32,000 nt of DNA from Methanothermus fervidus DSM 2088 (GTDB taxonomy: Archaea; Methanobacteriota; Methanobacteria; DSM-2088; Methanothermaceae), in contig CP002278.1 in the NCBI GenBank assembly GCA_000166095.1, positions 540,001 through 572,000 of the forward strand, written 5' to 3'. The translations under genes and the position numbers were made by a program. A model generated the notes under the pieces. That model worked only from the letters and a program-made list of their open reading frames with translations, was not told where the DNA came from and did not search any database. Below, one piece after another: positions 1-32,000 of this stretch; position 1 is the first letter of the stretch, and every line of letters starts with the position of its first letter.

Positions 1-40
1 CAGCAACTTTGTTTAAAGAAATCACTATATCTTTTTCCAT
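1..40 (-). CDS. Start of a gene running off the window, possibly the ABC transporter ATP-binding subunit (N-terminal 13 codons only)
   Basis: The reverse complement of 1-40 reads ATG GAA AAA GAT ATA GTG ATT TCT TTA AAC AAA GTT GCT (MEKDIVISLNKVA). It lies directly downstream of the substrate-binding protein gene on the same strand. The product is guessed from context only. Confidence 0.3.
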   Translation of the reverse strand, partial: MEKDIVISLNKVA

Positions 41-53
41 ATTATTCACAATT

Positions 54-917
54 TCAGTGTTTTTTATGTATCTTTTGTAGTTGCATTATAATCAAGTCTA
101 CATTTTTAATGAAGGAATCTTTCCATGTACTTGTGCCTTCCATTCCTCCAGGATAGTTACTCAATGTTACCATAGGGATATTTAATTCTTTAGATATGGC
201 GTTAGCTGCTGCTCTGTCAGGTGATTGTAGATTGTCTATCACTAATTCAGCTCCTTCTTGACGTCCTCTTTCAATTAATTGTTTTACTTTTCCCATAGGT
301 ATATCTGGAGGATAAACTGCCACTATTTCAAATCCAGCCCATTTAGCAAATCCTGTTTGGTATAATGCTACAATAACTTTTGTCTTATTGGCACCATATT
401 GATTTAATCTTTTTTTCTGTTCTGCTGCTATTTTTTTAGTTTCCAATTTTAAAGCTTCAGCTCTTTGTTTATAATAATTGGCATTTTTAGGATCTATTTT
501 AATAAGGGCATTAGTAACATTATCTATACCAACAATACGCATTGGTGGTGTCATAAATGTTGCATTCATCATTCCAACTGTAACAATTGTAACATTAGTA
601 TTTCCTGATGATTTTACTAATTTATCACTAAATTTTTGACTATCATAATCATGTCTTAAAAACAACTTGGCTTTTTTTAAAGTTTCCATTGTTTCTGGTT
701 TAATATCAAAATGTCCAGGACATTGGGCAGGAGGAACAATATTTTGAACTTCTATTTTTTCTCCACCCACTGCTTTAGCTATGTCAGCTATGTCACTACT
801 TGTTGTAACTACATATATTTTATTTGATTCGGGTTGTATTCCAAACTCATAGGCTATAATACCTCCTGCTATAACAAGCAGAAGAACAATACATCCGATT
901 ATCCATTTTCTTTCCAT
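54..917 (-). CDS. Metal ABC transporter substrate-binding protein (ZnuA/TroA-like), with an N-terminal membrane anchor
   Basis: The 287-aa ORF has an N-terminal hydrophobic segment (WIIGCIVLLLVIAGGIIAY). Its overall pattern is typical of cluster-9 metal-binding proteins (YVVTTSSDIADIAKAVGG..., QCPGHFDIKP). An SD GGAGGTGA lies upstream of the ATG. Confidence 0.65.
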   Translation of the reverse strand: MERKWIIGCIVLLLVIAGGIIAYEFGIQPESNKIYVVTTSSDIADIAKAVGGEKIEVQNIVPPAQCPGHFDIKPETMETLKKAKLFLRHDYDSQKFSDKLVKSSGNTNVTIVTVGMMNATFMTPPMRIVGIDNVTNALIKIDPKNANYYKQRAEALKLETKKIAAEQKKRLNQYGANKTKVIVALYQTGFAKWAGFEIVAVYPPDIPMGKVKQLIERGRQEGAELVIDNLQSPDRAAANAISKELNIPMVTLSNYPGGMEGTSTWKDSFIKNVDLIIMQLQKIHKKH

Positions 918-1014
918 CTCAATGTCACCTCCAAATTTATCTTTATCATAATTTTATTAATAAGTTTATTATTATTTAATAAATTTTAATGTTTTAAAAA
1001 TAAAAATTTATAAC

Positions 1015-1683
1015 TCAAATTTTAATAGTTGTTCCAACTCCTGCTTTTATACATTCAAATTTTTTATCTAAAATCTTTTTATCTAATTCATCTGAGCAAT
1101 GACAAATAACAATTTTTTTAACACCAATATCATGTAAAAATTTAGCTGCTTTCTCTGTTTCTAATGGACTATGAAGACAAAAACCACAAAATGCACAATT
1201 AATATCTTTTTTCATTGTCTCATAAGCTTTTTTTATAATTTTCAATGCTCTTAAAGGTGTCCTAGAAACAAAAATAGTCATGTTTTCATCTTCTGTAAAT
1301 ATGAGAGCCTGACTATTATCATAGTTTATAATAAATATGCCTTCATAGATCTTCTGGCAACCTTCGATTACATTATATGAATTACTCTGTAGTGCACTAT
1401 ATCTTCCTGGAATATAAACATTGGGGCTTGGATTGGTCTTTAATAAACCACGCAGGCCTCCAATATGGTCACCATGTGTATGGGAGATAACTATCGAATG
1501 AATATCCTCCACATTTAAACCTAATTGATTAATATTATTAATAAGTATTTTAGAATCAGCGCCAGTGTCAAATAATATAGATCTTCCATGACTTCTAATA
1601 AAAACCGAGAATCCCCAAGAAGCTATTAAACCTTTTTCCTCTTTACCAATATTGTTGTCATATACTACCTTTGCATTTATCAT
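1015..1683 (-). CDS. MBL-fold metallo-hydrolase (COG1237-like)
   Basis: HTHGDHIGG (HxHxDH) motif. The N-terminal pattern VYDNN...GL.ASWGFS...ILFDTG is typical of the COG1237 beta-lactamase-fold family. Its ATG overlaps the upstream stop as ATGA (1680-1683). Confidence 0.75.
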   Translation of the reverse strand: MINAKVVYDNNIGKEEKGLIASWGFSVFIRSHGRSILFDTGADSKILINNINQLGLNVEDIHSIVISHTHGDHIGGLRGLLKTNPSPNVYIPGRYSALQSNSYNVIEGCQKIYEGIFIINYDNSQALIFTEDENMTIFVSRTPLRALKIIKKAYETMKKDINCAFCGFCLHSPLETEKAAKFLHDIGVKKIVICHCSDELDKKILDKKFECIKAGVGTTIKI

Positions 1684-2738
1684 TTTATCCCCTTTTTAAT
1701 GAAACTTTCCCACTCATTTATTTCTTGTATAAGCCTTTCTAAAATTTTCTCTACACAATTAAACTTCATATTTTTTACATAATATTCCTCTAGTTTACGA
1801 TGGTATTTATAAGCTCTTCTAAAGTTCTTTATAGCATATTCAATAAGCTCTTCCATCTTTTTTTCTTCTGGCATCTGTAGAGGACCATTATTGATATTAT
1901 AAACTTCTTCACATTTTTTATCAGGAATATCAGTATTGGATATAATTGCTAAATTTAAATCTGGGAAAATTAAATGTTCTATGTTGTAAGGATCGAGAGG
2001 ATGATGACAATATTCAATGTTAAATCTATTTAATACGGCTTCTTCGCCAATTTTTTTTAGTATCTTTGTTATACAATATTCATTTCCAATAATTTTATAA
2101 ATTGTATATCCTTTTACGAGCGTTTTGATGAATGTTTTATAGCCTTCTGGTGTGAAAGCACTTGCAAAAACATGTCTTTTAAGACCCAATTTTTTTGAAT
2201 TTGAAGATGATACTAAAATATTTCTTTTGAGTTCTTTTACAACTTTATTAATTTCCAACAGGCTCTGATAGGTACAAGTAACATCTCTTATATTTTCAGC
2301 CATTAATTTAGCTGCTTTAAGATATCTACATGCTCTCTTCAAATTTCTTCGAACATTCTTGAAAAGGAAGATAATGTCGTTTTTATAGCAAAAAAGATTG
2401 GAAGCTTGAAGACACCTGTCAAGATTAACGATGCTCTCAACAACTCCTGGAAACTCAGGGTCCATCACATGATGACCAGTAGTAGCAGCGACTGCTAAAT
2501 TTAGGGAATGTATTACTGCTGCATCAAGAGAGTTACAATCTAGAGAACAAAATTGAAGTTCAACATCATAGCCTTTATTTATCATTTCATCAGCTACAGA
2601 TTTTATAATCGTAGATTTACCATGCCCCGGGCCTCCTTTTAATATAAATATCCTTCCTTTATCCTTTTCTTTTAGAAAATTAAAAAAAGAACAAAATCCA
2701 CGGGCAGTGTTACAACCAAAAAATATTTTTCTAATCAC
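1680..2738 (-). CDS. P-loop NTPase of unknown function
   Basis: Walker A motif GGPGHGKST. From memory, the overall sequence resembles an uncharacterised ATPase family common in Firmicutes. The track start at 2765 is TTG. I prefer GTG at 2738, which is preceded by GGAGGAATTATT (SD plus 7 nt). Confidence 0.6.
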   Translation of the reverse strand: MIRKIFFGCNTARGFCSFFNFLKEKDKGRIFILKGGPGHGKSTIIKSVADEMINKGYDVELQFCSLDCNSLDAAVIHSLNLAVAATTGHHVMDPEFPGVVESIVNLDRCLQASNLFCYKNDIIFLFKNVRRNLKRACRYLKAAKLMAENIRDVTCTYQSLLEINKVVKELKRNILVSSSNSKKLGLKRHVFASAFTPEGYKTFIKTLVKGYTIYKIIGNEYCITKILKKIGEEAVLNRFNIEYCHHPLDPYNIEHLIFPDLNLAIISNTDIPDKKCEEVYNINNGPLQMPEEKKMEELIEYAIKNFRRAYKYHRKLEEYYVKNMKFNCVEKILERLIQEINEWESFIKKGIK

Positions 2739-3513
2739 AATAATTCCTCCGTTTTTCAGCCACAATCATAAAAGCAGGTCCCCAGTAACCTCTTTTTATG
2801 TATTCTATCTTTCCTTGCAATCCTCTATAAAGAAAAGGATATATATCCGATATTACCTTTATTACTCTATATCCTAATGAGTTTAATATTTTTATATCAT
2901 CCTCAGGACGTGTTAATCTGGCAGTAGGATATTTGTAGGATACCAACTCCTGCTTTTTATGGCGTCCAGGTTTTCGCTTTTCTGTAAGGTATATTAACCC
3001 CCATGCTAAAGAACGCCAAATATTTGCAGTAAGGGACTTACGATATCTAAACCAATTACCATCTATATTTATCAATCTTCCATTATTTTTTATGATATGA
3101 TACCATTCTCTATATGCTTTTTTGAGATCTGGTAAGCACCATGTTAGATATCTACTAATAACAACGTCAAAATCTTCAGAATAAACGTCAGATAAATTCA
3201 TAGCATCCTCTAATTTGAAATTGATATTTAAACCTCTTTGGATAGCTCTTTTTTTAGCAATGTTTAACATTCTTGATGAAACATCTATTGCTGTTACAGA
3301 ATGTCCTAATTCTGCTAGAACTATTGCTAAAAATCCTGTCCCTGTACCTATATCTAAAACAGATAAATTATCTTCTTCAGGTAATACTTTTTTTAAAAGA
3401 TTTTTCCAAGCGTCAAAAAGCCATTTTTTTTCCAATTCTCTTTGTACAACCGACTCATCAAAAATTTCTGCCCATTTATTCCACCATTTCGGATTTGCAG
3501 GATTCACACTCAT
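2731..3513 (-). CDS. Class I SAM-dependent methyltransferase
   Basis: Motif I VLDIGTGTGFLA followed by an acidic loop (AIDVS), with a Methyltransf_11/25-like layout. SD AAGGTG lies 7 nt upstream of the ATG at 3513. Confidence 0.8.
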   Translation of the reverse strand: MSVNPANPKWWNKWAEIFDESVVQRELEKKWLFDAWKNLLKKVLPEEDNLSVLDIGTGTGFLAIVLAELGHSVTAIDVSSRMLNIAKKRAIQRGLNINFKLEDAMNLSDVYSEDFDVVISRYLTWCLPDLKKAYREWYHIIKNNGRLINIDGNWFRYRKSLTANIWRSLAWGLIYLTEKRKPGRHKKQELVSYKYPTARLTRPEDDIKILNSLGYRVIKVISDIYPFLYRGLQGKIEYIKRGYWGPAFMIVAEKRRNYCD

Positions 3514-4765
3514 CTTTTAACACCTTTTTTACCTTATTTTTTATATCGTCATCATTTAGCATGTAAAGCCCTTTATTTTTCATTCTCTGAAAATACAATC
3601 CTCCAGAAAAAGTGTATTTGTTCTTAAGATCTCCTGTTTTAACACGTTCATTTTCATATAAAATTATATCACCAACAGACAAAAGTGAAGGTAATTTCAA
3701 AAGTTTCTTTTTCTTTGAATAATTTACAGAATTATAACCTGCAATAAATCCTGTTGCCATTGCTTCAACGCAGCCTACAAAAAAACCTGATTTTTCACCT
3801 ACACAAAAAAGATTTTTTATACCTTTGACTTTTAAAGCATTATTTCTTGGAGCCCTAGATAAAAATCTTATTGAATTAGAATCACTTCTTTGGGGATGTG
3901 CATACATCACATTTTCAAAGCCATCTAATTTCCTAAGCTCTTCAAGAGGATAAAAAGGTTTCATAAGTTTAGCATAAGTCCCTGTATCCAATAATATAAT
4001 ATTCTTTTTAAATATTGGCGATGCATATTGTTGACATGCTTTTATATCTAAGTAATTTATTTCTGTCCAATTGTTAGGATCTGGAATGATTAAAAAACCA
4101 TTTTCTTCTAATTGGGATTTTAATTCTTCGTCTAAAGTTTCTTTGATTAGAGTACATGCGCCACTAAAAGCACCAAAGCCTTCATCTTTATTTCTTCTAC
4201 TTGCTAATTCATTAATACCAGCTCTACCACTTATACTAACCCTTGGACCAAAAGAAGGACATCTTAGTACACAAATAGAACATCCATTTCCGTATTTTAG
4301 ACAATTCCCCATTGGACCTGCAGAACCTGTGGCGTCAACGAATACATCTCCATCTATTGACATTTCATTAGAGAGAATTACTTCATTGATCTTTTTATTT
4401 TCAACTACCACGTCATCCGCTCTGCACCGGAAATATAAATTTACACCCATATTTTTAAGGATTTTACGAATTTGAGGCTCTACTTTTACTGGATCATATA
4501 ATTTTGTATGATGATGTCCTGGAAGATCCACACTTTCATGTACTGTAGCATTGTTAATTGTATCTAATAATTCACCACAACCAAGATATTCTAATTCTTT
4601 TGTGGCAGTATATCTGCCATTGTTTTCTGTAATTCCAGCCGCTAAACCACATCCTAGAAGAGTATCTGATTTTTCGATTAAAGTAACTTCTGCACCTAAT
4701 TTACTAGCTACAAATGCAGCAGTACACCCTGCCCACCCACCTCCTACTATAACAACCTTAACCAT
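3476..4765 (-). CDS. FAD-dependent oxidoreductase with an internal 4-Cys Fe-S motif (GidA/TrmFO-like C-terminal signature)
   Basis: N-terminal dinucleotide-binding motif VVIVGGGWAGCTAA...LIEKS. Internal motif C-x6-C-x2-C-x3-CP (GNCLKYGNGCSICVLRCP, nt 4256-4303). The C-terminal LFCVGEKSGFFVGCVEAMATGFIAGYN resembles the GidA/TrmFO signature. I prefer ATG at 4765 (SD AGGTGA plus 5 nt) over the track GTG at 4774. Confidence 0.7.
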   Translation of the reverse strand: MVKVVIVGGGWAGCTAAFVASKLGAEVTLIEKSDTLLGCGLAAGITENNGRYTATKELEYLGCGELLDTINNATVHESVDLPGHHHTKLYDPVKVEPQIRKILKNMGVNLYFRCRADDVVVENKKINEVILSNEMSIDGDVFVDATGSAGPMGNCLKYGNGCSICVLRCPSFGPRVSISGRAGINELASRRNKDEGFGAFSGACTLIKETLDEELKSQLEENGFLIIPDPNNWTEINYLDIKACQQYASPIFKKNIILLDTGTYAKLMKPFYPLEELRKLDGFENVMYAHPQRSDSNSIRFLSRAPRNNALKVKGIKNLFCVGEKSGFFVGCVEAMATGFIAGYNSVNYSKKKKLLKLPSLLSVGDIILYENERVKTGDLKNKYTFSGGLYFQRMKNKGLYMLNDDDIKNKVKKVLKDECESCKSEMVE

Positions 4766-4770
4766 TACTG

Positions 4771-5688
4771 TCACCTAAATTGTATTTTACAAGATCTTAA
4801 TTTATAACCAGATATTGTGATCTCACAACTTCCACAAATCCCTTCACCACAACATAATCGATTATTATTTGAAAATGCAACTTTAACTTTATTTTGACGT
4901 GCTTTTAAAAAATTAAAAATTCTATCTTGTAAATCTCGACATCCTCCTACATAGATAAAATCTATGTCTTTTAAATCAAGATCCTTTAGCCAATTATTTC
5001 CGTTTAAATTAATGGTTTGAATTTCTATCTTATTACTGTTTATATATTTTTTTATGAAAAACGGACATAATTTATCCTTAAAAATAAAAACAATGTTATT
5101 GTGTTTTAGCAATTCATTAATTAATAAAACAGCTGAAGTTTGTGCCATTCCACTTAAAATAAGAACGCACTTTGATTTATTCAGGTTTTCTATATTTTTT
5201 AATCCAATAATACCATTGTAATAAGGACCTCGTACCATTATACTGTTTTTTTCTAAAGATAATGCTTTTGTTTTTGGTCCTTTTATTTTTACTGCTAGTT
5301 CTATGTAATTATAAGTTTCGTTGACATACATCACAGCCACAGGTAAATCAAAATAAGGAGGCATAGAGGACGGTCTGATGAATACGTAAGATCCTGGTTT
5401 TTTCAATTCAATAAGAAATGTATGTGGAAGTTTTAACCTGAGAAATAGGATGTCATTCTTCATGTCTTTATTCAGTACTTTAGATGACACTGTCTTTCGC
5501 AACTTTATATTACCCGTGCTCCATATATATTCATAGTATTTACATATACCTCTCCATTTGCAGTCGCAAAACTTCTCACCTCTTAGAAGAGGACATTCAT
5601 AACATTCCCCTAATTTAGCTAGGTAACAAGGACAGTATTCAGTGCCTGCATCAATACACTCAAATTTAGAGAAATTTTTATTTTTCAT
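4771..5688 (-). CDS. PyrK / sulfide-dehydrogenase-like FAD/NAD-binding electron-transfer protein with a Cys-rich N-terminal extension and a C-terminal 2Fe-2S motif
   Basis: The central region looks like a ferredoxin-reductase fold. The C-terminal CCGEGICGSCE...C motif is typical of PyrK-type 2Fe-2S sites. The N-terminus carries 8 Cys (C-x7-C-x-C-x7-C-x2-C-x8-C-x-C-x5-C). I prefer ATG at 5688 (SD AAGGTGA plus 5 nt) over GTG at 5697. Confidence 0.7.
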   Translation of the reverse strand: MKNKNFSKFECIDAGTEYCPCYLAKLGECYECPLLRGEKFCDCKWRGICKYYEYIWSTGNIKLRKTVSSKVLNKDMKNDILFLRLKLPHTFLIELKKPGSYVFIRPSSMPPYFDLPVAVMYVNETYNYIELAVKIKGPKTKALSLEKNSIMVRGPYYNGIIGLKNIENLNKSKCVLILSGMAQTSAVLLINELLKHNNIVFIFKDKLCPFFIKKYINSNKIEIQTINLNGNNWLKDLDLKDIDFIYVGGCRDLQDRIFNFLKARQNKVKVAFSNNNRLCCGEGICGSCEITISGYKLRSCKIQFR

Positions 5689-7057
5689 TAATTTCACCTT
5701 TTCTTAAAACTCTCAGTGTCGAGAAATCTTTTGCTAAAATGGTCAATAAAAGTGAAATTACAAGAAATATTATTATAACAATAATAGATGAACGCACTAC
5801 AAGTTCAAATGCCTCTTTATTTAGTGGTAAAGGACCTTTGATGAATAATTTCATAAGTGAGATCACTATTGCCATTGCAATACTCATTCCTACTATTGAA
5901 GATGTTCCATATGTTCCAGCCCCCACGCCCAAAAATTCTCTTCCAACAGCGCTCAATACTAATTTTGTGTTCGCCGTGAAAAATAATCCAAAACCAATAC
6001 CATATATAATAAGCCCCAACAAAATAAATTGATAGTTTAGACTAATTATAAAACTTAGCGAAAGAATTAGAAAAATGATACCTATTGAAGCTACAACTGC
6101 TGGATTTTTCTTATCAGATAACCATCCAGAAACAGGTGAAATTAATCCAATTATTAATGGAGCAATTGTCAATATGAACCCTGTTTTTGGGACTGGTAAC
6201 CGTAAGAAATACTGAAGATACATACTCAATAAAAACTGGATAGGATACATCGCCATCATTGCAAAAAAGTAGGATAATAAATTATAACTAAATTCTTTTT
6301 TCTTAAATAGATGTATTTCAACTAATGGATTTTTTAACTTTTTTTCATGTACATAAAACGATGCCAATAATATCAAACCAAATACAACAAAAATAACATT
6401 TTCTACTTTTTTGATTGAAGACAAACCATAGACAATGAAAATCATTGAAAGTGCCATAAGCACTGCACCTTTAAAATCAAAAGGTTTTTGCTTTCCATAC
6501 CACTCTTCCTGTGTCTTAACAATTAACATGAAACATATCAATGCAATAGGTACTACTGAGTAGAATACGCTTTGCCATCCAAATTTTCCTGTCAAAATGC
6601 CACCTAAAAATGGCCCAAGAACCATTCCACTGAAACCACCCATACTTATCCATCCATATGCCTTACCTCTTTTAGTCATAGGGAGGGCTGAGCTAATTGT
6701 AGAAAGTACACCTCCAAATATCATCGCAGCTCCTATTCCTTGAAATGTTCTAAAAATTAAGATCATTTCGCAAGAGACCGAAAAGGCTGCAAGTATGGAG
6801 GAAATCAGGAATATTAAAATCCCTGTCAATAATATCTTTTTTCTTCCGTAAATATCTGCAATACATCCAAAAGGTATCTGTAATGCTGCTAATGCAAGAA
6901 AATATGCGGTAGGAATCCACGCAAGTATAACAGGGCTACCATGTAATATTTTTCCAATAGGAGGTAAAGCTACATTTAATGCATACATTAAAAAAGGCAA
7001 CATAAATTGTGTTAATACAAGTGCAAACAACAACTTCTTTTGTTCCATATTTCCCAC
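5678..7057 (-). CDS. MFS transporter (DHA2/EmrB-like, about 14 TM segments)
   Basis: 459 aa and hydrophobic throughout. It carries the MFS motif-A-like GCIADIYGRKKILL. SD AAGGAGGTGGG lies upstream of the ATG. Confidence 0.8.
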   Translation of the reverse strand: MGNMEQKKLLFALVLTQFMLPFLMYALNVALPPIGKILHGSPVILAWIPTAYFLALAALQIPFGCIADIYGRKKILLTGILIFLISSILAAFSVSCEMILIFRTFQGIGAAMIFGGVLSTISSALPMTKRGKAYGWISMGGFSGMVLGPFLGGILTGKFGWQSVFYSVVPIALICFMLIVKTQEEWYGKQKPFDFKGAVLMALSMIFIVYGLSSIKKVENVIFVVFGLILLASFYVHEKKLKNPLVEIHLFKKKEFSYNLLSYFFAMMAMYPIQFLLSMYLQYFLRLPVPKTGFILTIAPLIIGLISPVSGWLSDKKNPAVVASIGIIFLILSLSFIISLNYQFILLGLIIYGIGFGLFFTANTKLVLSAVGREFLGVGAGTYGTSSIVGMSIAMAIVISLMKLFIKGPLPLNKEAFELVVRSSIIVIIIFLVISLLLTILAKDFSTLRVLRKGEINEK

Positions 7058-7101
7058 CTCCTTGTTTTAAACCTGAAACAACTATTGGCTGATGGTATTA
7101 A

Positions 7102-7136
7102 TAAAATTTACTTTAAAAATTAAAAAGTAAATTTTA
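7102..7136. repeat. Perfect 13-bp inverted repeat (hairpin) between two minus-strand operons
   Basis: TAAAATTTACTTT (7102-7114), a 9-nt loop, then AAAGTAAATTTTA (7124-7136). The minus-strand RNA contains U5 runs. The repeat lies about 85 nt after the O-methyltransferase stop and next to a TTTATATATA TATA-like element for the MFS gene. Confidence 0.4.
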
Positions 7137-7219
7137 TATATAAATAACATTCACTAGTGGCACTGAACAAAATTAAAAATTGGATTAAAAAGGAAATAAC
7201 ATTAATAATTAATTTTGAC

Positions 7220-8320
7220 CTAATTAGGCTGCTTCTTACAGATTATAATTTTTGAATCAAGAACATCTCCAAATTTATAAAGAGGTAGCCTACTGAATTT
7301 TTTGCTTTCAACTATATCAACAATAGAAAAGTATTTTTTTAGCAATTCTAAATAATCTTCGTAATAAAGGTCCCCTTCAAAACTATAAATCTTATCTTTC
7401 TTTTTTACACCTTCAAATTTCGTAAGATTCCATTCAAGATCCAGAAGTGGATCTTTAGAACCTTCACCTTTCTTGTAAAACGCATGTTTAGTTATGAAAA
7501 TTCCTCCATCATTTAAAGCTTTGTGAATTTTTGGAACCAGTTTTGGGTTTTTTCCGCCTGGATTATATGAGAAAAATATAATATCATACCCACTACCTAT
7601 ATCATCTACAAAAAAGTTACCTTCAATTACCTTTACCCTATCTGCATTAAAAGTTTCAAGATACTTACGTGTATCTTTGATAACATTTGGAAAATCAAAA
7701 ACATAAGCCTTTAAATTAGGGTTTAGTGTTGTAAATGCGATAGAATAAAGTCCATGACCACCTCCAAGATCTAATAATTTTCGAGCTTTCTGAAACTCTG
7801 GAAGCCTAGCAACTATATTTACAGTATCTTGAAGTTCGCCTGTAAGTATCTCTGCCGCAAGCGCATGAATAAGATTATCCTCAAAAAAATCTTCTTCATC
7901 AATATGTAACGGTCCACTCTTCATAATAGAAGGTAATCTTTCCCAAATTTTAAAACCATTATATAAGTTTTTGATAACTTCTATTTGAGAATAGTCAGAA
8001 TCTGTTTTTAGGAAAAGTTCAGCAATTTTTGTGTTTTTATATTTATCCTTTTTTTTGTTCAATAATCCTATGTTTGAAAGTACTTCACATAAGATATGAG
8101 TTAAACGAGGATGTGTTCCTATCTTATCTGATAAATCTTTTGGTTTTTTAAACTCTTCAAGGTTATCAAAAAGATTGAGACTTGTTGCTGTGTATAATAC
8201 ACAGAAAAGTTTATAATACTTAGAAGATGATCCTAAGATATCATATAACTTTTTGACATCTGTAATTTTAGGTTTTTTAAGGAGAATATTCTTTTTAGTC
8301 ACCAATAACACCTCTTGCAT
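7220..8320 (-). CDS. O-methyltransferase family 2-like SAM-dependent methyltransferase with an N-terminal dimerisation/wHTH-like domain
   Basis: SAM motif LLDLGGGHGLYS, downstream DFP..., and about 150 aa of N-terminal domain as in small-molecule O-methyltransferases. An alternative start is GTG at 8302 (SD GAGGTG plus 6 nt, with a GTGA overlap on the upstream stop). Confidence 0.7.
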   Translation of the reverse strand: MQEVLLVTKKNILLKKPKITDVKKLYDILGSSSKYYKLFCVLYTATSLNLFDNLEEFKKPKDLSDKIGTHPRLTHILCEVLSNIGLLNKKKDKYKNTKIAELFLKTDSDYSQIEVIKNLYNGFKIWERLPSIMKSGPLHIDEEDFFEDNLIHALAAEILTGELQDTVNIVARLPEFQKARKLLDLGGGHGLYSIAFTTLNPNLKAYVFDFPNVIKDTRKYLETFNADRVKVIEGNFFVDDIGSGYDIIFFSYNPGGKNPKLVPKIHKALNDGGIFITKHAFYKKGEGSKDPLLDLEWNLTKFEGVKKKDKIYSFEGDLYYEDYLELLKKYFSIVDIVESKKFSRLPLYKFGDVLDSKIIICKKQPN

Positions 8321-9147
8321 ATACTAGGTTGTATTTTTCCAGTAGTTATAGCATAATACAGTGGTGAAGAAAGGATATCTTCAATGTTATTTCGTAAAAT
8401 ATTACCTATTGAATATTCCGGAAGAAAACAACAAGGAGTGACATCGCCATCTACAGTAACAAAAATACTTTTTCTCATTACCTTACACGGATAAAAATGC
8501 TTTGTAGGTAAATATATTTTTATTTTTAATTTTTTTGCGTTTTTTATTAATTTATTAAATAAGATTGATTCTTTCTCTAATGGAATATACTCAATAGATG
8601 GGTTGTGAAGATTAAAGAGACGATGAAAAATAATTGCATCAACTCCTATTTTTTTGCCAAGATAGATAAACTTTGGAAGATCATGAAAATTAGTTTTTAA
8701 AATTGTAACGTCTAAATATGTTTTAATGTTTTCTCTTTTTTTGATGAATTCCTTTATAATTGGTGCTAAAATATTTAAAACATTGATATCATATACACCA
8801 ATAGCAATTTCATCTAGGCCACTTGACAATAATTTATCCATTTGTTCATTTAAATAGAACCCATTAGTTGTGAGACTGACACAAAAACCAATATTTTTTG
8901 CGTGTTTAATCATTTTAGAAAGTTCAGGATTAAGTAAAGGTTCACCCCAACCATGCAATGCAACATAAGAAAAAATATTTGATGCCATGGCCTTGTCACA
9001 GATTTTAGAGAACTCATGGAAAGACATCAATTGATTCTGAGATTCACTGATATAAGGCCTCAAACAAATGGGACAATTTCTGTTACATAACCTGCTGATT
9101 TCTATTTGTAATGTCATATTATTAGCTAAAGTTGGAGGATAATTCAT
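8299..9147 (-). CDS. Radical SAM protein with a Cys-rich SPASM/twitch-like C-terminal domain
   Basis: CNRNCPIC (CX3CX2C) at residues 21-28. GWGEPLL glycine-rich motif. C-terminal cysteines at PCKV..., DGDVTPCCF..., IGNI..., CKRC. SD GAGGGA lies 5 nt upstream of the ATG at 9147. Confidence 0.8.
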   Translation of the reverse strand: MNYPPTLANNMTLQIEISRLCNRNCPICLRPYISESQNQLMSFHEFSKICDKAMASNIFSYVALHGWGEPLLNPELSKMIKHAKNIGFCVSLTTNGFYLNEQMDKLLSSGLDEIAIGVYDINVLNILAPIIKEFIKKRENIKTYLDVTILKTNFHDLPKFIYLGKKIGVDAIIFHRLFNLHNPSIEYIPLEKESILFNKLIKNAKKLKIKIYLPTKHFYPCKVMRKSIFVTVDGDVTPCCFLPEYSIGNILRNNIEDILSSPLYYAITTGKIQPSICKRCYW

Positions 9148-10303
9148 TAAGTTCCCTCAATGTAAATTCCAATTCCTGATATTCTGCAATAGTTTTTGCT
9201 TTATCAAAAACTTTTCTAGCCTTTTGTTTATTTCCAAGTAACATATAAGTAAGAGCTAAGTTTTTTAGACTCTCTGTTTTATAATGTGTATGAGCATGAG
9301 GATAATACTCTGGAGCTAATTTAGCTGCAGATTTAAAGTCATCCACAGCATTATCATATAAACCTAAATTCATATAAGCCAGCCCGCGCGTGTTATACAC
9401 TGTATATTTAGGCTTCATTTGATGCGGATGCTTCAACAGTTCTGCAGATTTTTCAATACATTTTTTAAAATTGTTTGTGGCTTTTTCAGAATTTCCTTTT
9501 TTTCTATATGCTTCCCCTAATAATAACAATAAATCAGGGTCTTGAAATGGAGCAATATCTAATGCTCTGTGTAAATCATCAATAGCCTTGTCATAATCAT
9601 GTAAAAGTATATGACATTTTCCACGAGTTTGTAATGCTCTATAGTCCCATGGTGCCTGATATTCTTTAGACATTACAGCATTTACTGCCTTATCAGACAT
9701 TTTAATAGCTTTTTTTAACATTCCAGCTTGAAGATAAGCAGTTGCAAGATGCATTTTTGTCTGCCAAAGTTCATAATATTTTAATGATTTTTCGTAATCC
9801 TGTATACATCGAGATTTAAGAGTACGGTGGTAAGCTCTTCCCCTAGAAAAGTAAATTGATGCCAACGCCTCTTTCCCATTTTTTTCTTTGATTTCATCTT
9901 CATGTAAAAGTGATTTATTGTAATATTCTATAGCATCATCAAATAAACCATATCTGTCATGTGCGTTTCCCATGCCAGAATATGCAATATAAAATTGATT
10001 ATTTAAAGTTAAAGACTTTTTAAAATCTGTTAATGATTTTAAAAACATGTTTTCTTGTTCATTGGTAAAAGGCCTAAAATAAAAATGTATAAACTGTAGT
10101 AAAGTGATCCCACGCATGTAATAAAATTCTGGAACATAAGGATTATCTTTTATTGCCTTGTTAAACGCTTTTAAAGCCATTTTAAGTTTAGAAACTCCCT
10201 CAGGATCAAATCTATCTTTTCCAACATTGTAAAGTGAAATTCCTTTGTTATAATAATCTTCACCTTCCAATTTTTGAGTACTCACACTGATAGGTACACA
10301 CAT
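9122..10303 (-). CDS. Tetratricopeptide (TPR) repeat protein
   Basis: 393 aa with many degenerate 34-aa repeats (A..Y...G.....G.Y..A...F..A....P). SD GGTGGTGAG lies 6 nt upstream of the ATG. Confidence 0.8.
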   Translation of the reverse strand: MCVPISVSTQKLEGEDYYNKGISLYNVGKDRFDPEGVSKLKMALKAFNKAIKDNPYVPEFYYMRGITLLQFIHFYFRPFTNEQENMFLKSLTDFKKSLTLNNQFYIAYSGMGNAHDRYGLFDDAIEYYNKSLLHEDEIKEKNGKEALASIYFSRGRAYHRTLKSRCIQDYEKSLKYYELWQTKMHLATAYLQAGMLKKAIKMSDKAVNAVMSKEYQAPWDYRALQTRGKCHILLHDYDKAIDDLHRALDIAPFQDPDLLLLLGEAYRKKGNSEKATNNFKKCIEKSAELLKHPHQMKPKYTVYNTRGLAYMNLGLYDNAVDDFKSAAKLAPEYYPHAHTHYKTESLKNLALTYMLLGNKQKARKVFDKAKTIAEYQELEFTLRELNELSSNFS

Positions 10304-10564
10304 AAGATGCTCACCACCACTTAAATTTTATTAATGGATTTACATTATTTAATACACATATTTATATTTTTTTAAGATAATTTAAAGTAATTTAGAATTG
10401 GCAAAAAATTTGAGAATTTTGTGAATTTACACAAAAATTTGTATGTGGATTCTCATGCCAAAATAGAAAATTAACCAAATAGCTTCTCTATATTAACTAA
10501 ACATTAAAATCATTGGAATATACTTTATGTATGTAATGCTACAAATCTTTCTGATACTATACCA

Positions 10565-11005
10565 TCACCTATGAGGTATTTTACCTAGTTTTCGTAAAAT
10601 AAAGTAAAGGATAATTCCTATGATCCCTATAGTAAGAAGTATATCTTCTCCCACATCACTTATATTCACCAACCATGCTTGCTTTGTTAATTCACCTATT
10701 CTACCTAAATAGCTTAATGAGAGTATAAAGCATATCAAAGGTGGTAAAAACCTTCCTAAAAGACCAGCATATTTAACATCATTAATCTTTGATCCATATT
10801 TGTCCCAATATAAAAATAAAAATACAAGATAAATACCTAGTGCGGCAGAACTTATACAAACTCCTAGCAGTATTACAAACATATGTGTTTTTGCCCAGGG
10901 CAGCAAATGAGGTTTGTACTCAGCTATAGCTTCCAATACTATGAAAAAAGTAAAGGATATAATTAATGTCCAATAAATGCCTTTTATAAATCTTTCTGAT
11001 GCCAT
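10565..11005 (-). CDS. Hypothetical integral membrane protein (about 4 TM)
   Basis: Hydrophobic ORF with no family recognised. I prefer ATG at 11005 (preceded by AGGTGGT) over the track TTG at 11020. Confidence 0.45.
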   Translation of the reverse strand: MASERFIKGIYWTLIISFTFFIVLEAIAEYKPHLLPWAKTHMFVILLGVCISSAALGIYLVFLFLYWDKYGSKINDVKYAGLLGRFLPPLICFILSLSYLGRIGELTKQAWLVNISDVGEDILLTIGIIGIILYFILRKLGKIPHR

Positions 11006-11074
11006 AGTACCACCTATCAATAATTCATCTTTTTAAAGAAAAAATTAAAAGGCTAGGCGTTAGTTATCAAATAT

Positions 11075-12534
11075 TTATGTGTACCGTATCTCAATAGCTG
11101 GTCCGATACAATGATAAATGGCATGATATATCGCGTAGTAAGCCATCGGATCTAACCCCTCTGATCTTGCCAACTCTACCAAGCCAAAAATTAACTCAAC
11201 TAATCCTTCCTGTAATTTATTCCAATCTTTCACTACTATCCGTGGCACTTTCTGTGTTAATTCATAGTGATAGCATGCTCCTCCTTGACCTGCAGCACCG
11301 TATATCTCTCCTAATGTTGGTATCTCTGAGTAGTAGTCTTTACCAGCTATTGTCTGACCATTATTTGCTAAGTCTACAAATATATAACTACCGGTTGGTG
11401 CACTTATCTTTAAATATTTTATGAAATCTGGGTCATGATCAATAATTGCATTTCCATTTTTCAAGGCATCTAATACTTCTTCAACTGGAGATGCTGCATC
11501 AATTCCTATCTTCCTTAAAATTATTGCTTCAAGTTCTTTAAGGATTAAACCTTTTGCAATGTTAAAGATTTTTACTTTCTTATCAAGTACACTTGGATCG
11601 CTATCTGGAGACCAATAATAATAATCTTTCTGTAGTGTAAGGGATGGAACATGGATATAAGTATATCCATTAGTCCCTCTATTCTCTGCTCCATCTCTTA
11701 CACCATTTGTTACACCGCAAATTATAAACAATGGCCATTGATTATCCACCTCCCTGTAACTTAATCCTAAGTTATCAGCGACTATTCTCACTGCATCTAA
11801 CCACATATACAATGTTTTGAAGCCTGTTAAAAATGTTCCATATGCTGCCCTTTCCCAGTTTGACATGGAATTCAAGTTAACTGCTTCATATCCTGCTCTT
11901 ATTGGATCAAGACTTAAAGCCTCTTCACCAGCTATACACAAGCTTATCACTTCTTCAAAACCTGCATCACTTCCATCAGGATTTCTTAAATTCTTATAGT
12001 GGATATATACATCCTTTGTAAATACTGGGATAGGGTACTTCTGCCAAGGATATCGTTGCCACTTAATAGTGATCTTGAATGCAAGATCGTAATAAGTTTT
12101 CCAATCGAAGTGGTCCCAAGACCAACCTTCTTTGAGTCCCTCGTAGTACCATGGATCAACGAATAATGTGTGATTATATACTTTGCCATTCACTATTACA
12201 TCCATTGATTCACCTACACCAGTTCTATCTTCTGGAAAAGTTTCATCGACACTTCTAAAACAGATGCTTATTTGGTTCACACCAGTTGGATTTATAGGGA
12301 TAATTATATCTTTTCCAGGATAATAACCTATATCTCCTCCTTCAGGATATACTGTCCAACCTCTTGTCTGCTCAATATGTATAATTATTGGTCTTTGTAA
12401 GATTTATCAAGTGAGGAAGAAGTTGTATTGTAACTTGTTAAATTAGTTGTGTTTTCTGCTGAAACACGACTCAAGAATACTAAAAAACTTAGGGATAGTA
12501 ATATTGGGAAGAGAATTTTCCTTTTAGGAATCAT
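11075..12534 (-). pseudogene. Frameshifted gene for a secreted hypothetical protein (signal-peptide ORF 12385-12534 plus body 11075-12403)
   Basis: ATG at 12534 has SD GAGGGGTG and encodes MIPKRKILFPILLSLSFLVFLSRVSAENTT...KDQ*, a signal peptide followed by a stop at 12385. A second frame is open from 12403 through the 401-aa track ORF. That ORF starts only at an internal GTG (12280) with no SD. Confidence 0.55.
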
Positions 12535-12624
12535 CTATCCACACCCCTCATCTATGTATCATTTTATAATAGTAATACAAAAATAGCTTATAAAGATTAC
12601 TTCCTGCACAATGATGTACATGTG

Positions 12625-12654
12625 TATGTCGCTAAATCACACTTTAGCGACATA
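12625..12654. promoter_or_regulatory. Perfect 12-bp inverted repeat with a 6-bp spacer in a divergent promoter region (candidate operator)
   Basis: TATGTCGCTAAA tcacac TTTAGCGACATA. It lies about 90 bp upstream of the minus-strand ATG (12534) and about 200 bp upstream of the plus-strand ATG (12856). The palindrome itself is certain, but its function is inferred. Confidence 0.4.
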
Positions 12655-12855
12655 TATGATTTCTAACCTCTACTTAGATGCGATGGGAAAATGCCTTAAC
12701 TCATGATTAGAAAACAGTGGTTCGTTTAAATACATAGATTGTGATGGATATTTTTTGATCACTTAAGGACAGCTTTATTCATGTTATTAGCATTGCATTG
12801 ACAAAAGTATAAAATTACATAATATATATAACATAAAATCAGAGGGGGTGCCTAA

Positions 12856-14391
12856 ATGAAGTCTAAAGCTGTATTAACCCTCTCAACATTGCTAGTTCTG
12901 TTGGCAATTTCTCAAGCATATGGAGCTAAAGAAGTTTATCCAGAGTATGGCTCCCTTAAAGATGTAATAGAAAACTCTAATCATGGAGAGACAATATTCC
13001 TGCATAAAGGGACATATCATGCTTCAGGAATTGTGATAGATAAGAATTTAACTATTGTAGGTGAATATAAGGATGGAGTTGTAATTGATGCTCTATGGGC
13101 AAGACCCTATATTCATAATTTCCAGCGGTGCAAATGTAAGGTTGATAAATTTAACATTGACCAATGGAAATGGAGCAGGAGGTGGTGCAATAAAGAATAA
13201 TGGATATTTAGTGGTTAAGAACTGTGCTTTTGTGGATAATTATGCTAGCGAAAAGGGCGGTGCCATTTTTAACAATGGTACTTTAACAATAAATGGTTGC
13301 AGATTTAAAAATAACAAGGTCATCATACTCGGCGGCGGTACTATCTACAATTCTCGTGAAGGTCAGGTTACAATAAGTAACAGTGTATTTGTGAATAACA
13401 ATGCTGCTGTTTTTGGAGGAGCTATAGATAATGATGGTTATTTAACAATCAAAAATTGTGTATTTAAAAACAACACTGCTCGTTTTATGGGCGGTGCCAT
13501 TGATAACGGTGGTAATTTAACAATAATACATTCTACATTATTAATAATAACGTTATTAAAGAGGATGGAGTTGGCGGTGCCATTGATAATATTGGTGTTT
13601 CACATCCTATAGGTGGTAATTTAATAGGTGGTAATCTAATAATAGACAATTGTATATTTGATAGCAATGTCGCTACCAGTGGCGGTGCTATTGCCAATAC
13701 CGGTATTTTAAAAATAACAAATTCTATATTTAATAAAAACATGGTAGATGGAGCTGGCGGTGCCATTGATAATGATGGTACTCTAACAATAGACAACTGT
13801 ACGTTTAATAACAATAATGCTACTGCCTATGGCGGTGCTATTTGTACCTCAAACAACTTAAAAGTTACAAATTCTATATTTAAATGCAACAAAGCTGGAA
13901 AGGAAGGAGGAGCCATTGCTGTTGATCCAAGGGTAGTAAATAAAGGCATTATCTTTGTAGATAACTCTAATATCTTCATTGACAACCTTCCAAATGACTC
14001 CAACATTCCTCTCAATAATACCCTAAATTACAGGATAACCTTAACAAACACTGGAAAATCAACAATAACCATAAAATATTACATCTCAATCTATACAAAT
14101 TCAGTTAATGGAGAAAAAGTTGGCTATAAGGAAGTAACAATAACCCTAAAGCCAAAAGAAACAAAGAGAATATATCTTGGTAAATATCCAGCAGGACATA
14201 TAGTATCTGGGACAATGATTGTCAAAAATCCATCAAAGAAAAGAATTCAATTAAATCTACAGGTGAAATATGAAATTGAAGGATTCGATCCGGAAATAAG
14301 GAAAATAAGCAACTACATAGCTCCAAGAAAGGAATTCAAATACAGTGTGAAATACAGAGTAAATGAATATGGATCTATAGAGGTTAGCTAA
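12856..14391 (+). pseudogene. Adhesin-like surface protein (signal peptide, GGAI-type parallel beta-helix repeats, C-terminal beta-sandwich-like domain) interrupted by two frameshifts
   Basis: SD GAGGGGGTG and a signal peptide (MKSKAVLTLSTLLVLLAISQAYG). The repeat pattern GGAI.N.G.L.I.N..F..N is spread over three track ORFs: frame 1 at 12856-13200, frame 2 at 13085-13612, and frame 1 again from 13516/13741 to 14391. Confidence 0.7.
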
Positions 14392-14460
14392 TATTATAGA
14401 GTTTCTCCACGCGAAATAACTCTCCTTAATTTAAAGAAAAAAAGGAAAACAGAAACAAAG

Positions 14461-15123
14461 TTAAATCAGGCTATATTTAAGGCTACAACTGTCTACGGCT
14501 GCAACATATCTCAGCTGCTTCTTTTGTTTTTTTGTTTCTTTTAAACTATTAAGCACTGCAGAATATGCAACTGATGCAGCCTTATCAAAATGTTTTCTAG
14601 GTATATTCGGATCTCTAGTCTTTAACCACTTATACCAATCATTCTTTTCGTTTTTCGCTGTTGACATCAAAGTATAGAGATCTCCTGGAATATACTTGAT
14701 CTGTGGTGTATAACCAATAACTTGAGACTCATACATCTCATGATCTTTTTTTGACTCTTTAGCTATATTATGTGGAGCACAGAAAGAATCAGATATATAG
14801 TGAGTTGCAACTCCAAAGCAATAACTTGCATACTTGTAATTTCTTTTCTTCCAAGCATCTTTGCCTTTATTAAGCCATTTCTTAGCTTCATAATAAGCTG
14901 GAGGGAAATGGTGTTTTTTGAAGTCCTTAAATTTTAAGTCAGGGGCTGTTGAACCCTCCTTCATAGCTTCGAGGTCAATTTTGCTTTGATATTCAGAAGG
15001 TAGGTTGTTGTAGATCAATTCAACTATGTAGCGATGAGATTCTTCTTTCCATCCATAGGTAAAGCTAAATGTAAATGGCAAAGACAGAACTAAAGCTAGT
15101 AGGAGGTATTTCTTGATGTTCAA
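14461..15123 (-). CDS. Secreted zinc-dependent phospholipase C / P1 nuclease-fold protein
   Basis: A signal peptide ends ...FTYG/W. The ligand pattern matches the PLC/P1 family: N-terminal W, SH, APD, HHF, THYISD, PHN, HEMYE. The start is TTG, preceded by AGGAGGGTG plus 7 nt. Confidence 0.65.
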   Translation of the reverse strand: MNIKKYLLLALVLSLPFTFSFTYGWKEESHRYIVELIYNNLPSEYQSKIDLEAMKEGSTAPDLKFKDFKKHHFPPAYYEAKKWLNKGKDAWKKRNYKYASYCFGVATHYISDSFCAPHNIAKESKKDHEMYESQVIGYTPQIKYIPGDLYTLMSTAKNEKNDWYKWLKTRDPNIPRKHFDKAASVAYSAVLNSLKETKKQKKQLRYVAAVDSCSLKYSLI

Positions 15124-15489
15124 GAAACACCCTCCTATTAGTAAATAACTCCAATATACAAATTAAAGAAATATAAATTTTTGGGTTGGATAGAAAGCTG
15201 CCTGTAATCTGTATTAGCTGCGTTAGTTATTTTACTTGGCTTGTTTTTTGTGGCAAAATATTGTTTGTGGCTGCTATCCTTGAAACTTGATAGACGCTAT
15301 GGTAGTACAAACAAATATTTCCATGAGAGATTGACTCTATAATTATATTTTCTCAAAATTTTATTTGTGGTAATTAGTGTGAAAAATGAGTGAACATAAT
15401 TTAACCTTAAAAGATATGAAATTAGAAAATTTTCACTACTTGTTTATCATCAAGAAAGAATATAAGCTACGGGTATCATAAAATAACAT

Positions 15490-16359
15490 ATGTTCAGATG
15501 TAGAGAAATTCTTAATAAAAAAATATTTAAGAATTGTGAAGATTGTCCTGATTTTATATTAAATAAATTGATACCTTTGAATAAACAGGTTGACATAAAC
15601 AAAATTTCAGATTCCTGGAAAAGGTGTTCATGCGGCAAAAGACCTTTAGATGCTGTCATGGCACATATATTAAAAATAATGATAGATGAAAAAGATCTAA
15701 ATAAAAATGCGTGCCTCAGAGATGTTGGATCACCATTATTAACACCCATGTATTATTTTGAGCATTATCCTTATTTACCAAAAGAATCTTTAGTTTTATT
15801 ATCACCTCATATTTCAAAAGAAACAGCTGAAAGGATTGTTAATGAAGTTTCTGAAGTTAAAGGAGTAATTAAGGGCAATATCTCAGAACTAGGAAATTAT
15901 AGATTGTTGTCAGGATCAGATGCAAGATGTGACATTGTTGAAACTCCTGTGGGATGTATTTCATTATTTAAAAAACAAAGTCAAATTCATATTGAATTAC
16001 CAAAAAAACATGACCCTAAAATAGTCACACTATATAATCACATGAAAAATTTATCTGATTTTACAGTATTAGATGCGACATGTGGGGTTGGTACTCTTGG
16101 AATTTTTTCATTGAAGATGGGTGCTAGAAGAGTTATATTTAATGATATTTGGCCACCTGCTACATATATGACATTGAAAAATTTAGAAATAAATGGATTT
16201 AAAAATGGTTTTGAAATATATAATTTAGATGTGCTTAAGCTAATCCAAATACTTAAAGAAAATTTTGATTTATGTATTTTAGATCTTTTTCCTGGGATGG
16301 ATCCAAAAAAATTCATTTACAAAATGAAGAATTGTTGTAAAGAAATTATAGTATTGTAA
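15490..16359 (+). CDS. Putative SAM-dependent methyltransferase with a Cys-rich N-terminal region
   Basis: Motif I VLDATCGVGTLG, then VIFNDI and a late ILDLFPG motif. N-terminal cysteines occur at C..(x)..C..C and CSC. There is no SD. An AATATAAG TATA-like box (15459-15466) ends 24 nt before the ATG, which suggests a leaderless or near-leaderless mRNA. Confidence 0.6.
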   Translation: MFRCREILNKKIFKNCEDCPDFILNKLIPLNKQVDINKISDSWKRCSCGKRPLDAVMAHILKIMIDEKDLNKNACLRDVGSPLLTPMYYFEHYPYLPKESLVLLSPHISKETAERIVNEVSEVKGVIKGNISELGNYRLLSGSDARCDIVETPVGCISLFKKQSQIHIELPKKHDPKIVTLYNHMKNLSDFTVLDATCGVGTLGIFSLKMGARRVIFNDIWPPATYMTLKNLEINGFKNGFEIYNLDVLKLIQILKENFDLCILDLFPGMDPKKFIYKMKNCCKEIIVL

Positions 16360-16369
16360 ATAAAATTTA

Positions 16370-16460
16370 AAAGATGATGAACCTGCGAAGGGTCTGACTT
16401 AAAATGATGAGAGTGCGGTTGTCTGAATAACTTATGATGAAAACGCCAGCGTCTGATTTT
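16370..16460 (+). ncRNA. C/D box sRNA locus with three consecutive C-guide-D modules
   Basis: ATGATGA at 16374, 16404 and 16434. CTGA at 16394, 16423 and 16453. Guides of 13, 12 and 12 nt (acctgcgaagggt, gagtgcggttgt, aaacgccagcgt). Linkers of 6 and 7 nt. The AAAAG / TTTT flanks can pair. T-rich tracts follow. Confidence 0.7.
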
Positions 16461-16482
16461 AATTAATTTTTTATATTTTTTA
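16457..16482 (+). terminator. Oligo-T tracts (archaeal-type terminator) after the C/D sRNA locus
   Basis: TTTT lies directly after the last D box, followed by two T6 runs (16467-16472 and 16476-16481). Confidence 0.4.
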
Positions 16483-16551
16483 TCAATTTTTAATAACTAG
16501 AAAAGTCTTTATATTTTGTAGAGACTACTAACTATTGGGCTTCTTTGGATT

Positions 16552-16559
16552 TTTAAATA
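16552..16559 (+). promoter_or_regulatory. TATA-box-like element upstream of the second C/D sRNA
   Basis: TTTAAATA ends about 34 nt upstream of the C box at 16593. This is compatible with a transcription start about 10 nt before the C box. Confidence 0.35.
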
Positions 16560-16589
16560 TGTAAAAATAAGTATTTGTACTGTGGCATA

Positions 16590-16645
16590 AAAATGATGAA
16601 AAAGCCCAAATCTGATTGATGATGAACGAAAGGACTTTCTGATTT
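16590..16645 (+). ncRNA. Canonical C/D box sRNA (C-D'-C'-D)
   Basis: ATGATGA (16593-16599), 12-nt guide aaaagcccaaat, CTGA (16612-16615), 3-nt loop, ATGATGA (16619-16625), 13-nt guide acgaaaggacttt, CTGA (16639-16642). The AAA/TTT flanks can pair. Confidence 0.7.
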
Positions 16646-16688
16646 GATTGGTAAGTTAATAAATTTTTACTCAATTGACGGTGATTAT

Positions 16689-17963
16689 ATGTATAAAGTA
16701 TTGTTAGATGAAAAAGAATTACCAAAAAAGTGGTATAATATTACGCCAGACCTTCCTAAACAACTGTCACCACCAAAAGGAGATAGAGTAAAGGATTTAC
16801 CAAAGATTTTTTCTAAGCATGTATTAAAACAAGAAACATCTACCAAAAGATGGATAAAAATTCCTAAGAAAATTAGAGAAATTTATAGAGAGATTGGGAG
16901 GCCAACTCCTTTATTTAGAGCCCGTAATTTAGAAAAAATGCTAAACACGCCCGCAAAAATATATTATAAAAGGGAAGATCTTTCTCCGACCGGTAGTCAT
17001 AAATTAAACACTGCAATAGCTCAAGCATATTATGCAAAAAAAGACGGGGCAGAATATTTAACAACTGAAACTGGGGCAGGACAATGGGGCTCAGCACTTT
17101 CCCTTGCATGTTCCCTTATGGATATTGGATGTAAAGTTTTTATGGTACGGGTTTCTTACCACCAAAAACCATTAAGAAAAATATTGATGCAGATTTATGG
17201 CGCTGAAGTTTTCCCTTCACCTAGTAAGGAAACTGAATTTGGTAGGAAAATGTTAAAAAAAGATCCTAAACATCCTGGATCATTAGGAATTGCAATTTCA
17301 GAGGCAATTGAAGTTGCATTGAAAAATGACAATGTATATTATTCTCTTGGAAGTGTATTAAATCATGTGCTTCTCCATCAAACAATAATCGGATTAGAAT
17401 TGAAAAAACAATTGGAAAAAATAGATGAAAAACCAGATATTATTGTGGGATGTGCTGGCGGAGGTAGTAATTTTTCAGGTGCAATTTTTCCTTTTGTAAA
17501 GGAAAAATTAAATGAAAGGTTAGATTGTAAATTTATAGCTGTTGAACCAACAGCATGCCCCACTTTAACTCAAGGAGAATATCGTTATGATTATGGTGAT
17601 ACTGCTGGCATGACTCCTCTAATTAAAATGTATACATTAGGACATGATTTTGTACCACCTCCTGTACATGCAGGAGGTCTTAGGTATCATGGAATGGCAC
17701 CACAATTATCTTTACTTGTAAAAGAAAAAATAGTGGAAGCTAGGGCTGTAAAACAGAAAGATATTTTTAAAAGTGGAATATTATTTTCTAAAGCAGAAGG
17801 GATTGTACCAGCGCCTGAAACTTGTCATGCAATAAAGGTAGCAATTGATGAAGCAAAAAAATGCAAAAAAAGTGGTGAAGAAAAAACAATCGTTATAAAC
17901 TTTTCAGGCCACGGATTATTAGATTTAAAAGGATATGAAAAATATTTAAGCACAGAAGAATAA
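16689..17963 (+). CDS. trpB2: Tryptophan synthase beta chain-like protein (TrpB2 type)
   Basis: PLP lysine motif TGSHKLNTA. The N-terminus ([13 protein letters not shown]) is typical of TrpB2, as is GGGSNFSG. I prefer ATG at 16689 (SD GGTGAT), because the track TTG at 16644 would run through the sRNA. Confidence 0.85.
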
Positions 17964-18028
17964 ACAATGTCAATTATCATCATAATTAATTGAGTTTTTA
18001 GCAAAAAAGGGGTGGAATGAGGGATAAA

Positions 18029-19243
18029 ATGTATAGAATAGGGGAAGCATTAATTGGAAAAGGAAACGAAGTTGCTCACATCGAACTAATTATCGGAAAA
18101 AAGGATGGAAAAGTAGGCGATGCATTTGTAAAAGGATTTACAAATGCATCTATTGGTCATGTTCCTTTATTATCAGTAATACGTCCAAATTTGATGACAA
18201 AACCCGCAACTTTAATAATACCTAAAGTTACTATTAGGGACATGGATGACGCAAATAAAATTTTTGGACCAGCACAAATGGCCGTAGGCAGGGCCATTGC
18301 AGATGCAGTAGAAGAAGGTATAATACCTAAAGAAAAAGTTGAAGAATTGGTTGTAATTGTAAGTGTTTTTGTTCATCCAGATGCAAAGGATTATAGGAAA
18401 ATCTACCAATATAATTATGGAGCAACCAAATTAGCATTGAGAAGAGCAATAGAAGGTTACCCACCAATTGATAAGATATTATCAGAAAAAGATAGGAGTG
18501 TACATCCTATAATGGGCTTTAAAGTACCAAAACTTTGGAATCCTCCATATATACAAGTCGCATTGGATATGAATGATTTAAATGAAATGAAAAGAGTAAT
18601 AAACGAATTACCTAAAAGAGAAAGATTAATATTGGAAGCAGGTACGCCATTAATTAAAAAATATGGTGTGCATGTAGTTAATGAAATAAGAAAATTAAGA
18701 AAAGATGCATTTATAGTAGCAGATCTTAAAACTTTGGATGTTGGAAGATTGGAAGTTAAAATGGCATCTGATGAGACAGCTGATGCAGTAGCAATTTCAG
18801 GTCTTGCAAGCATTGAATCAATTGAAAAAGCAATACATGAAACACAGAGACAGGGCGTATACTCAATATTGGACATGATGAATGTAAGTGATATTGAAGG
18901 CAAACTCAAAAAATTAAGATATAAACCAGATATAGTATTGCTACATAGAAGTGTAGATGTTGAAACTGTAAAAGCTGAACGTGGTGAAAAGATAGGTGAA
19001 GTTACAGAATGGGGTAATATAAAAAGAATAAAATCTATAACAAATGCATTAGTTGCGGTAGCTGGTGGCATAACACCAGATAATGTTCAAAAAGCAATTA
19101 AAAGTGGAGCTGATATAATCGTAGTTGGCAGGTATATCACTGGCTCTAAGGATGTAAGAAGAGCTTCACAAGAATTTCTTGATCAATTACCCCCAGATCC
19201 AGACACTATGAGATTACCTCTTGATGAAGATGAGTCTATATGA
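18029..19243 (+). CDS. fae-hps: Bifunctional formaldehyde-activating enzyme / 3-hexulose-6-phosphate synthase (Fae-Hps)
   Basis: The N-terminal half matches Fae ([19 protein letters not shown]..., YNYGATKLA). The C-terminal half is an OMP-decarboxylase-like Hps (IQVALD..., [14 protein letters not shown]). The start is either 18017 or 18029, and the latter has the better SD spacing (GAGGG plus 5 nt). Confidence 0.85.
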
Positions 19244-19282
19244 TTTATTATATTTTTATTTTTAGGATTTGGAGGAATAGAA

Positions 19283-19849
19283 TTGATACTCGGAATATGT
19301 GGTAGTCCAAGAAAACAGGCAACAGAATATGTATTAAAAAAAGCTTTGGAAATTGTAGAAAGAAGTCATGAAGTTAAATTCTTTACAGTGAGGGGAAAAA
19401 CTATAAATCCATGTAGACATTGTGACTATTGCATAAAAAATAAGAAATGTATTATAGAAGATGACATGAAGTTTATTTATGAAACTTTGCCAAAAGCATC
19501 AGGAATTATTATGGCTACACCTGTATACAATGGAGGAGTTAGTGCCCAATTAAAAGCCATCATGGACAGATGTAGAGCTTTGGGAGCTCAAAATTTTAAT
19601 TTTTTAGAAAATAAAGTTGGCATGGGGATTGCAGTGGGAGGAGATAGATCTGGAGGGCAAGAGTTAGCTCTCCTTCAAATTCACACTTTCTTTATTTTAA
19701 ATGGAGCAATCCCTGTTAGTGGAGGTGCATTTGGAGCTAATCTTGGCGCATGTTTTTGGTCAAAGGATTCATTAAATGGTGTTAAAAAAGATAAAGAAGG
19801 CTTTAGAACTTTGAAAAAAACGCTTAAGAGATTTCTTTCAAAGGTGTGA
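19283..19849 (+). CDS. Iron-sulfur flavoprotein (Isf) / NADPH-dependent FMN reductase family
   Basis: GSPRK flavodoxin-like N-terminus. It carries the compact C-x2-C-x2-C-x5-C motif (CRHCDYCIKNKKC) characteristic of Isf. The start is TTG, preceded by GGAGG plus 7 nt. Confidence 0.75.
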   Translation: MILGICGSPRKQATEYVLKKALEIVERSHEVKFFTVRGKTINPCRHCDYCIKNKKCIIEDDMKFIYETLPKASGIIMATPVYNGGVSAQLKAIMDRCRALGAQNFNFLENKVGMGIAVGGDRSGGQELALLQIHTFFILNGAIPVSGGAFGANLGACFWSKDSLNGVKKDKEGFRTLKKTLKRFLSKV

Positions 19850-19857
19850 CTTTCACC

Positions 19858-20631
19858 ATGAAATTAGGTTTTTCAACTCTTGCTCTTATTCCAAAACCTC
19901 TAAATCAAATTTTAAAAATTTTCTCAAAATCAAAATTTGAATTGCTTGAATTGTTATGTGACGGACCTTATTGGCCAAGAAATCTTCTTAAAAAAATTGA
20001 TGAAATCATAGAAATTTTTTCATCCTATGACCTCAAGTTGTATGTCCATGCACCTACTGTGGATTTAAATATTGCAAGTTTAAATGAAGGTATTAGAAAT
20101 GAAAGTAAAGTCCAAATAAAAGAATCAATACAACTTGCGGCAGAATTGGATGCAAAAGCTGTAACAATACATCCTGGCTACGTGAAGAGACCTGACAAAC
20201 ACTTAAGAGATCTTGCTGTTAAATATTCTAAAAATTCAATACATGAATGTCAGGAATATGCTGAAGAAATAGGCATGAAACTTTGTATAGAAAACATGCC
20301 AAATCGCAATATATATCTTTGTAAAAATGTTAACGAGTATTTGGAGTTTATTGAGGAATGTAATTCTTGTGCCACTATAGATATTGGACATGCAAATACT
20401 TCAGGACAATTAAAAGAATTTATGAAAATTAAGGCATGTTATCACCATATAAATGATAATGATGGTAAGAAAGATCAGCATCTTCCACTTGGTGAAGGCA
20501 ATATTGATTTAAAATATTTAAAATTTATTAAAAATGGTATAATCGAAGTTAACGATTATAAAAAAGTTTTAAAATGTAAAGAAGTCATTCAAAAATTTTT
20601 AAGAGGTGAAATAAATGGGAAAAAAAGATAA
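19858..20631 (+). CDS. Sugar phosphate isomerase/epimerase (xylose isomerase-like TIM barrel)
   Basis: Pattern LEL..., HAP..., TIHPG, ENM, D.GH, H..D is typical of the AP endonuclease 2 / xylose isomerase-like fold. The start is ATG 19858 or GTG 19846 (a GTGA overlap with the isf stop). Confidence 0.6.
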   Translation: MKLGFSTLALIPKPLNQILKIFSKSKFELLELLCDGPYWPRNLLKKIDEIIEIFSSYDLKLYVHAPTVDLNIASLNEGIRNESKVQIKESIQLAAELDAKAVTIHPGYVKRPDKHLRDLAVKYSKNSIHECQEYAEEIGMKLCIENMPNRNIYLCKNVNEYLEFIEECNSCATIDIGHANTSGQLKEFMKIKACYHHINDNDGKKDQHLPLGEGNIDLKYLKFIKNGIIEVNDYKKVLKCKEVIQKFLRGEINGKKR

Positions 20632-20776
20632 AAAGCGCCTCCCTCCTACTGGAGCTGGTTTAGTTAGATATTATGAAGAAGAAGAAAAAATGGGGCCAGC
20701 ACTCACACCTGAGCATGTAGTTGTTATTACAATATTGCTTGCAATCTTTTGCATAGTACTTAGATTTTCAGGGTGA
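20615..20776 (+). CDS. secG: Preprotein translocase subunit Sec61beta (archaeal SecG), 53 aa, absent from the ORF track
   Basis: MGKKDKKRLPPTGAGLVRYYEEEEKMGPALTPEHVVVITILLAIFCIVLRFSG. It shows the conserved aGLvRY..E motif followed by a C-terminal TM anchor. SD GAGGTGA lies 5 nt upstream. Confidence 0.7.
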   Translation: MGKKDKKRLPPTGAGLVRYYEEEEKMGPALTPEHVVVITILLAIFCIVLRFSG

Positions 20777-20781
20777 AATTA

Positions 20782-22143
20782 ATGCCGATACATCCTATAG
20801 AATTCCGGTATGGAACAAAAGAAATGAAAAAAATTTGGGAAGCTGAAAATAAATTGGATAAGATGCTTAAAGTTGAAGCAGCATTAGCAGATGCAGAAGC
20901 AGAATTAGGTATAATACCAAAAGACGCTGCTAAAGAAATAAAAAGAAAAGCAAACACAAAGTTCGTTAAATTAGAGAGAGTGAAGGAAATAGAGAAAGAC
21001 ACAAAACATGACGTAGTTGCAATGATAAAGGCCTTAGAAGAACAATGTGTTGGGAATGCTGGTGAATACATTCATTTTGGTGCTACCTCAAATGATATTG
21101 TGGATACAGCACAATCACTACTTTTTAAAGATAGTATTAAGGTGTTAAGAAAAAGAATAATAAAACTTATAAAACTGCTTTTGGATTTGGCACAAAAAAA
21201 TAAAAAAAGAGTATGTATTGGACGAACACATGGACAGCATGCTTTGCCAACTACATATGGAATGAAATTTGCATTATGGGCAGATGAGCTGTATAGACAC
21301 CTCGTACGTTTAAACTCTTGTGAAGATAGATTGTGTGTTGGAATGATAACAGGGGCAGTTGGAACCTTCGCAGCATTAGGTAAAAAAGGATTAGAAGTAA
21401 ATAAAAGAGTTTCTGAAAAATTAGGATTGAAACCTGTTTTAATATCAAACCAAATTATACAAAGAGATAATCATGCTGAATTCATAATGGTTTTGGCAAA
21501 TATTGCATCAACACTGGATAAAATAGGCACTGAAATAAGGAATTTACAAAGAACTGAGATAGGGGAAGTCTATGAAAAATTTGACATTGAAAAACAAGTT
21601 GGAAGTAGTGCAATGCCTCACAAAATGAATCCAATTACTGCAGAAAGAATATGCGGATTATCTAGAGTCATTAGATCATATGTAACCTCTGCATTGGAAA
21701 ATAATGTTTTATGGCATGAAAGAGACCTCACAAATTCTTCTCCAGAAAGAATAATATTTCCTGAAGCTTGTATACTTACAGATTACATACTTGAATTAAC
21801 ATTCAAAATTTTGAAAGATTTGAAGTTTAACGACAAAAACATAGAAAAGAATCTTAATTTAACAAAAGGATTGATAATGGCCGAAAGAATTGTGTCTAAA
21901 CTTGTAGAAAATGGCATGGGGCGACAAACTGCATATAAAATTGTCAGAGATTGTGCAATTAAGTCAATTAAAGAAAACTTACCATTTTTCAAAATTGTAG
22001 AAGAAAATCCAGAAATTAAGAAATATTTAAGTTCCGAAGAAGTAAAAGAATTAATGGATCCTCACACATACATAGGACTTGCTCCAGAAATTACTGATAA
22101 AGTTGTAAAAACCATTAAAGAGAAGTTAAAAGAGTTTATGTAA
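20782..22143 (+). CDS. purB: Adenylosuccinate lyase
   Basis: N-terminus PIEFRYGT.EM. Fumarate-lyase signature GSSAMPHKMNP. TSNDI motif. I prefer ATG 20782 (SD GGGTGA plus 5 nt) over the track GTG 20773. Confidence 0.9.
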   Translation: MPIHPIEFRYGTKEMKKIWEAENKLDKMLKVEAALADAEAELGIIPKDAAKEIKRKANTKFVKLERVKEIEKDTKHDVVAMIKALEEQCVGNAGEYIHFGATSNDIVDTAQSLLFKDSIKVLRKRIIKLIKLLLDLAQKNKKRVCIGRTHGQHALPTTYGMKFALWADELYRHLVRLNSCEDRLCVGMITGAVGTFAALGKKGLEVNKRVSEKLGLKPVLISNQIIQRDNHAEFIMVLANIASTLDKIGTEIRNLQRTEIGEVYEKFDIEKQVGSSAMPHKMNPITAERICGLSRVIRSYVTSALENNVLWHERDLTNSSPERIIFPEACILTDYILELTFKILKDLKFNDKNIEKNLNLTKGLIMAERIVSKLVENGMGRQTAYKIVRDCAIKSIKENLPFFKIVEENPEIKKYLSSEEVKELMDPHTYIGLAPEITDKVVKTIKEKLKEFM

Positions 22144-23019
22144 AGTTGTTGATAGTTTGTTCCAATTTTTTCTGTAAAGGATAAATATCAGTAGGGCAGA
22201 GGACAATAGAGAAAATAAAAGTTGAAATAATGGTTCTGGCAATTCTGCACTGATAAATATTGAAGGCAGTGGCATATAATATGAACTGCTTACAATAACT
22301 TCTGAAAATAAATTATTTGCTGTATGAATTCCAATGACAGCCTCCAAACCTCCATCAGTTAATGTAATTATGGAAGCTATCAATGCATAAATCAAAGTGT
22401 CAATAAATATATCCAAATTTGCAACCAATGATGTTCCATTGCCCCAATGCCCAGTAGCAAATATTATTGAAGTTATAATAACTGGATAAATACGTTTATT
22501 TGTGATCAGGTTTATTGCTTGGAGTGCATAACCTCTAAAAAATATCTCTTCAAATCCTGCCTGTATTGGAGTTGTAGCTAAGGAAACAAGAAACAACATT
22601 AAAAATTCAGGCATTTTAAAATTTAATTTATATGAATGCGGGTCAAAATATAGGTCGATTAAAAGAAACAATGTAAGTACAAGTGACCATGCGAAAAACC
22701 CTGAGAAAAATCTTTTAAATCTAAACTTTGAGTGACTTGTAACAACAGTTTTAAACTTTCTATTATGGAAAATTCGCAAGGAGATATAAAAACTTAATAA
22801 CAAACAACAATAATAAATGTTGGTTCCCAAAAGGCTAAATACGCCTTCCATACCTGTTCTTGGAGAAACAATATCTAATCCAAGGATTGAAAACAAAATA
22901 TATATTGGGATGAATAAAAAAGCAGGCAAAAATAATATGAAAAATAATGAAATGAGGTATCTCCACCAATCGTTTTTTCCTTTCTTTGCCAAATCTATGA
23001 ATTCTGTCAGGTTTGACAC
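22126..23019 (-). CDS. CPBP family intramembrane glutamic endopeptidase (CAAX protease-like)
   Basis: Polytopic membrane protein with EEIFFRGY and FATGHW motifs. Its 3' end overlaps the purB 3' end by 18 nt (convergent). Confidence 0.8.
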   Translation of the reverse strand: MSNLTEFIDLAKKGKNDWWRYLISLFFILFLPAFLFIPIYILFSILGLDIVSPRTGMEGVFSLLGTNIYYCCLLLSFYISLRIFHNRKFKTVVTSHSKFRFKRFFSGFFAWSLVLTLFLLIDLYFDPHSYKLNFKMPEFLMLFLVSLATTPIQAGFEEIFFRGYALQAINLITNKRIYPVIITSIIFATGHWGNGTSLVANLDIFIDTLIYALIASIITLTDGGLEAVIGIHTANNLFSEVIVSSSYYMPLPSIFISAELPEPLFQLLFSLLSSALLIFILYRKNWNKLSTTLHKLF

Positions 23020-23035
23020 CTACATAATTTCAATA

Positions 23036-23344
23036 TTAATCATTTTTCTTTTTTTCAATCCGACGACATTTAAATATTACAGTACCACCATCAGTGTATG
23101 GTTCACCAGGGTCTACACATTGCATATACGCATGATCAGGATCATCTTCTTTTGTTAATCCTAATTCAACAGGACACCATTTTTTCTCCAAAATAGTTGT
23201 GTAATGTAGAATTGTAGATAAGGCATGTGTGCAAAGAGCATCTGTTTTTTCAAGTACGATCTCTGGATCATCTATAATTATTTTATCTCCTTCTTTGTAG
23301 ACAGGACATTTACCTATTATTTTATGTACAGTAATTTCAAGCAT
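23036..23344 (-). CDS. Small Cys-containing protein, TIGR04076-like
   Basis: 102 aa. By recollection, the GKCPVYKEGDK ... LCTHAL ... C..P pattern resembles the TIGR04076 small-protein family. SD GAAGGTG lies 6 nt upstream. Confidence 0.4.
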   Translation of the reverse strand: MLEITVHKIIGKCPVYKEGDKIIIDDPEIVLEKTDALCTHALSTILHYTTILEKKWCPVELGLTKEDDPDHAYMQCVDPGEPYTDGGTVIFKCRRIEKKKND

Positions 23345-23384
23345 TGATTACACCTTCATTATTTTTTCATAATTTATTTTAAAT

Positions 23385-24605
23385 TTATAAGTACATTACT
23401 ATTGCAGGGATTATTAAACATCCCATTAAATAAGATTTGTTTATTTTTAGCGAATGTGGTAGAATCCCCAGAAAAATTGATGTAAAATAACAAAAAGAAA
23501 CAAGAATTACATTGGCATTTTCAAAATATGATAAAATATAAACAAAAGAAGTTATAATTACAACAATGAAAATTGTCATTAATTTATAATTTAATTCTGC
23601 GATGTTTTCAATCATCCATTCACCGATTTTTATACAGATAAAAAATGAAAGAGAAACTGAGGTAATCCCAACGAAAATAAAAAGTAATATTTTCATTAAA
23701 TCTATCTCTCCCAAAAATTGTGAAATATAGACTGCAATACCACTGCGTGCATTTCCAATTAAATAAACAGTTAAAAGCGAAAACAAAGAATCTGATACAT
23801 TTACACTACTTATGGCAGTTATTAAACTTTCATACTCATTTTTATTTTTTCCACAAAATTCTTGTGCAATTACACTTCCCTGTGCAGGTCCAAAACCAGG
23901 CAAAAATGCTAAAAATATACTTGCAAAGGTTCCTGAAATTATTCCTCTAATGATGTTACCATTCACTTTAAAATTATGGATTTCGCTTTGATAAGGTATG
24001 TATGAATTTTCTTTTAAGCTATAAAGCATCGTACTTACTCCAAAAAGACCTAAAAACATCGTAGTAAGTAAAACATTTGATGAAAATGGTAATTTTAATA
24101 CTAATATTCCAAAAATTCCTGAAACTAAAAAAATAATTGTAGAAATCAATGTTGATCTGACACTTCTATTTAAAGAAATAAGAAGATAAATTGATGCTAA
24201 AATTAAAATAATGCAAATATAAGGTTTCAAAATTTTTTCTAGAATAGGTAGAAGTATGGAAAGAAGTGGAAAAAGAAATGCAAGAATAAGTATGGATGAA
24301 AGTCCACCAACAGCCACCAATCTGATAGTTTTCTTCCCATATCCTCCCAAAATCATTTTATGTGCTGGATGTACAACAAGTGCTGTAGATTCCTTTGGAA
24401 CTCCAAGCAACATTGAAGGAATAAATTCCAATAAAGCATGTGAGACAGATAAAGAAAGAAGAAATACAGATAATACTTCTGGAGAAAAATTTTTAAGAAA
24501 ATAAGCAGAAAACACAAAAATTAATGCTCCAACATTATTTACATGTAAACCAGGAATTAACCCTGTTATAACACCACATAATACTCCAATAAAACATGCA
24601 ATCAA
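23385..24605 (-). CDS. Polytopic membrane protein, TctA/DUF112-like putative transporter
   Basis: 406 aa and highly hydrophobic. The N-terminus G..CG.ITGLIPGLH is typical of DUF112. The start (TTG at 24605) is uncertain. Confidence 0.5.
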   Translation of the reverse strand: MIACFIGVLCGVITGLIPGLHVNNVGALIFVFSAYFLKNFSPEVLSVFLLSLSVSHALLEFIPSMLLGVPKESTALVVHPAHKMILGGYGKKTIRLVAVGGLSSILILAFLFPLLSILLPILEKILKPYICIILILASIYLLISLNRSVRSTLISTIIFLVSGIFGILVLKLPFSSNVLLTTMFLGLFGVSTMLYSLKENSYIPYQSEIHNFKVNGNIIRGIISGTFASIFLAFLPGFGPAQGSVIAQEFCGKNKNEYESLITAISSVNVSDSLFSLLTVYLIGNARSGIAVYISQFLGEIDLMKILLFIFVGITSVSLSFFICIKIGEWMIENIAELNYKLMTIFIVVIITSFVYILSYFENANVILVSFCYFTSIFLGILPHSLKINKSYLMGCLIIPAIVMYL

Positions 24606-24625
24606 TAAATCAAAAATTTAATCAC

Positions 24626-24892
24626 CTATTCAACTAATCGCCTGAGGTCTGTTACTTCAACAGTGCTTACATTTTTTATTTTTGATAACTTTTCTTCAAC
24701 TTTGTCTGTCCCTCCTTTTGCATCATCAACAACAACCATAACATTTAAAGCTACTAACCCAAAGGCTATTGGATCTTCCTTGATATCATGCAATTCTTCC
24801 CCTAACTCCTTTTGTATGTTGTTTTTAATTTCATTTAAATCAACATTGGGGTCTGTAGGTGTTAATCTTATGGTAGCTAATACTTTTCCCAT
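24626..24892 (-). CDS. ef1b: Translation elongation factor aEF-1 beta
   Basis: 88 aa. MGKVLATIRLTPTDPNVDL...IAFGLVALNV...V.D matches the archaeal EF-1beta pattern. Confidence 0.85.
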   Translation of the reverse strand: MGKVLATIRLTPTDPNVDLNEIKNNIQKELGEELHDIKEDPIAFGLVALNVMVVVDDAKGGTDKVEEKLSKIKNVSTVEVTDLRRLVE

Positions 24893-24904
24893 TTTTCCAC
24901 TTCC

Positions 24905-25060
24905 TTATGGTCCTTCAAACCCACATTTACATCTATATACGTTTCCAAATGTTCTACATTTCTCACATCTTACTATTTCTTCATTACAGAGAGGGCATTC
25001 AAATTTTACATATTTTTCTCCAAGTGGTATTTCTCTTTTACATGATATGCATCTAACCAT
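24905..25060 (-). CDS. Small zinc-ribbon protein (51 aa, four Cys pairs; COG2888-like), absent from the ORF track
   Basis: [51 protein letters not shown] contains four CxxC/CxC pairs. Its ATG directly abuts the upstream stop (TAAATG), and it sits just upstream of the EF-1beta gene. Confidence 0.7.
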
Positions 25061-25705
25061 TTAATCACCCCTAATAATTGTACATTTTTTACCTTTACCT
25101 TCAAGTATAGAGACTATCCTATCTGGATATTTTCCATTGGCAACATAACAAGTAGTTTTGTATTTAAGAAGTAATTTTGCAAAAGATTTATCAACAGAAG
25201 TTTCACCAAAAGACAGCAATTTTTTTGCATTTATCTCCTTAATAAATTTTGCGTCTTTATACAATGAAGGATCTTTTGTATATATACCATCAACATTTGT
25301 TGCTATTAAAAGTTTTGAATTTAATAAATGTGAGAAAAACAAGGAAATTGAATCTGAGGTAACACTCCAAGAATGTTCTAATGGATCTAAATAATGTAAT
25401 ATTTTTGATGGAAGAATTATAGGTATTCTTTTATTTTTTAATAATTTCCTAGCGTCTCTTAAATTATCTACGGCCTCTGCTTTATCAACTAAATCCGCTA
25501 ATAACATTCCAATAATATCCATACATAATATTGCTGCATCATGAGCCGTAGTTTTTGAAAACTTTAATTTTGAATCATATTCACGTATTTTATCTGAAAG
25601 TTCGCCTCCACCACATATAACCATTACATCCTTCCCTACTAGAGATTCTAGCAATTTTAATGCATATTTTGGAAATAGACTACCTCCAATTTTTACTAAC
25701 CACAT
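25061..25705 (-). CDS. Amino acid kinase family protein; possibly the methanofuran-pathway kinase MfnE type
   Basis: The KIGGSL N-terminus, CGGG motif and 214-aa size match the small archaeal kinase family (COG2054-like). The specific MfnE assignment is by resemblance only. Confidence 0.5.
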
Positions 25706-25937
25706 CTTATCACAATTCTTATCAATGAATATTATAAAAAAATTTCACATTATATACTTTATTATCAAATTTTTGTTCATACAAATTTTACAGTTCTCAA
25801 AAAATAAGAAAAATTAAATAACAATATTAAAAATATTTTGGACATTGTTTTCAAGCTTCAGAGAATTTTAGGTAAAAACATTTATTTTATTTAGAAAAAA
25901 ATTATTCCTAATTCATTTTTTTAAGGAGGATTCAAAA

Positions 25938-27197
25938 ATGAGCATGACAATGGCAGAAAAAATACTTGCTAAAGCATCTGGGAAAGATAAGGTAGAAGCT
26001 GGAGAAATTGTAATGGCTAATATAGATGTAGCTATGGTTCATGATATAACAGGTCCTCTAACTGTAGAAAGATTTAAAGAAATAGCTGAAAATGTTTGGG
26101 ACCCTGAAAAAATTGTGGTTGTGTTTGATCATCAAGTTCCTGCAGAAAGTATAGAATCTGCTGAAAATCACATCATAATGAGAGAATTTGTAAAGGAACA
26201 AGGTATAAAACATTTTTACGATGTAGGAGAAGGTATCTGTCATCAAGTTTTACCAGAGAAGGGTCATATAGTGCCTGGAGAAGTTGTAGTTGGTGCAGAT
26301 TCACACACTTGCACTCATGGCGCATTAGGTGCATTTTCTACTGGTATAGGATCTACAGACATGGCAATGGTTTTTTCAGAAGGAAAATTATGGTTTAAAG
26401 TCCCCGAAACACTTAGATTTGAAATCAATGGTTCTCTAGACAAATATGTTACTGCAAAAGATGTTATATTAAAAATAATAGGTGAAGTTGGAGTTGATGG
26501 AGCTACATATAAAGCATGTGAATTTTCTGGAGAAGTTATGAAAAATATGAGTATATCCGAGCGTATGGTATTGTGTAATATGGCAATAGAGATGGGTGGT
26601 AAAACAGGACTTGTTGAACCTGATGAAAAAACTTTAAACTATATTAAAAAACGTACAACTAAAAAATTTGAAATTTTTAAAACAGATGTTGATTCTCCAT
26701 CACTTGAGACAATGGAAATAAATGTTGAAAATTTAGAACCACAAGTTGCTTGTCCGCATAATGTAGACAATGTTAAGCCAGTTTCTGAAGTTGAAGGTGT
26801 TGAAATTGATCAAATATTCTTAGGTTCATGTACAAATGGTAGATTAAAAGATTTAAGAGATGCTGCAAAAATAATAAAAGGACATGAAATAGCAGACAAT
26901 GTAAGAATGCTTGTAATACCTGCATCAAGAGAAATTTATAAAAGAGCTTTAAATGAAGGGCTAATAAAGATATTCTTAGAAGCTGGTGCAGTTGTATGTA
27001 ATCCTTGTTGTGGACCATGTCTTGGAGGACATATAGGTGTACTAGGACCAAATGAAGTGTGTTTATCCACATCTAATCGTAATTTTAAAGGTCGTCAAGG
27101 TAGTACTAAAGCTAAAATATATTTATCATCGGCGGTAGTAGCTGCAGCTTCTGCTATAACTGGAAAAATAACTGATCCTAGAAGCTTAGAAAGGTGA
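25938..27197 (+). CDS. leuC: 3-isopropylmalate dehydratase / homoaconitase large subunit (aconitase family), leaning LeuC
   Basis: [12 protein letters not shown]...[25 protein letters not shown] and CGPCLG Fe-S cluster cysteines. SD AAGGAGGA. Confidence 0.8.
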
Positions 27198-27201
27198 GAG
27201 A

Positions 27202-27684
27202 ATGAAAGGCAGGGTTTGGAAATTCGGTGACAATATAGATACAGATCTTATAATTCCTGGACGATATCTGACAATAAGAGATCCAAAAAAATTAGCAAAA
27301 CATTTGATGGAAGGAATAGATCCTAACTTCCATAAAAAAATTAAGAAAGGAGATTTCATAGTCGCTGGTAAAAATTTTGGATGTGGATCATCAAGAGAAC
27401 ATGCACCACTTGCAATGAAAGGTGCTGGTATTGGTGCTGTAATTGCAGAATCGTTTGCAAGAATATTTTATCGAAATGCTATTAATTTAGGTATTCCAGC
27501 TATAGAAGCTCCAAATGTTTCTAAAAAAATTAAAAATAATGAAGTTATAGAAATAGATTTAAAAGAAGGAATCATAAGAAAAGAAAATGGTGAAATTATA
27601 AAATTTAAAAAGTTGCCAGAATTCATGTTAAAAATAATTGAGAAAGGTGGCTTAATACAATATTTAAAAGAAAAAAAGAAATGA
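27202..27684 (+). CDS. leuD: 3-isopropylmalate dehydratase / homoaconitase small subunit, leaning LeuD
   Basis: GRVWKFGDNIDTD..IPGRYL, GKNFGCGSSREHAP, ESFARIFYRNAIN. By recollection this is closer to the archaeal IPMI small subunit than to HacB. Confidence 0.75.
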   Translation: MKGRVWKFGDNIDTDLIIPGRYLTIRDPKKLAKHLMEGIDPNFHKKIKKGDFIVAGKNFGCGSSREHAPLAMKGAGIGAVIAESFARIFYRNAINLGIPAIEAPNVSKKIKNNEVIEIDLKEGIIRKENGEIIKFKKLPEFMLKIIEKGGLIQYLKEKKK

Positions 27685-27705
27685 TCGGAAAAGAGGCGTC
27701 GAAAG

Positions 27706-28680
27706 ATGAAAATAGCTGTAATTCCGGGTGATGGAATAGGTAAAGAAGTTACAGAAGCTACCATACATATATTAAGTGCTTTAGATCTTCCTTTAACTTA
27801 CGAATTTGGGGAAGCAGGAGATGAATGTCTTAAAAAAGAAGGTTCTGCATTGCCTGAGGATACATTAAAACTTGCAAAAAAATCTGATGCTGTTTTATTT
27901 GGTGCAGTAGGAGAATCAGCTGCTGATGTCATTGTTAAATTAAGAAAAGAACTAGACCTCTTCGCAAATGTAAGACCAGTTAAATGCTATCCTGGAATAG
28001 AATGTATTAGGAAAGATATAGACTTAACAATAGTGAGAGAGAATACAGAGTGCCTATATTCTGGAATAGAGAGATATACAGATGAAGGAGCTGAAGCTGT
28101 TAGAGTTATAACTAGGAAAGCATGTGAAAGGATTTGTGAGTTTGCATTCAAAATTGCAAATGAAAAAGTTACTGCTGTACATAAAGCAAATGTCCTTAAG
28201 AAGACAGATGGGTTGTTTAGGGAAGTATTTTATGAGGTTGCTGAAGGATATCCAGAGATTGAAGCTGAGGATGTTTATGTTGATGCAATGGCCCTCTACC
28301 TAATAACAAAACCACAAGATTTTGATGTTTTGGTCACAACAAATCTATATGGGGACATACTTTCTGATGAGGCTGCTGGTTTAGTTGGTGGTCTTGGATT
28401 GGCACCATCTGCAAATATAGGTGAAAAAAATTCGCTTTTCGAACCTGTACATGGATCTGCTCCAGATATTGCAGGTAAAGGGATTGCAAATCCAACTGCA
28501 ATGATCCTATCCTCAGTTATGATGTTGAGGCATCTTGGATTTGAGAGAGAAGGTGATTTGGTTGAGAATGCTTTGATTGAGGTCCTTAGGGAGGGAAAGG
28601 TAACTCCTGATCTTGGTGGAAATCTTAAGACTATGGAGATGGCTGAGGAAATAAGAAAATATGTACTGGAGGCTAAATAA
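27706..28680 (+). CDS. leuB: 3-isopropylmalate (or homoisocitrate) dehydrogenase
   Basis: MKIAVIPGDGIGKEV, NLYGDILSD and GSAPDIAGKGIANP are signatures of the beta-decarboxylating dehydrogenase family. Confidence 0.8.
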   Translation: MKIAVIPGDGIGKEVTEATIHILSALDLPLTYEFGEAGDECLKKEGSALPEDTLKLAKKSDAVLFGAVGESAADVIVKLRKELDLFANVRPVKCYPGIECIRKDIDLTIVRENTECLYSGIERYTDEGAEAVRVITRKACERICEFAFKIANEKVTAVHKANVLKKTDGLFREVFYEVAEGYPEIEAEDVYVDAMALYLITKPQDFDVLVTTNLYGDILSDEAAGLVGGLGLAPSANIGEKNSLFEPVHGSAPDIAGKGIANPTAMILSSVMMLRHLGFEREGDLVENALIEVLREGKVTPDLGGNLKTMEMAEEIRKYVLEAK

Positions 28681-29863
28681 GGTGGAAATTAATAAAATTA
28701 GGGAGGATTTCCCTCTACTAAAACATTGTGTTTATTTGGACGCCGCCAGTACAACACCTACACCAAAATGTGTTGTACAAGCAATGAATGAATATTTCTA
28801 TACATACAATACTAATGTGGGACGTGGTGTATACTCATTAGCAGTTAAAGCTACAGAAAAGGTTGAAGAAGTAAGGAAAAGATTAGGAGATTTTATAAAC
28901 TCTCCTCCTGAAAATATAGTATTCACAAAAAATACTACTGAGGCTATAAATTTAGTTGCTAATGGTTTAAAATTTAAAAAAGGCGACACTATTATAGTAC
29001 CTAATATTGAGCATCATTCAAATTTTTTACCATGGCTAAGGCTTCGAAAAGAAGGTGTAAATGTTAAAATAATAAAAGCAGAGAAAAACAGCATTGTCGA
29101 TCCTTCAGTTATTGAAGATAAAATTGATGAAAACACAAAGTTAATAACTGTAAGCTATATCTCAAATGTGTTGGGAGTTGTACAAGACATCGAAGAAATA
29201 GGTAAAATTGCTAAAGACAACGATATTCTATATATGGTAGACGCTGCTCAGGCAATTGGACATATAAAAGTGGATGTAAAAAAAATTAATGCTGATTTTG
29301 TTGCTTTTCCTGGACATAAGGGATTGTTGGGTCCAGTAGGCACTGGATTTTTATATTCAAAGTTGCTACACAAGCTAGAACCATTTAATATTGGTGGTGG
29401 AACTGTAATTGATGTTTCAGAAAATAAATATAAATTAGAAAAACCTCCTGCAAGATTTGAAGCTGGTACTTTAAACATTGCTGGAATCATTGGACTGGGT
29501 TCTGCAGTAAGTTATTTAGAATCAATAGGTATCAAAAAAATTGAAAAATATTGTATGGAATTAACAGAAGAGATGTACAGTAAATTATCAGAGATTGATA
29601 AGGTAATATGTTATGGCGACATTGAAAATATTCATGGAATTGTTTCATTTAATGTAAAAGGAAAAGATCCTAACAAAGTTGCAAGATTGTTGGACAAAAA
29701 AAGTAAAATTTGTGTGAGAAGTGGACATCATTGTGCCATACCTCTAATCAAACACATAGGTGCAAAAAAATATGGAGGAACTGTTAGAGCTTCAGTACAC
29801 TGTTACAATAATTTTATGGACATCGAAAAACTTATAAATACTATAAAGGAGGTTAGTGTATGA
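28661..29863 (+). CDS. Class V aminotransferase-fold PLP enzyme, SufS/CsdA-type cysteine desulfurase-like
   Basis: IREDFPLL...YLDAAS, PLP lysine in FPGHKGLLGP, and active-site RSGHHCA. The start is ATG 28661 or GTG 28682. Confidence 0.75.
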   Translation: MYWRLNKVEINKIREDFPLLKHCVYLDAASTTPTPKCVVQAMNEYFYTYNTNVGRGVYSLAVKATEKVEEVRKRLGDFINSPPENIVFTKNTTEAINLVANGLKFKKGDTIIVPNIEHHSNFLPWLRLRKEGVNVKIIKAEKNSIVDPSVIEDKIDENTKLITVSYISNVLGVVQDIEEIGKIAKDNDILYMVDAAQAIGHIKVDVKKINADFVAFPGHKGLLGPVGTGFLYSKLLHKLEPFNIGGGTVIDVSENKYKLEKPPARFEAGTLNIAGIIGLGSAVSYLESIGIKKIEKYCMELTEEMYSKLSEIDKVICYGDIENIHGIVSFNVKGKDPNKVARLLDKKSKICVRSGHHCAIPLIKHIGAKKYGGTVRASVHCYNNFMDIEKLINTIKEVSV

Positions 29864-29946
29864 GTAGGGCAAGAATAATAGCAATAATATTTATTTTGAT
29901 TATGGTGCTAAGTAGTATAGCTGCTGCAATTTTAGCATTAGGATAG
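29860..29946 (+). CDS. 28-aa single-TM micro-protein (candidate), absent from the ORF track
   Basis: [38 protein letters not shown] lies 6 nt upstream. The ATG overlaps the upstream stop as ATGA. The stop lies 8 nt before the ribH ATG. Confidence 0.4.
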
Positions 29947-29954
29947 GTGAGAAA

Positions 29955-30362
29955 ATGGTAAAGCTAGGGATTGTAGTATCAGAATTTAACTATGATATCA
30001 CACAAATGATGCTAAAGTTAGCTAAAGAACATGCAAAATTTTTAGAAGCAGAAGTAGTTAGGGTTATACATGTGCCTGGAGTTTTTGAAATACCATTAGC
30101 AGTAAAATTCCTTTTGGAGAATGAAGATGTTGACGCAGTTGTGACACTTGGTGCTGTAATTGAGGGTGAAACAGATCATGATCAGGTTGTAATGCAACAA
30201 GCTTCACGAAAAATTATTGATCTCTCTCTTGAATATAATAAACCAGTAGCATTAGGAATTTCAGGTCCAGGAATGAGTAGACTTGAGGCTCATGAAAGAG
30301 TCAAATATGCTAAAAGGGCTGTAGAGGCTGCTGTCAAAATGTGCAAGCGATTGAAAAGCTAA
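29955..30362 (+). CDS. ribH: 6,7-dimethyl-8-ribityllumazine synthase
   Basis: [22 protein letters not shown] and TLGAVI.GET.H match the archaeal RibH pattern. 135 aa. Confidence 0.85.
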
Positions 30363-30374
30363 AAGGGATTTCTA

Positions 30375-31307
30375 ATGGAAATTTATACCCCCAATGAATT
30401 AAGAAAAAAATTTAAAGATCCATGGGTAGCCCCATACAAAAAAATAATTACAATGGTGGATGATCAGATTGTAGAACTGGTTGAATATCATCCATGTATT
30501 TCAGGTTCAGAATGGATGATCTACCAGTATAAACGGACAAGTAACTTAGTTTTAGATGCATATAGAGATGGAAACAAACATGTCTATATAGTTAAAGTAG
30601 GTAAAGAAAAATTAAATTTGAAAGCCAGTTTTAGTGCTGCAGGGATCGAAGAAGTGAATGTAAAAGATGATGAAGTCAGGATTGTACATGCAGGTCTTGC
30701 TGGGGCAGGTGTTGGTGCAGCTATTTGTAGAGGAATGGCAGAGGGTGTAAAAAGAATAGAAATATATAGTTTAGGCGGCGGATCCAAATTAGGAAAAGCA
30801 GCTGTAATAACTCCTTTGATGAAGAAAATCGTAATTGGGATAGATGATACAGATACAAAAGAACAAGGTGCAACTTGGACTTTAGCACACAATCTTGGGA
30901 CAAAATTGAAAGAAAAGGGGTATGAATATATTGATCATGTAATAGTACAGCTTTACCCAAAGAATCCTAATAAAACACAAAACTGCGTTGCAGTAGCACT
31001 AACGTTTGCTGTTAGGCCAGGAATGGAGGAAAAACTCGTTAATAATGCAGTGAAATTCCTTGAAAAAGCAACGCTTTCTGATAATACTGCAATAGCTGTC
31101 TTTGAAGGTATTAAAATCCCTGAAGAACTTATAAAATATTCAATAAAAGCTAAAACTAAAATGGTATCTTTAGATGAATGTTTAACCACTGCAAAAAAAT
31201 TAGGTATCAGTCTGATAGATGTGACTGGCGAGAAAGGTAAGATAGGTGCATTAGCTGCCATAGGATTGCATAACAATGTTAAGGAGGCTGTGAAACTTTA
31301 TTGCTGA
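30375..31307 (+). CDS. Conserved methanogen protein, probably methanogenesis marker protein 11 (TiaS-N-terminal/DUF1743-like domain)
   Basis: 310 aa. VIGIDDTDTKEQGATWTLAHNLG resembles the GIDDTDS...CTT motif of the TiaS N-terminal domain. The size and sequence fit my recollection of marker 11 (TIGR03280). Confidence 0.5.
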   Translation: MEIYTPNELRKKFKDPWVAPYKKIITMVDDQIVELVEYHPCISGSEWMIYQYKRTSNLVLDAYRDGNKHVYIVKVGKEKLNLKASFSAAGIEEVNVKDDEVRIVHAGLAGAGVGAAICRGMAEGVKRIEIYSLGGGSKLGKAAVITPLMKKIVIGIDDTDTKEQGATWTLAHNLGTKLKEKGYEYIDHVIVQLYPKNPNKTQNCVAVALTFAVRPGMEEKLVNNAVKFLEKATLSDNTAIAVFEGIKIPEELIKYSIKAKTKMVSLDECLTTAKKLGISLIDVTGEKGKIGALAAIGLHNNVKEAVKLYC

Positions 31308-31320
31308 ATCATTGTTAAGA

Positions 31321-31623
31321 TCATGAAAAGTTTTGCCTTTTTTCTATTACTTGTTTTTTAGATTTCTCTGCTAGATCTTGAAGTCCGGAAACAACGCTTT
31401 CAGGTAAAATGTCGTTCCCATTTTCAAAGATTATTTTTGATATTATTGCTGAGAGAACAAATATAGCGCACTTGTGTTCAATCTTTGTTCTGTGAATATG
31501 GTGAGGACTTATGTTAAGGGATAAATATTCTTTAGGTTCCTCATTTACATTCTCAACAGTTTTTAAGTATTTTAAAACGTAAACTAAAAATTGATGTAAT
31601 TGTATCAATTCATCTTTATACAT
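31321..31623 (-). CDS. UPF0058-like small conserved archaeal protein
   Basis: MYKDELIQLHQFLVYV.KY... ISPHHIHRTK.EHK.AIF.L matches the UPF0058 pattern by recollection. Confidence 0.5.
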   Translation of the reverse strand: MYKDELIQLHQFLVYVLKYLKTVENVNEEPKEYLSLNISPHHIHRTKIEHKCAIFVLSAIISKIIFENGNDILPESVVSGLQDLAEKSKKQVIEKRQNFS

Positions 31624-31764
31624 TTTATCCTCCCATTAAAATCACAAAGATTTTATGCTAGAGATTATTACTCCTTAATATACTTTTTTGGTTCAATGCA
31701 ATAAAAAATGTATTTATCATAATAATTTGATTCCCAATATTATTACTTATAGGAGAAAGATAGG

Positions 31765-32000
31765 ATGGAAGTTGTTGTGTTTAAAAAAGAAAAAATAGAG
31801 AATTTAATAAAAAGATCTGAAATTGATATAAGCACTGTTATACCGAAAGTTAGTGAAATAATAAGGGAAGTAAAAGAATGTGGGGATGAAGCACTAATAA
31901 ATTTAACTCGAAAGTTTGATGGAGTAGAAATTGATAAAATTAAAGTTACAAAAGATGAAATAAAAAGAAGTTACAAACGATTAGATGATAGCATTATTCA
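31765..32000 (+). CDS. hisD: Histidinol dehydrogenase, N-terminal part (runs off the window)
   Basis: ...V..II.EVKECGDEALINLTRKFDGVEIDKIKVTKDEI is the typical HisD N-terminus. SD AGGAG upstream. Confidence 0.75.
   Translation, partial: MEVVVFKKEKIENLIKRSEIDISTVIPKVSEIIREVKECGDEALINLTRKFDGVEIDKIKVTKDEIKRSYKRLDDSII

Follow-up and report, generated by a model that had tools for sequence, protein, structure and literature searches.

A previously unannotated cluster of box C/D methylation-guide RNA genes, one canonical and one with three modules, in Methanothermus fervidus

In the intergenic region at 16360-16688 of the window (the whole 32-kb stretch of DNA analyzed here, counted from its first letter), genes for box C/D methylation-guide RNAs that had so far escaped annotation lie clustered together: one gene is canonical, and the other is built of three modules. 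The latter, hereafter the triple element, consists of three perfect ATGATGA-N12/13-CTGA modules at 16374-16456 on the + strand, with C boxes placed at an exact 30-nt spacing, and reads aaag-ATGATGA-acctgcgaagggt-CTGA-cttaaa-ATGATGA-gagtgcggttgt-CTGA-ataactt-ATGATGA-aaacgccagcgt-CTGA-tttt (Table 1). When re-read from the sequence, the C and D boxes stood exactly where a first-pass annotation had placed them. The triple element is a real C/D feature of unusual three-module build. Maturation into a single three-guide RNA of ~85-95 nt is our leading but tentative reading of its product.

Table 1 Coordinates of the triple element, its flanks, and the neighboring genes
Feature	Position	Strand	Remarks
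289-aa Cys-rich protein gene, class I SAM methyltransferase domain (weak)	15490..16359	+	PRK14968 E = 5e-10
5' flank TTAAAA, candidate 5' strand of terminal stem	16367..16372	+	pairs with TTTTAA 16457-16462
C box 1 ATGATGA	16374..16380	+	perfect RUGAUGA consensus
Guide 1 ACCTGCGAAGGGT, 13 nt	16381..16393	+	8/13 G+C
D-type box 1 CTGA	16394..16397	+	perfect consensus
6-nt spacer CTTAAA, D box 1 to C box 2	16398..16403	+	putative loop of K-loop 1
C box 2 ATGATGA	16404..16410	+	perfect consensus
Guide 2 GAGTGCGGTTGT, 12 nt	16411..16422	+	7/12 G+C
D-type box 2 CTGA	16423..16426	+	perfect consensus
7-nt spacer ATAACTT, D box 2 to C box 3	16427..16433	+	putative loop of K-loop 2; no T-run
C box 3 ATGATGA	16434..16440	+	perfect consensus
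Guide 3 AAACGCCAGCGT, 12 nt	16441..16452	+	7/12 G+C
D box 3 CTGA	16453..16456	+	perfect consensus
Oligo-T runs T4 (16457-60), T6 (16467-72), T6 (16476-81), T5 (16487-91)	16457..16491	+	likely archaeal transcription stop (predicted)
Neighboring two-guide C/D sRNA	16593..16642	+	Rfam snoPyro_CD 39.4 bits, E = 6.8e-7, full model length

Motif statistics, genomic setting, and conservation

A scan of the 32-kb window, both strands included, gave 5 matches to the motif pattern ATGATGAN{12,13}CTGA, against a mean of 0.06 in 100 dinucleotide-preserving shuffles, none of which reached 5. All five modules lie on the + strand inside the same 329-nt intergenic region. At 137 nt downstream of the triple element, and absent from the first-pass annotation, lies a textbook archaeal two-guide box C/D sRNA, laid out as C box ATGATGA, guide AAAAGCCCAAAT (12 nt), D' box CTGA, loop TTG, C' box ATGATGA, guide ACGAAAGGACTTT (13 nt), and D box CTGA.

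An Rfam search of the whole window at gathering score returned no match; the gathering scores of the C/D models, which are genus-specific, are 38-45 bits. Below gathering score, matches were obtained to the neighboring sRNA (Table 1) and to both halves of the triple element: the general Pyrococcus C/D model (RF00095 snoPyro_CD) matched modules 1-2 (16370-16429; 26.1 bits, E = 0.002), and the sR12 model matched modules 2-3 (16402-16457; 22.2 bits, E = 0.013; E = 0.089 for sR20), with model alignment requiring an insertion at the D-to-C spacer. Since both two-module halves are matched, either register resembles a C/D sRNA to independent models. The identification of a box C/D sRNA locus in the first-pass annotation is therefore supported by motif statistics, the archaeal host, the canonical neighbor, and Rfam model matches.

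The terminal C (RUGAUGA) and D (CUGA) boxes of the archaeal box C/D sRNA family are present in the triple element, and the internal D'/C' pair with a short loop is present twice. Its guide lengths of 13, 12, and 12 nt also fit this family, whereas the guide count is three rather than two. The D-to-C spacers of 6 and 7 nt correspond to K-loop distance, although folding into K-loops at such lengths is putative, and the loops of the neighboring sRNA and of a Methanobrevibacter-type sRNA are shorter (3 nt). The three guides were already described in the first-pass annotation as different from one another and GC-rich, which we confirmed: they have no sequence relationship to one another, and a G+C content of at least 7/12 is reached by only 3.2% of intergenic 12-mers in the 32-kb window. 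Because all three are GC-rich in a spacer of 26% G+C (31.6% across the window), we read them as a sign that no module is drifting.

The TrpB-like PLP enzyme encoded after the spacer is 100% identical to a Methanothermus fervidus nr entry, and M. fervidus is a hyperthermophilic methanogen. Box C/D sRNAs are abundant in hyperthermophilic archaea (e.g., PMC7994747), and archaeal C/D sRNA genes commonly lie no more than 25 nt from the end of an ORF, often without a promoter of their own (Breuer et al. 2021, PMC7994747). [quoted passage not shown] The upstream protein scored far below cut-off against the PrmA and TRM1 models. Walking the flanks ~1.2 kb past one end of the window and 10 kb past the other revealed no rRNA, tRNA, or further C/D modules.

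In Methanothermobacter, the TrpB-like and Fae-Hps genes are still paired at the syntenic locus, with a 121-nt spacer, a different and divergent upstream gene, and no C/D module. A second M. fervidus strain, recovered from Logan assemblies, is 99.5-99.8% identical to the window and carries an unchanged triple element, which at this level of identity says little on conservation. The single change in a 351-nt region of this second strain, A to G at 16631, falls inside the D guide of the neighboring sRNA, where it would be expected to convert an A-U pair to G-U. Separately, Logan contigs of SRR8649348-50 carry Illumina adapter and are probably MNase-seq DNA from a chromatin study; an adapter-joined contig end at 16602 was considered as an RNA end and rejected as a probable artefact of the MNase-seq library.

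Transcription signals and the product of the triple element

Oligo-T is the archaeal transcription terminator. No run of four or more T occurs within 16360-16456, and four such runs begin directly after module 3 (Table 1), from which we infer a single transcription unit that comprises all three modules and ends behind the third. A scan for sigma-70 promoters and intrinsic terminators gave nothing, these models not being applicable to archaea. The first six bases after D box 3 double as the 3' strand of the candidate terminal stem.

Contiguous Watson-Crick pairing between flanks amounts to 6 bp for C box 1 with D box 3, 5 bp for C box 2 with D box 3, and 1 bp for C box 1 with D box 2. For the same geometry, six or more pairs arise with a probability of 0.004 across the window and of 0.012 within intergenic DNA. 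The first-pass annotation had proposed a terminal pairing of AAAG with TTTT; the outermost flanks do pair best, but the stem is better drawn as TTAAAA (16367-16372) with TTTTAA (16457-16462). An A-rich leader facing a T-rich terminator could by itself give rise to this A-U pairing. The RNAfold minimum free energy structure includes the outer stem, and the 107-nt RNA does not exceed shuffled sequences in structure (z = 0.66), so that the guides are predicted to be unstructured, which would suit open guides.

In a canonical sRNA, box C pairs with box D to form a K-turn, and D' pairs with C' to form a K-loop. For the triple element, K-loops between D box 1 and C box 2 and between D box 2 and C box 3, together with a K-turn between C box 1 and D box 3, are the only arrangement that partners every box. 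In the single RNA that we tentatively prefer, D box 1 and C box 2 would thus fold locally into one K-loop, D box 2 and C box 3 into a second, and C box 1 and D box 3 would close the terminal K-turn, aided by the 6-bp A-U stem. Every 12-13-nt guide would then be flanked by two L7Ae-bound K-motifs at canonical spacing, and each could direct fibrillarin to the nucleotide paired with the fifth residue upstream of its D-type box. The motifs with their spacing and excess over chance, the guide composition, the layout of T-runs, and the flank complementarity are read directly from the sequence; transcription, a single three-guide product, its assembly with L7Ae, Nop5, and fibrillarin, and its targets are what we infer.

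Six perfect boxes, three GC-rich guides, and the lack of decay in either end module support a single RNA. According to the protection model, shielding by the RNP sets the mature ends, and flanking sequence is freely changeable (PMC7994747). If this model applies, and as both internal K-loops are local, the default product would be the whole three-module body. Several points weigh against a single RNA: the canonical particle, in which one Nop5 dimer bridges two K-motifs, is an obstacle, the spacers are longer than the comparison loops, and guides 1 and 3 are orphan in relatives. One Nop5 dimer provides two RNA sites (PMC12045711; established structures), and a three-guide RNA has three K-motif sites, so that free Nop5 or a higher-order particle would be needed. 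That one RNA carries three active guides, with the K-turn and two K-loops closing a ring with three guide edges in a higher-order particle, is a possibility we hold to be somewhat less likely than not; such a particle might, for example, contain two RNAs and three Nop5 dimers, extending the di-sRNP model. Overall, the RNA of ~90 nt with three guides suggested by the first-pass annotation is slightly favored by the layout of T-runs, the best pairing being the outermost, and the perfect boxes, although the stem available to modules 2-3 is nearly equal at 5 bp.

This last stem speaks for ordinary two-guide sRNAs, either from modules 2-3 with module 1 as a trimmed leader or spare, or as overlapping isoforms of modules 1-2 and 2-3 that have the middle module in common and differ in how the boxes choose their partners, an explanation we regard as a serious possibility, itself short of probable. 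It would agree with the fit of two-module Rfam models to both halves, with the two RNA sites of the canonical Nop5 dimer, and with archaeal C/D sRNAs being uniformly two-guide in the portions of the literature surveyed. Yet it would leave over a module that still has perfect boxes and a GC-rich guide, and neither a T-run nor a recognizable processing signal separates the modules. With flanks pairing over 1 bp only, an sRNA of modules 1-2 would moreover lack a terminal stem. Finally, the K-loop of D box 1 and C box 2, being local and first to be transcribed, should form and protect module 1 before D box 3 exists.

Alternatively, the triple element might be an evolutionary intermediate that arose by recent partial duplication or fusion, with one end module non-functional and bound to decay. 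C boxes 1 and 2 have similar leaders (TTAAAAG and TTAAA, respectively), guides 1 and 3 are orphan in limited target tests on relatives, the locus is missing from Methanothermobacter, and the composite, transposed, and circularly permuted sRNAs of Pyrobaculum, in the portions of Lui et al. 2018 (PMC6009581) consulted, need such intermediates. We nevertheless consider this explanation improbable: no box deviates at any position, the joint chance of three GC-rich guides in a spacer of 26% G+C is ~3e-5 if they were drifting, and the guides, being unrelated in sequence, do not represent a simple recent tandem copy.

Lastly, a chance occurrence or another kind of repeat, such as a small tandem repeat, an array bound by protein, or a sequence encoding a leader peptide, is very improbable. 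Module 1 does read as an in-frame 7-codon mini-ORF (ATG ATG AAC CTG CGA AGG GTC TGA), and the viral contigs that matched a strict triple C-box pattern all held plain tandem repeats. However, modules 2 and 3 lie out of frame, and the triple element combines identical boxes with wholly different "spacers" where a tandem repeat does the opposite (the viral ones have identical "guides"). Both the excess of modules over shuffled sequence and the adjacent canonical sRNA also argue for a guide RNA locus.

Candidate targets in 5S rRNA

To identify potential targets, guides were compared to the rRNA operons of Methanobacteriaceae relatives, including M. thermautotrophicus Delta H, and to the tRNA of relatives; alignments were built, and sites were scored by agreement at every invariant column. 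No guide had a perfect site in Methanobacteriaceae rRNA operons, and the invariant-column analysis led repeatedly to 5S rRNA. Guide 2 matches positions 25-36 of the relatives' 5S rRNA (ACACCCGGACTC) at 10/12, with 8 invariant columns matched and 0 contradicted (shuffle p ~0.014). The D guide of the neighboring sRNA forms 11 contiguous pairs (one G-U) with positions 55-65 of the 5S rRNA of one relative (p ~0.0095), and the best site of its D' guide is directly 3' of the D-guide site, i.e., in colinear order for a double guide (joint p ~0.017). About half of archaeal sRNAs are double guides, both targets of which lie within 100 nt of each other (Dennis et al.).

These sequence matches, which come from other genera and not from M. 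fervidus, suggest 5S rRNA as a candidate target of guide 2 and of the neighbor's two guides. The predicted modified residues would be C29 (guide 2), U58, and G72 in L024 5S numbering. The 5S rRNA of M. fervidus is accordingly predicted to contain ACAACCGCACTC near 25-36 and, near 55-76, AAGTCCTTTCG with ATTTGGGC no more than a few nt behind it; an exact 5S pattern would be, for example, AAGTCCTTTCG, a gap of 0-5, and ATTTGGGCTT. Together, the triple element and its canonical neighbor may make up a cluster of guides directed mostly at 5S rRNA.

For guides 1 and 3, no credible target was found in the 16S, 23S, 5S, or tRNA of relatives. The expectation in the first-pass annotation that the guides are antisense to rRNA or tRNA thus finds a suggestive 5S match for guide 2 in relatives, but guides 1 and 3 are without a match there. 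A control C/D sRNA located upstream of rRNA operons in Methanobrevibacter-type metagenome contigs shares at most 8 contiguous nt with its own rRNA operon; since this sRNA has no 9-nt match in its own operon, missing operon matches are weak evidence against function.

A number of individual candidates were rejected. A pairing of guide 3 with 23S helix 89 (9/12 match, E. coli 2482-2493) was dropped as the pattern was absent from the genome contig collection and a shorter form of it from the metagenome contigs, and one of guide 1 with an anticodon arm (ACC-CUUCGCA-GGU, which would place C at position 37) as no tRNA of relatives matches. For B2, a 23S site beside CCGTCTTGAAACACGG is matched by M. 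thermautotrophicus at only 8/13, and candidate sites in the 530-loop and in 16S h16-h17 contradict invariant columns. In Methanobacteriaceae, mer adjoins the rRNA operon; M. fervidus Mer was not among the matches listed (at least 120). A search with spurious ORFs on the 23S antisense strand gave 36 proteins, and the two looked up were from other organisms.

Relation to known guide systems and implications

With archaeal box C/D sRNAs (RF00095 snoPyro_CD, Pyrococcus sR families), the triple element shares perfect boxes, unstructured 12-13-nt guides, possible K-loops, a short A-U terminal pairing, a position <25 nt past the end of a same-strand ORF, and a hyperthermophilic host. It differs from them in having three modules instead of two, spacers of 6 and 7 nt compared to 3 nt in the neighbor, and sub-threshold Rfam scores. 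Polycistronic clusters of two or three C/D sRNA genes are also known (Tripp et al. 2017, as relayed in the sections consulted of Breuer et al. 2021, PMC7994747), and as in these clusters, several units here occupy one strand of one spacer with no terminator between, the triple element and canonical sRNA being 137 nt apart. However, polycistronic clusters are strings of complete two-guide genes, whereas the triple element has an odd count of modules, equivalent to 1.5 genes, and these are only 6-7 nt apart, which is a K-loop and not an intergenic distance.

Similarities also exist with TIGR arrays and their Tas proteins (Faure et al. 2025, PMC12045711), in which short guides are regularly arranged in tandem between box C/D-like flanks and end at a terminator, and for which the flanking motifs bind a Nop domain (PMC12045711). 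TIGR arrays, however, include 5-15 units with ~9-nt spacers, alternating edge and loop repeats, and an adjacent tas gene, lack L7Ae K-turns, and target DNA. By contrast, the triple element has three units, 12-13-nt guides, and full K-turn boxes, and does not qualify as a TIGR array; no Nop-domain match was found among the window ORFs scanned against Pfam or NCBIfam. Archaeal H/ACA sRNAs, which carry between one and three guide hairpins (PMC4652768), provide a precedent for three guide units per RNA, but are another class of RNA and differ in their protein set (Cbf5/Gar1/Nop10), their independent hairpins, and the lack of a closed ring of K-motifs.

An evolutionary parallel may be drawn with the C/D sRNAs of Pyrobaculum, in which C-guide-D units like those of the triple element are gained, lost, and reshuffled; the portions of Lui et al. 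2018 (PMC6009581) consulted describe guide replacement, composite sRNAs, and one family circularly permuted from another. A three-module gene is the expected intermediate of circular permutation, as far as this account goes, although the Pyrobaculum products in these same portions are still two-guide RNAs, with no three-module gene reported. In a literature search of incomplete coverage, no description of a three-guide C/D RNA was found, and only an H/ACA paper matched.

At a minimum, the analysis adds two unannotated guide RNA genes for M. fervidus, for which no C/D sRNA description was found in the literature searched. The 5S rRNA leads would help explain the ribose methylation of 5S rRNA in hyperthermophiles, targets that the surveys consulted mention but do not compile. 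Box C/D RNPs are described as strictly two-guide, their geometry being dictated by the Nop5 dimer, which reaches across two K-motifs at a distance of 12 nt. A natural RNA with three perfectly spaced modules would test this two-guide rule, pointing either to another stoichiometry or to a choice between overlapping registers of one precursor, and either outcome informs sRNP assembly and the question of mono- versus di-sRNPs. The triple element also bears on the gain, loss, and permutation of guide modules, and on how C/D RNAs relate to tandem guide arrays, a connection proposed only recently. A functional three-guide RNA would surprise specialists of sRNP structure; if confirmed, C/D guide RNAs with more than two guides would have their first natural example, and two-guide sRNAs a structural link to tandem guide arrays such as TIGR.

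Annotation and candidate promoter of the canonical sRNA

The canonical two-guide box C/D sRNA, which is unannotated, lies in the TrpB-like gene's leader. In GenBank, the TrpB-like protein (439 aa) starts from a TTG at 16644, one base past the D box of this sRNA, and the RefSeq protein (424 aa) starts from an ATG at 16689; the GenBank annotation probably over-extends into the sRNA. Two TATA-like boxes lie between the triple element and the sRNA, and the second, ~34–41 nt upstream of the sRNA C box, could be the sRNA's own promoter, although in such AT-rich DNA it may have arisen by chance. The first 25 nt of a Logan contig (L073 1–25, assembled from sequencing run SRR8649348) are Illumina adapter, which continues directly into window position 16602; the junction is probably a library artefact rather than an RNA end, and the data set resembles MNase-seq.

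Location of features in the window and in other loci (L handles, fetched contigs or loci)
Feature	Location	Strand	Context
289-aa protein gene	15490–16359	+	upstream of guide cluster
TATA-like box TTTATATT, GAAAAG just before	16508–16515	+	between triple element and canonical sRNA
TATA-like box TTTAAATA	16552–16559	+	between triple element and canonical sRNA
Canonical C/D sRNA	16589–16645	+
Methanobrevibacter-type C/D sRNA	L012 316–365, L038 898, L042 1180, L059 2911	+
Methanobrevibacter-type C/D sRNA	L040, L041, L051	-
mer–rRNA arrangement	L014, L019, L020, L024, L028, L074–L077

Variation and assembly breaks in M. fervidus

Logan runs DRR667206 and SRR24635347 (L068, L071) represent another M. 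fervidus strain, 99.5–99.8% identical to the window. Its sole change across a 351-nt region, at 16631, converts the canonical sRNA guide ACGAAAGGACTTT to ACGAAGGGACTTT, and would replace an A-U pair with the predicted target by G-U. All independent Logan assemblies of M. fervidus break at the same points, indicating repeated sequence there: window ~12670–15100, spanning ORFs with beta-helix and POMP-repeat signatures (12856–14391); ~26500–28600, spanning aconitase-family and isopropylmalate dehydrogenase genes; and ~1.2 kb before the window start.

Neighbours of rRNA operons and of the guide cluster

A canonical C/D sRNA (ATGATGA-ACCCTATGAGCT-CTGA-3 nt-GTGATGA-ATGATGGGCGAG-CTGA) is conserved among metagenome contigs of the Methanobrevibacter type, with the 16S rRNA gene ~2.7 kb downstream and an 8-nt match between the second guide and 23S rRNA, near the 3' domain. 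Across 15 metagenome loci and the four Methanothermobacter genome loci retrieved (L074–L077), an rRNA operon of Methanobacteriaceae has mer (methylene-H4MPT reductase) ~600 nt upstream and divergent.

In M. fervidus, the guide cluster begins 14 nt past the end of the gene for a 289-aa protein. Along with a class I SAM methyltransferase domain, this protein has an N-terminal half containing several Cys pairs, and its family matches (PRK14968, PrmA, TRM1) are all weak. It may be functionally linked to RNA methylation.
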